From positions 567,200 through 631,199 of the forward strand of contig METB01000001.1 in NCBI GenBank assembly GCA_001771185.1: a stretch of 64,000 nucleotides of DNA, written 5' to 3'. Each line of letters starts with the position of its first letter. Position 1 is the stretch's first letter. The stretch is from a candidate division Kazan bacterium RIFCSPHIGHO2_01_FULL_44_14 (GTDB lineage Bacteria > Patescibacteriota > Kazan-3B-28). The notes under the pieces were generated by a model. The model saw only the letters and a list, made by a program, of their open reading frames with translations. It was not told the DNA's origin and did not search any database. The translations under genes and the position numbers were made by a program. Below are positions 1 through 64,000 of the stretch, piece after piece.

Positions 1-191
1 TATACGCGAACTCCTCTTCTGCCGTACGGCAGAATCGTCAGACAACGCTATCCAGACCGGGCGATTTTCTAATCGGTCCCAAAAAGGGATCCCTTCGGGA
101 CGGACGCAATTTGCTCAATGGGGTTTGAGAGTTGTGAAGGTAGAAACACCGGACTAGGATTGACTTTATCTTATTTTCAGGTACTTTTCAG

Positions 192-386
192 GTGGGAGAG
201 AATATGAAGCACGATTATTTTAAATGGATAGCATTGGCTGTATTCGTAATAGCGGTAGGGTTTTATTTTTACCAAACAAGATATTTTATCAGCAACGCTG
301 GTTGTTCAAAATATATGCTTGGTGGAAAAACTGGAACTGGGGCGTCTGTTTTGGACAGGTGGACTGGCAAAACAGATTGTCGTTAG
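192..386 (+). CDS. small hypothetical membrane protein; start may be the internal ATG at ~204
   Basis: 64-aa ORF with one hydrophobic helix; GGGAGAG RBS-like motif just upstream of the internal ATG. Confidence 0.3.
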   Translation: MGENMKHDYFKWIALAVFVIAVGFYFYQTRYFISNAGCSKYMLGGKTGTGASVLDRWTGKTDCR

Positions 387-421
387 TCGAAAACTAATAA
401 TAGTTTTAGACGGGTTATATC

Positions 422-1864
422 ATGTGGTGGAGAAGAACAATATTAGCAGGGGGAGTCGTACTATCTTTGGTGGTAGCATGGTTTAATATACCCTCTATCT
501 CCTATGGGGCAGAATCAGACTTTACGGCAATCCCCGAGGTCTCTAGCGCGAACGACCAAAGTGCATACTCTGACTACTGGTCGCAACTAAAAATATGTTC
601 TTATGGTGATTGTTCCCAGTATGGATTTATGGCTTATCTCGACATTTTGACTGGTAGTTGCAAGTGTACCAGTGGATATGTTTTTGACTATGATTTTTTG
701 GGTCGGCTTCAGTGTGTTTTCGGTGACACGGTCTGTCATAACAAGTATGGTTATAATTCTGATTACAATTCATTTAGCAATTCATGTGAATGTTCGTATG
801 GTTATGTTATGAGTGGCGGACAATGTACATCGCACGATAAGATATGCACGGATACTCTCGGGTACAATTCGAGATACAATGTTCTGACTGGTAATTGTGA
901 GTGCAACTATGGTTACGTAATTGATGGAGGACAATGTAAATACGCCCAGACGGTTTGTCATAATAGACATGGAATTAATTCTAGATATAATTCCCTGACT
1001 AAGACATGCGAATGTGAGAGCGGGTATACGATGGATTCCTCTAGTCAATGTATCAAAAAGCAGAATAATGTTTATTTTACTCTGAAAGAGCTAGACACGG
1101 ACACAAAAAGAGCAATCATTAAAAGCGATTATGATTATAGATATTATCTTGTAGAGTATAACTCTGGCTGTTATTCGTCTTCGTTTAGGAGATATCTAAA
1201 TCGTCAAATAGTAGTTAATCTAGGTACTGACTTTTATGTAGATTTTTGGGATAAGATTGTTTTACAAGATGATAATGAAACATGCGAGATCATAGATGTC
1301 GATAGCGCTGATTTCAGCACTACGTTGGTGGAAGATGAAGATACGAATAGCGGGGTCATTTTTACACTGCCTGTGAAACAACCAATTTCGGGACCATATC
1401 AATATCTCTGGAAAGCACAGAATGGAACTATTAGTGTTGATAGAACTGCCCACGAAATTACCGCTTCAAGGGCTGACACCATTGCAATGTCGGTGACACT
1501 GGTCAATCGTTCTGGACGAGAGATTAAAGGGTTGTCGTCTTTGCCTGCTGTTGCTGGCAAGATTAATTATGGTGGTTGGGGATTGGGTACTTCAAAACCC
1601 ATCGATAATAAACCTACATGGCTAGACGCTTCTAGTTTTGTTATAAATGGCAATAGGTTTGTATATTACAACGGTCCAGATATCCCAGACGGAGGAGAAT
1701 TTACTTTGACTTGGAATATTAAAATTTCATCAACGGCTGCAAGGGGCACGTATAAAATGTATCTCAACTGTGTGAAAGAATGGGAAAATTGGACGCAACA
1801 AGTCAGCAGGGATGGAATTTTACTTCCCAGCCCTGATATCTTCTGGCGAGTATATGTAAATTAA
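422..1864 (+). CDS. secreted cysteine-rich tandem-repeat protein
   Basis: 480 aa; N-terminal signal/TM helix; about 5 tandem ~32-aa units of the form C-x3-GYNSxYN-x5-CEC-x-YGYV-x3-GQC; no recognisable enzymatic motif. Confidence 0.6.
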   Translation: MWWRRTILAGGVVLSLVVAWFNIPSISYGAESDFTAIPEVSSANDQSAYSDYWSQLKICSYGDCSQYGFMAYLDILTGSCKCTSGYVFDYDFLGRLQCVFGDTVCHNKYGYNSDYNSFSNSCECSYGYVMSGGQCTSHDKICTDTLGYNSRYNVLTGNCECNYGYVIDGGQCKYAQTVCHNRHGINSRYNSLTKTCECESGYTMDSSSQCIKKQNNVYFTLKELDTDTKRAIIKSDYDYRYYLVEYNSGCYSSSFRRYLNRQIVVNLGTDFYVDFWDKIVLQDDNETCEIIDVDSADFSTTLVEDEDTNSGVIFTLPVKQPISGPYQYLWKAQNGTISVDRTAHEITASRADTIAMSVTLVNRSGREIKGLSSLPAVAGKINYGGWGLGTSKPIDNKPTWLDASSFVINGNRFVYYNGPDIPDGGEFTLTWNIKISSTAARGTYKMYLNCVKEWENWTQQVSRDGILLPSPDIFWRVYVN

Positions 1865-1874
1865 GGAGGTTGGT

Positions 1875-2459
1875 ATGGAAAATGAACCGAAACCGAGGGG
1901 GTGGATGGCACGCCTGTCACTTTGGCAAAGAGGATTTCTAATCGTTGGGTCGTTATTTACGATGGGGGTAGTTTGGGCGGCTACTTTGCCGACTGTACCT
2001 GCTACTGATACGCCTACCAATAATTCAGTTGTCGCATCAGAAGAAACGAAGACATTCTCTGAGCAGGTGGCTATTTTACATGATTCTACAACCATAAACG
2101 ACAGTTCATTGGCGCAGGGTACTACTCAAATTCGTCAAGCGGGTAAGGACGGCGAAAAGACAATTACCTACGAAGTAAAAATCCAAGACGGTGTTGAAAT
2201 GTCGAGGAAGGTTGTTGCTGAAGAAATTACCATCCAACCAGTTTCGGAAATAAAAGCTCTTGGGACGAAAGCACCAGTTTCCACTAATGCTCCAAATGGA
2301 ACTTATAAAAATGTAGATGGCGATATTATCCAGTCGCCGTATCATGCTCCATCAGCTCCGGCTGGTGCTTCGGCTCAATGTGGGGATGGGACTTATAGCT
2401 TTAGCGCTCATCGGCAGGGTACTTGTTCACATCATGGCGGTGTGGCTAGATGGTTGTAG
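1875..2459 (+). CDS. membrane-anchored protein with G5-like domain and C-terminal DUF3761-like motif
   Basis: RBS AGGAGG upstream; N-terminal TM helix; G5-like segment TITYEV...EITIQP; C-terminal CGDGTYSFSAHRQGTCSHHGGV resembles DUF3761. Confidence 0.5.
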   Translation: MENEPKPRGWMARLSLWQRGFLIVGSLFTMGVVWAATLPTVPATDTPTNNSVVASEETKTFSEQVAILHDSTTINDSSLAQGTTQIRQAGKDGEKTITYEVKIQDGVEMSRKVVAEEITIQPVSEIKALGTKAPVSTNAPNGTYKNVDGDIIQSPYHAPSAPAGASAQCGDGTYSFSAHRQGTCSHHGGVARWL

Positions 2460-2465
2460 GAGTGG

Positions 2466-2948
2466 GTGTATAATCTGGACGGAGGCGAGATGATGGAAGA
2501 CGATAATTCGAGGAAAGAGAAGAATCTGGACACACTTTATAAGTGGCGCGATTTTTTAGATCGTGTACGGGTTAAATTGTCTAATTCTTTCGATAGGTAC
2601 CTCCTAACCATTGCCACGGGTGGTCTATATTTGTCCGTGTATTTCACATCTGGTCAAAGTGGGGTATTTCTTCATGTAGCAGCATTGGCTTGGGGTTGGG
2701 GCTTGTTACTGCTGTCAATCTTCGTGACTTTGTTATCGATTATTTTTAGTGTGATGGCATACCAGAGAGAGATTAGTATTGCCGATATGAACATAGAGGC
2801 ACAAAAAGAGAGTCAAACAGTGGTTGGGGCGAATAATGAGTGGAATTTTTGGGTGGATGCTTGTAGGTGGGTATCGATGGCTACCTTTATGGCAGGTATT
2901 GCCGCTTTAGCATATTTCTACTTTGTGAATCTTACTCTGCATACATGA
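2466..2948 (+). CDS. hypothetical integral membrane protein
   Basis: 160-aa ORF with 3-4 predicted TM helices; immediately follows the previous gene. Confidence 0.45.
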   Translation: MYNLDGGEMMEDDNSRKEKNLDTLYKWRDFLDRVRVKLSNSFDRYLLTIATGGLYLSVYFTSGQSGVFLHVAALAWGWGLLLLSIFVTLLSIIFSVMAYQREISIADMNIEAQKESQTVVGANNEWNFWVDACRWVSMATFMAGIAALAYFYFVNLTLHT

Positions 2949-3355
2949 TTAGTCGTCGTATTGGAAAAAGAGTCGTTAAACGCAAGGCGATACGAGCTCG
3001 TAATGGGCATCGGATAGTTCGCAGAAAAAAATGTGGGGGTACGTCGTCAACGGGTCGCCCACCTTTGCGGCAACAGTAATTATTTTTAGTAAATGGGAAA
3101 CGCAAAACAGTCAAAGAAACAGTCCGGTCAATATAGGGTTGTTTCTGAAATGAAGTCAGACAAGACGCCCCCGACCCCGAGGCGAGAGACCTCTAGAGAG
3201 AAGGGGACTAAACCATCCAAAAGACCACCTCTTCGGTAGAGTGTGGTCAAAGGAATTCGGCTCTGAGTTGGTGATTGAGGATTGGAAAGATTAAGAATTG
3301 GGGTGGGGTGGCGCCTTGAATCGAGCTTCACTCTGGTTCAGGGTATAATCGGGAC

Positions 3356-3658
3356 ATGAGTCAGGGTATTAGATTGACCTGTGTGGCGGTACTGGGGTTT
3401 TGTGCCTGGTTTGCATTTGATTATTGGTTGAGTGGTTGGTTACTATCTCGCAATTTACTGCCGGATGTGGTTGGGTTTGTGGTCGGTACGCTGAAGGTTA
3501 TTGTGGGGACGACTGCGGGGTGGTTGGGTCTTAACATGAAAGTACTCGACAAAGTTCCCATCAGGTACCTAATAACTTTAGTGCTATTGATTTGGGGTGC
3601 TGTTCTATGGTTAATATTGCGTAATAATGATAATAAACTACTGGTAAAACCAACTTAA
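3356..3658 (+). CDS. hypothetical small membrane protein
   Basis: 100 aa, 3 TM helices; GGGTATAAT box ending ~7 nt before the ATG (leaderless-type promoter). Confidence 0.5.
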   Translation: MSQGIRLTCVAVLGFCAWFAFDYWLSGWLLSRNLLPDVVGFVVGTLKVIVGTTAGWLGLNMKVLDKVPIRYLITLVLLIWGAVLWLILRNNDNKLLVKPT

Positions 3659-3662
3659 GAAT

Positions 3663-4343
3663 ATGGCAAAAAATTTTCTGGGAGCATTAATTATCCTTGG
3701 GGTAGGCATTATCTCTATGTATGTCCTGTTTTTGGTGCGTCCAGGTTTGCAGAATTCTGATCAGCAGACGGTTGAAAAGTATCCCGACTATGCTCGGTTG
3801 GTGGAGTCAGCTGATCGCGCTGGATTCCAAGAATTGAAAATCGTGGATTCAACGGGCCCGCATTTGAATATGGCTAGTTCTAGCAAGGATTTTGATGGTG
3901 TTCCGAAAGTGAGTTATCGATATAATCGTTCTGGTGCCAGAGTTACAGATGCTTATTTGTTATTTGAGGGGTATGTGAACGGAAGCAAAAAGTCGGGCGA
4001 AACATTATATCCAGACGATTCCCTATACTTTAAGATAAATTCATTTGGTGGTCATTTAATTTCGACTCAAGGACGGGTTGAGACACCCCAAGACCCTGGT
4101 ATGACTCGTTGGATGTTTAATTTGGGCAATATGGCTTTTTATGAGACGGCAGTCGACAAAGCACTTAAAATAGGTGGAGTGCTTAATGCTGATTTTATTA
4201 AGTATCTCAATAGCTATGCTTTGCCACCCTATAAAGCGAATGTTTTTTCGGCTATCGTCTCAAGTAGACCAACAACTAAGATAATTCGTCTTTCTATCTT
4301 TTATAAAATGGCGCAAGAGGGCGACTTTATAGAAAAGGCGTAA
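3663..4343 (+). CDS. hypothetical membrane-anchored protein
   Basis: 226 aa, N-terminal TM helix; follows the previous ORF by 4 nt. Confidence 0.5.
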   Translation: MAKNFLGALIILGVGIISMYVLFLVRPGLQNSDQQTVEKYPDYARLVESADRAGFQELKIVDSTGPHLNMASSSKDFDGVPKVSYRYNRSGARVTDAYLLFEGYVNGSKKSGETLYPDDSLYFKINSFGGHLISTQGRVETPQDPGMTRWMFNLGNMAFYETAVDKALKIGGVLNADFIKYLNSYALPPYKANVFSAIVSSRPTTKIIRLSIFYKMAQEGDFIEKA

Positions 4344-4484
4344 ATTTATGGTATAATGTGAACGTAAATTGCTCACTTGAGCAATTTTTATAAAAATTCG
4401 TCTTTTATAAAATCGGGAAATTAAAAGCGCCAACGGCGACCAGCTTTATATAAATAAACAGTTGGAGAAAGGAATCCTAGCAAA

Positions 4485-4775
4485 ATGGCTCAGAGGAGTA
4501 AAACAGGACAGAGTCGACACGATCGAGGGGTGATGCAGATGGTAACCCAGCTCAAGCAGAATGGGTTCAGTGTCAAAGCCGACCTTCCTAATTTTGTCAA
4601 ACCAGCCCAGATCGGTGGTTTTGTACCGGACGTAGAAGCACACAAGGGAGTGCAGAAAGTAATCGGAGAAGTTGAGACAAAAGACAGTATGGCGTCAGAC
4701 ATAGATCAAAGACGAGCATTCCGGACGAACGCCGATGCACTCAAGAACACCACTTTTAAACTAAAGAAGGTCTAA
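4485..4775 (+). CDS. hypothetical protein
   Basis: 96-aa ORF with GGAG upstream; no recognisable motif. Confidence 0.35.
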   Translation: MAQRSKTGQSRHDRGVMQMVTQLKQNGFSVKADLPNFVKPAQIGGFVPDVEAHKGVQKVIGEVETKDSMASDIDQRRAFRTNADALKNTTFKLKKV

Positions 4776-4901
4776 AGCAGAGCTTATAAAAGAGACCAAT
4801 TTTGCCAGTTGATTTTCCTGGTTGTTTTTGGGTGAAGTATAATATCCTGTTTTGGGATATTCGATTTTGGGATATATTCTGGGGGCGTTAAGTCCCCATT
4901 T

Positions 4902-5129
4902 ATGAATTCACAAATCTATTCCAAAGAGTACAAGGAACTGGTAAAGAAACTGCGTCAAGCACGACTTGATGTGGGTTTAACACAGAAAGAAGTGGCTCAG
5001 AAGTTAGGCAAGCCACAGTCGTTTGTATCGAAGGTGGAGGCGGGACAGAGGCGGTTGGATGTACTGGAACTTAAGACATTGGCCGTAATATATCGTCAGG
5101 ATATTAAAAAATTCTTTTATGCCAAATAA
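4902..5129 (+). CDS. controller (C) protein of a restriction-modification system; XRE-family HTH regulator
   Basis: 75 aa; HTH_3 signature GLTQKEVAQKLGKPQSFVSKVEAGQR; overlaps the start of the downstream putative endonuclease gene, as in C-R operons. Confidence 0.65.
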   Translation: MNSQIYSKEYKELVKKLRQARLDVGLTQKEVAQKLGKPQSFVSKVEAGQRRLDVLELKTLAVIYRQDIKKFFYAK

Positions 5130-6126
5130 TCAAGGACAACAAACCAATCCGGTCGATAGTATTGATTACGAGGCAATTGTAGAGAAGTATCCCTGGATAG
5201 TTGCACGAGACCAAAAAACAATTATCAGTCCAGATGCAGATGGTATTCTATGTGGATTACTAATGTCTCATTATTATGGATGGGAAATAGTCGGTTATTA
5301 TGATGGGAAAGCATTGGCGCTTAAACAAGGGTTGTCGATGCAGGAGTGTATTTTTCTTGATATTGAAATTTTTAGAGCAGGCGTCCGGAGTGTTGGGCAT
5401 CATATTATTGAGTTGGCACATCATGCGCCACCTAACAATTGGTTAACTTTCAAGCCACAATTAGATGGGTGTATCAATCCAAATATGATTCGGGGAGTTG
5501 ATTATTGGAACTCCCATTATCACTTTAAATATCCGATGGCCACAATTCACCTGTTGGTTGGTATTCTCAATGCCAATTCTGCTATTTCTATTCCACAGAG
5601 CGCTTTGGTCCCATTGCTACATGCTGATGGACTGGCAAATATTTTAATCAGCCGGTATACAGATAATTTACTAAGCTGGATGAAATATCTAGGAATTAAT
5701 CTAGAGGAACATCCATTGCATTGGCTATTTTTTCACAATATGCGGATAGTCGATTTAATGCAGGAACTAGCTAATTTTTATAGCGGTATTGGAACTGGGA
5801 GGCAGGGTAGGATTGATAAAATCTCCATTTCCGATAGTAAGGGGAATATTACCTTGAGTCCTGATGGTACAGTATATAAGTTTAGTGACGAATTAGTGAC
5901 CAAAGCAACTGGGTTTCTTGATTATCTTGCTGATAAAACGCAATGGGAGTTTAAATCAGATGCGTGGCAATTTAATAACTTGTCGGTTTATAGTTTTTCT
6001 AAAGGAGTGGCCAAGCCAACACAATCTGCGTATGCGGGAGTAATTGGACAAAACCCTCTATCATTGGCTATCACTAGCACTGACGGTATTCAGTACACGG
6101 TTGAGGGGCCAGACAATGCTCCTTAG
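5119..6126 (+). CDS. putative type II restriction endonuclease
   Basis: 335-aa ORF translationally coupled to the C gene and convergent with the methyltransferase (4-bp tail overlap); possible PD-(D/E)XK-like PDADG...LDIEIF segment; no other homology recognisable. Confidence 0.45.
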   Translation: MPNNQGQQTNPVDSIDYEAIVEKYPWIVARDQKTIISPDADGILCGLLMSHYYGWEIVGYYDGKALALKQGLSMQECIFLDIEIFRAGVRSVGHHIIELAHHAPPNNWLTFKPQLDGCINPNMIRGVDYWNSHYHFKYPMATIHLLVGILNANSAISIPQSALVPLLHADGLANILISRYTDNLLSWMKYLGINLEEHPLHWLFFHNMRIVDLMQELANFYSGIGTGRQGRIDKISISDSKGNITLSPDGTVYKFSDELVTKATGFLDYLADKTQWEFKSDAWQFNNLSVYSFSKGVAKPTQSAYAGVIGQNPLSLAITSTDGIQYTVEGPDNAP

Positions 6127-6974
6127 CGCACCAGCTCGGCGGCTATTTGGTTAGCTTCTATAACCAGACGTTGCTTGGCGATTTTACAATATTCTTCTGC
6201 AATATCTATCCCTATGAAGTTGCATCCAAGGTTTGCAGCTGCAACGAGAGTAGTCCCACTGCCAGCCATTGGATCTAGGACAATACCTTTTGGTGGGCAA
6301 AAGGTTTTTATGAAGTCAATTGGGAGTTGGTCGGGGAATGTGGCGGGGTGTTCATGCTTGAGTCGACTACCGTCGCCTGCTGTTAAGTAGTCCCAGATGG
6401 TTCCACGGCACTTCATTAAATTAATTTTTATTGAGCGAGTATCAATCCGAACACCGTTGGTTAGACGAGTGCCTCCGCCGGTCATGGTTTTTCCGCCGTG
6501 TTTTGATGGGATTTTCAGATGTTCTTTGTTGAAATACTGAGGTCGTTCGCCTTTTAGAAAAATTGGAACATATTCATGGTCTACTCGGAATCTTTTATTC
6601 CACCAGGCACCCTCGGCTCCATATTTACGATAAACAACAGTTTCGAATAACTTAAATCCAGCATTATCACACCAATCGATTATTGTTCGAAATGATGTGA
6701 GGGATTTGCCAAAATTTTTGGTTTGGTCTTGGATTACCATTACAGCAACGCCACCATCTTTAAGAACACGATAGATTTCTTTGCCGAGAGATGGCAGGTC
6801 AAGTGAAAATCCTTTGTAGTCCCGGATACTATCATAGGGTGGGGAGGTAACTACGATATCAATACAGTTGTCGGGTAATTTTTTAAGTGCTTCAACACAG
6901 TCCATGCATTGCACGGTATTTTTCCATTCAATTAAATAATTTTTTTGAGTTTTAACTATCATGCTGGTAGCCAT
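6123..6974 (-). CDS. DNA methyltransferase, beta class (motif IV before motif I), probably N4-cytosine or N6-adenine
   Basis: Motif IV VVTSPPYDS (SPPY) near the N-terminus and motif I VLDPMAGSGTTLVAA near the C-terminus. Confidence 0.8.
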   Translation of the reverse strand: MATSMIVKTQKNYLIEWKNTVQCMDCVEALKKLPDNCIDIVVTSPPYDSIRDYKGFSLDLPSLGKEIYRVLKDGGVAVMVIQDQTKNFGKSLTSFRTIIDWCDNAGFKLFETVVYRKYGAEGAWWNKRFRVDHEYVPIFLKGERPQYFNKEHLKIPSKHGGKTMTGGGTRLTNGVRIDTRSIKINLMKCRGTIWDYLTAGDGSRLKHEHPATFPDQLPIDFIKTFCPPKGIVLDPMAGSGTTLVAAANLGCNFIGIDIAEEYCKIAKQRLVIEANQIAAELVR

Positions 6975-7052
6975 ATTTTAGCATGGGGCCTTGAGATAGT
7001 CTATAGTATGTTTTCTTGACTAATATGATGGTCTACTTCAGTATATTGAGGT

Positions 7053-8357
7053 ATGAAAATAACTAAACAAACAGGGGAGAAGAATCATATTAAACTAGTC
7101 ATTGCGCTGGAGGCCTCCGAGTGGGAGAAAATTTTGGACAAAGCAAGTGTCAAAGCGAGTGAAGGGGCGAAGATTCCGGGGTTTAGAGAGGGCAGAGCAC
7201 CCAGAACGGTGGTGATTAATCAGATTGGGGAGGCCAGAGTGGTGAGTGTGGCGATTGAATTGGCGGTGGAGGAGTATTATCCACTCGCTGCCAAGCAAGA
7301 GCAGATTAAGCCGATAGCATTCCCCAAGATTTCAGTCGAGAAAGGTGGAATGACCGAACCGTTAACTTTTACCGCAGAAGTGGCGGTGTTGCCGGAAGTT
7401 GTATTAGGAGATTATTCAAAGATAAAAATAGTAAAGAGTATTGAGTTGGTGAGTGATGAGAGTGTAGAAGAGGTATTGAAGAGCTTGCAGAAAAAGGCGG
7501 TGGAGTTTCAGCCAGTTGAGCGGGAAGCTAAACTAGGGGACTGGACCGAGATTGATTTTGATGGCTTTGTGGACGGTAAACCGTTTGAAGGCGGGTCATC
7601 CAAGAAACATCCGCTGATTTTAGGGGATAAAGTTTTTATTCCTGGCTTTGAAGAGGGGATGGTGGGAATGCGAGCGCAAGAAGAGAAAGATATTGAAGTT
7701 GAATTTCCGAAGGATTATCACAACAAGGACTTGGCGGGGAAACCGGCGAAATTCACGGTGAAACTACATCAAATTAAGGCGGTGAATTATCCAGATATTG
7801 ATGATGCGTTTGCCAAGAAACATGCCAATGTGGAAACCCTAGAAGCGTTAAAGGCAGATATCAAAAAGTTTTTAGATGAAGAAGCCGAGAAAAAAGCCAG
7901 CGAAAAAGTGCGCGAGGATGCAATTATGGCGCTGACCAAATTGGCCAAGATTGATTTGCCTGATGAACTAGTGAATCAAGAGTTGGACAACATGGTGCAG
8001 GATTTAAAACATCAAGCCGAGCATGCCAAAATGACATTTGAAGATTATCTAAAGCGGGCAGGAGGTCCGCCAGCTGGCGGAGAAGAGTGGCTGAAGAATC
8101 AATGGCGCGAACAAGCCGAACAAAGAGTGTTGGCGGGATTATCGTTGGAGGCCTTCCGCGAAGCCGAAAAAATTGAAGCAACCGATGCAGAAGTGGATGA
8201 GGAAATTAATCGGATTAAAGCCCAGTATCCCCAGAACGCTGACGAAATCGAAAAAGAATATGGCAGTGCGCGGGGTAAAGCCCGGCTCGGGCAGATGGTG
8301 GGAAGTCGCAAGGCAGTAGAGAAACTAGTTGAAATCGCCACTTCAACTTCTTCTTGA
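7053..8357 (+). CDS. tig: trigger factor
   Basis: 434 aa; typical trigger-factor N-terminus (MKITKQTGEKNHIKLVIALEASEW) and FKBP-like central domain; classic neighbour of clpP. Confidence 0.8.
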   Translation: MKITKQTGEKNHIKLVIALEASEWEKILDKASVKASEGAKIPGFREGRAPRTVVINQIGEARVVSVAIELAVEEYYPLAAKQEQIKPIAFPKISVEKGGMTEPLTFTAEVAVLPEVVLGDYSKIKIVKSIELVSDESVEEVLKSLQKKAVEFQPVEREAKLGDWTEIDFDGFVDGKPFEGGSSKKHPLILGDKVFIPGFEEGMVGMRAQEEKDIEVEFPKDYHNKDLAGKPAKFTVKLHQIKAVNYPDIDDAFAKKHANVETLEALKADIKKFLDEEAEKKASEKVREDAIMALTKLAKIDLPDELVNQELDNMVQDLKHQAEHAKMTFEDYLKRAGGPPAGGEEWLKNQWREQAEQRVLAGLSLEAFREAEKIEATDAEVDEEINRIKAQYPQNADEIEKEYGSARGKARLGQMVGSRKAVEKLVEIATSTSS

Positions 8358-8383
8358 CCAAACTCTTTAGCGTCATTTTCAAT

Positions 8384-8412
8384 AATTAAATGAACGGCCG
8401 TTCATCTAATTA
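8384..8412. repeat. ~29-bp near-perfect palindrome with GAACGGCCGTTC core (copy 1), after tig
   Basis: aattaaatgaacggccgttcatctaatt followed by a T-run; same family as copies at 8916, 25575 and 54375. Confidence 0.8.
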
Positions 8413-8456
8413 TTGGGTTTTTGATATAATTAATTTGGAAAATTAAAGTTTGGGGG

Positions 8457-8927
8457 ATGAAGACCAGCCGAGGAGCGTACAGATTGATGAAGACGTTATT
8501 CCGCCTGATGGACCGGGGCGGAACGATTTGGTTAGACAAATCCTGGCAAAAGAAAGTTGGTAATAGCAACCAAGCTGGTGCGGGGCGAACTTTTAAATAT
8601 TTGTGTCAGGCCAAATATCTATTAGAGTTGGGATCTGATAGATTCCAGGTGACGGATTTGGCCAAGATTAATTTATTGCAGGAAATTGTAAAAACACGGA
8701 AACCGGACGGAAAGTTGCGATTAGTGATTTTTGATATTCCCGAAAAACTAAAAAGGAATCGGAATCATTTTCGGCGACATTTAGCGGAGATGGGATTCAA
8801 AATGCAACAACAAAGTGTCTGGGTATCACAGTATCCATGTGAGGATTTAGTTAGTTTAGTGGTGAAATATCATGGGCTGGGGAAGTACGTAGAATTGATA
8901 ATTGGCAAACTCGCGATAATTAGATGA
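8457..8927 (+). CDS. hypothetical protein with C-terminal Cas2-fold-like domain
   Basis: C-terminal LRLVIFDIPEKLKRNRNHFRRHLAEMGFKMQQQSVWVS resembles the Cas2 core (VxYDV...RR...G.RvQ.SVF); N-terminal ~80 aa is possibly a wHTH; no CRISPR array nearby; flanked by near-identical palindromes. Confidence 0.4.
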   Translation: MKTSRGAYRLMKTLFRLMDRGGTIWLDKSWQKKVGNSNQAGAGRTFKYLCQAKYLLELGSDRFQVTDLAKINLLQEIVKTRKPDGKLRLVIFDIPEKLKRNRNHFRRHLAEMGFKMQQQSVWVSQYPCEDLVSLVVKYHGLGKYVELIIGKLAIIR

Positions 8928-8947
8928 ACGGCCGTTCATCTAATTAT
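8916..8947. repeat. 32-bp perfect palindrome with GAACGGCCGTTC core (copy 2), spanning the stop codon of the Cas2-like gene
   Basis: ataattagatgaacggccgttcatctaattat, a perfect inverted repeat nearly identical to copy 1. Confidence 0.8.
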
Positions 8948-9024
8948 TTGGCCAATAAAGAGGAGGAGCAAGAAAAAGCACTACGCGCTGGAAAGCGAGT
9001 AGGGCGATTTGAGGGAGATGTGCA

Positions 9025-9369
9025 TCATCTAGGAGGAATGTCGGCATTGGCGCCGGCAGAAGCGACGGCTTCGAGCAAGGGCGTCTCCTCTATTGGTTTG
9101 ACGGCCGGATAGACATTCGCGAGCTGGACGGTCTCGATGTCGAGACCTAGTGGGGTTAACGCTTCGACGAGGAGTGTAACCTCTTGGGCGGACTTTTCGG
9201 GAAAGAAAATCCGTAAGAACGGATGAAAAGTGTTTGGTCCGCTTCTTCTGGCTTCGAGATGAGGGATTACCTCCACGCTGGTGAAGACCTCAAACTTTTT
9301 TCTAACCCGATCGTAAGTTGAGGAACTCTCTGGTGGGAGTTCCCCGTGAATCTCTACAGTAATGGTCAT
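9025..9369 (-). CDS. hypothetical protein
   Basis: 114-aa ORF with a strong AGGAGG RBS 7 nt upstream on the minus strand. Confidence 0.5.
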   Translation of the reverse strand: MTITVEIHGELPPESSSTYDRVRKKFEVFTSVEVIPHLEARRSGPNTFHPFLRIFFPEKSAQEVTLLVEALTPLGLDIETVQLANVYPAVKPIEETPLLEAVASAGANADIPPR

Positions 9370-9487
9370 GTGCAGATCCTCCTAAAACTGAAAGTACAAG
9401 TCAGATGTAGGGTAGAGTAAAATCGGCTCTGGGTCACGATTTTTGTATAGAGTATAATTGGGCTGTATATTTCTCTAATTTATTATC

Positions 9488-10630
9488 ATGAAACTTGTAT
9501 ATGTCATCTTGGGTCTTGGTTTGTTGGCTGGAGTGGGTTATGTCAGTTATAACTATGGGTCTAATCAAGGGATGACTCCAACACCGACCAATACCACAAA
9601 TACTTCAAACACGGCGACGGGTTTGAATAACTCAACGATTGATTTGAATGATTTCACTGGGAATACCACTATCCCAACCACTAATACAACCAATAATACT
9701 ACAACCAATACAACGACCATCGGAACCAAGTCGTTAGCAATTACTTCGCCGAAGAATGGGACGGTGGTGGTAGCGGATAACCCATTTAATGTGACAGGCA
9801 CGGTATCATCTAATGCCGAGAAAATTGTTGTAACGGTATATGGAACTGGGTCTTGGGATGGGTTGGATAGCCCATCGTACGAAAGGGTAGTTGATACATA
9901 TACGCTAACGAAATTCAAATTGGGTGATACGACTTGGCGGTATGGAGTGGGTGAAAAGTACGGCAATATCGAAGTGGGTGGAACGTCAAATCACAGATTT
10001 GTAATTAAAGCGTTTTATACCGATGGCACAACCAAGACAGCTGAAACCAAGGTAACTTATACTTACGAAACTGCCGAGATGGGTAAGCCGGTAATTTATC
10101 TATATCCCACCACCACTCAAGCAGTGAGTGTAAATGTAAAACCAACTTCGGGGATTTCTTACAGTGAACCAGTGATTAGTTCAGTCGGATGGCAAGTTAC
10201 GGCCAGTCCAGATGGAACTTTGGTGGATAGGGCTGGAAAAGTTTGGCCGTATTTGTTCTGGGAGGGTTTTGCGACTAATTTTGTAACGCCGAAGGAAGGG
10301 TTTGTGGTTGCAAAAAATGAAGTGTCGAAATTCTTTGATTTGCAGTTGACGCAATTGGGATTGAATCAAAAAGAAATCGCGGACTTCAAAGAATTCTGGG
10401 TACCACGGATGCAGACCAAGCCATATTATTTTGTGACATTTATTCCGCAAAATATATTTAACAGTTATGCGCCATTAACGGTAACTCCGGTGCCGGATAC
10501 GATTATTCGCGTATTCTTTGATTACAAAGGATTGGATAAACCAGTTATAGTTTCGATCCAGGTTTTACCAGCGACTCCTTCGCGGACCGGATTTACAGTG
10601 GTTGAATGGGGAGGCCGGATTTATCGGTAA
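9488..10630 (+). CDS. secreted protein with Thr/Asn-rich low-complexity linker
   Basis: N-terminal TM/signal; 70-aa T/N-rich region (TNTTNTSNTATG...); C-terminal globular domain of unknown function. Confidence 0.55.
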   Translation: MKLVYVILGLGLLAGVGYVSYNYGSNQGMTPTPTNTTNTSNTATGLNNSTIDLNDFTGNTTIPTTNTTNNTTTNTTTIGTKSLAITSPKNGTVVVADNPFNVTGTVSSNAEKIVVTVYGTGSWDGLDSPSYERVVDTYTLTKFKLGDTTWRYGVGEKYGNIEVGGTSNHRFVIKAFYTDGTTKTAETKVTYTYETAEMGKPVIYLYPTTTQAVSVNVKPTSGISYSEPVISSVGWQVTASPDGTLVDRAGKVWPYLFWEGFATNFVTPKEGFVVAKNEVSKFFDLQLTQLGLNQKEIADFKEFWVPRMQTKPYYFVTFIPQNIFNSYAPLTVTPVPDTIIRVFFDYKGLDKPVIVSIQVLPATPSRTGFTVVEWGGRIYR

Positions 10631-11510
10631 AATGATTGGATTTAAAAAAATACTACCAGACCTGGTTGTAGTGGGCCTGGTAGTGTTTGGGTTAGTAATG
10701 GTTAGTAGATTGCAATCGCCGATTCCGATTTATCCATTTGAAAAAATAAATTGGGATTGGATTTTGGGTTTGGAAGGACAGGATAAGATTGGGACCAATA
10801 CCAGGGTGGCGATTTTGCCACACGATGCACTATCACACAAAGAATTGACGATGTTCTATCGAGGTTTGGCGGTGGCAAATTCAGAGATAGAAAATGTGGT
10901 GGTGATTTCACCAAATCATTTTGAGACAGGAGCAGCAAATATTCAAACCGATACAAGGCAGTTTCAGACGGCTGATGGTGAGTTGACCCCTAGTCGCCAA
11001 TTGGTACAACAATTGCTAATTAGTGGACTTGGCAAAATTGAAAATTCGACATTCGAAAAAGAACACGGGATAACCATGCAGGCGGAATATATCAAAAGAT
11101 TTTTTCCTGAATCCAAGTTTTTGCCGATTGTATTAAAGGCAAATACGACACCAGCGGAAGTCGATGCGTTGGTTCTGTGGTTGACGAATAATTTACCAAC
11201 AGAGAATACTTTGGTGTTAGGGAGTATTGATTTTTCGCATTATTTGACTAAGACACAAGCCGATATTAATGACGCTAAGACATTGGCTCAAATTAAGACA
11301 ATGGAGTTAGATGAATTGCCGGCTAGCGATGTTGAGTGTGAATTCTTGGATTCACCGGCAACTTTGAGAGCGGTGATTGGATATGTTGGGGTGGTTGGCG
11401 GGAAGGTGCTTTCGGTGGTTAGACATGACAACACGGCTGAGATTCGGAATCAGCCAAGATTGACTTCGACGACCAGTCATTTCTACATCACCTTTGGCGG
11501 GGTGTTGTAA
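10602..11510 (+). CDS. membrane-anchored MEMO1-family-like protein (AmmeMemoRadiSam system protein B-like)
   Basis: N-terminal TM helix; motifs AILPHDALSH and VLGSIDFSHY resemble the MEMO/extradiol-dioxygenase-like PHAG... and SsDlSHy motifs. Confidence 0.4.
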   Translation: MNGEAGFIGKMIGFKKILPDLVVVGLVVFGLVMVSRLQSPIPIYPFEKINWDWILGLEGQDKIGTNTRVAILPHDALSHKELTMFYRGLAVANSEIENVVVISPNHFETGAANIQTDTRQFQTADGELTPSRQLVQQLLISGLGKIENSTFEKEHGITMQAEYIKRFFPESKFLPIVLKANTTPAEVDALVLWLTNNLPTENTLVLGSIDFSHYLTKTQADINDAKTLAQIKTMELDELPASDVECEFLDSPATLRAVIGYVGVVGGKVLSVVRHDNTAEIRNQPRLTSTTSHFYITFGGVL

Positions 11511-11788
11511 TGAACTGTCATCCTGAGCCTGCCTGCCGGTAGGCGGGTACAGCGAAGGATCTAGCGGAGCGGTCGCCACGGCGACCTAGATTCTTCACTA
11601 CGTTCAGAATGACAGGTGGGAAGGGGAAGTGGCAGGGTGACAGAGAAGATGGATTCCGGCTCGTAGGCCGGAATGACGAATAAGGAGGACCCAGGATGAC
11701 AGAGGGGGAATAGTAGTCCTTCGGTTCCTCGGGATAACAAGGGGGATTGAGGTATAATAGGCGAGTATAAGAGTTAACACATCCCGAT

Positions 11789-12385
11789 ATGAATTTAATT
11801 CCAATGGTGATTGATAAGTCACCGATGGGGGAGCGAGCGTATGACATTTATTCTCGTTTGTTAAAGGACAGAATTATTTTTATTGGTGGGCCAATTGATG
11901 ACCAGATGGCCAATTCAGTAATTGCTCAATTATTGTTTTTGGAAAGTGAAGATCCAAAGAAAGATATTTCGCTGTACATCAACAGTCCTGGAGGTTCGGT
12001 GAGCGATGGGATGGCGATTTATGACACAATGCAACATGTGAAACCGGACATCAACACGATTTGTGTCGGGATGGCGGCTTCGATGGGCGCAGTTCTACTT
12101 TCTGGCGGAGCAAAAGGAAAACGATTTGCGTTGCCGAATTCACGGGTGATGATTCATCAGGTCTTAGGCGGAGCGCAAGGACAAGCCAGTGATATTGAAA
12201 TTCACGCTAAAGAAATTCTGAAATGGAAGAGTAAACTGAATGAATTGCTGGCGCATCATAGCGGACAGAAACTGGAAAAGATTGAGAAAGACACCGATCG
12301 AGATTTCTTTATGGAAGCACCAGAGGCCAAGGACTACGGAATTATTGACCAGGTGATTACGAATAAGACATTGGTGGCTAAATAA
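11789..12385 (+). CDS. clpP: ATP-dependent Clp protease proteolytic subunit
   Basis: 198 aa; motifs [45 protein letters not shown] (active-site Ser) and MIHQ (His). Confidence 0.9.
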
Positions 12386-12827
12386 ATCTAACCAATTTTC
12401 CCAATTTTCTGTCATCCCGAGCGAAGTCGACCAATCTCACCAATAGGGCAGAAGCAGAGAGGTTTTGGTTGTTTTCTGGATTCCGGCTCGTAGGCCGGAA
12501 TGACGAGGAAGCAGGATTGGGGGGAGGAATTATTGTTCTAGGACTGGCTATTGACCCGAATTCGGGAGTATTGTAAATTAAGCGCGTCTGCTGTCGCTTA
12601 ATGTTTAGTATTGATGAACACGTGCTCAAGGCGATGGCAGATGTTCTTTTTTACTTTTAACCAGGATTTGGGAGGCGCCATGAAAAAAGTTTTGAAGCTC
12701 CCGTTGGTGAGCGGTCCCTTCTTTGTCTGACGGAAGGTGAGTCGCTAAATGCAGTCAGTCATTGTTGGTTTCTCCTAATAGCATGACCATTGATTTTTAG
12801 TCATAACGCATCCTGGTTTTAATCCGC

Positions 12828-12862
12828 CCCGCTATCTTTTTGGTAGTGGGGCGTTTTTTTGT
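12828..12862 (+). terminator. intrinsic terminator
   Basis: ccgccccgcta...tagtggggcg hairpin followed by TTTTTTT. Confidence 0.5.
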
Positions 12863-12943
12863 TTATTTTTCCAAGGGTCTACGCCACCCTTGATGGGTGT
12901 TTTTGCCACCCCATTTGCTTGTCCAAATGGGGTGGCGCCCCAA

Positions 12944-13182
12944 AAGACACCCCACTCCCAAATTCAGTTTCCAATAACCTAAAATTACCCTTTCTAGTCT
13001 CCTTGCCCGCATTGCTACGCAAAGCGTTGCGGGCGGGTAACGCAAACTCTCCCGGTGAACCGGGATCAAACATGCTGGACCAAGCAGGTGATTTTACGAT
13101 TGGATCCGCCTGCTGGCGGACTGAATTTGCTCGATGGGTCCTAACAGAATTGATACCCCGAGGGACCGAGGGGATACCTTAA
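12944..13182 (+). repeat. ~240-bp structured dispersed repeat, copy 1 (upstream of holB)
   Basis: Near-identical to 14386-14628 and partially to 59376-59545; contains a conserved GCCCGC...GCGGGC stem and a variable-sequence hairpin with compensatory changes. Confidence 0.75.
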
Positions 13183-13302
13183 TTTTTTCTACTGGGGTGG
13201 AGGTGAGAGTAGCGAGCTTGCCCTTTAGGGCGGGCTTTTGCCCGTGAGCATCGAGAGAGGAACCCACCTCGTTCCTTTCTCGAGACCTGTTAGAATGGGG
13301 AT

Positions 13303-14202
13303 ATGGAGAAAATCGCGGATATTTTTGATGGGTTAACTGGCCAACCTCGGGCGAGGGAGGTTTTGGGTGTGGCTTACGCTAATGGGAAATTACCACAGAC
13401 CATGATTTTTGTGGGGCCCAAAGGAACTGGGAGGAAGACGGTGGCGATGATGTTGGCGAGAGCGTTACATGGGCAGGGACAAGGTAGTCCCTCCGTTCGT
13501 CGGGATAACAAAGAGTTGAGACATCCGGATACCTTTATTTTTTCGGAAGTATTGGCGGAATTGCGGGCCCAAGAACAAAGTAGTCCGATAAAGCGTACCA
13601 CCGATGCAGTAATGAAGTTTTTAAGCATGTCGCCGATTGCATCAAAGATTAAAGTGGCGATTATTGATGAAGCGGATAGTTTGAGTGAAGAATCCCAAAA
13701 CGCATTACTAAAGACACTAGAAGAACCGTTAGCGGATAGTGTATTGATATTAATCAGCGAAGATGAAAAACGATTGTTACCGACAATTGTGTCGCGGTCA
13801 GTGGTGGTGCGATTTGGACCATTAAACGATGCAGATATTAAAACGGTGCTTCCTGGAATATCTGATGAAATTTTAAAGATAGTTCAAGGAAGTTTGGGTT
13901 TGGCTAAAGAATTGTTGGTCGACTTGGAAAAGTTGGATGAAATGCAGAAGATGTGTCAGTTTTGGCTAACTTTAAATAAACAATCGACAGAAGACAAATT
14001 AAAATGGACAGAAATGATGCGGGAGCGTGAATCGGCGGTGAAGTTTTTGGAAACCGGGTTAAGGGTGATTCGGAGCGAATGGCTAACTCAACCGACCGAA
14101 GCCGGGGATAGGGTACTGCGACAAATTCGAACCGCGATTTTGCAGGTGAAAGATAATGTGAACCCCCGGGTGGCGATGGAAGCGATGTTACTTGCTCTGT
14201 AA
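13303..14202 (+). CDS. holB: DNA polymerase III delta-prime subunit
   Basis: 299 aa; AAA+ Walker A GPKGTGRKT; clamp-loader SRC-type motif IIDEADSLSEESQNALLKTLEEP; carries an in-frame repeat-derived insertion (see findings). Confidence 0.75.
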   Translation: MEKIADIFDGLTGQPRAREVLGVAYANGKLPQTMIFVGPKGTGRKTVAMMLARALHGQGQGSPSVRRDNKELRHPDTFIFSEVLAELRAQEQSSPIKRTTDAVMKFLSMSPIASKIKVAIIDEADSLSEESQNALLKTLEEPLADSVLILISEDEKRLLPTIVSRSVVVRFGPLNDADIKTVLPGISDEILKIVQGSLGLAKELLVDLEKLDEMQKMCQFWLTLNKQSTEDKLKWTEMMRERESAVKFLETGLRVIRSEWLTQPTEAGDRVLRQIRTAILQVKDNVNPRVAMEAMLLAL

Positions 14203-14385
14203 TTTTCCCCAAGCGCTGGCTGGCGCTTGACCCAGTATTACCTTCCTCTTGTATTCTTGTCATCCTGAACTTGGTTCAGGATCTATTTTGTTTATGTTTT
14301 CGAGCGTAGAATGACGCTCGATCCATTGGCACTTTTTGCTTGCCTGCCTGCCGGTAGGTAGGTCCAAAAAGTGCCACAAAAAGAC

Positions 14386-14628
14386 ACCCCACTCACAAAT
14401 TCAGTTTCCAATAACTTAAAATCACCCTTTCTGGTCTCCTTGCCAGCATTGCTACGCAAAGCGTTGCGGGCGGGTAACGCAAACTTTCCCGCCGTTTTCA
14501 AAGAAAACGGTTCCCATTTTGCAAAGCAAAAATGGCGGGGTCAAACATGCTGGACCAAGCAGGTGATTTTACGATTGGATCCGCCTACTGGCGGACTGAA
14601 TTTGCTCGATGGGTCCTACTGAATCACT
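14386..14628 (+). repeat. ~240-bp structured dispersed repeat, copy 2 (downstream of holB, direct orientation)
   Basis: Approximately 85-90% identical to copy 1 with an indel in the variable hairpin. Confidence 0.75.
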
Positions 14629-14731
14629 AGGTTACTAAACCACTGTTCTGCTCCATGGGGTAAGGGAGACACAACCTGGACTGGAACACCTTTTCTGATA
14701 TACTGGGCTGGTTAAAGGAGAGGGCTTTTTT

Positions 14732-15304
14732 ATGTGGGAAGTAATCATTTTTATCGCTACGACCGCGTTCCTGATTATGGTCTTACGCAAACTCCCGGTA
14801 GACGCGGAGACCACTTTCAAGGAGACCGGGAAGAAAGCCGAGACCAAGGAGAAAAGTTTGCGAGTGGAGGCCGACGAATACTTTGAGCAAGGCGAGTCAA
14901 AGAAGGCAGAAGTGGCCTATCTGAAGTTGCTTTCAAAGGAGCCAAATGACGCTTCGTTGTTTAATAAGTTAGGGCTGATTTATTTAGAGAGTAAAAATTA
15001 TAAAGATGCCAAAGCGGCATTGTTGGCAGCGTTAAAAATTGAGCCAGAAAACGATACTTTCTACAATAATTTAGGTTTGTTGTATTACGAGATGGAAGAT
15101 TACGACTTGGCGATTGAAGCGTATGAAAAATCGGTAGCGATTAATGATAAGATTGCTTCGCGGTTGGTAAATTTGGGTCTGGCTTATTTTATGAATAAAA
15201 AGTATCGTAGAGCGGCTGACCAATACGAAAAAGCAATTATTCTTGATCCGAGAAACGAAAATTACATTGAACTTTTAAAGAAAGCAGAAGAGAAGCTTAA
15301 ATAG
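14732..15304 (+). CDS. TPR-repeat protein with N-terminal TM helix
   Basis: 190 aa; several 34-aa TPR-like units (KAEVAYLKLL..., ALLAALKIEPEN..., AIEAYEKSVAIN...). Confidence 0.6.
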   Translation: MWEVIIFIATTAFLIMVLRKLPVDAETTFKETGKKAETKEKSLRVEADEYFEQGESKKAEVAYLKLLSKEPNDASLFNKLGLIYLESKNYKDAKAALLAALKIEPENDTFYNNLGLLYYEMEDYDLAIEAYEKSVAINDKIASRLVNLGLAYFMNKKYRRAADQYEKAIILDPRNENYIELLKKAEEKLK

Positions 15305-15378
15305 TGTCAGGTGTTTAGTGTTAAGTGTCAGGATTTTTATTGCCAGATACTTGATACCGGATACATGATACTGAATAG

Positions 15379-15650
15379 GCCGACGTAGCTCAGCTGGTAG
15401 AGCAACCCCATGGTAAACAACAAATTGCCCGCTGTTAGAGAAATCTTATAGCGTATCTCGAATAACGGTTAAAGGTCCAAATATCGGGTTCAGACCGTGG
15501 CGAATAATCGCCCGAACGACTGACAAGAGGGACTAAGTCCTGCAAAGGATATGTCTGATATACAGTCTAATCTCCGTATAGATATGGGTAGTAAAAACGG
15601 AGTATCAATGAAGGGGTAGGTCGGCGGTTCAAATCCGCCCGTCGGCTCCA
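15379..15650 (+). tRNA. tRNA-Thr(GGU) interrupted by a ~196-nt insertion in the anticodon loop (candidate group I intron at ~15415-15610)
   Basis: Exon 1: GCCGACG-UA-GCUCAGCUGGUAGAGC-A-ACCCC-AUGGU. Exon 2: AA-GGGGU-AGGUC-GGCGGUUCAAAUCCGCC-CGUCGGC-U-CCA. The spliced cloverleaf is canonical with anticodon GGU. The insertion follows a U and ends in G (group I compatible) and contains a GGGACUAAGUCC P7-like segment. Confidence 0.65.
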
Positions 15651-15685
15651 CACAAAATTAACAACCTATATGTCTGGTAATATTT

Positions 15686-15772
15686 GCCGAGGTACCGAAG
15701 CGGTCAAACGGGACTGACTGTAAATCAGTTGGCTTTACGCCTTCCTAGGTTCGAATCCTAGCCTCGGCACCA
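15686..15772 (+). tRNA. tRNA-Tyr(GUA)
   Basis: Acceptor GCCGAGG/CCUCGGC; anticodon arm ACUGA-CUGUAAA-UCAGU; long variable arm; T-arm CUAGG-UUCGAAU-CCUAG; encoded CCA. Confidence 0.8.
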
Positions 15773-15947
15773 GAAGCCACCATCCAACTTGCTTGGATTG
15801 TAGCTTCTGTGACAGGTTGTGGAGTTGAAATATGTTCTGCATAAGGTTCGCTCGCGATGCTGCTTATATAAATTTGTTGTCTTCCTTGTTGCAGCGAGTG
15901 CAGGGCCCCCGCAGCCAGCGGGGAAATCATCCTAGCCTCGGTTTTAT

Positions 15948-16023
15948 GCCGCCTTAGCTCAGCTGGTAGAGCAATCGCTTTGTAAGCGAAAGGTCGTCGG
16001 TCCGAATCCGACAGGCGGCTCCA
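15948..16023 (+). tRNA. tRNA-Thr(UGU)
   Basis: Acceptor GCCGCCU/AGGCGGC; D-arm GCUCAGCUGGUAGAGC; anticodon loop UUUGUAA; T-arm GUCGG-UCCGAAU-CCGAC; encoded CCA. Confidence 0.8.
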
Positions 16024-16084
16024 GATGGGATACAATAGATGTGCACTATTTGCTATATCCGCTAAATTTTTAGGGAGTATATAT

Positions 16085-16963
16085 ATGAGAGATAAATTAG
16101 TGATGGGTGCATTATTGCTAACCCTAGTGACTATGACCAGTACGGCGGTGGCGGCACCGAGCGGGTCTTTTGGATGGCTAGGCCAGCTGGGCTCGCACAG
16201 AACTTTGGTCTTACCAGCCACGGCTGACCATTCGCCGGTTATCACGCTGGGGACGGCTGTCGATCTGACTACCGGTCAGACAGTAGATGGATATGCGATT
16301 GTTCACTACGCCAAAGGGGGCAACGGTGGCGGGAAACCCGGTAGTGGTGGTGGTTATGCGCTGATGGGGGCCAAATGGAAAACTGTAGAACCATGGTTGT
16401 TAAATCCCGTGAACACTGGTGGCTTGCCCTATGATCCACCGGGCGGATTTGGGAACAATAACTCTACTCCAGGTAGTAGCTTTGCTTTCTGGAACACATC
16501 CTATGACATCGACAAATGGGAAGATGCGGCCGATGGGGTAATGGGCAACGGTAGCGGCACTGATATTTTAGGCGACGGTACGGAAACATTTTCAACTCTG
16601 ACGGCCGATCTAGTTGCGCCCGATGGATTAAACGAGGTGTATTTTGCCGATGTATCGGAATCCGGGGCCATCGCTGTGACTATCGTGTGGGGAATTTTCA
16701 GCGGACCGCCGCAAAACCGCCAACTAGTAGAGTGGGATCAGGTCTATGACGACGTTGATTACGATTGGTCTACCTTCGGCGAAGCCAGCAAGATGGATTT
16801 TGAGAATATCGCTACGCACGAACTGGGCCACAGCGTCGGGTTGGCGGACCTGTATAGCCCAGCTGATTTAGAGCAGACGATGTACGGTTATGCCGATTTC
16901 GGAGAGACCAAAAAACAAACCCTAGAGTCAGGTGATATTGCCGGGACGGATAAGTTGTATTAG
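16085..16963 (+). CDS. secreted zinc metalloprotease, metzincin-like
   Basis: Signal peptide after MRDKLVMGALLLTLV...AVAAPSG; zinc motif HELGHSVGLAD and a downstream Met-turn (QTMYGY); the ORF-track start at 16025 overlaps the tRNA, so the start was taken at the ATG with a GGGAG RBS. Confidence 0.65.
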   Translation: MRDKLVMGALLLTLVTMTSTAVAAPSGSFGWLGQLGSHRTLVLPATADHSPVITLGTAVDLTTGQTVDGYAIVHYAKGGNGGGKPGSGGGYALMGAKWKTVEPWLLNPVNTGGLPYDPPGGFGNNNSTPGSSFAFWNTSYDIDKWEDAADGVMGNGSGTDILGDGTETFSTLTADLVAPDGLNEVYFADVSESGAIAVTIVWGIFSGPPQNRQLVEWDQVYDDVDYDWSTFGEASKMDFENIATHELGHSVGLADLYSPADLEQTMYGYADFGETKKQTLESGDIAGTDKLY

Positions 16964-16978
16964 ATGGCATTTAGTTCA

Positions 16979-17008
16979 AAAACCGCCCCCTTGTCGGGGC
17001 GGTTTTTT
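16979..17008 (+). terminator. intrinsic terminator
   Basis: aaaaccgcccc-ttgtc-ggggcggtttttt. Confidence 0.6.
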
Positions 17009-17053
17009 CGGGTGACTTGACAGGAGAGGAGGGATATTTAATAATCTCCAAGT

Positions 17054-17476
17054 ATGGCAAAGAAGGTAAAAGCAGTTGTAAAAATCCAATGTGATGCGGG
17101 GAAGGCCAATCCAGCCCCTCCAGTTGGTACAGCATTAGGTCCTCACGGGATTGCGATTATGGATTTCTGCAACCAATATAACGAACAGACCCGTTCATTG
17201 ATGGGGCAAGTGATTCCAGCCGTAATCACTATCTATGAGGATAGGACTTTTGATTTTATTTTAAAGCAGGCACCAGCATCTGAATTGATAAAAAAAGCAA
17301 TTGGTTTAGATAAGGGCTCGGGGGTTCCTAATAAGCAAAAAGTTGGCAAAATAACGCGAGCCCAGTTAAGGACGATTGCCGAACAGAAGATGCCTGATTT
17401 GAATGCTTTAGACATCGATGCGGCAATGAAGATTTTGGCTGGAACCGCAAAGCAGATGGGAGTGGAGATAGAGTAA
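17054..17476 (+). CDS. rplK: 50S ribosomal protein L11
   Basis: 140 aa; canonical L11 N-terminus [33 protein letters not shown]. Confidence 0.9.
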
Positions 17477-17614
17477 TTTTTGTTTCTCCGACGAACGGAG
17501 GAGATACCATAAGGTAACCCCTCGGTGAACTCGGGGCAACAATTAATAAATTGTTGTTTATATTCCTAAGAGGCGGGAGCCGAAAGGCGTTTGCACCGCG
17601 TAAAGGAGAAGAAG

Positions 17615-18481
17615 ATGGCGAACGAAGTGAAGTCCACCGAAGCTAAAGCGAAGGTGGATAGAAAATCTAAAAAGGTGGTAAAGAAGTCTGACAAAGGAGG
17701 TAAATCCTCCTTCGCCCCCGACTTCGCTAAAGCTACGACGGGCAAGAAGGCTACGGAGGACATCGGAGCCAAGAAGAAGGTGGCTCCTCGTAAGTTTGGA
17801 CACGGCAAGAAATATCTGGCCGTTTTACCAAAGGTAGATAAGAATAAGTTCTATCCGGCGATTGAAGCGATTCAGTTAGTCAAAGAGACATCGCCAGTTA
17901 AATTTGATGCGACAGTAGAATTACACATGCAGATGGGGTTGGATCCAAAAAAATCCGAACAGAATATTCGGAGTACGGTTACGCTCCCTGCTGGTACTGG
18001 AAAGACCTTAAAGATTTTAGTGTTGGCAGAAGCGGGTGACGCAGAAAAAGCCAAGAAAGCTGGAGCCGATTTTGCTGGGCTAGAAGATATGATTGAGAAA
18101 ATTAGCAAGGGTTGGCTGGGGTTTGATGTGGTGATTGCTACGCCAGCCGTTATGCCGCAAATTGGGAAACTGGGACAGACCTTAGGAACTAAGGGGTTAA
18201 TGCCAAATCCTAAAGCCGGAACAGTGACGACGGATGTGGCCAAGGCAGTTGAAGAATTTAAAAAAGGTAAAGTTGAATTCCGGTTAGACAAAGATGCGAT
18301 TATTCACATGGGAATTGGGAAGGTATCGTTTACAGCTGAAAATTTATTGGCGAATTTGAACATAATTCTTGGTGCGGTGCGGGCGGCTAAACCGGGAAGT
18401 TCCAAGGGCACTTACATTAAGAGATTGTCACTCGCCAGTACGATGGGGCCCGGAGTAAAAATCGACCCAGGGTCGATTTAA
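17615..18481 (+). CDS. rplA: 50S ribosomal protein L1 with a ~65-aa Lys-rich N-terminal extension
   Basis: Conserved L1 core from KKYLAVLPKVD...TVELHMQMGLDPKKSEQNIRSTVTLPAGTGK; start taken at the ATG preceded by AAGGAG (the ORF track extends to 17591). Confidence 0.85.
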   Translation: MANEVKSTEAKAKVDRKSKKVVKKSDKGGKSSFAPDFAKATTGKKATEDIGAKKKVAPRKFGHGKKYLAVLPKVDKNKFYPAIEAIQLVKETSPVKFDATVELHMQMGLDPKKSEQNIRSTVTLPAGTGKTLKILVLAEAGDAEKAKKAGADFAGLEDMIEKISKGWLGFDVVIATPAVMPQIGKLGQTLGTKGLMPNPKAGTVTTDVAKAVEEFKKGKVEFRLDKDAIIHMGIGKVSFTAENLLANLNIILGAVRAAKPGSSKGTYIKRLSLASTMGPGVKIDPGSI

Positions 18482-18542
18482 TCTAACCAATCAAGACAAT
18501 CTGACCAATCTATACAATCAAGATAATCTAATCGATGTAAAA

Positions 18543-18896
18543 ATGGGGGAGATAAATAGAGATATTTATGAGCGGTGTGTTAGGTTTTCGGAAGTTGCGG
18601 TAGCGGTTTTAAGGAAACTCAAACCTGACTATATTGATCGGGTATTAATTGTTCAGTTGGTGAGATCTGCTACTTCAGTTGGGGCAAATATGATGGAAGC
18701 CAGTGAGTCGGTTTCAAAAAGAGATTTTGTAAATCGATTAAGTATCGCATTAAAGGAAGCCAAAGAATCTCGATATTGGATTAAACTTTTGGCGGTAACG
18801 CATTCGGAAGTTGAATCGCTATTAGTTGAATCAGATGAAATAGTTAAAATTTTAGCCACCATCAAGAGAAGATATTTGCTTGCCACTCAAGTTTAA
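18543..18896 (+). CDS. four-helix-bundle protein (23S rRNA intervening-sequence protein family)
   Basis: 117 aa; motif LVRSATSVGANMMEASESVSKRDFVNRLSIALKEAKESRYWIKLL is typical of the TIGR02436-like four-helix-bundle family. Confidence 0.6.
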   Translation: MGEINRDIYERCVRFSEVAVAVLRKLKPDYIDRVLIVQLVRSATSVGANMMEASESVSKRDFVNRLSIALKEAKESRYWIKLLAVTHSEVESLLVESDEIVKILATIKRRYLLATQV

Positions 18897-18979
18897 TTGA
18901 TTAGATAATCTTAGGTTGTCTACCTTGTTACGCGGTTTGATTGATTAGATTGGTGTAGATTGGATAAATTGGTTAGATT

Positions 18980-19411
18980 ATGAGAGTTAAAATAACTCGA
19001 ATCGACAAGACCTTGCCGTTGCCGATCTATAAGACCAAGGGTTCGGTGGGGTTTGATTTAGTCACGCGAGAAGAAACAATTATTAATCCGGGTGAAATTG
19101 CGCGGATTCCCAGCAACGTCATTGTCCAAACGCCAAAGGGGTATATGTTGCTGTTAGCGCTTAGGAGTTCGACGCCCATCAAAAAGCCGGGGCTGATTGT
19201 CCCTCATAGTGTTGGGATTGTGGATCAAGATTACTCGGGACCGGAGGATGAAATAAGATTTCAAGTCCAGAATGTTGGCGACCAAGTAATTAAAGTGGAA
19301 AGAGGGGAATCGATTGGACAAGGTGTGTTTGTGAGGGTTGAACAGGCAAATTTTGTGGAAATCGATAGGCCAAACGGTGCTAGCCGGGGTGGATTTGGCA
19401 GTACTGGGTAA
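18980..19411 (+). CDS. dut: dUTP diphosphatase
   Basis: 143 aa; dUTPase motifs GIVDQDYSGPEDE (motif III) and C-terminal RGGFGSTG (motif V). Confidence 0.85.
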   Translation: MRVKITRIDKTLPLPIYKTKGSVGFDLVTREETIINPGEIARIPSNVIVQTPKGYMLLLALRSSTPIKKPGLIVPHSVGIVDQDYSGPEDEIRFQVQNVGDQVIKVERGESIGQGVFVRVEQANFVEIDRPNGASRGGFGSTG

Positions 19412-19502
19412 ACCTGTTATAGTAAGCAAGTTTCATAGAACATCACTGGGGGACAGGGATGTTTTTGTAATCTTGAAAATCTAATCTGGAGGTACACAAG
19501 TA

Positions 19503-20489
19503 ATGTGCAGTTTAGGGGATGGCGGTTTGGAAGAGGTTTTCCAGCCGGTGGATTATCTGCCTTACGAGCAGCGTCAGCCTAACATTCAGCTGGAGCTGAT
19601 TGGTGAACGGGTATTGGATGGTGAAAATTCTTGGAGAGAAGATTCTCCTCAAGGTTTTGACACCATCAAGACGGTCGGAGTGCAACTTAGGTTCGCGATG
19701 GAGCAGGGTTTCCCCATCTCCACAGCGCGTGACATGTTGGCTCCGATTATGCGCGGAGAGCAGACGTTGCCGAACATATTCGAACAGGCCATCGGGGAGT
19801 GGGCGGCGTTTGCTAACGGTGCTCACACAACAGCCAAATTTGAGAAGTTTGGTTGCTACTGGTGGGACAGGTTTCTCCCCGGCGACAGGACGGCGTTTGT
19901 CGGTCTACTCGAAGGGGACAATGGGGCTGGTTCCTATGGTCCGGCATTTACCAACTTTCCGACACACGAGGGTGTTGGTTTCGACCAGCTGACCGGAGTG
20001 ATTGAGCAGATGAAGAAATTTCCATCCCTGCGTAATCACTTAGTCAGTCCGTGGATTGCACCCTATGCTTTTCGTGGAAAAAGTCAAAAGGTGCTGGTGG
20101 CGCCTTGCCATGGCTGGATGCACTTCATGATCAACACAAAGGAAGGGGCGTTGACGATGCATCATATTCAGCGGTCCGGCGATTTGTTCGTCGGCGTGCA
20201 GGGCTGTAATATTCCGCAGTACGCGGTAGTCGGTCTGGTCGTAGCCAATATCTTGGGCCTAAAGTTCAAGGAACTGGTTTATACCATTTCGGATGCCCAC
20301 GTCTACGACTACAAGGATCAGATCAAGAAGGTGCGCAAGATTATTAAGCGCGCCAAGACAAATGCTCGCGCCTTTCCGACGGTCTGGCTGCAGCGTAACT
20401 TTACCGCTCTTGCGGAGATGCGACCGGAGCATTTTCATGTGGAGGACTATAATCCACATCCCAAGATGCTAGTGCCAACCCCTATCTAA
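19503..20489 (+). CDS. thymidylate synthase family protein (divergent ThyA or dUMP/dCMP hydroxymethylase-like)
   Basis: ThyA-like core FDQLTGVIEQMKKFPSLRNHLVSPWIAPYAF...APCHGWMHFMINTKEGALTMHHIQRSGDLFVGV with catalytic Cys in PCH; canonical QRSxD and PFNIASYAL motifs are substituted. Confidence 0.65.
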   Translation: MCSLGDGGLEEVFQPVDYLPYEQRQPNIQLELIGERVLDGENSWREDSPQGFDTIKTVGVQLRFAMEQGFPISTARDMLAPIMRGEQTLPNIFEQAIGEWAAFANGAHTTAKFEKFGCYWWDRFLPGDRTAFVGLLEGDNGAGSYGPAFTNFPTHEGVGFDQLTGVIEQMKKFPSLRNHLVSPWIAPYAFRGKSQKVLVAPCHGWMHFMINTKEGALTMHHIQRSGDLFVGVQGCNIPQYAVVGLVVANILGLKFKELVYTISDAHVYDYKDQIKKVRKIIKRAKTNARAFPTVWLQRNFTALAEMRPEHFHVEDYNPHPKMLVPTPI

Positions 20490-20504
20490 AGGAGGTGATT
20501 CGGG

Positions 20505-21449
20505 GTGAGTGTCAACATCATTGTGGCCATGGATCTGAATTTGGCCATTGGGAAAGAAGGCAAACTGCCTTGGGCTGGTAAATTACAGGCTGACATGGAG
20601 AGATTTAAAACTCTCACCATGGGTCACCCAGTGATTATGGGTCGCAAGACCTGGCAGTCGATTCCGGATAAGTATCGGCCGTTACCAGGGAGACGCAACA
20701 TTGTAGTCACGCGCCATATCGGCTCGTTCAATACTAGAGGCGCAGAGATCTGTACATCGCTGGAGGAGGCACTGAATCTCGTTGTCGAGCAAGCCGAGGT
20801 GTTTATCATTGGCGGAGCCGAGATTTATCGGCAGACATTGCAGTATGCCGACAGGCTCTATGTCACATGGTTAAATGCCAATGTGAGTGGAGACGTTTTC
20901 TTCCCCGCCATTTTCCTTGTCAGTCCGTGGGTTAAGGTGTTCGCGGAGCATCATACGGCGGACAGCAAAAATCTCTACGACTACGACTTCTGGATGCTGG
21001 AGAAGTGGCCAATCGTGAATCCCGATAATGCGCGAGCCGAATCTTACCGCGAGGAGTTAATCGCTATTGCCAACAGTGGACAGTGTCCTTTCTGCCCGGG
21101 TGGGTACACGCTGATCGATCCATCTCAGCAGAAGGATTTTGTCCACGAGAACGGCTCATGGTTGGTAAAGTTCAACAACCATCCGTTGTTGGGGGCGGAG
21201 AAGCATTTCACGCTAATTCTCAAAGCCCACAAGTGGAGGGTTAGAGAACTGAACATTCAAGAAAGCGGAGATCTCGTGCGGGCTGTCGACTGGATTATTC
21301 AGCGCTACTCGGTAAGGGGTGGAGCACTCTTTATGCGCGAGGGCGACAGCACTCTAACTGGTGCTACGGTTGGTCATCTACACGCGCAGTATGTCGTACC
21401 TAAAGTCGGCGAAGCTGTCAGCGCTCGCTTCGGTCCGCCTCCGGCCTAA
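20505..21449 (+). CDS. folA: dihydrofolate reductase fused to a C-terminal GalT-like HIT domain (GTG start)
   Basis: N-terminal 165 aa is DHFR (IVAMDLNLAIGKEGKLPWAGKLQADMERFKTLTMGHPVIMGRKTW...IGGAEIY); C-terminal ~150 aa has CPFC and a GHLHAQY (HxHxQ) triad like the galactose-1-P uridylyltransferase/Ap4A-phosphorylase branch of HIT proteins. Confidence 0.7.
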   Translation: MSVNIIVAMDLNLAIGKEGKLPWAGKLQADMERFKTLTMGHPVIMGRKTWQSIPDKYRPLPGRRNIVVTRHIGSFNTRGAEICTSLEEALNLVVEQAEVFIIGGAEIYRQTLQYADRLYVTWLNANVSGDVFFPAIFLVSPWVKVFAEHHTADSKNLYDYDFWMLEKWPIVNPDNARAESYREELIAIANSGQCPFCPGGYTLIDPSQQKDFVHENGSWLVKFNNHPLLGAEKHFTLILKAHKWRVRELNIQESGDLVRAVDWIIQRYSVRGGALFMREGDSTLTGATVGHLHAQYVVPKVGEAVSARFGPPPA

Positions 21450-21461
21450 GAGTTGTTCTTT

Positions 21462-22355
21462 TCAAACCGCCTCGTCTACGGACGAGGCGGTTTTTTCATC
21501 CGCGGTCACCGGTTTTACCCATATTAATTTCACTCCATGCTGTTTTAATGTGGTCTGACCATCTAGCATCGCGTAGCCGGAAGTAAAAAACAATTTTTTA
21601 ATGCCGGAGTGAGCGATGATGGCTGAGCAATCCGGACAAGGGAAGGTAGTAACATATAAGCTGGCATTTTCCAGTGAGATACCTTTCTGAGCGGCTTCAG
21701 CAATAACATACTGTTCAGCGTGCAGACCGTTGTGCAAGTGAGTGCTGGTTCCAAGTGGAACATAATTTCTGGGGTCGCCTTCGGCATAAGCGGCTTGAGG
21801 AGAGGGGAGGCGGAGATTGTGATGAGTGGCGATAATTTGACCATTTTTAACCAATACAGCGCCAACTTGGCGGAACCAGTCCGGGCTTTGTTGGCTGGCG
21901 TCTTTGGCCAGTTCCATTATTTGATTATCAAAATCAGCTTCGGAAATTACTGCATCATATTGAACTGGTTTTTGGGATGGGACGGTCTGTTCGTCCCAAC
22001 GCAGAAAAACGGGTAGATATTCAACTGTGATGTTGGAAAAGTATTGTTTAGCGAGCTCGCGTGAAATGGTCTCGTTGGCCAGCAGAACTTTAACCGGGCG
22101 CAAGTTGTTTAATTCTGTTTTGTTGATAACTCGCACAGATTTAAATAACTGCAAGCCGTCAATGATGGCGTGCATGTCTTCGGGTGCTATCGCGCGGATT
22201 TCACGCTGAATTAACGGGAAATCTTGGATGATATCAGAGCCAATAATACACAACTCATCCACCTGCGCCGATTGTTGGCGTAGGAGTTCGAGATAGCCCC
22301 GATGGAGTACGGGGATATAAAGCAGGAGAACTGTGGACACGGGTTTAGAGATCAA
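21462..22355 (-). CDS. dCMP/cytidine deaminase-family protein with an N-terminal ~130-aa domain of unknown function
   Basis: Zinc-binding deaminase motifs HAEQYVIAEAA and PCPDCSAIIAHSGI in the C-terminal half. Confidence 0.7.
   Translation of the reverse strand: MISKPVSTVLLLYIPVLHRGYLELLRQQSAQVDELCIIGSDIIQDFPLIQREIRAIAPEDMHAIIDGLQLFKSVRVINKTELNNLRPVKVLLANETISRELAKQYFSNITVEYLPVFLRWDEQTVPSQKPVQYDAVISEADFDNQIMELAKDASQQSPDWFRQVGAVLVKNGQIIATHHNLRLPSPQAAYAEGDPRNYVPLGTSTHLHNGLHAEQYVIAEAAQKGISLENASLYVTTFPCPDCSAIIAHSGIKKLFFTSGYAMLDGQTTLKQHGVKLIWVKPVTADEKTASSVDEAV
21465..21498. terminator. bidirectional intrinsic terminator between the folA-HIT gene and the convergent dCMP deaminase gene
   Basis: aaaccgcctcgtc-tacg-gacgaggcggtttttt. 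Confidence 0.6.
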
Positions 22356-22917
22356 TTAACTCTTCTAATCGTTTTTTGGCTTCTTCCACCATCTGGATAT
22401 TCATCATCCGGAGTTTGGCAGATGTGGTGGTTTCGGCTTGTTGAGGGAAGATTACAACTTCGCCACTATATTTTTTGATTTCAGTCCACTGGTCGGGAGT
22501 GTAATCGTTCATCTCCGAAATGACAAAGATATCTGGCTGGATTTTTTTGATTAGTTCATAGCCAGTAATGCCATGCTCGTCGTAGTCAGTAGTAATGGTG
22601 ACAAGGTCAACATGTCGCAAGTGGGTGAGCATCTCTAAGCGTTCTTCGGCGGGTACCAATGGACGGCGAGGGCCCTTGCGCAGTTTGACCGCTTCATCGG
22701 GATCAATGCCGACTATAACAATACCATTGCGTTGTTTTGCTAGTTCTAAATATCTGGCGTGACCAATGTGAGCCAGGTCGAATGTGCCGAGAACGAGAAT
22801 CACTTTCTCGCCGATTTGTTTCAAGGATTTAACAATTTCTGATAGTTGGTCGTGATCGGCGACGAATCGGCGTTTGAAGTTGGAACCTGGTCCAAAAATA
22901 TCCGCTTTGGTTTCCAT
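22345..22917 (-). CDS. cytidylyltransferase-family nucleotidyltransferase (TagD/RfaE-domain-II-like)
   Basis: HxGH motif LVLGTFDLAHIGHARYLELAK and C-terminal ISxxxxYTxxxW/ETTSAKL region similar to glycerol-3-P cytidylyltransferase; overlaps the downstream gene by 11 nt (operon). Confidence 0.6.
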   Translation of the reverse strand: METKADIFGPGSNFKRRFVADHDQLSEIVKSLKQIGEKVILVLGTFDLAHIGHARYLELAKQRNGIVIVGIDPDEAVKLRKGPRRPLVPAEERLEMLTHLRHVDLVTITTDYDEHGITGYELIKKIQPDIFVISEMNDYTPDQWTEIKKYSGEVVIFPQQAETTTSAKLRMMNIQMVEEAKKRLEELIDL

Positions 22918-23170
22918 AAAAAATAGACCTCAATTAGTGATATGCCCCCGTGGCTTCTATCTTACCATATTGCTTGACAGTCCTACGGGGGTCGGCTAGG
23001 ATGGACAAGTATCCTTTAGAGACAGCAGGCACATATTAAGCCCTGCCGAGAGGGAACAGATAACAAGCTAATAAGCTGGTTAGATGTCCGTCTCGGAGGA
23101 GATGGATTTTTTATAATTTTTGTCTGGATTCCGGGTCGAGCCCGGAATGACAGATGGGAGGAAAACGAAC

Positions 23171-23692
23171 ATGCCTAAAAGTAAGGCACAAAAAGGCGCG
23201 GTAATCGACAAACTCACTTCTGAACTGAAGGCGACCGAGTTTGGGGTGTTAACCGATTTTACCGGACTGACAATGCCAGACCTGGATACTTTTCGTAAAA
23301 AAGCTCGCGAACAGAGCGTGAAATATACAGCGGTGAAGGCCTCGCTATTTGATATTGCCGCCAAGAACGCTGGATTAACTGGAATGCCAATTGTTAAGAC
23401 GGGTAAGAGTTATGCTTTTGCTTCGGGTGGGCAAGATGAAGTCAGTATTGCAAAATTGGTTTATGAAATGGCCAAGAAGAGCGATAACCGAGTGCACATT
23501 GCTTCGGGTGTGGTCCATGGTGAAGTGATATCGGGAGCTATGGTAATGCAGTTAGCACAGTTACCATCACGCGAGGAGTTACTAAGCAGAGTGGTTGGGA
23601 GTATGAATGCCCCGATTTCAAACTTTGTTTATGGATTAAATTACAATTTACAGTCGTTTTATAACGTGATAAAAGCGATAGCAGTTAAATAA
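23171..23692 (+). CDS. rplJ: 50S ribosomal protein L10
   Basis: MPKSKAQKGAVIDKLTSELKATEFGVLTDFTGLTMPDLDTFRKKAREQSVKYTAVK; start taken at the ATG following GGGAGG (the ORF track extends through an upstream repeat element). Confidence 0.85.
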   Translation: MPKSKAQKGAVIDKLTSELKATEFGVLTDFTGLTMPDLDTFRKKAREQSVKYTAVKASLFDIAAKNAGLTGMPIVKTGKSYAFASGGQDEVSIAKLVYEMAKKSDNRVHIASGVVHGEVISGAMVMQLAQLPSREELLSRVVGSMNAPISNFVYGLNYNLQSFYNVIKAIAVK

Positions 23693-23830
23693 TAAAGGTG
23701 GTTCCTCCCTCCTTCGCCTAAATGGTTACGGACGGGCAGGTAGTACTTCGGGATAACAATTTATTGCTTTTCCGAGGAACCGAGGAAATACATTGGTAAA
23801 ATTATATAGGTAATTTAAAAGGAGAAGATT

Positions 23831-24370
23831 ATGGCAGACGAACAAGATGTCAATCCAGAAGAGCAGACCCCAGAAGTTTCCACCTCCGCTGAAGCTACGG
23901 CGGACAAAGTGGCGGACATGTCTGCTGTAGAAGAGTCAAAGGTCGACAGCAAGTCCACCGAAGCCAAAGCGAAGGTGGATGAGAGCCAATTGTCCGCTAA
24001 CGCAAAGAAAGTAGTGGACATGGTGAGTGATATGAAAGTACTGGAACTAGCCGAGCTAGTTAAAGTACTGGAAGACAAATTCGGTGTCAGTGCTGCACCA
24101 GTTGCAGTGGCCGCTGGTGGCGGAGTAGCTGCAGGCGGAGCCGAAGTCGAAGAGAAGAGTTCTTACAATGTAGTTTTGACTGATGCTGGTGCAAATAAAA
24201 TCGGTGTGATTAAAGCCGTTCGGGAAGTTGTGCCAGAACTTGGTTTGAAAGAAGCTAAGGACTTAGTTGAAGCCGCGCCAAAAGCCGTGAAGGAAGGCGT
24301 GAAGAAAGAACAAGCCGAAGAAATGAAGAAGAAGCTTGAGGAAGCTGGAGCGAAAGTCGACTTGCAATAA
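23831..24370 (+). CDS. rplL: 50S ribosomal protein L7/L12 with an acidic ~50-aa N-terminal extension
   Basis: Conserved L12 core [29 protein letters not shown]...[54 protein letters not shown] preceded by an AGGAG RBS. Confidence 0.85.
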
Positions 24371-24434
24371 AACTAACAATAATATGAACAGCAAATCCCG
24401 GGCAATTCGGGATTTGTTGTTTAATAAGGTTAGA

Positions 24435-25532
24435 ATGACTATTCAATTCAAAATTATAGCGCAGGATGGAATGGCTCGAGTAGGGGAACTAATAACTGAT
24501 CATGGTGTTGTTCCTACCCCGACTATTACTTTGAATTACACTAACGCCTTAGAGAATTGGGGATTTAAACCAGAAGATATCACCGAGGCGAGAGATGTAA
24601 TTTTGTTGCGAAATACTTTTTGGTTAAAAGAGAGGGGAATTAGCAATGTGCGGGAAGGAGTGGAATGGCCAAGACCGGTAATGTCGGATTCGGGCGGGTT
24701 TCAAATGGTGAGTATGGGAAAACATTTGAAACAAAGTTTTAGAGGACTGGAATTTGATTTGGATAGTAGAAAAATCTTTATTGCACCTCACGAAGTAGTT
24801 GAGTGGGGCAAGAGTGCGGAGGTGGATTTAATTATGCCACTCGACAATACGGTGTACACAATGGACAGAAATCCATTGAAGTTTATTTGGTCGGCAGTCA
24901 TGACAGCGGTGTGGTTCCGTTACTCAAGAAAAGTTGCCGATGATAATTTGTATTACATCGTGCAGGGTGGATTGAACAAATTTGCACGACGAATTAGTTT
25001 ATGGGATGCCAATCGGCAACTGAAGAACGGGATTTCGGCGGTAGCGATTGGTGGGCTGGCATGGGACGAACCAAGGTCAGCGATGTATAAAATGGTAAAG
25101 TTTTGTACTCAACGGTTGCCGGGGAATAAACCGCGACACTTGTTGGGCGTATGTAAGCCAATTGATATTTTGGAATGTATCGAACGAGGAATCGATAGTT
25201 TTGATGGAATCGCGGCGACTCGTGAAGGTCGACATGGACGAGTGTGGCTATGGGGAGGTAAATATTTTGATATTAATAACTCACAATATGTTAATGATAA
25301 TGGTGTGCTGGATAGCCACTGTAGTTGCCCCGTTTGTCGGGCTGGTGTATCGCGGGCAGATATCCGGACTAGATTTAAGATAGGAGACAGAGAAGCGATT
25401 CGTCAGTTGATGGCGCACAATTGGCATCAAAATTATCAGTTGGTTAGTACGGCACGCCAGGCGATTGAAGAGGGGAAATTCAGAGAGTTTAAACGAGATT
25501 TTCTCGGTACCTTTAAGCCATTCGTCGGCTGA
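24435..25532 (+). CDS. tgt: queuine tRNA-ribosyltransferase (start uncertain: 24435 or 24471)
   Basis: Tgt motifs MARVGELITDHGVVPTPT, DSGGFQMVSMGKH, LLGVCKP and zinc site CSCPVCRAG...H; the ORF-track start at 24336 overlaps rplL and is unlikely. Confidence 0.8.
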   Translation: MTIQFKIIAQDGMARVGELITDHGVVPTPTITLNYTNALENWGFKPEDITEARDVILLRNTFWLKERGISNVREGVEWPRPVMSDSGGFQMVSMGKHLKQSFRGLEFDLDSRKIFIAPHEVVEWGKSAEVDLIMPLDNTVYTMDRNPLKFIWSAVMTAVWFRYSRKVADDNLYYIVQGGLNKFARRISLWDANRQLKNGISAVAIGGLAWDEPRSAMYKMVKFCTQRLPGNKPRHLLGVCKPIDILECIERGIDSFDGIAATREGRHGRVWLWGGKYFDINNSQYVNDNGVLDSHCSCPVCRAGVSRADIRTRFKIGDREAIRQLMAHNWHQNYQLVSTARQAIEEGKFREFKRDFLGTFKPFVG

Positions 25533-25574
25533 TGAACAGCTTTTTCTTAGTTGGGAGTGGGGTAGAGACTATTT

Positions 25575-25604
25575 CCGAATATTGAACGGCCGTTCAATAT
25601 TCGG
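25575..25604. repeat. 30-bp perfect palindrome with GAACGGCCGTTC core (copy 3), after tgt
   Basis: ccgaatattgaacggccgttcaatattcgg. Confidence 0.8.
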
Positions 25605-25793
25605 TTAGAGTTATCAATCTATTGTCACTCGTTACTCAATACCCATCACTCATAACTTATTTTTCTTGACCAGAAGCGGTTTTTGGGCTTTACTGGAGGC
25701 GTCCGCCTTCGCCAAGCCGACTACGCCACAAGGGCTACGACAGGCCAAAGGGCTACGGTGGATGAATCTTAAAAATAAGGGAGAGGTGAGTGT

Positions 25794-26309
25794 GTGATGA
25801 GAAGGAGTAGAGAAAGAAAACGGGACCCGAAGGTGATACACCGTGAGCAGCAAGTTGTTTACGGTGGGTTCGGGCTGATGATGTTTCTAGTAGCTGTTGT
25901 CCTGTTTGTTTCTCCGTGGATGATACCCAATCGTCCTATAGTTAAAATCGGCGATCAGGGTTTGAAATTGGCTGAAGCGCCGATCAGTGTAGCGTCTGCA
26001 GCTCGGAATACAGTGCAGACCCAGGATAATTGGTTCGAGGTCACGGTATATGACCAGGGCGGGATTAGTTCGAAATCTCTCGCGATTGAGGGCTATGAAT
26101 TAGGAAATCCTAATCCACTTTATCGAGTTCCGGTGATTAGCATGGATGCGAAAGCGACAAAGTGGAGTTCTATGGTGAATATCCCGACAGAACCCAAAAC
26201 GAGATTCGTTGTTTTAACACTTGAGTACCAGGTAAAAGATGGTAGTGTTAAACAATATCCGTACGTTCTGTTCTTGACTGATTCTGACAAGGAGAGTGAT
26301 GCCGAGTGA
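25794..26309 (+). CDS. hypothetical membrane-anchored protein
   Basis: 171 aa with one N-terminal TM helix. Confidence 0.45.
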   Translation: MMRRSRERKRDPKVIHREQQVVYGGFGLMMFLVAVVLFVSPWMIPNRPIVKIGDQGLKLAEAPISVASAARNTVQTQDNWFEVTVYDQGGISSKSLAIEGYELGNPNPLYRVPVISMDAKATKWSSMVNIPTEPKTRFVVLTLEYQVKDGSVKQYPYVLFLTDSDKESDAE

Positions 26310-26857
26310 ACAACCCAACAGCGGCGGTTGTAGTCATTGGCGTTCTGGTTATCTTGGCAGTGATGTGGGCGTTTGGGATGTTTCCTAAGATTGAATTGCA
26401 GACAAAAATTGCCGAATCGCAATCGTCATCGACCCAACCCACAGCATCGATTTCACTAAAACGGTCTCCCGAAAAAGTTGGTTTTTATATCAACAAAGAG
26501 TGGGGAAGACCGTTACAATCTGTTTTGGGGGTCGATAAGCAAGGGGTAAGTGGGTCTTACGATATCCCAGCTGGATTTGCTAAAGGTCCAGTGTATCGAA
26601 TCCCTAGTTCGACCTTTGATCTCTATTATTACCCGGCGGCATCTGCCCCGTTTGGGATTGTGGAGATGTATAAAGTGCTGGATGATGGAAAAACCAAAAG
26701 CGAACGCTTGTATACTTTCATTGGGAATGTTCAGCTAAACGATGAATGTTCAGTGGCTAAGTGGCAAGTGACGATTCCAGGGTCCGGTAAATATATCGTC
26801 CTAGATCCAGGACGCATGACCTGGACAGAGAATTATTATTTGTACTTAGAATACTAA
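26306..26857 (+). CDS. hypothetical membrane-anchored protein
   Basis: 183 aa; TM helix near the N-terminus; overlaps the previous stop by 4 nt; followed by a terminator at ~26859-26883. Confidence 0.45.
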   Translation: MNNPTAAVVVIGVLVILAVMWAFGMFPKIELQTKIAESQSSSTQPTASISLKRSPEKVGFYINKEWGRPLQSVLGVDKQGVSGSYDIPAGFAKGPVYRIPSSTFDLYYYPAASAPFGIVEMYKVLDDGKTKSERLYTFIGNVQLNDECSVAKWQVTIPGSGKYIVLDPGRMTWTENYYLYLEY

Positions 26858-26967
26858 ACGCGGGCCCTCGGGCCCGCTTTTTTCTTGCTTTGGTAGCGAA
26901 GTTCTGGTTTACTGGAGGCGTTCTGTTGTATGGCAGGATGAAATCTTGAAAATTTGGAGGGAGAGAT

Positions 26968-27870
26968 ATGACTAGATTATGGTTAATTTGCTTGGTGTTG
27001 GCGGTTGTGACTGGTTGTAGTAAACCAGAACCGCTGGAGTTTTCAACACTTCAGGGGCCTCTCTTGACCAAGTGGGAAGGAGAGATGAAAAAAACTGTTG
27101 TGTATGCATCATCGGATTTGCCGAGCGAGGGAGGGCTATGGATTGATAATGGTCTCGGTTGGCAAGGGCCATTTGATGCATTTAGACCAGCACCATTTTA
27201 TGCGCCAAAATTTCGATTATATGTTGGACGTATAAGCAGGTCGGTTTGGTGGAACTTGCCAACGACTCCAGTTGCATTTACCGCTACTAGTGGTTTAAGT
27301 CAGAGCGTAGTTGATTCAGTCGGTTCGGCGCGATTAATTAACGCAGATAAAGTTGGACGTCTGATTCAAATACAAATCAATCAACGTACTGCCGATGGAC
27401 TGTATTGGATGGAACGAGCAGATTCTCTTGCATGTGTGTATGTTGACCCGCTGGCAATTCTCCGATGGCACGATGACCCAGTAAATGATAGAACAATTCG
27501 GATGTTAAATAAGCGGGGGAAGGAGTTTTGTTACGCATTACAAACCGAGAATGGACAATGGAGTTTGGGCGCAGAGCGGTTCGGTGTTCCCCTCCCATCG
27601 CATTTTTCCGTTGAGTTCCGTGGTGTATCAAAGATGCCTTATTATTATCACTGGACAATGCTTCTTGATTATCAACCAAAAGTAGGGATATTGGTGTCGG
27701 CTGGACTGCCAGGAGACCCAATGAAATTATTGGAGAATGGTACAGTAACGGTTCGACAGATTCCAAGCAACCCATACATTACTAGGGCAGATATTGACTT
27801 GAATCTTGGGGTAGAAAACCCCAGCAATGAAGCACTAGAATTAAGGAATGGAATATATATGTTTTTTTGA
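26968..27870 (+). CDS. lipoprotein, hypothetical
   Basis: Signal peptide with lipobox LAVVTGC; GGAGGG RBS; terminator hairpin plus T-run at ~27884-27918. Confidence 0.55.
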   Translation: MTRLWLICLVLAVVTGCSKPEPLEFSTLQGPLLTKWEGEMKKTVVYASSDLPSEGGLWIDNGLGWQGPFDAFRPAPFYAPKFRLYVGRISRSVWWNLPTTPVAFTATSGLSQSVVDSVGSARLINADKVGRLIQIQINQRTADGLYWMERADSLACVYVDPLAILRWHDDPVNDRTIRMLNKRGKEFCYALQTENGQWSLGAERFGVPLPSHFSVEFRGVSKMPYYYHWTMLLDYQPKVGILVSAGLPGDPMKLLENGTVTVRQIPSNPYITRADIDLNLGVENPSNEALELRNGIYMFF

Positions 27871-27944
27871 AGTCATGTTAGATAGTTGCGGTCCGATGTT
27901 ACATCGGGCCGCTTTTTTTATGCCAAGACATTATACTGAAGGAG

Positions 27945-28425
27945 ATGAAACATTTGTCATTACGAAAATTAAGGTTGTCTGACCAGAGCCGTTTTACTAA
28001 ATGGTGGAGAGATACGGAATTAATCAAGTTAACTAGTGGTGTTTTGGAACCAATTTCGGACAAAATGGTTGCAAAATATTTTACGACCATGTTGAAGGAT
28101 GAGCGGGATTTGAATTTTATGATTACGGTTGATGGGAAAACGGTCGGGCATGTGGCATTAATGCACCGGCCGCGAGGTTGGTATGAGACCTAAATTGTAA
28201 TTGGCGAAAAGAGCGCTTGGGGTAAGGGATACGGGACTCTAGCGATTAAAAGTTTGTTGCAGAGAGCTAAGCGGAAGAGAATTAAGAAAATCTATCTTGA
28301 AGTTCGTCCAGATAATTCCAGGGCGATAGGGGCTTACAGGAAGTGTGGGTTTGTGGGTGGGGTCGTCTTTAAACATCCGGGCAGTAAGTCCCTGCCAGCG
28401 ACTTTGAGGATGGAATTGGGGTAGG
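27945..28425 (+). pseudogene. GNAT-family N-acetyltransferase interrupted by an in-frame TAA stop at ~28194
   Basis: The GNAT core (IGEKSAWGKGYGTLAIKSLLQRAKRKRIKKIYLEVRPDNSRAIGAYRKCGFV) continues in the same frame after the stop that closes the 82-aa ORF. Confidence 0.6.
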
Positions 28426-28614
28426 GATGTGTTTGGTTGTCTTGGGTTTGCCTTTTTCCTGTTTTATGATATGATTTTAGCGCTTCCAGAGCGGATTTTG
28501 TACTATATGATTGGGGTGGCGGGAAGGTAGTAGCCCCTCCTTCGTCCCGGCTTGTCGGGACTACGGAAGGGTCTACGATTCCCCTGAGAGGGTAATTTAC
28601 GAGATAATAGCCAT

Positions 28615-31600
28615 ATGACGACCGAAACGGGGGGCCAGCCAGTTGAATTGGCAGGACAAACCACCGTTGAGGCGGTGGCTGAACGAATTCGGGAACTAGA
28701 AGTCGGACCAGTGGTAGAAATTGCTACTGGTGAGATTAGAGATAGCCAGAAATTGGCGTTTGAGTCGCTCGAGAATCAGGATGGGAAAGTGGTTCGTAAT
28801 CCGGAGTATCTCAAGTTCTTAGGAAAACTTGATCAAGAATATGTTGATGAACGACTAGATAAAGAAGGAATGGTGAGGGTAAGGAATGTGGCAGTGATGT
28901 CAATTGATATTGCCGGTTTTTCTAATTTAGCCCAGGAATTTTTACAGGCCTCCTGGGGAGATCAGCGTGGGACCTATGCGGCCAAAAAAGTTGTCGATCA
29001 AATTGCTCCGGTACGCGAAGAAATTTTGAGTTCAGTCCACTTGTTTGGCGGAGAAGTTGATCAATTTTTGGGCGATGGAATGAATGTAATGTTTCGAGGT
29101 GGCACACCGGAAGAAAATGTGGCGCGGTCGGTGCAGGCAGCTGAACTTTTACGAAGCAATATTAAGGAACATTATCAATTTGATATTCGAATCGGGATAG
29201 ATATTGGCGACGTGGAATTAGTGGGATACGGTAGCGAAACCGAAAAACGGGCCGATATGATTGGGTCGGCAGTCCAAGGAGCGGAAAAAGTTCAGTCGCA
29301 GGCCGATGTCAAAGGTGGATACAACGTGACCTTGTCTGAAAAGGCCTATGCTTTAATGGAAGACAGTCAGTTTACGGTTTTGGAAAATGGTGTGTATGCC
29401 CTAGGGGAGATTGGCAAGAACGATTCAGTCAATGTGGCGGATTGGGTAACTGGCTTGAACGAAGAGTCAACCGATTTGGCTCTGGTTGAGAATACGATTA
29501 GGGTAAGGGAAAAGTTCTTGTCGAAATCACGGCGCAAAGAATTACGGAGTGAATTTTTATATGGAACCGAGCCCAGACAAGATGCCAGTCCTGTCAGTAC
29601 GGTCTTTGTCAGGTTGAATGTAGCGAAGATGGATTATCAGGAACTGAATCCGATTATGACCGAAGTGTTTGATATCGCCGGACGGTTGCGGGGTAAAGTG
29701 GATAAGGTCCACAATAACACCGTGATGATTAATTTCATCGCTCATTTGAATGATGTTAACAGTGTGGAGGCGAGTAAATTAGTGGCTGACTATTTAACTG
29801 ATCAACGAGTGGGTTTTGATATGGCAGCCAGTCGGTCTGAAGCGTTGGTATTGGCGGTTGATGGAGTGCGGACGGTCTATGGTGACGGAGTGATTCGAGC
29901 CAGACGGTTATTAGATGTAAATAATCCTGGCAATCGGTTAGTGGTGGACAAAAGCGTGATGGATCGGATGCTAACTCGTAAAGTTTCAGCAGATTCAATT
30001 CCGCCGGTTCGAGTGAAAGGGTTTAGTGAGCCAGTCGAACGGTTTGTGATTACTAAAATTGAACGGTCTTATGAATTGCCCAAGGGTAAACATTTGGCTG
30101 GACGAGAAATAGAGATAAAAGTGTTAGAGGATGACTTTGAGCTGGCTCGTAAAGAAGGACAAAGTCGAATCCTAATTGGTGAACCCGGGATTGGTAAATC
30201 GGCGTTAACGGCCGAGTTCTTGGCGCGCAAACAAAAAGGCGGATTGATGGTAATGGTTGGCCGAGCTGAAGCTAGTACTCAAAAACAGGCCTTCTCGGTA
30301 TGGCGTAACTTGCTGGAAGGCAGTTTGTCATTGAAAGATATGTTGGTCAAAGACAAAGAAGTAGCGATTAAAGAGTTTTATTTGTCTAACTGTCCAGTAT
30401 TATCCGAATCGTTGGCGTTATTGAATCCAATTTTGGGAACCAACTTTGAAGAAGGGGAAAAGGTTAAATATTTAGATGCTGTCGAACGCGATCAGTCCCG
30501 GGCGGAATTTGTGATGGAAACAATTAAATCGCTAACTAGCGTGGGAGTGCCAGCGGCTGTATTGTTGGAAGATTTACATTTCTTTGATCCATCATCAGAA
30601 GCCCTGGCGCGGGAGGTGATGAAGCGGGTCAAGGATTCTGATATTTATATTGTGTTAACTACTTGGCCGAAAGACGATGAACATAAACTGACTTTACCCA
30701 GGAAAGAATTCATGCGGGAGTTGGCTGATGTCAAGACACTCGAATTGGGCGGGTTGCCGGTATTCGGAGGAGATTATGACACAGCCAAAGATACGGTTGA
30801 GTTTGAACAGTGGTGGCAGGCCAATAAAGAGGTCTGGTGGCAGGCGGTAGACGCCTTTTTGGATCTGGACCGAAAAGATTTTGAAAAGAAGGAAATGGGG
30901 TATCGGCGCATTTTTACCAAGCTAGCCGAAAAAACCCAGGGCAACTTCTTGTATTTGGGTAACGCTATTTTCTACTTGGCTATTTATCAAGGGGAACGAC
31001 GATATTTTGAGGAAGACCAGAATACTAAACTGTATTCTTTGTGTGAACGAATCCAGGATGAGCAATTTGCCAACATTCCCAGTACCGAGTCGATTATCCA
31101 GTATCGGTTGGGGATGTTAGACATTGAGATCAAAAACTTGGCCCAAGATGCATCGGTGGTTGGGCTAGTGTTTACTTCAGAAGTTGTGTCGCTAATTAGT
31201 GGTGTGCCGATCGATCGCGTCAGGAGTAGTTTTGCATATGCCGAACAGAAGGGCTTCACGAAAGAACTGGGTGGAGGACAATGGATGTTTGTTCATGGCG
31301 CCATTCAAAATGCGGTGTATAACTCGATAGCGGATCTTAGACGGCGGCAGTTGAAGCATCGTGAGTTGGCCCAATACTTTGAAAAAACATCGCCAGATGA
31401 TTTGCCGCTGTTGGTGCGTCATTATCGTAATAGTGATGATTACTTGAAAGCAATGAAGTATTTGGATCAGTATGCTGAACGGCTGAAGGAGCAGGTGTTG
31501 TGGGGGCCGGCGCTCGATCAGATTCATTATGCTAGTAAGATTTTTGATAAAGTCCATGAACGGGGTTGGAAGATTGTAGACATCGGCTCGACTACTTACA

Positions 31601-32859
31601 AGGGTGAGTCGATTCAGTTGGATTTGGAACAAATTGAGAAATTGGTGCACGAAGAAATCGATCGGGCAATGGCGGCACTAATGTTGCAGCGGAAGATCGG
31701 GGACCGGAACAAGACCCTGCCCATTATCGAGCGGGCGCAGGATTTGTTTAACGACTTTCATGGGCGAGGTAATGTTGAGAGTTTGCCAATACACGACAGA
31801 TTGGCTTGGATTAGGTTATTAGCCAATGAGGGGGCAGAAAGAGCCACTGCTGAGGACAAAAACAATGCACTGACAATTTTTAAAGAAGCCTTTTCTTTGG
31901 CCAGAGATTTGGACTGTGATAGCTTTAATAAAACCGAATTAAAGGGAATGAGCAGAGAGGCGTTATTCGATTTATATCTGGCATACGGTGATGCTTTGCA
32001 TGAGATGAGCGATTTTGAAGCATCAATTGCTAGTACAAAAAAAGCAAAAAGCATAGCAATAAGTTTACAAAATCAAATTATCACTTCGAACCAGATTATT
32101 ATTTGTTATAAGGGTATGGGCGAGATGCAACTAGCGAAACAGGGGTACCAGGAAACGATATCGTTAGCAGAAAAGAATAATTTAAAAGGAGAGTTGCCGA
32201 CATTGTATTCCAACTTTGCCGAGTTTTATGCGAGTGCTGGTAAGGCAGAGTTGGCAGAGACCTACTATGATAAAGCATATGAAGCTGCTAGAATAATTGG
32301 CCAGACAGCAACTATGGCAAAGGCACGAGGAAGTATGGCTTTTATCAAGCGGAATAAGGGAGAGTACGCTGACGCACTACACTTATTTATTAATGCCAGA
32401 GACGATTTTGCTCGGAGGGGACAAGTGGCGCGAGCTATAAATGCTACCGCTGAAGCGGCTTTTTGTGCAGTGCAAATAAGTTTGTTCGAACAGGCAGAAA
32501 TGTTATTGAAAGAAGTTGCGGCTAGCAATACCAAGTTTAAGGGGAGGGGTCTCACTCTCCACGCACTTAGCGATTTGATTAAAAATGGGACGAAGAATAG
32601 AGAGCTCATAAAAATAAAATTTGAGCAAGGAGCAGAGCAGTTGCTTCAAGATAAAAATAAGAGTGATTTTGCTTTTGATTGTCTCTACTTTGGCGAAGCT
32701 TTGCTTGAGAGAGGGTTTAATGAAGGGATGGAGTATGTATTGAATGCGAAAAGAATTTATGAGGAGATTGGTGAGTTGGCTCAGATGCCGAGAATTGAGA
32801 AAATTCTTGCCCGATATGGAAAGAATATCAACCAGAGGCAAGAGCCAGTTGTTGGGTAG
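28615..32859 (+). CDS. multidomain signalling protein: class III nucleotide cyclase domain, degenerate second cyclase-like domain, STAND/AAA P-loop NTPase and TPR repeats
   Basis: Cyclase motifs VAVMSIDIAGFSNL and FGGEVDQFLGDGMNVMF (metal-binding Asp pair); second domain lacks the first Asp; Walker A ILIGEPGIGKSALT and Walker B-like LLEDLHFFD; C-terminal 500 aa is TPR-like. The architecture resembles mycobacterial cyclase-ATPase-TPR proteins but has no HTH. Confidence 0.7.
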   Translation: MTTETGGQPVELAGQTTVEAVAERIRELEVGPVVEIATGEIRDSQKLAFESLENQDGKVVRNPEYLKFLGKLDQEYVDERLDKEGMVRVRNVAVMSIDIAGFSNLAQEFLQASWGDQRGTYAAKKVVDQIAPVREEILSSVHLFGGEVDQFLGDGMNVMFRGGTPEENVARSVQAAELLRSNIKEHYQFDIRIGIDIGDVELVGYGSETEKRADMIGSAVQGAEKVQSQADVKGGYNVTLSEKAYALMEDSQFTVLENGVYALGEIGKNDSVNVADWVTGLNEESTDLALVENTIRVREKFLSKSRRKELRSEFLYGTEPRQDASPVSTVFVRLNVAKMDYQELNPIMTEVFDIAGRLRGKVDKVHNNTVMINFIAHLNDVNSVEASKLVADYLTDQRVGFDMAASRSEALVLAVDGVRTVYGDGVIRARRLLDVNNPGNRLVVDKSVMDRMLTRKVSADSIPPVRVKGFSEPVERFVITKIERSYELPKGKHLAGREIEIKVLEDDFELARKEGQSRILIGEPGIGKSALTAEFLARKQKGGLMVMVGRAEASTQKQAFSVWRNLLEGSLSLKDMLVKDKEVAIKEFYLSNCPVLSESLALLNPILGTNFEEGEKVKYLDAVERDQSRAEFVMETIKSLTSVGVPAAVLLEDLHFFDPSSEALAREVMKRVKDSDIYIVLTTWPKDDEHKLTLPRKEFMRELADVKTLELGGLPVFGGDYDTAKDTVEFEQWWQANKEVWWQAVDAFLDLDRKDFEKKEMGYRRIFTKLAEKTQGNFLYLGNAIFYLAIYQGERRYFEEDQNTKLYSLCERIQDEQFANIPSTESIIQYRLGMLDIEIKNLAQDASVVGLVFTSEVVSLISGVPIDRVRSSFAYAEQKGFTKELGGGQWMFVHGAIQNAVYNSIADLRRRQLKHRELAQYFEKTSPDDLPLLVRHYRNSDDYLKAMKYLDQYAERLKEQVLWGPALDQIHYASKIFDKVHERGWKIVDIGSTTYKGESIQLDLEQIEKLVHEEIDRAMAALMLQRKIGDRNKTLPIIERAQDLFNDFHGRGNVESLPIHDRLAWIRLLANEGAERATAEDKNNALTIFKEAFSLARDLDCDSFNKTELKGMSREALFDLYLAYGDALHEMSDFEASIASTKKAKSIAISLQNQIITSNQIIICYKGMGEMQLAKQGYQETISLAEKNNLKGELPTLYSNFAEFYASAGKAELAETYYDKAYEAARIIGQTATMAKARGSMAFIKRNKGEYADALHLFINARDDFARRGQVARAINATAEAAFCAVQISLFEQAEMLLKEVAASNTKFKGRGLTLHALSDLIKNGTKNRELIKIKFEQGAEQLLQDKNKSDFAFDCLYFGEALLERGFNEGMEYVLNAKRIYEEIGELAQMPRIEKILARYGKNINQRQEPVVG

Positions 32860-32902
32860 GCATTTTACTCCCGATTTAGGTTTGTGTGACTAGGCCGAAA
32901 GA

Positions 32903-33808
32903 GTGAAAAGTCCCAGTAGAAGCGAATGCCCTTTTGTTACTATAGGAAGAAAGTTTTTAGGGTACACTGAAGGTATGAAAGTCAGGGTAGTTGCCGACAA
33001 ACGGATATTTTGTCTCTATGTGGCGCTGAATGCGATGGTTTATGGTGGGGGAAATGCCGGAGTGGTGTACTCGGTTCGTCAGCGGGTATGGGAATGGTTC
33101 GGTCAACAGAATTTGACTCTGGAACCACTGAAACAATTTTTCGCCAAGTACCCGGAGGGAAATTACTATCGTTTTCGCGATTGGGCTTTGAGTCACGGTG
33201 AACCGCCGGAGTTTAGCGAGATTAATGATTTTTGGAGACGAAACAATCCGAAGGAGCTGGACGGCTTCGCGGAGTTGCTACGCGATTTTTGGGTACAGAC
33301 CAATTTAGAACAATTGTGGCGGGATTTAAGTGAGGACTATCTTGCTGTGGTGGGGGAGACACAAATTAATGGAGAGATAGCTGCCAAGCAGGTACAGAAG
33401 TATTTGAGAATGAAAGATATGGGTATTGATGAGTTAGTAATAGTGCCTAATTTGTTGGAAAATTATAATACTGGTTTTGGTCCCAAGCTAGGTAGGGTTG
33501 CCTACGCTATATTAGGCCCGTCAGAAAACGGTTTTTCAGTGTCGAGGATTAGTCATGAACTACTACATTCGATTATCAATCCTCTAACAGAAGATTATGA
33601 TAAGGCCAAGCGCTCGAGTTTGCGTGAATACATTATTCGTGCGATGGTCCTGCGAATGAATCCAGATCAATCCAGACACCAAGAGTTAATCATAGAAACC
33701 TACCCGCAACTCGATCAGTTCTGGGGTAAATTACGGGATTTTGAAGCAGATGGCCAGCCCTTTGATGAATATTTGCGAACTTGGTTGCCAACTATCCGAC
33801 TTGATTAA
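32903..33808 (+). CDS. hypothetical protein with HExxH motif (putative metallopeptidase); start may be the internal Met at 32966
   Basis: Motif VSRISHELLHSIINP; sits immediately upstream of the radical-SAM/SPASM gene. Confidence 0.45.
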   Translation: MKSPSRSECPFVTIGRKFLGYTEGMKVRVVADKRIFCLYVALNAMVYGGGNAGVVYSVRQRVWEWFGQQNLTLEPLKQFFAKYPEGNYYRFRDWALSHGEPPEFSEINDFWRRNNPKELDGFAELLRDFWVQTNLEQLWRDLSEDYLAVVGETQINGEIAAKQVQKYLRMKDMGIDELVIVPNLLENYNTGFGPKLGRVAYAILGPSENGFSVSRISHELLHSIINPLTEDYDKAKRSSLREYIIRAMVLRMNPDQSRHQELIIETYPQLDQFWGKLRDFEADGQPFDEYLRTWLPTIRLD

Positions 33809-33877
33809 TCCGCACCAGTGGCATATAATTCCAGTAGTACTTTGAAATTACAATCTCTGTGATAAGGAGGTGGGCTT

Positions 33878-35128
33878 TTGATTGAGCTGATGTCAGCTAA
33901 ACTGATATGCGACACTATCGTCGTCAGTGACACCGACGGTGTATATCTGTATGCCCAAGCTACGAAGCGAGTGGCCCGGGTAAGTAAAATGAGCAAGACC
34001 GTCAGGAGCAACCTTGCAAACAGAGGGTTCTTTAATACGGTTCCACGATCAATGTGGCATCGTCGCCCGAAAAGGTGGCGAAGCTTAATGCTACTACTGA
34101 CCAAGAGTTGTCCGTTGGCCTGCGAGTACTGTTACGCGCATGGTGGCGAAAACGATGGAATGATGAGTCCAGAGACAGCTGATAGGGCAGTGGCGGCATA
34201 CATGGAGACCAAGCCAGTCAACCCTAAAGTAACTTTCTTTGGGGCGGGGGAGCCGACGCTTAACGTTCAAGCGATTAAGCATGTGGTGGAGAAATATGGC
34301 TCTCGGATTCGCTGGTCCATTACGACTTCCGGTGTGATGCCGGAATCATTTCTGCAGTGGCTAATTGACCACGATGTTGGTGTAACGGTATCGATGGATG
34401 GACCGCCACATATTCAAAATCGCCTACGACCATTACGCAACGGGGGTGCTTCAGCGTCCATCGTTGAGCGGACTATTAGAACTTTAGCAGAAGTCCCTGG
34501 CAGAACTGTGGCAGTACGCGCGACAGTAACCCATGAGACCCTTCAAGAAATCAATCAGGTACTAGTTTATTTCCAAGATTTAGGAATAACAACGGTCCAT
34601 CTTGAGGGAATGTACTCGTTGGGTCGAGCCCTCGACCAGCGAGAGAATGCCTTAAATCCGCTCGATTTTTCCGAAATGCTCCAGATGGTACAGGCGGGTT
34701 TGGATTGGGCGCGTTCAACCGGCAGACGGCTCAAGATTGGAGGGCTAACCTATCTGCTTACTCCGCGTATTGGTTACTATTGTGGCCCAATGTCAGGACA
34801 AACGATGGTTGTTAACTGTTTGGGCCAACTTACGGCTTGCAGTGAAGTGAGCGACGATCAAATTTCAGAATGGGAGCACTTTGGGTTGGGCTATATTGAT
34901 GGTAAGGGTCGGATTCTGGTCAATGAAGAGCGGCTGAATGACTATCAACACCGCGTTGTTAGTCGCATGGTCCCATGCCGTCAATGCTTTGCTCGTTATA
35001 TCTGTCGAGGAGGATGTGCTCACAAGGCGTGGGTTGCGACTGGTGATATCTATGTCCCGAATCCCCAACACTGCCGATTCGTTCGGGCTATTGTACCTTT
35101 TTTGATTAGGCGCATGGCCGAGCGGTAG
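33878..35128 (+). CDS. radical SAM enzyme with C-terminal SPASM domain (peptide-modifying maturase-like)
   Basis: rSAM cluster motif CPLACEYCYAHGG (Cx3Cx2C); SPASM-type Cys-rich C-terminus CRQCFARYICRGGCAHKAW...HCRF; ~85-aa N-terminal extension could be an RRE. Confidence 0.8.
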   Translation: MIELMSAKLICDTIVVSDTDGVYLYAQATKRVARVSKMSKTVRSNLANRGFFNTVPRSMWHRRPKRWRSLMLLLTKSCPLACEYCYAHGGENDGMMSPETADRAVAAYMETKPVNPKVTFFGAGEPTLNVQAIKHVVEKYGSRIRWSITTSGVMPESFLQWLIDHDVGVTVSMDGPPHIQNRLRPLRNGGASASIVERTIRTLAEVPGRTVAVRATVTHETLQEINQVLVYFQDLGITTVHLEGMYSLGRALDQRENALNPLDFSEMLQMVQAGLDWARSTGRRLKIGGLTYLLTPRIGYYCGPMSGQTMVVNCLGQLTACSEVSDDQISEWEHFGLGYIDGKGRILVNEERLNDYQHRVVSRMVPCRQCFARYICRGGCAHKAWVATGDIYVPNPQHCRFVRAIVPFLIRRMAER

Positions 35129-35165
35129 CTCACGAATAGGAAAATCTAGTTATGGAGGTAACACG

Positions 35166-35288
35166 GTGACAAACGAGATTGTAGTATCTGATGCTACAAT
35201 GCCTGAACTCTCAACTGGCGAATCGTCAGCTGGGTGTCCGGCCGACGTTAGCTGCGGTGACGACTGCAGTTGCACGGATGACAAGTAA
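35166..35288 (+). CDS. 40-aa Cys/Asp-rich putative RiPP precursor peptide (GTG start; not in the ORF track)
   Basis: GGAGG RBS 7 nt upstream of GTG; translation MTNEIVVSDATMPELSTGESSAGCPADVSCGDDCSCTDDK; followed by an intrinsic terminator; 37 nt downstream of the rSAM/SPASM gene. Confidence 0.55.
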   Translation: MTNEIVVSDATMPELSTGESSAGCPADVSCGDDCSCTDDK

Positions 35289-35311
35289 TCTGAACTTCGT
35301 CATCGCGATGA

Positions 35312-35345
35312 TGTGCCCCGGCTATAATATGCCGGGGCTTTTTTA
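35312..35345 (+). terminator. intrinsic terminator after the precursor-peptide gene
   Basis: ccccggc-tataatat-gccgggg hairpin followed by cttttttat. Confidence 0.65.
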
Positions 35346-35365
35346 TCGTTTTTTTGAATATTTTT

Positions 35366-35590
35366 TTATCGTAAACTGTCGGAGCTGAAACTTTCACCCA
35401 TAATAGCTGAGGTAGGCGAGATTGTGATTGTACTTTTAGCTAGAGAATAGCCGAATAAGATTCCAAGCATAAGCACCATAGCTAGTACTACAACTAACTC
35501 AATTTCTACTAACTTTGCTGTGATGTGAGAAGATTTAATAAGCATATTATAGAGAAGGTCACAGATTCTTATCTTCACCGAATCCTTCAC
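35366..35590 (-). CDS. small membrane protein sharing an N-terminal TM motif with the upstream Big_2 protein
   Basis: 74 aa; segment VEIELVVVLAMVLMLGILFGYSLA parallels LEASLAVLVVLGAIFGYSLAS of the 438-aa protein. Confidence 0.4.
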   Translation of the reverse strand: MKDSVKIRICDLLYNMLIKSSHITAKLVEIELVVVLAMVLMLGILFGYSLAKSTITISPTSAIMGESFSSDSLR

Positions 35591-36875
35591 CCATCACCCC
35601 AGTACTTGCATCAGTACCTTTGTTGCCGATTATGAGTTGGGAGATAAAGTTGGCAACGGTCTTAACTACATTGGTTTCGCTAGCAGGGCTAAACATTGCC
35701 TGAATGTCTCTCTTGAACTGTTCCCAGTTAAGAGAAACTCTCATAGCCAACTTTTGTGTAGTTGTGGTAGCCGTCTCGGCGATGATTTGGTTAACAGCGG
35801 TTTGTGAGACAAGGGTTGAACCGGTTTCGGTTATTTGCTTTGTTTGGGCTACGGCGAAGGCATCCAAGGCGGTAGCAACCATTGTTTTGGTTTCTGTTAC
35901 TGAACCGTCAGTACTAGGCGCAGTCAAAGCGTCGGCAACTGTATCGAGAGCGGTGTTCCCTTCGCTGGCACCTGGGTAGGTGGCTGATTCCTCCGCGCCG
36001 AGGTATTTGTCAGTAGTAGTATCGGTTGAAGGGATATTAACAATCTTGGATGGGACAGTAGCGACTGTCTCGCGGACAGTAATGGTCGCAGTTGCGCTAG
36101 CACCATTGGCGGTGGCTTTAACTTTTACTGTACCTGCTTGAACACCAGTCAATTCGCCAGTGGCTGAATTGATGGTGGCGCGTTCTTTCGAAATTTCGTC
36201 AGCGAAACTCCATGTGATTTGCAAATCAGAAATACTGTTGCCGGTGGCATCTAAGGCGACAGCGGAGAAGTCACGGGTTTGGCCAACGGTAAGTGAAGCA
36301 ATGCTGGGCAGAACGTAAAGTGTGGATACCGGTGGTGTGATTGGCTTAACGGTGTCTCCACTAGATGAACCAGGAGTAAGGGTAATACTTTTAATAGTGC
36401 TACCACCAGCAAAGGTCATTACGATAACATCTACACTATTTAGGGCGATGGCTCCTTGAGGGGTGCTTACCGAAGTGTCGCCTATTGTTACTCTGTCGTA
36501 GCCACCTTGGACATAAACAACTCCGGTGAATGGTTCGGTTAATGGTTGTACGAAAGTATAGTTAGCGCCTGAAGTTTGGCCAACTATACCATTAAGGCCT
36601 TGTGAGACATTGCCCGGAGTAGTGTTGGCAGAAGTAGCGCGGACCCGGTATTGGCCACTTAAGTTCTGATTGGTGAAGTTAATCCCACTATAGATTCGAC
36701 TATTAATAGAGAATGAAGTAGTGGTTCCGGCAATCTGAATATCGCCGGCAACTAGTTCAGTGCTGGCGAGTGAATATCCAAAAATGGCTCCTAGCACAAC
36801 AAGTACGGCTAGGGAGGCCTCTAATTCTTTTTCGACCAGCCCCCAAAATTTATGGAAAACGGTGCTCTTTTTCAT
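35559..36875 (-). CDS. cell-surface protein with bacterial Ig-like (Big_2) domain
   Basis: 438 aa; N-terminal TM anchor; Big_2-like segment LTVGQTRDFSAVALDATGNSISDLQITWSF...GTVKVKATANGASATATITV; Thr/Ala-rich C-terminal region. Confidence 0.6.
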   Translation of the reverse strand: MKKSTVFHKFWGLVEKELEASLAVLVVLGAIFGYSLASTELVAGDIQIAGTTTSFSINSRIYSGINFTNQNLSGQYRVRATSANTTPGNVSQGLNGIVGQTSGANYTFVQPLTEPFTGVVYVQGGYDRVTIGDTSVSTPQGAIALNSVDVIVMTFAGGSTIKSITLTPGSSSGDTVKPITPPVSTLYVLPSIASLTVGQTRDFSAVALDATGNSISDLQITWSFADEISKERATINSATGELTGVQAGTVKVKATANGASATATITVRETVATVPSKIVNIPSTDTTTDKYLGAEESATYPGASEGNTALDTVADALTAPSTDGSVTETKTMVATALDAFAVAQTKQITETGSTLVSQTAVNQIIAETATTTTQKLAMRVSLNWEQFKRDIQAMFSPASETNVVKTVANFISQLIIGNKGTDASTGVMGEGFGEDKNL

Positions 36876-37318
36876 TTTGTTTTTATGTTTCTACTGGGGT
36901 TATATTTACCAGCTTTTCATTCTATTGTAGCACAAAAATCAGATTATGTCAACCCCGTTAGAAATCCAACGCCACTGACCATATGAACGGATAATAATGG
37001 TCCAGCGAACGGTGCTATCGCTTGGTTTGGTCAATAAATATCACATTGGTTGGGCAATTTCTAACGGGGTCAACCCCCATCCTTTCTGTCACCCTGAGCG
37101 GAGTAGCAGTCGAGTCGAAGGATCTAGATTCCTCGATTTCGCTATGCTCCACTCGGAATGACAGGAAAAAAATAATGCTCCACTCGGAATGACAAAAAGA
37201 CATTATTCGGAGTGATAGTTTTTTGTTTCTGTCTAGATTCCGGCTCGGTGGCCGGAATGACAGAGGGAGAGGGGCTTACTATTTGATTTTCTCGCTCTAC
37301 TAGGGCATAATTCATACT

Positions 37319-38401
37319 ATGTTATACGCTGTTATCGTGGCCGGGGGGCAGGGGACCCGGCTCTGGCCGGTGAGCCGGCGAGACAATCCAAAGCAGATTA
37401 GACCGTTCATAGGCGGACGGACGATGTTGCAAAAGACCTATAATCGGGTGGGCAAAATTGTGCCAGTCGAAAATATTTGGGTGGCAACCAATGTGGCCTA
37501 TCGAGAAGAGTTTTGTCAGCAATTGCCTGGATTGTCTAGCGACAGGATGATTCTGGAACCGATAAAACGGAATACGGCGGCGGCAGTTGGGCTGGCGGCG
37601 GTAGTTTTGGCGAAGCATGACTTGGAGGCCACGATGATTAATGTCTGGTCGGATCATTTTATTCGTCACGAAGATGTCTATAAAGAAAAGATTTTGCAGG
37701 CGGAAAAGATTTTAGAGCAACATCCAGAGTGCTTGATAGATATAGTAGCGCGTCCGGAATACCCGGCGACTGGATTTGGTTATTTGGAAGCGGGCGAAGA
37801 ATTGGCACGAATAGATGATGTAGTTGCTTACAAAGCCAAACGATTTGTGGAGAAACCGGATTTGAATACTGCTCAAGAATATTTGTCAGCCGGTAATTTT
37901 TATTGGAACACAGCAATTTTTGTTTGGAAAGTGAGGACATTGCTAGCGATGTACGAAAAGTACTTGCCAGAAATGTATACGGGGTTGATGCAAATTCAAT
38001 CAGCGTGGGGGACTGACGACCAAGAACGAGTAATGAATGAGATTTTTCCAACCCTGGAGAGTGTAGCGATTGATTATGCCATTTTTGAGAAGACCCCAAA
38101 CATTGCGTTGATTCCAGCCGAACTGGGTTGGCGAGATGTTGGGAGCTGGCAAGCCATTTACGATATCTTAACCGAGACCAAAAATGGGGTGGTGCAAAAG
38201 GGGAAAGTGATGGCAGTCGATACCCAGGACACCTTGATTTTTAACGAAAACGAGGGTAAGTTGGTGGCTGTGGTCGGAATTAAGGATTTGGTGATTGTCG
38301 ATACTAAAGATTCTTTGCTTATCATGCACAAAAGCCAAGATCAGGATATTAAAAAAATTATTACGCAACTAGAAGAAACGGGAGAGGTGGAGCAGTTGTA
38401 G
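37319..38401 (+). CDS. manC: mannose-1-phosphate guanylyltransferase
   Basis: Nucleotidyltransferase N-terminus MLYAVIVAGGQGTRLWPVSRRDNPKQ; length and C-terminal left-handed beta-helix region typical of GDP-mannose pyrophosphorylase. Confidence 0.75.
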   Translation: MLYAVIVAGGQGTRLWPVSRRDNPKQIRPFIGGRTMLQKTYNRVGKIVPVENIWVATNVAYREEFCQQLPGLSSDRMILEPIKRNTAAAVGLAAVVLAKHDLEATMINVWSDHFIRHEDVYKEKILQAEKILEQHPECLIDIVARPEYPATGFGYLEAGEELARIDDVVAYKAKRFVEKPDLNTAQEYLSAGNFYWNTAIFVWKVRTLLAMYEKYLPEMYTGLMQIQSAWGTDDQERVMNEIFPTLESVAIDYAIFEKTPNIALIPAELGWRDVGSWQAIYDILTETKNGVVQKGKVMAVDTQDTLIFNENEGKLVAVVGIKDLVIVDTKDSLLIMHKSQDQDIKKIITQLEETGEVEQL

Positions 38402-38607
38402 AAGATAATCTAACCAATTTATCCAATCTGACCAATCTGACTAATTAAATCGCGGAGATGGGAGAGAGGAGAATGATAAGTGAAAAGTTAAGGTATCCCC
38501 TCGGTAAACTCGGGACATCGCCCCTCGGTTCCTCGGGGTAACAGATATTATTATGGTAGCTCTTCGGCTTCTCCTTGACTACGATCGAAGTCGCTTAGGA
38601 AATAAAT

Positions 38608-39951
38608 ATGAATAAGAGGATTTGGTTAATTAGTTTCATTGTCATCGTACTGCTTGGTGCGATTATCGTTGATGTACCGCCAGTAGCGAAATTTTTAGGA
38701 ATTACATCCAAGTTCACCGTTCATCAGGGTTTGGATTTGCAGGGTGGAACTCATTTGGTGTATCAGACAGACCTGTCCAAAGTTAGCGCTGATGGAGTAG
38801 CCGATGCGGCAACTGGAGTGGTGGAAGTAATTCGGCGCCGGATTGACGCACTAGGTGTAACTGAACCAACTATCCAAAAGACCCGCGATAACTCGCGGGT
38901 GATTGTGGAACTGCCTGGAGTTCAAGATGTGAATGAGGCGATTAAGTTAATTGGTGAAACGGCTCAATTAGAATTCAAGGAAGCGATTGATGGAAAGAGT
39001 TGGGTGGATAGCAGTATTAAATCGTATGAATATGCGGATTGGAAGGATACTGGTTTGACTGGAGCCAATTTCCAAAAGGCCGAAGTCCAATTTGATAATA
39101 GTGGGACAACGCTGGTATCGAAACCACAGATTGGAATTACTTTCAATGAAGAAGGTCGGAAATTATTTGCTGATGTGACTGGGCGCAACATCGAGAAACC
39201 GTTGGCGATTTTCTTGGATAAGAATTTGCTGTCGGCGCCAACCGTGCAGGGGAAAATCGATAGCGATTCAGCCGTAATTACTGGTAACTTTAATGTGCAA
39301 GAAGCCAAGCAGTTGGCGATTCAGCTGAATGCCGGGGCTCTGCCGGTGCCAATTGAATTGGTATCGCAAAGCAATATTGGAGCCACGCTAGGAACTGAAT
39401 CGGTGCAGAAAAGTGTGGTGGCAGGTCTGATTGGATTGTTACTGGTGATTTTGTTTATGTTGTTTTACTATCGATTGCCAGGGTTGATTGCTTCAGTGGC
39501 GCTGATTATTTATGCACTGATTACTTTGGCGGTATTTATTACCGTACCGGTGACATTAACCTTGGCTGGGATTGCTGGTTTTATTTTATCGATTGGGATG
39601 GCGATTGATGCCAATATTCTGATTTTTGAACGGATGAAAGAAGAATTGCGGGGAGGTAATGCTTTGGTGGCCGCAATCGATACTGGTTTCAAACGGGCCT
39701 GGACTTCAATTCGGGACTCTAATATGTCGTCACTAATTACTGCGGTTATTTTGTATTATTTTGGATCGAGTTTAATCCGGGGATTTGCAGTGACACTGGG
39801 AATTGGTATTTTAGTGAGTTTGTTTACTGCTTTAACGATTACGCATACAATTTTGCAAATGGTAGCGCGGACTGGGCTGAAAAAGAAATTGAATTGGTGG
39901 ACAGGGGGACAATCTAACCAATTTCGCCAATCTAATCAATCTAACCAATGA
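38608..39951 (+). CDS. secD: protein translocase subunit SecD
   Basis: 447 aa; LDLQGGTHLVYQ motif; periplasmic domain followed by 6 C-terminal TM helices. Confidence 0.85.
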   Translation: MNKRIWLISFIVIVLLGAIIVDVPPVAKFLGITSKFTVHQGLDLQGGTHLVYQTDLSKVSADGVADAATGVVEVIRRRIDALGVTEPTIQKTRDNSRVIVELPGVQDVNEAIKLIGETAQLEFKEAIDGKSWVDSSIKSYEYADWKDTGLTGANFQKAEVQFDNSGTTLVSKPQIGITFNEEGRKLFADVTGRNIEKPLAIFLDKNLLSAPTVQGKIDSDSAVITGNFNVQEAKQLAIQLNAGALPVPIELVSQSNIGATLGTESVQKSVVAGLIGLLLVILFMLFYYRLPGLIASVALIIYALITLAVFITVPVTLTLAGIAGFILSIGMAIDANILIFERMKEELRGGNALVAAIDTGFKRAWTSIRDSNMSSLITAVILYYFGSSLIRGFAVTLGIGILVSLFTALTITHTILQMVARTGLKKKLNWWTGGQSNQFRQSNQSNQ

Positions 39952-40865
39952 ATATACTTGGAGCCAGAAAAATTTGGTTAACCATCTCTGCCGTATTGGT
40001 GGCAGTTAGTATTGCGGCAATGGCTGTGTACGGTTTTAGACCGGGAATTGATTTTGCGGGTGGAACATTGTTGGAGGTAAGAATCGATAATGTTGACCAA
40101 AGTAAATTGCCGGCCGGAACCAGTATTGAAAGTTATCTAACTGAAACTTACAAGAGTAGTACTGGTCAGGAAATGGTGGCGCAGAAAGAAGGCGAGAACC
40201 AGTTCTTGCTTCGAAGCAAATCAGTTACTAACGAACAGAAAAACGCTTGGATTGAAAGTATCAAGACGGTACTGCCTCAAGTAACCGAATTACGATTTGA
40301 ATCGGTTAGCCCAACTCTGGGTGGAGAAGTGGTGCGGAAAGCCGTCTTGGCGGTAATCGTGGCAATGTTGGCAATCCTGCTGTATCTGGCCTATGCCTTC
40401 AGACGGGTACCCAAACCAACTAGTTCGTGGCAGTTTGGAGCGGCAGCAGTAATTGCCTTGCTAGCTCATGATGTAATTATTTTGCTGGGAGTGTATTCGG
40501 TGATGGGACATTTCTGGGGCGCGGAAGCGGACAGCATGTTTATTACGGCATTGCTTACTCTGCTGGGATTTTCGGTGCATGACACAATTGTTACTTTTGA
40601 TCGGTTGAGAGAAAATCTGTTGAAGCGGGGTCCGTCTGATTTTGAGAAGAAGATGAATGACAGTATTGTGGAGACCGTAACTCGGTCAATTAATACTTCG
40701 TTTACAGTGGCATTAGTTCTTGGTGCTATGGTATTAATGGGTGGTTCAACCATTTTCTTTTTCACTTTGTCGCTGTTAATCGGGATTATTCTAGGAACTT
40801 ACTCGTCAATTTTTGTGGCCAGTCCACTACTTTTGATGTGGTATAGGATGTCGGAGAAAAAGTAG
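39948..40865 (+). CDS. secF: protein translocase subunit SecF
   Basis: 305 aa; overlaps secD by 4 nt; motif GIDFAGGTLLEV and a 6-TM topology. Confidence 0.85.
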   Translation: MNILGARKIWLTISAVLVAVSIAAMAVYGFRPGIDFAGGTLLEVRIDNVDQSKLPAGTSIESYLTETYKSSTGQEMVAQKEGENQFLLRSKSVTNEQKNAWIESIKTVLPQVTELRFESVSPTLGGEVVRKAVLAVIVAMLAILLYLAYAFRRVPKPTSSWQFGAAAVIALLAHDVIILLGVYSVMGHFWGAEADSMFITALLTLLGFSVHDTIVTFDRLRENLLKRGPSDFEKKMNDSIVETVTRSINTSFTVALVLGAMVLMGGSTIFFFTLSLLIGIILGTYSSIFVASPLLLMWYRMSEKK

Positions 40866-41335
40866 TTTTTGTAGTATTATTTTTTTGTTTTCTTTTTCGA
40901 GCGCATAACGGCGCTCGACCCGTTCCCGCTTTGTCTTGGCAAAGCGGGGTAAACCGTCTCCGCAGTCGCCCTCTTTATTCATCTAATAAAATCCCCTTAC
41001 TGCTTTCGCCAAACTCGTCGCTTCGCTCCTCAAACAGTTGGCTTCGCACCAGGGATTTTATTGATTCAGAACACTCGGGCTCCAATGCTTGGCCAAGAAG
41101 GAATTATCCGATTCATGATTCGTGATTCATGATTCTGGCTTGGTTCGATGGGTCTCACTAGGGCACTAAATCACTTATTTGCTCACCTTTCACTTTTAAC
41201 TATTCACTATCCCTTGAATGACTGAATGTTTCAAAATTAAGACATTAGGTTATTCACTCAAAATTCAAAATTCATCATTCAAAATTCGAGCTCGCTAGAC
41301 GGTCCGAAGAGAGGGGAAATGGTAGTATAGGGTAT

Positions 41336-43021
41336 ATGGCTATGAGGACTAACATTAAGACCGACACGCGGTGGGTAGTGTCGGATATTCAGCCAGTGCC
41401 AGAGGAATTGGCTGGTTTTGATTTTGTAACTGCGCAGTTGTTGTTACAAAGGCAGATTAATACCAAGGTTGGGGCCGAAGAGTTTTTGCGACCGGACTTG
41501 GCTAATTTGGGCGACTTGCATCAGTTGGCCGATTTAGATAGAGCCGTGGAGCGGATTAAACAAGCAATTACTCAAAAACAAGTAATTGTAGTGTATGGCG
41601 ATTATGATGTGGACGGAGTAACCTCGGCAACTTTATTGTCGAATGTTTTGAAAGAACTTGGGGCAACGGTATCGGTTTATTTACCGGAACGGCTGACAGA
41701 GGGATATGGCTTAAATTCAGAAGCTATTCGTCAGTTGAAAACTGACGGTACGGATTTGATTATTACCGTCGATAATGGAACGACTAATGTGACAGAAATT
41801 GCTTTGGCTAATAGTTTGGGGTTAGAAGTAATTGTGGTGGACCATCACCAAGTGCCAGCCGAACTTCCGCCCGCATATGCTTTGATTAATCCGAAACGAG
41901 CAGATGATAAATATCCATTCAAGGACGCGGCGGCGGTGGGAGTAACTTATTATTTAGCCAAAGCATTAATTGGGGATGGGGCCAACAAATATTTGGACTT
42001 AGTGGCGCTGGGGACAGTTGCCGATGTGGTGCCATTAGTGGGAGATAACCGGGCGATGGTGGTGGCAGGTCTAAGACAGATGAATGAAAAGACCCGTCCG
42101 GGGATAGCGGTGTTGAAGGAAGTGGCGGGATTGAAAGACCAAGCGTTAGATGTTTATCATATTGGGTTTCAGTTGGGGCCTCGGTTGAATGCGGCTGGTC
42201 GAATTGATCATGCGCGAATTGCCTTTGATTTATTGAATGCTGAAAGCGAAGAAATTGCCAGACCGCTGGCCCAAGAATTAGATGCACTAAATACTAGACG
42301 GCAGGAAATGACTGACCGGATTTTGGAGGAGACAAAAACTCAAGCGACCGAAAGCCAAGATAAAATTATTATTGTAGGAGGCCCGGATTGGTCGATTGGA
42401 GTGGTAGGAATTGTGGCGGGACGATTGGTGGAAGAATTCTTTAAACCGGCATTGGTATTCGAATACCAAGATGAGATGTACAAGGGCTCTGGCCGAAGTG
42501 TGGAAGGAGTCCATTTAGTTGATTTGCTAGGCAAGGTCGGTCATCTGATTGATCATTTTGGCGGACATGCTAAAGCGGCGGGTTTAAGCGTAACAAAAGA
42601 TAATTTTGAAAAATTCCGAACCGAATTAATTAAAATTGCCAATACCGAAATTGATAGTGCGCTATTAACTGCTAGTTTGCGAGTGGATGTTTTATTACAA
42701 ATAAATCATGTAACGCCAAAGTTAATGGCGACGATTGAAGCGTTTGCACCGTTCGGATTTGGGAATGTTACGCCGGTATTTGGAGTAATGGATGCCGAAC
42801 TGACTGGTGAAATGCCGGGGATGAACGGAGTGTTCTTGGATTTGTTTTTCAAAGATGAGAGTGGCAGGTCTCTAGTGGTAAAAGTGTTTGGCGATTGGAC
42901 GGCTCTAAGTTTGCGACTGACTCAAGGGGCACATTATGACATCGCTTTTACGATGGCGACTCGGGAGTGGAATGGAAGGAAGTTTATGCAACAAAAGTTA
43001 GTTGGGATTCGCTCCGCGTAG
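41336..43021 (+). CDS. recJ: single-stranded-DNA-specific exonuclease RecJ
   Basis: DHH motifs VVYGDYDVDGVTSATLL, IITVDNG, VVDHHQ; DHHA1 region GGHAKAAG. Confidence 0.85.
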   Translation: MAMRTNIKTDTRWVVSDIQPVPEELAGFDFVTAQLLLQRQINTKVGAEEFLRPDLANLGDLHQLADLDRAVERIKQAITQKQVIVVYGDYDVDGVTSATLLSNVLKELGATVSVYLPERLTEGYGLNSEAIRQLKTDGTDLIITVDNGTTNVTEIALANSLGLEVIVVDHHQVPAELPPAYALINPKRADDKYPFKDAAAVGVTYYLAKALIGDGANKYLDLVALGTVADVVPLVGDNRAMVVAGLRQMNEKTRPGIAVLKEVAGLKDQALDVYHIGFQLGPRLNAAGRIDHARIAFDLLNAESEEIARPLAQELDALNTRRQEMTDRILEETKTQATESQDKIIIVGGPDWSIGVVGIVAGRLVEEFFKPALVFEYQDEMYKGSGRSVEGVHLVDLLGKVGHLIDHFGGHAKAAGLSVTKDNFEKFRTELIKIANTEIDSALLTASLRVDVLLQINHVTPKLMATIEAFAPFGFGNVTPVFGVMDAELTGEMPGMNGVFLDLFFKDESGRSLVVKVFGDWTALSLRLTQGAHYDIAFTMATREWNGRKFMQQKLVGIRSA

Positions 43022-43311
43022 GTTTTTCAAGCGCAAGCTGGCGCTTGACCCAGCGTTACTTTCCTCTTGGGGAAAGTAACCAAAACCGTGGCCCTGGTTC
43101 ACTCGGTCTATTCATTGGCTAAATCCCTGGGCGCTCTCGGCGGTATAACCGCCTCCGCCCACTAGGGATTTAGCTCAATTCAGAACGACCTCGTTCCAAA
43201 GGGCCAGTAAAGAGAAGGGATTGTCTGCTCCATGATTCATGATTCATGGTTCTGGCTCGGGGGGTCGGGACTACAGTTAAAAGGTATTTTGGTTATAATG
43301 GACATACGGAT

Positions 43312-44586
43312 ATGGCGAGAAACATTCAAAAACCCCGGGGGACCCAAGACATTCTGCCGATTGAGCAGAGATATTGGTTTTGGATAGAAGATAATTGGCG
43401 GAAGATGATGCTCTCGGCTGGATTTGGTCGGATTACGACGCCGACTTTTGAAGACACGAATTTGTTCACTCGGGGAGTGGGTGAGACCACCGATATCGTG
43501 AGTAAAGAAATGTATTCGTTTAAGGATCGGAGTGATAATCCATTGACCTTACGGCCAGAGGGAACGGCTGGAGTGGTGAGGGCCTACATTGAAAATGGGA
43601 TGCATAAAGATCCGCAACCGGTAAAGTTGTATTATTTTGGTCCGATGTTCAGATATGATCGGCCACAATCCGGGCGCTATCGGGAATTTTACCAAGCCGG
43701 AGTGGAACTGTTGGGCGAATTGGATCCAATTGTCGATGCGCAGATTATTGCAATTGTGATGAAGTATTATACCAAGTTGGGCTTGAAAGATATTGTGGTG
43801 CGGATTAATAGCGTTGGGGACGCTAAGTCGCGTCCAAAGATCCAGCGGGCGCTGATCGATTTCCTGTCAGCTCATCGGCGGAATTTGTGTAAAGATTGCA
43901 AACGACGAATGACAAAAAACCCCCTGCGGGTTTTAGATTGCAAAGAAAAGTCCTGCCAAGCAGTAGCCGAAGAAGCCGGTGGGGTGGTACTGGATAATTT
44001 GAATAACGATTCGCGCAATTATTTCACCAAAGTGCTGGAATATTTGGATGATATGCGGGTGGAGTATGAGTTGGATCCGAGATTGGTTAGGGGATTGGAT
44101 TATTACACTCATACAGTGTTTGAGGTGACGACTAAAACGGGAGGCCTGTCCTTGGGTGCGGGTGGTCGATACGATGGGCTGGTCGAACTTTTAGGTGGTC
44201 CAGACACACCGGCGGTCGGTTTTGCGGTGGGGGTGGAGCGGACAATCGATACTTTGAAACAACAGCAGGCAAATGTGCCAGAGCCAATGAAGCCAAATGT
44301 GTTTGTGGTTCAACTGGGAGATGATGCTAAAAAGAAAGCGATTCAAGTAATCGATCGGTTGGATAATGCGGGTTACCAAGTGGCTCATGCATTGGGTCGA
44401 GGCAGTATTAAATCGCAACTGCGAGTGGCTGATCGGCTAGGGACTAGTTTGGCGGTAATTATCGGTAGCCAAGAAGTCCATGATAAATCGGTAATTATTC
44501 GCGATCTCAACGACCGAACTCAAGAATCGGTATTGGATCGGGATATGATTAAGGCCGTTCAGAGGAAATTGAAAGAGAAAAAGTAG
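43312..44586 (+). CDS. hisS: histidine--tRNA ligase
   Basis: Class II aaRS motifs LRPEGTAGVVRAY, FRYDRPQSGRYREFYQ, GGRYDGL; start taken at MARNIQKPRGTQDILP (the ORF track starts 66 nt upstream). Confidence 0.85.
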   Translation: MARNIQKPRGTQDILPIEQRYWFWIEDNWRKMMLSAGFGRITTPTFEDTNLFTRGVGETTDIVSKEMYSFKDRSDNPLTLRPEGTAGVVRAYIENGMHKDPQPVKLYYFGPMFRYDRPQSGRYREFYQAGVELLGELDPIVDAQIIAIVMKYYTKLGLKDIVVRINSVGDAKSRPKIQRALIDFLSAHRRNLCKDCKRRMTKNPLRVLDCKEKSCQAVAEEAGGVVLDNLNNDSRNYFTKVLEYLDDMRVEYELDPRLVRGLDYYTHTVFEVTTKTGGLSLGAGGRYDGLVELLGGPDTPAVGFAVGVERTIDTLKQQQANVPEPMKPNVFVVQLGDDAKKKAIQVIDRLDNAGYQVAHALGRGSIKSQLRVADRLGTSLAVIIGSQEVHDKSVIIRDLNDRTQESVLDRDMIKAVQRKLKEKK

Positions 44587-44698
44587 CGAGTAGCGAGTAG
44601 CGAGTAATGAGTAGTGGGTTGCGGGAAACGGGACGATCATAAAATAAAAAGACCACCATCACTCGTAACTCTATACTCATAACTCACAACTCAAATCT

Positions 44699-45022
44699 AT
44701 GAATGATGAAAAATGGGGAACGATTTTGGACCGGATTCAAAGTCAATTTCAAGTTATTGATCAGGGCGAAGAAACCATCGCTGACATTCCCAATGGCAAA
44801 TTAGAGTTTATTGTTTTTGATAGTCCAATGGGGAGATTGAAACTGGAGCGGGTGACCAAGCCAAAAGTGTTAGATCGAAAAAGTTTTGGGGGTTCAAAAT
44901 ATGGAGCGGCGAGTGGAGTAGAATATATTTATTCCGATTCCGAAATGACCCATATGTTTTCAGCATTTAAAGATGCGGATGGAGAATGGGAGTCATTTAA
45001 TGCCGAAGGATTGACCAATTAA
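44699..45022 (+). CDS. hypothetical protein
   Basis: 107-aa ORF with no recognisable motif. Confidence 0.4.
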   Translation: MNDEKWGTILDRIQSQFQVIDQGEETIADIPNGKLEFIVFDSPMGRLKLERVTKPKVLDRKSFGGSKYGAASGVEYIYSDSEMTHMFSAFKDADGEWESFNAEGLTN

Positions 45023-45034
45023 GTCACAACTCGT

Positions 45035-45430
45035 ATGGAACTAACTATTCATACGCAAGGCCAATTTGATTTTGTTGATATCACGACGGAAATTAATGGC
45101 GCGTTAAAAGAAACGAATATTCAAAATGGAGCGGTGTTAATTTGTTCTCGGCATACCACGGCATCAATAGTGGTAAACGAGAGTGAACAAGGGATTAAAG
45201 AAGACACGATTAATTTCTGGAGCCGGTTGATTCCGCCCAAAGGGGATTACCAACACAATCAAATTCGGCAAGATGACAACGCTCACGCTCATATGTTGGC
45301 GATGTTTTTGGGACCATCGGTTACTTTACCAATAAAGCGGGGTGTGTTAGATTTGGGCGTCTGGCAGAGAGTTTTTCTGGTGGAACTAGATAAATCCAGG
45401 GAGCGCCAGGTATTAGTTCAAGTTCTTTGA
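45035..45430 (+). CDS. YjbQ/UPF0047-family protein (secondary thiamine-phosphate synthase-like)
   Basis: 131 aa; family-typical segments ICSRHTTASIVVNESE and DDNAHAHMLAMFLGPS. Confidence 0.65.
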   Translation: MELTIHTQGQFDFVDITTEINGALKETNIQNGAVLICSRHTTASIVVNESEQGIKEDTINFWSRLIPPKGDYQHNQIRQDDNAHAHMLAMFLGPSVTLPIKRGVLDLGVWQRVFLVELDKSRERQVLVQVL

Positions 45431-45595
45431 CAATTAAGTTTTCGGGAGGTGTGTTGTGGATGACAAGAGAGCAATAAGTGGCAAGATTGCAATTCTATCT
45501 TTTCTGGCCTGTGGGGCGATTATTGTAATCGTCATGCTTCTGCAGGAAGTAATGAGGCAATGACAATATAAGAAATACAAGAACTGTTAGCTGAA

Positions 45596-45895
45596 GTGCA
45601 TAAGCAATTTAGCCGACTCAAGGATTTTTCTGAAATGTGGGTGTTGGGAGAGGAAGCTGAAGCAATTGTGTTCGTGTCTTCTGATGAACAGTATAACGAT
45701 GACCATTTCAACAATTACTGTGACACGACACTTAACTTAGAAAGGCAACTCAGAAAAGATGGGTGGGCGGGTGTCAAAGAGCATGACGACCTAGAAACGG
45801 TTGGATTTATTTTTCTTTCAGTCGGTCATGACCCGCGTAAAGTTATTCATAAGGACTTTGTACTTTATGTGCCCAGACAAGATGACGGGGCGTAG
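45596..45895 (+). CDS. hypothetical protein
   Basis: 99-aa ORF followed by a terminator (ggggcgtagttttacgcccc + T-run at ~45887-45914). Confidence 0.4.
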   Translation: MHKQFSRLKDFSEMWVLGEEAEAIVFVSSDEQYNDDHFNNYCDTTLNLERQLRKDGWAGVKEHDDLETVGFIFLSVGHDPRKVIHKDFVLYVPRQDDGA

Positions 45896-45960
45896 TTTTA
45901 CGCCCCGTTTTTTATATGAAAAATCGGCCCCGAAGGGCCGATTTAAATTTAAGTTAAAGA

Positions 45961-46296
45961 TCAAACAGCAACACAAATTGCTACTGGTTTTGGTGCATCA
46001 TCGCGAATGCCGTTGCAGTTGTAAGCATGTGCTCCGCAAGCGGAGCAGATATACCAACCGCACTTGGCACACCGTACTTGTGTGTCCGAATCAATCGGAC
46101 CAGAGCATTTGCGACAGATATGCTGGTAGCGTTGGATAGACAGTTGTAAGGTATATGTCCGAAAACATCTCGAACAAATATAAATAACATCGATTGACTC
46201 CAACCGATTTTTCCATGGCACAGTGATTGGCCGAGAAAGTCGAATTGGGGTTAAAATATGTCCGCAACAGCGGATACGGGTGATTTGTGAGCCCAA
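45961..46296 (-). CDS. Cys-rich hypothetical protein (possible zinc-ribbon)
   Basis: 111 aa with 13 Cys including CAKCGWYICSACG; an alternative overlapping minus-strand ORF exists. Confidence 0.3.
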   Translation of the reverse strand: MGSQITRIRCCGHILTPIRLSRPITVPWKNRLESIDVIYICSRCFRTYTLQLSIQRYQHICRKCSGPIDSDTQVRCAKCGWYICSACGAHAYNCNGIRDDAPKPVAICVAV

Positions 46297-46425
46297 TTGC
46301 GCTCACCTCCTGCAAAAAGATAGTGTAAGTCGCACTGTCGACTAAGTTGGCAGACCTCCTGGTGACCGCCTGTCTACAAATTGTTAAAGAACAAATGCGC
46401 TTCAGGCGCATACTAACCCATTTGA

Positions 46426-47145
46426 ATGACGCTGTCTAGGCCGATATTGGCTTCGTCTATTCTCTGTTATGATGAGCTTATTATGGCAGAAGAAAAGGCC
46501 TTAAAACTGTCTCCGAATAGTTTGAATCTTTATCGCGAATGTCCGCGGTGTTTTTGGTTGCAATTCAATAAAGGGATCCATCGACCAAGAGGAATTTTCC
46601 CGTCACTTCCAGGCGGGATGGATGGAATTTTGAAGACCTATTTTGATGAATATCGGGGAACAGGTCACCTGCCACCAATTGTAGAAGGCAAATTAGAAGG
46701 ACAGTTGATGAATCCGTTGGCTAAGTCATTGATGTATAAAGATACTGATTTGCAAGTGATTTTGTTTGGGAAGTTAGACGAAGCCTTGGATTTTGGGGAC
46801 GGAACTTATGCGGTGGTGGATCATAAGACCCGCGGATATGCGCCAAAAGAAGAAATAATCGAGGCCTATCAATTGCAAATGGATGTCTATGATTTTTTGA
46901 TGAGGCAAAATAATTTGATGACGAAAAATGTTGCGTATTTGATTTATTACTATCCAACTACTGGTCAGTTGCACGAGAATTTTCCGTTTGAAGTAGTGGT
47001 AAAGTCAATCACGACCAATCCAGAACGGGCTAGGCAAGTATTTGAAGACGCAGTGAATTTGTTGCGGAGTGATGAAATACCACATGCTAGTAAAACCTGT
47101 GAGTATTGTGGGTGGGCGAAGGCGATGAATAATTTAGGCGATTAA
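46426..47145 (+). CDS. PD-(D/E)XK nuclease-family protein, Cas4/RecB-like with Fe-S Cys ligands
   Basis: N-terminal YRECPRCFWL, central VVDHKTRGY...YQLQMDVY (D/E...K), C-terminal CEYCGW; start may be at the MAEEK Met (46483). Confidence 0.55.
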   Translation: MTLSRPILASSILCYDELIMAEEKALKLSPNSLNLYRECPRCFWLQFNKGIHRPRGIFPSLPGGMDGILKTYFDEYRGTGHLPPIVEGKLEGQLMNPLAKSLMYKDTDLQVILFGKLDEALDFGDGTYAVVDHKTRGYAPKEEIIEAYQLQMDVYDFLMRQNNLMTKNVAYLIYYYPTTGQLHENFPFEVVVKSITTNPERARQVFEDAVNLLRSDEIPHASKTCEYCGWAKAMNNLGD

Positions 47146-47546
47146 AATCGCAGGCAACCAAACGCAAGCTGGCGTTTGATCCAGCGGTACCCATTCGACC
47201 ATGCTCAGGGCAGGCCTTTTTGCTTGTCCAATATGCTTTTGCAACGCCTGTGTCGCGTTGCATCGACAGCCACTTTGTCTTGGCAAAGTGGCTCAAACCG
47301 CTGGCCAACGTCCTTGGACTTATTCACTGACTAAATCTCTGGGTGTTCCCGCCGAACTCGCTTCGCTCAAACATGCGGCTTCACTCACTGAGATTTAGTT
47401 CAGTTCAGAACAGTCCTCGTCCTAGGGCCAATAAAGAAGAAAACAGATGACGCGATTGGTTCAATGGGGTATTTTAAGGATATGGAAGATTCGATTTATC
47501 GGAAAATTTATAAAATGGATCCCCGCCTACGCGGGGACGCTTAAAG

Positions 47547-47921
47547 ATGAACAGTATAGAGGAATCTATTTTTTCGCGATTTGCGAGCGGGGAAATTCGG
47601 CCTGACAAGATTCGATATGAAGATGATGACATGTTGGCGTTTGATGATATTAGTCCAAAAGCCCCAACTCATATTTTGATACTGCCGAAAAAACCAATTC
47701 AGAGTATTGCCCAGATGGAGGCGGGGGATACGGAACTTATCGGGAAAATGATTTATCGGGCGAAAGTGTTGGCTGAAGAAATGGGGATTGCGGAGAGTGG
47801 TTATCGGTTGACGATTAATGTGGGGAAGTGGGGTGGACAGGCGGTGCCGTATCTGCATATCCATTTGCTGGGTGGGCAACCTTTGAACGAAGATATTGAA
47901 CATTTCAGTCATGGGGAGTAG
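47547..47921 (+). CDS. HIT-family (histidine triad) hydrolase
   Basis: 124 aa; LAFDDISPKAPTHILILPKK and triad PYLHIHLLGG. Confidence 0.8.
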   Translation: MNSIEESIFSRFASGEIRPDKIRYEDDDMLAFDDISPKAPTHILILPKKPIQSIAQMEAGDTELIGKMIYRAKVLAEEMGIAESGYRLTINVGKWGGQAVPYLHIHLLGGQPLNEDIEHFSHGE

Positions 47922-58167: not shown

Positions 58168-58496
58168 CCCGTCTTCGGGTCATCCTCGAGCCAAAAGTGC
58201 AACGCTTCGACATCGGGGATCTGTCCCGGTGTGTTATCCCGTCATTCTGGCTTGTTCAGAATCGTATAATAAATCTTTAAATCTTTTCGCTACCATTTTG
58301 TTCGCCCAAAACGGTAGCGCCAAAAGGGCGGCCCGACTGCGCCAAGCTATCCGTAATGTAAAATCGGCTTACCGCTAATGGGCCGAACTCGTCGTCCTGC
58401 TGGACAGCAGGACTCCTCAAACAACGACCCCGCGATGCCGATTTTCCAAACGGATAACGCTCGGCTCCGTAAGGGCGTAAAATCACTAGAGTCCCA

Positions 58497-59231
58497 ATGA
58501 ATGAAATAATTGAATTAGAATTAGAGACCGAAACATTACCAATCGCAGAAGTGGCAGGTTTGAGGGTCGAACTGTATGCCAAGATTAGCGAGGCCTTAGC
58601 GTGGGGAGTTTTCAATAATGAAAAAGCATCTGAATGGGAGGCCGGGTTTGAGGCCTGTACCGAAATTGAACACATGGAGAATTTGGTTGAAATTATTGAT
58701 GAATTTATTGATTCGGGGCGGGAGTTAATTTATCAATTAGAAACCACACTGGCAAATGAGGCATTTATCGAATCGGAACGCCAACAAAAGCGGAGTGAAG
58801 TGGAACAACTTAGTTTCCGGGCCCAAGAATGGATGCTAAGACAACTATCCGACACGGTTGACCGAGTTGAAAAACAGAGACAGAAATTGGTAGTGATTTT
58901 GTCGAATAGTCACCATATATCATCAGAGACCGCTAAAAGGTTATTGGGTAAATTCGTTGAAACAGAGTCGGAACGAAAAGAAATAGTTTTAGATGAGGCA
59001 GTGCAGTTGGAACTTAAAAACACCGCTGAATACAGGCGGTTAAATCGAGAAACTCAAGATCAGGTTCGTCAATTAATTTTAGCTGGTGAATTAGATTCGG
59101 CTGAACAGATGTTGGGTGGGGCTTTGCCGAAAGTAATTAGTGTGGCTGAATATGTTTCTTTACGAGGAGAATTAGATATAGCACAAATACGAGAAGCGCG
59201 AGCAAATCTAGTTAGTTCTTCGAGCGCATAA
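58497..59231 (+). CDS. hypothetical coiled-coil protein
   Basis: 244 aa, acidic, heptad-rich. Confidence 0.4.
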   Translation: MNEIIELELETETLPIAEVAGLRVELYAKISEALAWGVFNNEKASEWEAGFEACTEIEHMENLVEIIDEFIDSGRELIYQLETTLANEAFIESERQQKRSEVEQLSFRAQEWMLRQLSDTVDRVEKQRQKLVVILSNSHHISSETAKRLLGKFVETESERKEIVLDEAVQLELKNTAEYRRLNRETQDQVRQLILAGELDSAEQMLGGALPKVISVAEYVSLRGELDIAQIREARANLVSSSSA

Positions 59232-59375
59232 CGGCACTCGACCCGTTCCCGCCTTGTCTTGTGTTTTTGTCATTCTGAACGAAGTGAAAAATCTAGTCCC
59301 GGTAGGCCGGGACGTTTCTTCTGCCACCATTTTGCTCACCCAAAACGGTGGCGCCAAAAGGGTGCCCCCACTCAC

Positions 59376-59545
59376 CAATTGCTAGCCAAAATAGAAAATC
59401 ACCCTTTCTGGTCTCCTCGCCCGCATTGCTACGCAAAGCGTTGCGGGCGGGTAACGCAAACTCTTCTGCTGTACAGCAGGATCAAACATGCGGCTTCACC
59501 CACCGAGATTTAGTTCAGTTCAGGACAGTCCTCGTCCTAAGGCCA
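59376..59545 (+). repeat. structured dispersed repeat, partial copy 3 of the 12944/14386 family plus 3' module shared with 47385-47440
   Basis: Shares CACCCTTTCTGGTCTCCTCGCCCGCATTGCTACGCAAAGCGTTGCGGGCGGGTAACGCAAACT with copies 1-2, with a different but again self-complementary variable hairpin (TCCTGCTGTACAGCAGGA). Confidence 0.7.
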
Positions 59546-59795
59546 AGTTGGGATTTGGGATTTGTTTAGAAATTAGATATTAGTCCGCCGGCTGGCGGAC
59601 TGAAAGAATACCTTAATTTCTAATTTCTAATCAAATCCCAATGACTGAATGTTTAAAAATTAAGACATTAGGTAATTCACTCAAAATTCAAAATTCATCA
59701 TTCAAAATTATTTACCAAGATACCATAACTTTTAACTGATTACTTTGGTTGTTGCTGTGGACCTGTCTGACCGGTAGGCAGGGTATAATTGGAAT

Positions 59796-60026
59796 ATGAG
59801 AGTTAAAGTGTTGGCGGTACCGAGATCTTCTCGCAATGCTATCGAAGAACTGCCAGATGGCAGTTTAAAAGTGTGGGTGCAAACAGTTCCAGAAAAAGGA
59901 AAAGCGAATATTGCAGTGATTGAAGTTCTGTCACTTCATTTCCGAGTGCCAAAAAGTAAGATTGAGTTGATTTCGGGGCATCGGGATAAACATAAGGTGT
60001 TTGAGATAATTTCGAATCAAATCTAA
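59796..60026 (+). CDS. DUF167/YggU-family protein
   Basis: 76 aa; family-typical MRVKVLAVPRSSRNAIEE...VWVQTVPEKGKANIAVIEVLS; GGTATAAT box ~7 nt upstream of the ATG. Confidence 0.65.
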   Translation: MRVKVLAVPRSSRNAIEELPDGSLKVWVQTVPEKGKANIAVIEVLSLHFRVPKSKIELISGHRDKHKVFEIISNQI

Positions 60027-60152
60027 GTGGCTGAATGTTTAAAAATTAAGACATTAGGTAATTCACTCAAAATTCAAAATTCTAGCCCCCTAGATCTGTC
60101 TAAAGAGAGGGGAGAGGGTAATGTAGGATGTGTAGATATTATACTATTGACA

Positions 60153-60174
60153 ATATAACGAATTCGTTATATTA
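60153..60174. promoter_or_regulatory. perfect 22-bp palindrome (putative HigBA operator) abutting the higB start
   Basis: aatataacgaattcgttatatt is its own reverse complement. Confidence 0.5.
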
Positions 60175-60485
60175 TGAAAATGAAAGTATTTATTGATTCT
60201 CGGATAGGTTCCTTTATAGATAATCTTTCCGAAGAGCTTCAGGCGGATGTATGGGAGTATATAAAACTCTTGGAAGACAACGGCTTCACTCTGTTCCCAC
60301 CCGTGTTCAAAAAGTTGTCTGGGCATAAGCTTTGGGAGTTAAGACCGAAAAATGTTCGTCTTTTGTTGGGGAAGATAAAAGACGGGGTAGTGGTGGTAGT
60401 TGGTTTCTATAAGACAACCAATCAAACTCCTCAACGGCATATCAAATTAGCATTGGAAAGGATGAAATTATGGCAAACAAAGTAA
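60174..60485 (+). CDS. higB: type II toxin-antitoxin system toxin, HigB/Gp49-like (RelE/ParE superfamily)
   Basis: 103 aa; Gp49-family pattern KLSGHKLWELRPKNVRLLLGKI...VVVVVGFYKTTNQTPQRHIKLALERMK; overlaps the downstream XRE gene (toxin-first HigBA order). Confidence 0.6.
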   Translation: MKMKVFIDSRIGSFIDNLSEELQADVWEYIKLLEDNGFTLFPPVFKKLSGHKLWELRPKNVRLLLGKIKDGVVVVVGFYKTTNQTPQRHIKLALERMKLWQTK

Positions 60486-60757
60486 AACTTATTCCATTCA
60501 GTCAAGTTGAGAAAAGATGGATGAAGAATCCCGAATTTCGTCGTATCGTCAAGGAGCGCGAACCTCACTTTAATGTTGTAAGACAACTTGTAAAAGAAAG
60601 AATCAAGCAGAAGCGAACTCAAGAATATATGGCTAAGAAGACGGGGTTGCGACAAGAGGCAATTTCTGCGATGGAATCTTTAAAGCGAGAACCCCAGCTT
60701 TCTACGTTGTATAAGTATGCCACTGCGCTTGGTGTGAAGGCACTGAAATTGTCCTAA
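60470..60757 (+). CDS. higA: HigA-like antitoxin, XRE-family HTH
   Basis: 95 aa; HTH KKTGLRQEAISAMESLKREPQLSTLYKYATALGVKL; 16-nt overlap with higB. Confidence 0.55.
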   Translation: MANKVKLIPFSQVEKRWMKNPEFRRIVKEREPHFNVVRQLVKERIKQKRTQEYMAKKTGLRQEAISAMESLKREPQLSTLYKYATALGVKALKLS

Positions 60758-61181
60758 TCTTTTGTTGAGGCATACTTGAAGTTAGTGAGACGATTTAGCT
60801 CAATTTAGAACGACCGACCTCCAAAGGGCCGGTAGAGTCAATGATATAATAATTCTAGCTATCATCCCAGGGGTGGTGGCTGTTGTACTCCTCCCAATGG
60901 ATTCTCGGATAGCTCTGTGGTTTGTGACCGGCGCGACGGGCCAATTGTGCTACCTCTGAATTGGTCGTGGAGTCAACCTACACATTGTTAACGACATCAG
61001 ACATGGGATTGAAAATCAAAATCCTTTATCGTCGGGCAGACAACGGTCGGATTGTAACTAGGGAGTTCGCGGTTAAGCATCCAAAGACCACAGTTAAAGA
61101 GACGATGAAGATAGCGACCAAGAAGTAGTAGACAATCGTTGGGGGATAATGCGCCGGATGTCCCCCGGCGGGGTATAATCA

Positions 61182-61607
61182 ATGAAGGTTATGGTCGTAA
61201 AAACACTTAAAGAATTATTAGAGCACGATTCTCGATTAGAAGCCATACGTTCAGAGCTTGAGGCGAATATTGGCGACGAACAGTTGGAGTATGCTCTTAT
61301 TTTGGAGTCAAGAGGATCGTTACAGAAACCACCATCGGCGAATGGAATTTTACCTAGCGTGGCTATTTTGACGGCTAGGGAGCTGATATTGGTGGAGACG
61401 AAACCTAACAAAGAAGATGCAAGGGGGTATATACCGATCATCAATAGGATGTTAATTGCTGATATTGTTGGAACGACACAAGAGGCCGGTAGGTTTAAGG
61501 TATTGTTGGGAGGTGGCGGTAATGTTGTGTTTGATGTAGACCAGCCTTCTGCGCTACTACCATTCATAGGGACACTAAGCGGTCTTATACGAAATGTCTC
61601 CAGTTAA
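61182..61607 (+). CDS. hypothetical protein
   Basis: 141-aa ORF with a GGGGTATAAT box just upstream. Confidence 0.4.
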   Translation: MKVMVVKTLKELLEHDSRLEAIRSELEANIGDEQLEYALILESRGSLQKPPSANGILPSVAILTARELILVETKPNKEDARGYIPIINRMLIADIVGTTQEAGRFKVLLGGGGNVVFDVDQPSALLPFIGTLSGLIRNVSS

Positions 61608-61851
61608 AGGAACGACTACATTTACTGATCCGACAAAGTTGCAGTGGTGGCAAACACCAGCAGGGTATTGGGTGTCTATCATTCTTGTGGCGATTGTTTC
61701 CACTGGCCTTGGTTTGCTCGTTAATCATTTTGGATTTGGTGCTCGTATCGCGGCACTTGAAATATCTCGTGATGATGCTAAGCAAAACTCGGATAGAATA
61801 GAGAGTAGGGTTACCAGAATTGAGGATAATTTTCTACGAAAACTCCCTTAA
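61594..61851 (+). CDS. hypothetical small membrane protein
   Basis: 85 aa with one TM helix; overlaps the previous gene by 14 nt. Confidence 0.4.
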   Translation: MSPVKGTTTFTDPTKLQWWQTPAGYWVSIILVAIVSTGLGLLVNHFGFGARIAALEISRDDAKQNSDRIESRVTRIEDNFLRKLP

Positions 61852-61951
61852 GTAAACGATTGACTCTAAGACAAGATTGTGGTAAAAATCCTACTTCAAA
61901 TTGATAATGTTCGGTTAGAAGGCCCAGGGCGGGGGTGGGGTATAATTGAGA

Positions 61952-64000
61952 CATGAAAGAAGTAGCCCAAGAAAAGATTAGGGCTTTAGTTGAGAAGTAC
62001 AACGAGGTTAAAGCAGCAGGAAAACTAAAGTCGTATACCGAGGAAGAGACCAAAAAAGAATTTATTCTTCCTCTTTTTGAGGCGTTGGGGTGGGAGGTAC
62101 ACAAAAAAGAAGAGGTATCTGCAGAAGAAAAGATTTCTTCTAGTTTTGTTGATTATGGTTTTTATTCTGATGGCAGAGTTAAGTTTTATCTTGAGGCCAA
62201 AAAACTTGGTGCGGATTTGCATAAAGAAGAATTTGCAAATCAGGCAATACGTTACTCGTGGAACAAGGGAGCTACTTGGGCCGTACTTACAGATTTCGAA
62301 AGTATTAAAGTGTTTAATGCACAGGTAATAGATGGTTCATTGTCGGATAAACTCTTTTTTGAAATTTCGTGTACAGAATACTTGGAACGATTGGATCAAC
62401 TGTGGTTGTTATCAAAAGAGTCGTTCAATAAAAATCTTTTGGATAAATGCGCTGAGGGGTGGGGTAAAAAACTTCAGCGTATTTCTGTTACTAATCTTTT
62501 ATATAAAGACCTACAAAAATGTCGTGCTATTCTTACTAAATCACTTTCCGCATGGAACCCTAAAGTTGATAAGGATTTATTGGATGAGGGTGTCCAAAAG
62601 CTTTTGGATCGGATAATTTTCATTCGGGTTGCGGAAGACAGAGATATTGAACCCAAGACACTTATTCCTATGATTCGTGAATGGGAACCACAGAAGGGTA
62701 GAATCACGCTTTACAAAATGATGGTGGATAAGTTCAGGGAACTGGATGACATATATGACTCAAATTTGTTTTCGAAGCACTCATTTGAAACATGGGATGA
62801 ATATGATGGATCTACATCTGAAGTAATTAAAATCCTTCACGGCAAAGAAGGGTATTATGAATACGATTTTCGCGCTATGCCCACAGATGTTCTTGGTGCA
62901 GTATATGAAAATTATCTTGGCTATAAACTAGAGCAGTCCCAAAAAGGAGTCGCGGTTCAGAAAGATACGAAAAAACGCAAAGAGCAAGGAATATACTACA
63001 CTCCCACGTACGTTGTGGACTACATAGTAAAGAATGCTTTAGGTCCCGTTTTGAACCAGTGCAAAACTATCACCGATCTCAAAAAGATTCGGATCTTGGA
63101 TCCAGCTTGTGGATCTGGATCATTTTTGATCAAAGCATTCGAATTGTTGGTTGAGAAATACAAAGAATTTGGTGTAAAAGAGAGTTCCTTGTCTAAATAT
63201 GAAATTCTTACCCAAAATATTTATGGAGTGGATTTAGATCCACAGGCCGTCGAGATTGCGCGGCTCAATCTTTTGTTGGCGGCGTTGGATAAAAAAATCA
63301 AGTTACCACTATTAACACATAATATTCAGATGGGCAATTCTCTTATTTCTGGCTCTGACGATGAATTGAAAAAATATTTTGGCAATGATTTTCGTAAGCA
63401 AATGCCGTTTGAGTGGGAGAAAGAATTCAAAGAAATATTCGAACAAGGAGGTTTCGATGTCGTACTGGGAAACCCGCCATGGGGTGCCATGCTCGATAGT
63501 TCGATGAAGCAATATCTAGTAGAAAAATATGAATTTCTAGAATACCAAATCGACACCTACGTAGCTTTTATTGGGAGAGCGTTCCAACTCTTAAAGGAGA
63601 AGGGGAGAATGTCATTTGTTGTACCATCGACCTGGTTGAATATGCATTATTTTAAAAAAATAAGACGGCTATTAATTGAGAATTCTCGTTTGGAGAAGAT
63701 GATAGTTTTTCTATACCAGGTGTTCAACAGAGTGACAGCAGAAATTTGTATTTTTGTTTGTAGTAAAGTCCAACCAGCAGATGGCGAGGTTCTAGTCGCT
63801 AATGTTAAAAGCGTGGAAGAATTCGGCAACATTCAATACGATAAGATAAAACAAAATCTTTGGGTAGGCAACTACGAGTTGGGTTTCAATACTTTTTATA
63901 GTGCAAGTGAGGTTGCCCTTGTCAATAGAGTTTCAGAGGGAACTATTGTTCTGGATGAAATTGCTGATATTACCGTCGGAATAAAACCATACCAAGTGGG
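61952..64000 (+). CDS. type IIL/IIG restriction-modification enzyme, MmeI-like (N-terminal PD-(D/E)XK nuclease plus gamma-class N6-adenine methyltransferase); partial, continues past the window
   Basis: Open frame from the ATG at 61952 to the window end (no stop). N-terminal HsdR-N/Mrr-like YTEEETKKEFILPLFEALGW...VDYGFY...LEAKKLG (D...EAK). MTase motif I ILDPACGSGSFL then motif IV GNPPWG. GGTATAAT 6-7 nt upstream of the ATG. Confidence 0.7.

What the first reader, a model, noticed from the sequence alone, without database searches (positions are those of the whole stretch)
32903..35345. Unannotated 40-aa Cys/Asp-rich peptide gene downstream of a radical-SAM/SPASM enzyme and an HExxH protein: candidate novel RiPP (ranthipeptide/SCIFF-like) locus
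A short ORF sits 37 nt after the rSAM/SPASM gene, with a GGAGG RBS 7 nt before a GTG. It encodes MTNEIVVSDATMPELSTGESSAGCPADVSCGDDCSCTDDK. Its C-terminal core is made almost only of Cys, Asp, Ser, Gly and Thr, and a strong intrinsic terminator follows it.

The upstream enzyme has the canonical Cx3Cx2C rSAM cluster and a SPASM auxiliary-cluster domain. It also has an ~85-aa N-terminal extension that could be a precursor-recognition (RRE) domain. An IVVSD motif occurs in both the peptide leader and this enzyme N-terminus.

A 301-aa protein with an HELLH motif lies directly upstream and could be the leader peptidase. The architecture of rSAM/SPASM, Cys-rich peptide and peptidase is that of thioether-crosslinked RiPPs (sactipeptides, ranthipeptides, SCIFF), where Cys-S is linked to Asp/Ser/Thr carbons. 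This peptide sequence does not match the known SCIFF consensus, so it may be a new class. Operon linkage and the RiPP assignment are inference.
Basis: partly seen in the sequence, partly recalled or inferred. Interest (0 to 1): 0.85.

Follow-up and report, generated by a model that had tools for sequence, protein, structure and literature searches.

The report
Radical-SAM modified peptide locus, CPR bacteria
A real 40-residue peptide gene, missing from the NCBI and UniProt records of this genome, sits next to a radical-SAM enzyme and a zinc-protease-like protein in an ultra-small "Kazan" (CPR) bacterium, and because the set recurs in many related genomes it is very likely a new family of enzymatically cross-linked peptide in organisms thought to make almost no such products.

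Summary
The ORF at 35166..35288 (GTG start, GGAGG 7 nt upstream, 37 nt after the rSAM stop, strong terminator at 35315-35338) is a real gene.

- **Conservation.** All rSAM homologues of at least 32% identity that keep the N-terminal domain and have enough downstream DNA carry a small Cys/Asp-rich ORF just downstream on the same strand. The 13-codon core has pN/pS of about 0.04.
- **Core.** It is a tandem array of C-x-x-D units; Asp sits at +3 of 72% of Cys against 25% in shuffles.
- **Enzyme.** It has CX3CX2C and the seven-Cys SPASM motif. Its best solved relative is CteB. Its best HMMs are the Nif11-type maturase, PapB, QhpD and SCIFF, all far below cut-off.

Most likely this is a ranthipeptide-like RiPP, with Cys-to-Asp thioether rings made by the rSAM and the leader removed by the zincin. 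The chemistry is inferred, not shown. It belongs to no curated family: a new family of a known kind, mostly in Patescibacteria. A canonical RRE is not supported. Interest is moderate.

The parts
32903..33808 (+). DUF4932-like HExxH zincin, the candidate leader peptidase. The ORF is 301 aa from the GTG at 32903. The likely true start is the ATG at 32975 (277 aa). HELLH lies at 33554-33568. The third metal ligand would be Glu218 in 277-aa numbering.
33801..33829 (+). Promoter-like site (TTGATT-17-TATAAT) between the zincin gene and the rSAM gene.
   Evidence: Consensus scan only, 10 of 12 matches. It is not evidence of function.
33866..33872 (+). Shine-Dalgarno sequence GGAGGTG of the rSAM gene.
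   Evidence: Read from the sequence.
33878..35128 (+). Radical-SAM/SPASM peptide maturase, 416 aa. The N-terminal beta domain is residues 1-66 (33878-34075). CX3CX2C lies at 34109-34132. The seven SPASM cysteines span 34781-35074.
   Evidence: Pfam Radical_SAM E 7e-14. NCBIfam best hits are the Nif11-type maturase, PapB, QhpD and SCIFF maturase, all below cut-off. Best PDB sequence hit is CteB 5wgg, E 2e-15. AF2 pLDDT is 92.5. Foldseek best hit is CteB, TM 0.75. Cys residues are invariant in 31 homologues.
35154..35158 (+). Shine-Dalgarno sequence GGAGG of the peptide gene.
   Evidence: In 20 of 22 loci an SD-like purine-rich motif, usually (A)AGGAGG, lies in the 25 nt before the peptide start codon.
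35166..35234 (+). Leader region of the precursor, residues 1-23 (MTNEIVVSDATMPELSTGESSAG).
   Evidence: The leader motif D-I-x-I-V-D-A-x-L-x-E-L is conserved across the family, with L15 invariant and A10 nearly so. Two tandem precursors in L101/L102 share the leader but differ in core.
35235..35288 (+). Core region of the precursor, residues 24-40 (CPADVSCGDDCSCTDDK), plus the stop codon. It has three C-x-x-D units (C24/D27, C30/D33, C36/D39) plus the invariant C34.
   Evidence: C24, C30, G31 and C34 are invariant and D33 is nearly invariant. Asp sits at +3 of 195 of 270 Cys against 25% in shuffles, z = 18. pN/pS is 0.04.
35315..35344 (+). Intrinsic terminator: an 8-bp GC stem, an 8-nt loop and TTTTTT.
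   Evidence: z = -5.65.

Best explanation
This is a compact RiPP (ribosomally synthesised, post-translationally modified peptide) locus in a candidate division Kazan (CPR/Patescibacteria) genome.

The 40-aa product of 35166..35288 is a precursor with two parts. The first is an N-terminal leader with a strand-like (D)IxIVDA segment followed by LxEL. The second is a 17-residue acidic core built from C-x-x-D units.

The rSAM/SPASM enzyme encoded immediately upstream would work in these steps.
1. It binds the leader, probably on its small N-terminal beta domain.
2. [quoted passage not shown]
3. It joins that carbon to the Cys sulfur. This gives three (possibly four) small thioether rings. The chemistry would resemble that of PapB, QhpD and CteB, that is, ranthipeptide-type.
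4. The DUF4932-like HExxH...E zincin then removes or trims the leader.

Shown here: the gene is real and under purifying selection. The rSAM-peptide pairing is conserved, and peptidases recur beside it. The enzyme belongs to the SPASM peptide-maturase group closest to thioether formers. The third protein has a zincin fold.

Inferred: the type and position of the cross-links, the role of the N-terminal domain, the peptidase activity and cleavage site, co-transcription, and the biological role.

Rough probabilities are 0.85 for an rSAM-modified peptide precursor, 0.5 for Cys-to-Asp non-alpha thioethers, and 0.6 for the zincin acting as a peptidase on this peptide.
For: **Gene reality and linkage.**
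- Every distinct locus with an rSAM of at least 32% identity that keeps the N-terminal domain and has enough downstream DNA carries a small Cys/Asp-rich ORF on the same strand. In two of these loci (L010, L110) the core is divergent.
- The peptide gene starts -4 to 51 nt after the rSAM stop. An SD-like motif, usually (A)AGGAGG, precedes the start in 20 of 22 loci.
- Core pN is 0.039 against pS of about 1.
- 53 protein clusters of this peptide family were found in a 5.8-billion-protein database. None carries a functional name.
- The leader is conserved while the core varies. This includes two tandem precursors with the same leader in L101/L102.

**Chemistry.**
- Top NCBIfam hits are the Nif11-type peptide maturase (134 bits), PapB (129), QhpD (120) and the SCIFF maturase (103).
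- The best solved relative is CteB by sequence (E 2e-15) and by fold (TM 0.75).
- Seven invariant SPASM Cys.
- C-x-x-D enrichment has z = 18.
- PapB makes Cys-S to Asp-C-beta links in six CX3D motifs and accepts spacings of 0-6 (PMC9413430).

**Peptidase.**
- HExxH plus a Glu 20 residues later is invariant.
- The fold is gluzincin.
- The family co-occurs in about 8 distinct loci in two orientations.
- Other loci encode S41, M16 or Peptidase_MA_2-like proteins next to the rSAM-peptide pair.
- Remote relatives are fused to PDZ, S41 or TPR domains.
Against: - There are no experimental data of any kind, and cross-link chemistry cannot be read from sequence.
- The enzyme fails every curated equivalog cut-off. 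Pfam's SPASM and PqqD/RRE models do not score.
- The N-terminal domain is not a canonical RRE.
- The invariant Cys34 is not part of a conserved C-x-x-D unit. Some units are C-x-x-H, and some cores end at ...CGQDC.
- No exporter or immunity gene is conserved in the neighbourhood.
- DUF4932 has no demonstrated activity, and HExxH proteins in RiPP clusters can be hydroxylases.
- Operon structure was not tested. A promoter-like site lies between the zincin and rSAM genes.
Confidence: 0.6

Rival explanations
1. The pair is an rSAM-modified RiPP, but the chemistry differs from Cys-to-Asp non-alpha thioethers. Alternatives are sactionine (Cys-S to C-alpha) bridges, links to Ser/Thr/Gly, C-C or ether cross-links, epimerisation, or Cys oxidation.
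For: The enzyme is roughly equidistant from many SPASM maturases with different chemistries. Cyclophane formers (AmcB, YhhB), DarW/DynA and CefB also score at E 1e-13 to 1e-22. It reaches no curated cut-off. Gly31 and Cys34 are as invariant as the Asp.
Against: Three of the four best HMMs, and the best solved structure, are Cys-thioether formers acting on Asp, Glu or Thr side chains. The only strongly periodic feature of the core is Cys with Asp at +3. The core contains almost no aromatic residues, so cyclophane chemistry is unlikely (composition).
Confidence: 0.25
2. The 301-aa HExxH protein is not a peptidase. It would be an Fe(II)/alpha-ketoglutarate-dependent HExxH oxygenase that beta-hydroxylates Asp (or His) residues of the core, as ChlH does next to the rSAM ChlB.
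Against: - No NCBIfam model matched the protein at E <= 1, or 40 remote relatives at E <= 0.001.
- The relatives are DUF4932 proteins, often fused to PDZ, S41 or TPR domains, which is a protease-like context.
- Sister loci encode bona fide S41, M16 or MA-clan peptidases beside the pair.
- By inference, an O2-dependent enzyme fits poorly with a presumed anaerobic CPR organism.
Confidence: 0.15
3. The peptide is not an exported natural product. It would be the precursor of a small cofactor or metal chelator (PQQ- or mycofactocin-like logic), or a small Cys4 metal-binding protein that the rSAM matures.
For: The four Cys and many Asp could bind metals. M16 peptidases as in PQQ systems occur in 4 loci. 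No transporter is conserved nearby. CPR genomes are minimal, so a conserved housekeeping role would explain retention.
Against: The whole 17-30 residue core, not one or two residues, is conserved. It is built from repeated units whose number varies from 3 to 5, as in cross-linked RiPPs. Tandem precursors with different cores are typical of RiPP diversification rather than of a cofactor. The family is patchily distributed, with dozens of clusters among billions of proteins.
Confidence: 0.08
4. The rSAM is a non-RiPP enzyme (an anaerobic sulfatase maturase or QhpD of quinohemoprotein amine dehydrogenase) and the short ORF is a chance ORF.
For: anSME is the second-best structural match (TM 0.67). 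QhpD is the third-best HMM.
Against: - The anSME model scores 65.8 bits against a cut-off of 349, and QhpD scores 119.7 against 453.
- No sulfatase or qhpA/B/C gene is among the ORFs called around the pair in the window or in 16 related loci.
- The ORF is conserved with pN/pS 0.04 and an SD-like motif upstream in 20 of 22 loci.
Confidence: 0.02

Closest known systems
PapB/PapA (freyrasin), a ranthipeptide system
   Same: An rSAM/SPASM maturase acts on a leader-plus-core precursor whose core is a tandem array of Cys-Xn-Asp units. PapB links Cys-S to Asp-C-beta (PMC9413430). PapB is the second-best HMM hit and aligns over the whole profile, positions 3-330 of 330.
   Different: The score is 128.9 bits against a cut-off of 340, so this is not an equivalog. 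The spacing here is C-X2-D in 3-5 units, against six C-X3-D. The leader is unrelated. The N-terminal domain is shorter. The taxon differs (CPR against Paenibacillus; the latter is from my own knowledge).
CteB/CteA (SCIFF, thermocellin)
   Same: This is the closest solved structure by sequence and fold. It has the same three-domain order: N-terminal peptide-binding domain, rSAM barrel, SPASM. The Cys-rich precursor gene lies next to the enzyme.
   Different: The peptide gives no hit to the SCIFF precursor model, and the enzyme scores 102.8 bits against a cut-off of 425. The region before the rSAM core is about 30 residues shorter here: query residue 67 aligns to CteB residue 96. It has one helix.
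QhpD/QhpC
   Same: An rSAM/SPASM enzyme forming Cys-Asp/Glu thioethers (my own knowledge). It is the third-best HMM hit.
   Different: The score is 119.7 bits against a cut-off of 453. There are no qhpA/B genes. The substrate here is a free-standing 40-aa peptide with a leader.
Gluzincin metallopeptidases (M1 aminopeptidases, thermolysin) and Pfam DUF4932
   Different: There is no detectable sequence similarity to any solved peptidase. The window protein itself scores below the DUF4932 threshold, 20.4-20.7 bits against 28.7. It is a single domain of about 277 aa with no GxMEN-type motif identified. Activity is untested.
Alpha-KG-dependent HExxH hydroxylases (ChlH, PflC, PesO)
   Same: An HExxH protein with a zincin-like fold encoded beside an rSAM enzyme and an Asp-containing RiPP core.
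   Different: No family-level sequence match was found. The structural score is lower than to true peptidases.

Membership tests
Radical SAM / SPASM peptide-maturase superfamily | CX3CX2C cluster motif in a Radical_SAM domain | tested here: met
   C78-x3-C82-x2-C85 is invariant in 31 homologues. PF04055 E 7e-14.
Radical SAM / SPASM peptide-maturase superfamily | C-terminal SPASM seven-Cys motif CX9-15GX4C...CX2CX5CX3C...C | tested here: met
   C302-x13-G316-x4-C321, C367-x2-C370-x5-C376-x3-C380 and C399 are all invariant. The full-length fold matches CteB and anSME. Pfam PF13186 itself did not score.
Radical SAM / SPASM peptide-maturase superfamily | N-terminal RiPP recognition element (PqqD-like, three strands plus three helices) | tested here: inconclusive
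   The AF2 model shows four strands (6-10, 13-18, 21-26, 31-35) and one helix (40-47). No PqqD/RRE model hit at E <= 1. The region is conserved in the family.
Ranthipeptides (non-alpha-carbon thioether RiPPs) | Thioether between Cys sulfur and a beta or gamma carbon of the acceptor residue | not testable with these tools
   This needs MS/NMR of the modified peptide. Only indirect support exists: C-x-x-D periodicity and the nearest enzymes.
Ranthipeptides (non-alpha-carbon thioether RiPPs) | Cys-rich precursor gene adjacent to an rSAM/SPASM maturase, with a conserved leader | tested here: met
SCIFF (TIGR03973 precursor / TIGR03974 maturase) | Precursor matches the six-Cys-in-45 model; maturase reaches the equivalog cut-off | tested here: not met
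   The peptide matched 0 NCBIfam families at E <= 1. The maturase scores 102.8 bits against a cut-off of 425.
PapB family (NF047865) | Equivalog score; CX3D/E motifs in the precursor | tested here: not met
   128.9 bits against a cut-off of 340. The dominant spacing is CX2D: 72% at +3 against 14% at +4.
Nif11-like peptide rSAM maturase (TIGR04064) | Equivalog score; precursor with a Nif11-type leader | tested here: not met
   134.3 bits against a cut-off of 518.7. The peptide has no Nif11/NHLP hit.
QhpD (TIGR03906) | Equivalog score; qhpA/B/C neighbours | tested here: not met
   119.7 bits against a cut-off of 453. No such gene is among the ORFs called around the pair.
Anaerobic sulfatase-maturating enzyme (TIGR03942) | Equivalog score; sulfatase substrate gene with a C/S-x-P/A-x-R motif | tested here: not met
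   65.8 bits against a cut-off of 349.45. No sulfatase gene lies nearby. The peptide lacks CxPxR.
Gluzincin metallopeptidase (301-aa protein) | HExxH plus a downstream Glu as third ligand, on a zincin fold | tested here: met
Gluzincin metallopeptidase (301-aa protein) | Zn-dependent peptide-bond hydrolysis | not testable with these tools
   This needs an enzyme assay.
Pfam DUF4932 (PF16286) | Score at or above the gathering threshold | tested here: inconclusive
   The window protein scores 20.4-20.7 bits against 28.7. However, 28 of 40 remote relatives found with its family profile hit PF16286, the best at E 5.5e-16. UniProt labels the protein as DUF4932 domain-containing.
Alpha-KG-dependent HExxH hydroxylases (IPR026337) | Sequence membership of the family | tested here: not met

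The most novel reading that the evidence does not exclude
This would be the founding example of a Patescibacteria-centred RiPP family. It spans Kazan, Saccharibacteria, Brennerbacteria, Wolfebacteria, Paceibacterota and Azambacteria. Its product would be a very acidic peptide stapled by consecutive four-residue Cys-X2-Asp thioether micro-rings, a topology not described for natural ranthipeptides. The enzyme would recognise its leader through a reduced, non-RRE beta domain. The product would be matured by a previously uncharacterised zincin family (DUF4932), giving that domain its first function. Because these episymbionts carry almost no biosynthetic clusters, the peptide could act in host attachment or signalling, or in metal handling.
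Probability: 0.3. Interest if true: 0.7.

Novelty: new member of a known kind. Interest (0 to 1): 0.55.

Why it matters
CPR/Patescibacteria have genomes of about 0.7-1 Mb and are usually reported to lack biosynthetic gene clusters. One survey states that its Patescibacteria MAGs contained none (PMC11613949).

A peptide-modification system retained across several CPR lineages is therefore likely to matter for their lifestyle. It is compact, with three genes in about 2.4 kb, so it is directly testable by heterologous expression.

It would add a natural C-X2-D substrate family to thioether-forming rSAM enzymes, which is of interest for peptide stapling. It would also suggest a function for DUF4932.

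Finally, it shows that the precursor gene and the enzyme's N-terminal domain are missing from the public annotation of this genome.

Tried and rejected
1. Pfam and NCBIfam searches of the peptide gave no hit at E <= 1. It is not SCIFF, Nif11/NHLP, CefA or any other curated precursor.
2. A sequence search and a profile search of the 301-aa family against PDB sequences gave only noise, E > 0.2. The fold search was needed instead.
3. An hhalign comparison of the 273-aa HExxH protein of L120 with the 301-aa family matched only the 28 residues around HExxH, probability 5.7%. They are not demonstrably homologous.
4. Literature searches for rSAM RiPPs or ranthipeptides in CPR, Patescibacteria or Saccharibacteria found only generic BGC surveys and no description of this family. 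The SPASM-plus-CPR search was uninformative.
5. The Nat. Chem. 2024 alpha-KG-HExxH paper is not held, so the active-site residues that distinguish hydroxylases could not be compared.
6. The afdb50 fold library was unavailable.
7. A second CGDDC in the window, at 3502, lies out of frame inside a membrane-protein ORF and is judged chance.
8. Rfam and tRNA scans found nothing in the region.
9. The upstream 1414-aa cyclase/AAA/TPR protein and the downstream Big_2 surface protein are not conserved with the system, so they are not counted as parts.
10. The IVVSD match was tested as enzyme-leader co-variation. The signal is weak (2.14 against 1.71 identities, p = 0.003) and confounded by phylogeny, so no conclusion was drawn.
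Full report
**Observation**

The region reads exactly as described. A 40-codon ORF at 35166..35288 on the + strand starts with GTG. A GGAGG lies at 35154-35158, seven bases upstream. The ORF begins 37 nt after the stop of a 416-aa radical-SAM gene (33878..35128).

It encodes MTNEIVVSDATMPELSTGESSAGCPADVSCGDDCSCTDDK. An 8-bp all-GC hairpin at 35315-35338 followed by TTTTTT comes next. Its fold energy is -27.6 kcal/mol with z = -5.65, and no shuffle out of 200 folds as well.

A 301-aa ORF (32903..33808) with HELLH at 33554-33568 lies upstream. Its real start is probably the ATG at 32975, for two reasons: homologue matches begin at residues 21-27, and the NCBI model is 277 aa. A promoter-like TTGATT-17-TATAAT lies between that gene and the rSAM gene. 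It is a consensus match only.

**Organism and annotation**

Exact look-ups of SecD, RecJ and HisS from the window identify the source as candidate division Kazan bacterium RIFCSPHIGHO2_01_FULL_44_14 / RIFCSPLOWO2_01_FULL_45_19. These are CPR genomes with a 700-kb contig.

In NCBI the rSAM is a "hypothetical protein" of 321 aa, so the model lacks the N-terminal domain. The HExxH protein is also "hypothetical" there, and UniProt calls it DUF4932 domain-containing. The peptide appears only in ENA gene calls and has no NCBI or UniProt accession.

**Is the small ORF a gene?**

Yes.
- The rSAM has about 33 close homologues at 38-76% identity. All come from metagenomes, and the named ones are CPR.
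- I fetched 160 related loci from genomes and metagenomes.
- A tblastn search with the 40-aa peptide finds it directly downstream of the rSAM gene, on the same strand, in more than 20 distinct loci.
- All loci with an rSAM of at least 32% identity that keeps the N-terminal domain and has enough downstream DNA carry a small Cys/Asp-rich ORF there. Two of them (L010, L110) have divergent cores.
- The peptide gene starts -4 to 51 nt after the rSAM stop. In 20 of 22 loci an SD-like motif, usually (A)AGGAGG, precedes the start.
- Across nine loci the 13-codon core has saturated synonymous differences (pS about 1) but pN = 0.039, a ratio of 0.04. This is strong purifying selection in this frame.
- A profile of 22 peptides retrieves 53 clusters of 37-82-aa proteins from 5.8 billion sequences. 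None carries a functional name.

**Anatomy of the peptide family**

- The N-terminal half is a conserved leader of the form M-x-D-I-x-I-V-D-A-x-L-x-E-L, with L15 invariant and A10 nearly so. A variable Ser/Ala/Gly/Thr linker follows.
- The window's EIVVSDATMPEL fits this motif.
- The core contains 24% Asp, 22% Cys and 15% Gly, and almost no aromatic or aliphatic residues.
- C24, C30, G31 and C34 are invariant, and D33 is nearly so.
- The core is periodic. Asp occupies position +3 after 195 of 270 cysteines (72%), against 25% in composition-preserving shuffles (z = 18). Positions +1, +4 and +6 are depleted. The sequences are related, so the z-score overstates independence. The motif nevertheless recurs 3-5 times within each peptide.
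- In the window the units are C24-P-A-D27, C30-G-D-D33 and C36-T-D-D39.
- Longer cores simply add units, for example CPGDDCNDDTGGCLPADSSCGQDCSCPSD.
- L101/L102 carry two tandem precursors with the same leader and different cores. A conserved leader with a variable core is the classic RiPP pattern.

**The enzyme**

- It has CX3CX2C (C78, C82, C85) and the canonical seven-Cys SPASM pattern, all invariant in 31 homologues.
- Pfam scores Radical_SAM and Fer4_12 but not its SPASM model.
- NCBIfam places it nearest the Nif11-type peptide maturase (134 bits), PapB (129), QhpD (120) and the SCIFF maturase (103). These lie far below their cut-offs of 340-519 bits. The anaerobic sulfatase maturase scores only 66 bits against a cut-off of 349.
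- The closest solved protein is the thioether-forming CteB, at E 2e-15 by sequence. It is also closest by fold, at TM 0.75 using an AF2 model with pLDDT 92.5.
- The enzyme is therefore a SPASM peptide maturase that belongs to no curated family and sits closest to Cys-thioether formers.
- The first 66 residues or so are conserved in the family. They are predicted to form four beta strands and one helix.
- This region is about 30 residues shorter than the corresponding region of CteB, since query residue 67 aligns to CteB residue 96. It is not the three-strand, three-helix RRE, and no PqqD model hits it.
- A peptide-binding role for this region is plausible but inferred.

**The IVVSD coincidence**

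The identical pentapeptide is real. Family-wide, the enzyme strand reads D-[ST]-[IL]-[IV]-[VF]-x-D and the leader reads D-[IL]-x-[IV]-[VI]-[DK]-A.

Cognate enzyme-leader pairs share slightly more positions than non-cognate pairs: 2.14 against 1.71 of 11, permutation p = 0.003. This is confounded by phylogeny. I leave it as an unexplained resemblance between two strand-like segments.

**The HExxH protein**

- Its close family has 10 members at 41-66% identity. H194, E195 and H198 are invariant, as is E218 twenty residues later, which is a gluzincin signature.
- A profile search of 1.84 billion representatives finds 572 relatives.
- Of 40 relatives sampled, 28 hit Pfam DUF4932. Several are fused to PDZ, S41 or TPR domains. 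The four metal-site residues remain nearly invariant.
- There is no sequence similarity to any solved structure.
- The protein co-occurs with the rSAM-peptide pair in about eight distinct loci. It lies upstream on the same strand in some and downstream on the opposite strand in others. That pattern argues for functional linkage rather than inherited gene order.
- In loci that lack it, other peptidases are encoded next to the pair. These are a 232-aa Peptidase_MA_2-like HExxH protein (six distinct loci), an S41 peptidase (six) and an M16 peptidase (four). Such non-orthologous replacement supports a leader-peptidase role.

**Rival for the HExxH protein**

Recent work shows that some HExxH proteins in RiPP clusters, including one fused to the rSAM ChlB, are Fe/alpha-KG-dependent beta-hydroxylases. 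They act on Asp, His, Gln or Pro and have a zincin-like fold (PMC12636437; PMC13060819).

**Mechanism proposed**

The precursor is translated from the same transcript as the rSAM; this is inferred from the 37-nt gap and the single terminator.
1. The leader docks on the enzyme, possibly on the N-terminal sheet.
2. SAM cleavage yields the 5'-deoxyadenosyl radical.
3. The radical abstracts hydrogen from the Asp three residues after each Cys.
4. The carbon radical is captured by the Cys sulfur, which may be held on an auxiliary cluster. I know this mechanism from CteB, and it was not tested here.

This would give three or four small thioether rings. PapB does the same on six CX3D motifs and tolerates spacings of 0-6 (PMC9413430). 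The zincin would then remove the leader. Each of these chemical steps is inference.

**What it is not**

It is not SCIFF, PapB/freyrasin, QhpD, a Nif11-type system or an anSME. The membership tests for each failed, and no sulfatase or qhp gene is among the ORFs called around the pair. It works like a ranthipeptide system but belongs to no defined family.

**Novelty and interest**

I found no description of this family in the searchable literature and no curated model for the peptide or the enzyme.

It is a new family of a known kind, the rSAM/SPASM-modified Cys-rich RiPPs. It has three notable features: C-X2-D repeats, a reduced N-terminal domain, and a DUF4932 zincin partner. It is also concentrated in genome-reduced CPR bacteria, which are usually reported to lack BGCs (PMC11613949).

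Its score is too high, because new rSAM RiPP families are found regularly and nothing here is mechanistically unprecedented. I score interest at 0.55.

Noticed in passing
window 28615..32859 (+): A 1414-aa protein with adenylate/guanylate cyclase, AAA_16 (STAND-type ATPase) and TPR domains ends 43 nt before the 301-aa ORF. No terminator-like site lies between them. It has a weak hit to TIGR03903 "TOMM system kinase/cyclase fusion protein" (49.7 bits, cut-off 705). It may be a regulator of the locus, but it is found only in contigs of the same strain.
   Followed up: partly
L101 5254-5562 and L102 4910-5218: Two tandem precursor genes follow one rSAM gene. They share nearly the same leader (MDDIRIVDA-x-LEELSS) but have different cores (...CTNDVEDDPCPGDFCNNDN and ...CPCGDNAEVGCGDDCTCNDQD).
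   Followed up: partly
L099 127-6381: A second, unrelated rSAM/SPASM gene (477 aa, with a PF13186 hit), an M16 peptidase and an S41 peptidase surround the rSAM-peptide pair. This may be a larger or a double RiPP cluster.
   Followed up: partly
L033/L156 4972-, L034 3435-, L042 1554-, L037 1057-: More distant rSAM homologues (27-29% identity) occur in Dojkabacteria, Saccharibacteria and Microgenomates MAGs. They are followed by a different Cys/Asp-rich peptide (...CNPECYGDCQDDCDCYCESYCTDDDDWD). Non-CPR loci (L029, L071, L154, L163) also have Cys/Asp-rich ORFs downstream. This suggests a wider superfamily.
   Followed up: no
L018 3437-3859: Upstream of a 27%-identical rSAM in a Saccharibacteria MAG lies an ORF made of His/Gly/Asn/Ser/Cys repeats (HGNHGSCHGNHGSHGNHGSC...). 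It is reminiscent of His-Xaa-Ser repeat precursors.
   Followed up: no
window 33878..34162 and 35166..35288: The public NCBI gene model of the rSAM (OGB73781.1, 321 aa) omits the conserved N-terminal domain. The precursor peptide has no NCBI or UniProt entry.
   Followed up: yes
window 33917-33931 and 35178-35192: The pentapeptide IVVSD occurs both in the enzyme's second predicted beta strand and in the peptide leader. Family-wide the two motifs resemble each other weakly. The meaning is unknown.
   Followed up: partly
L120 4565-5386, L121 5609-6430, L102 6660-7400: A further 246-273-aa protein family with an HELLH motif (no Pfam hit) lies next to the Peptidase_MA_2-like gene in L120 and L121. 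Its similarity to the 301-aa family is confined to the motif.
   Followed up: partly
window 35559..36875 (-): A convergent 438-aa protein with an N-terminal hydrophobic segment and a Big_2 domain, probably a surface protein. It is not conserved with the system.
   Followed up: no
window 3424..3534 (+): A second CGDDC string occurs in a 36-aa ORF that overlaps, out of frame, a 100-aa membrane-protein ORF. It is judged a chance match.
   Followed up: yes
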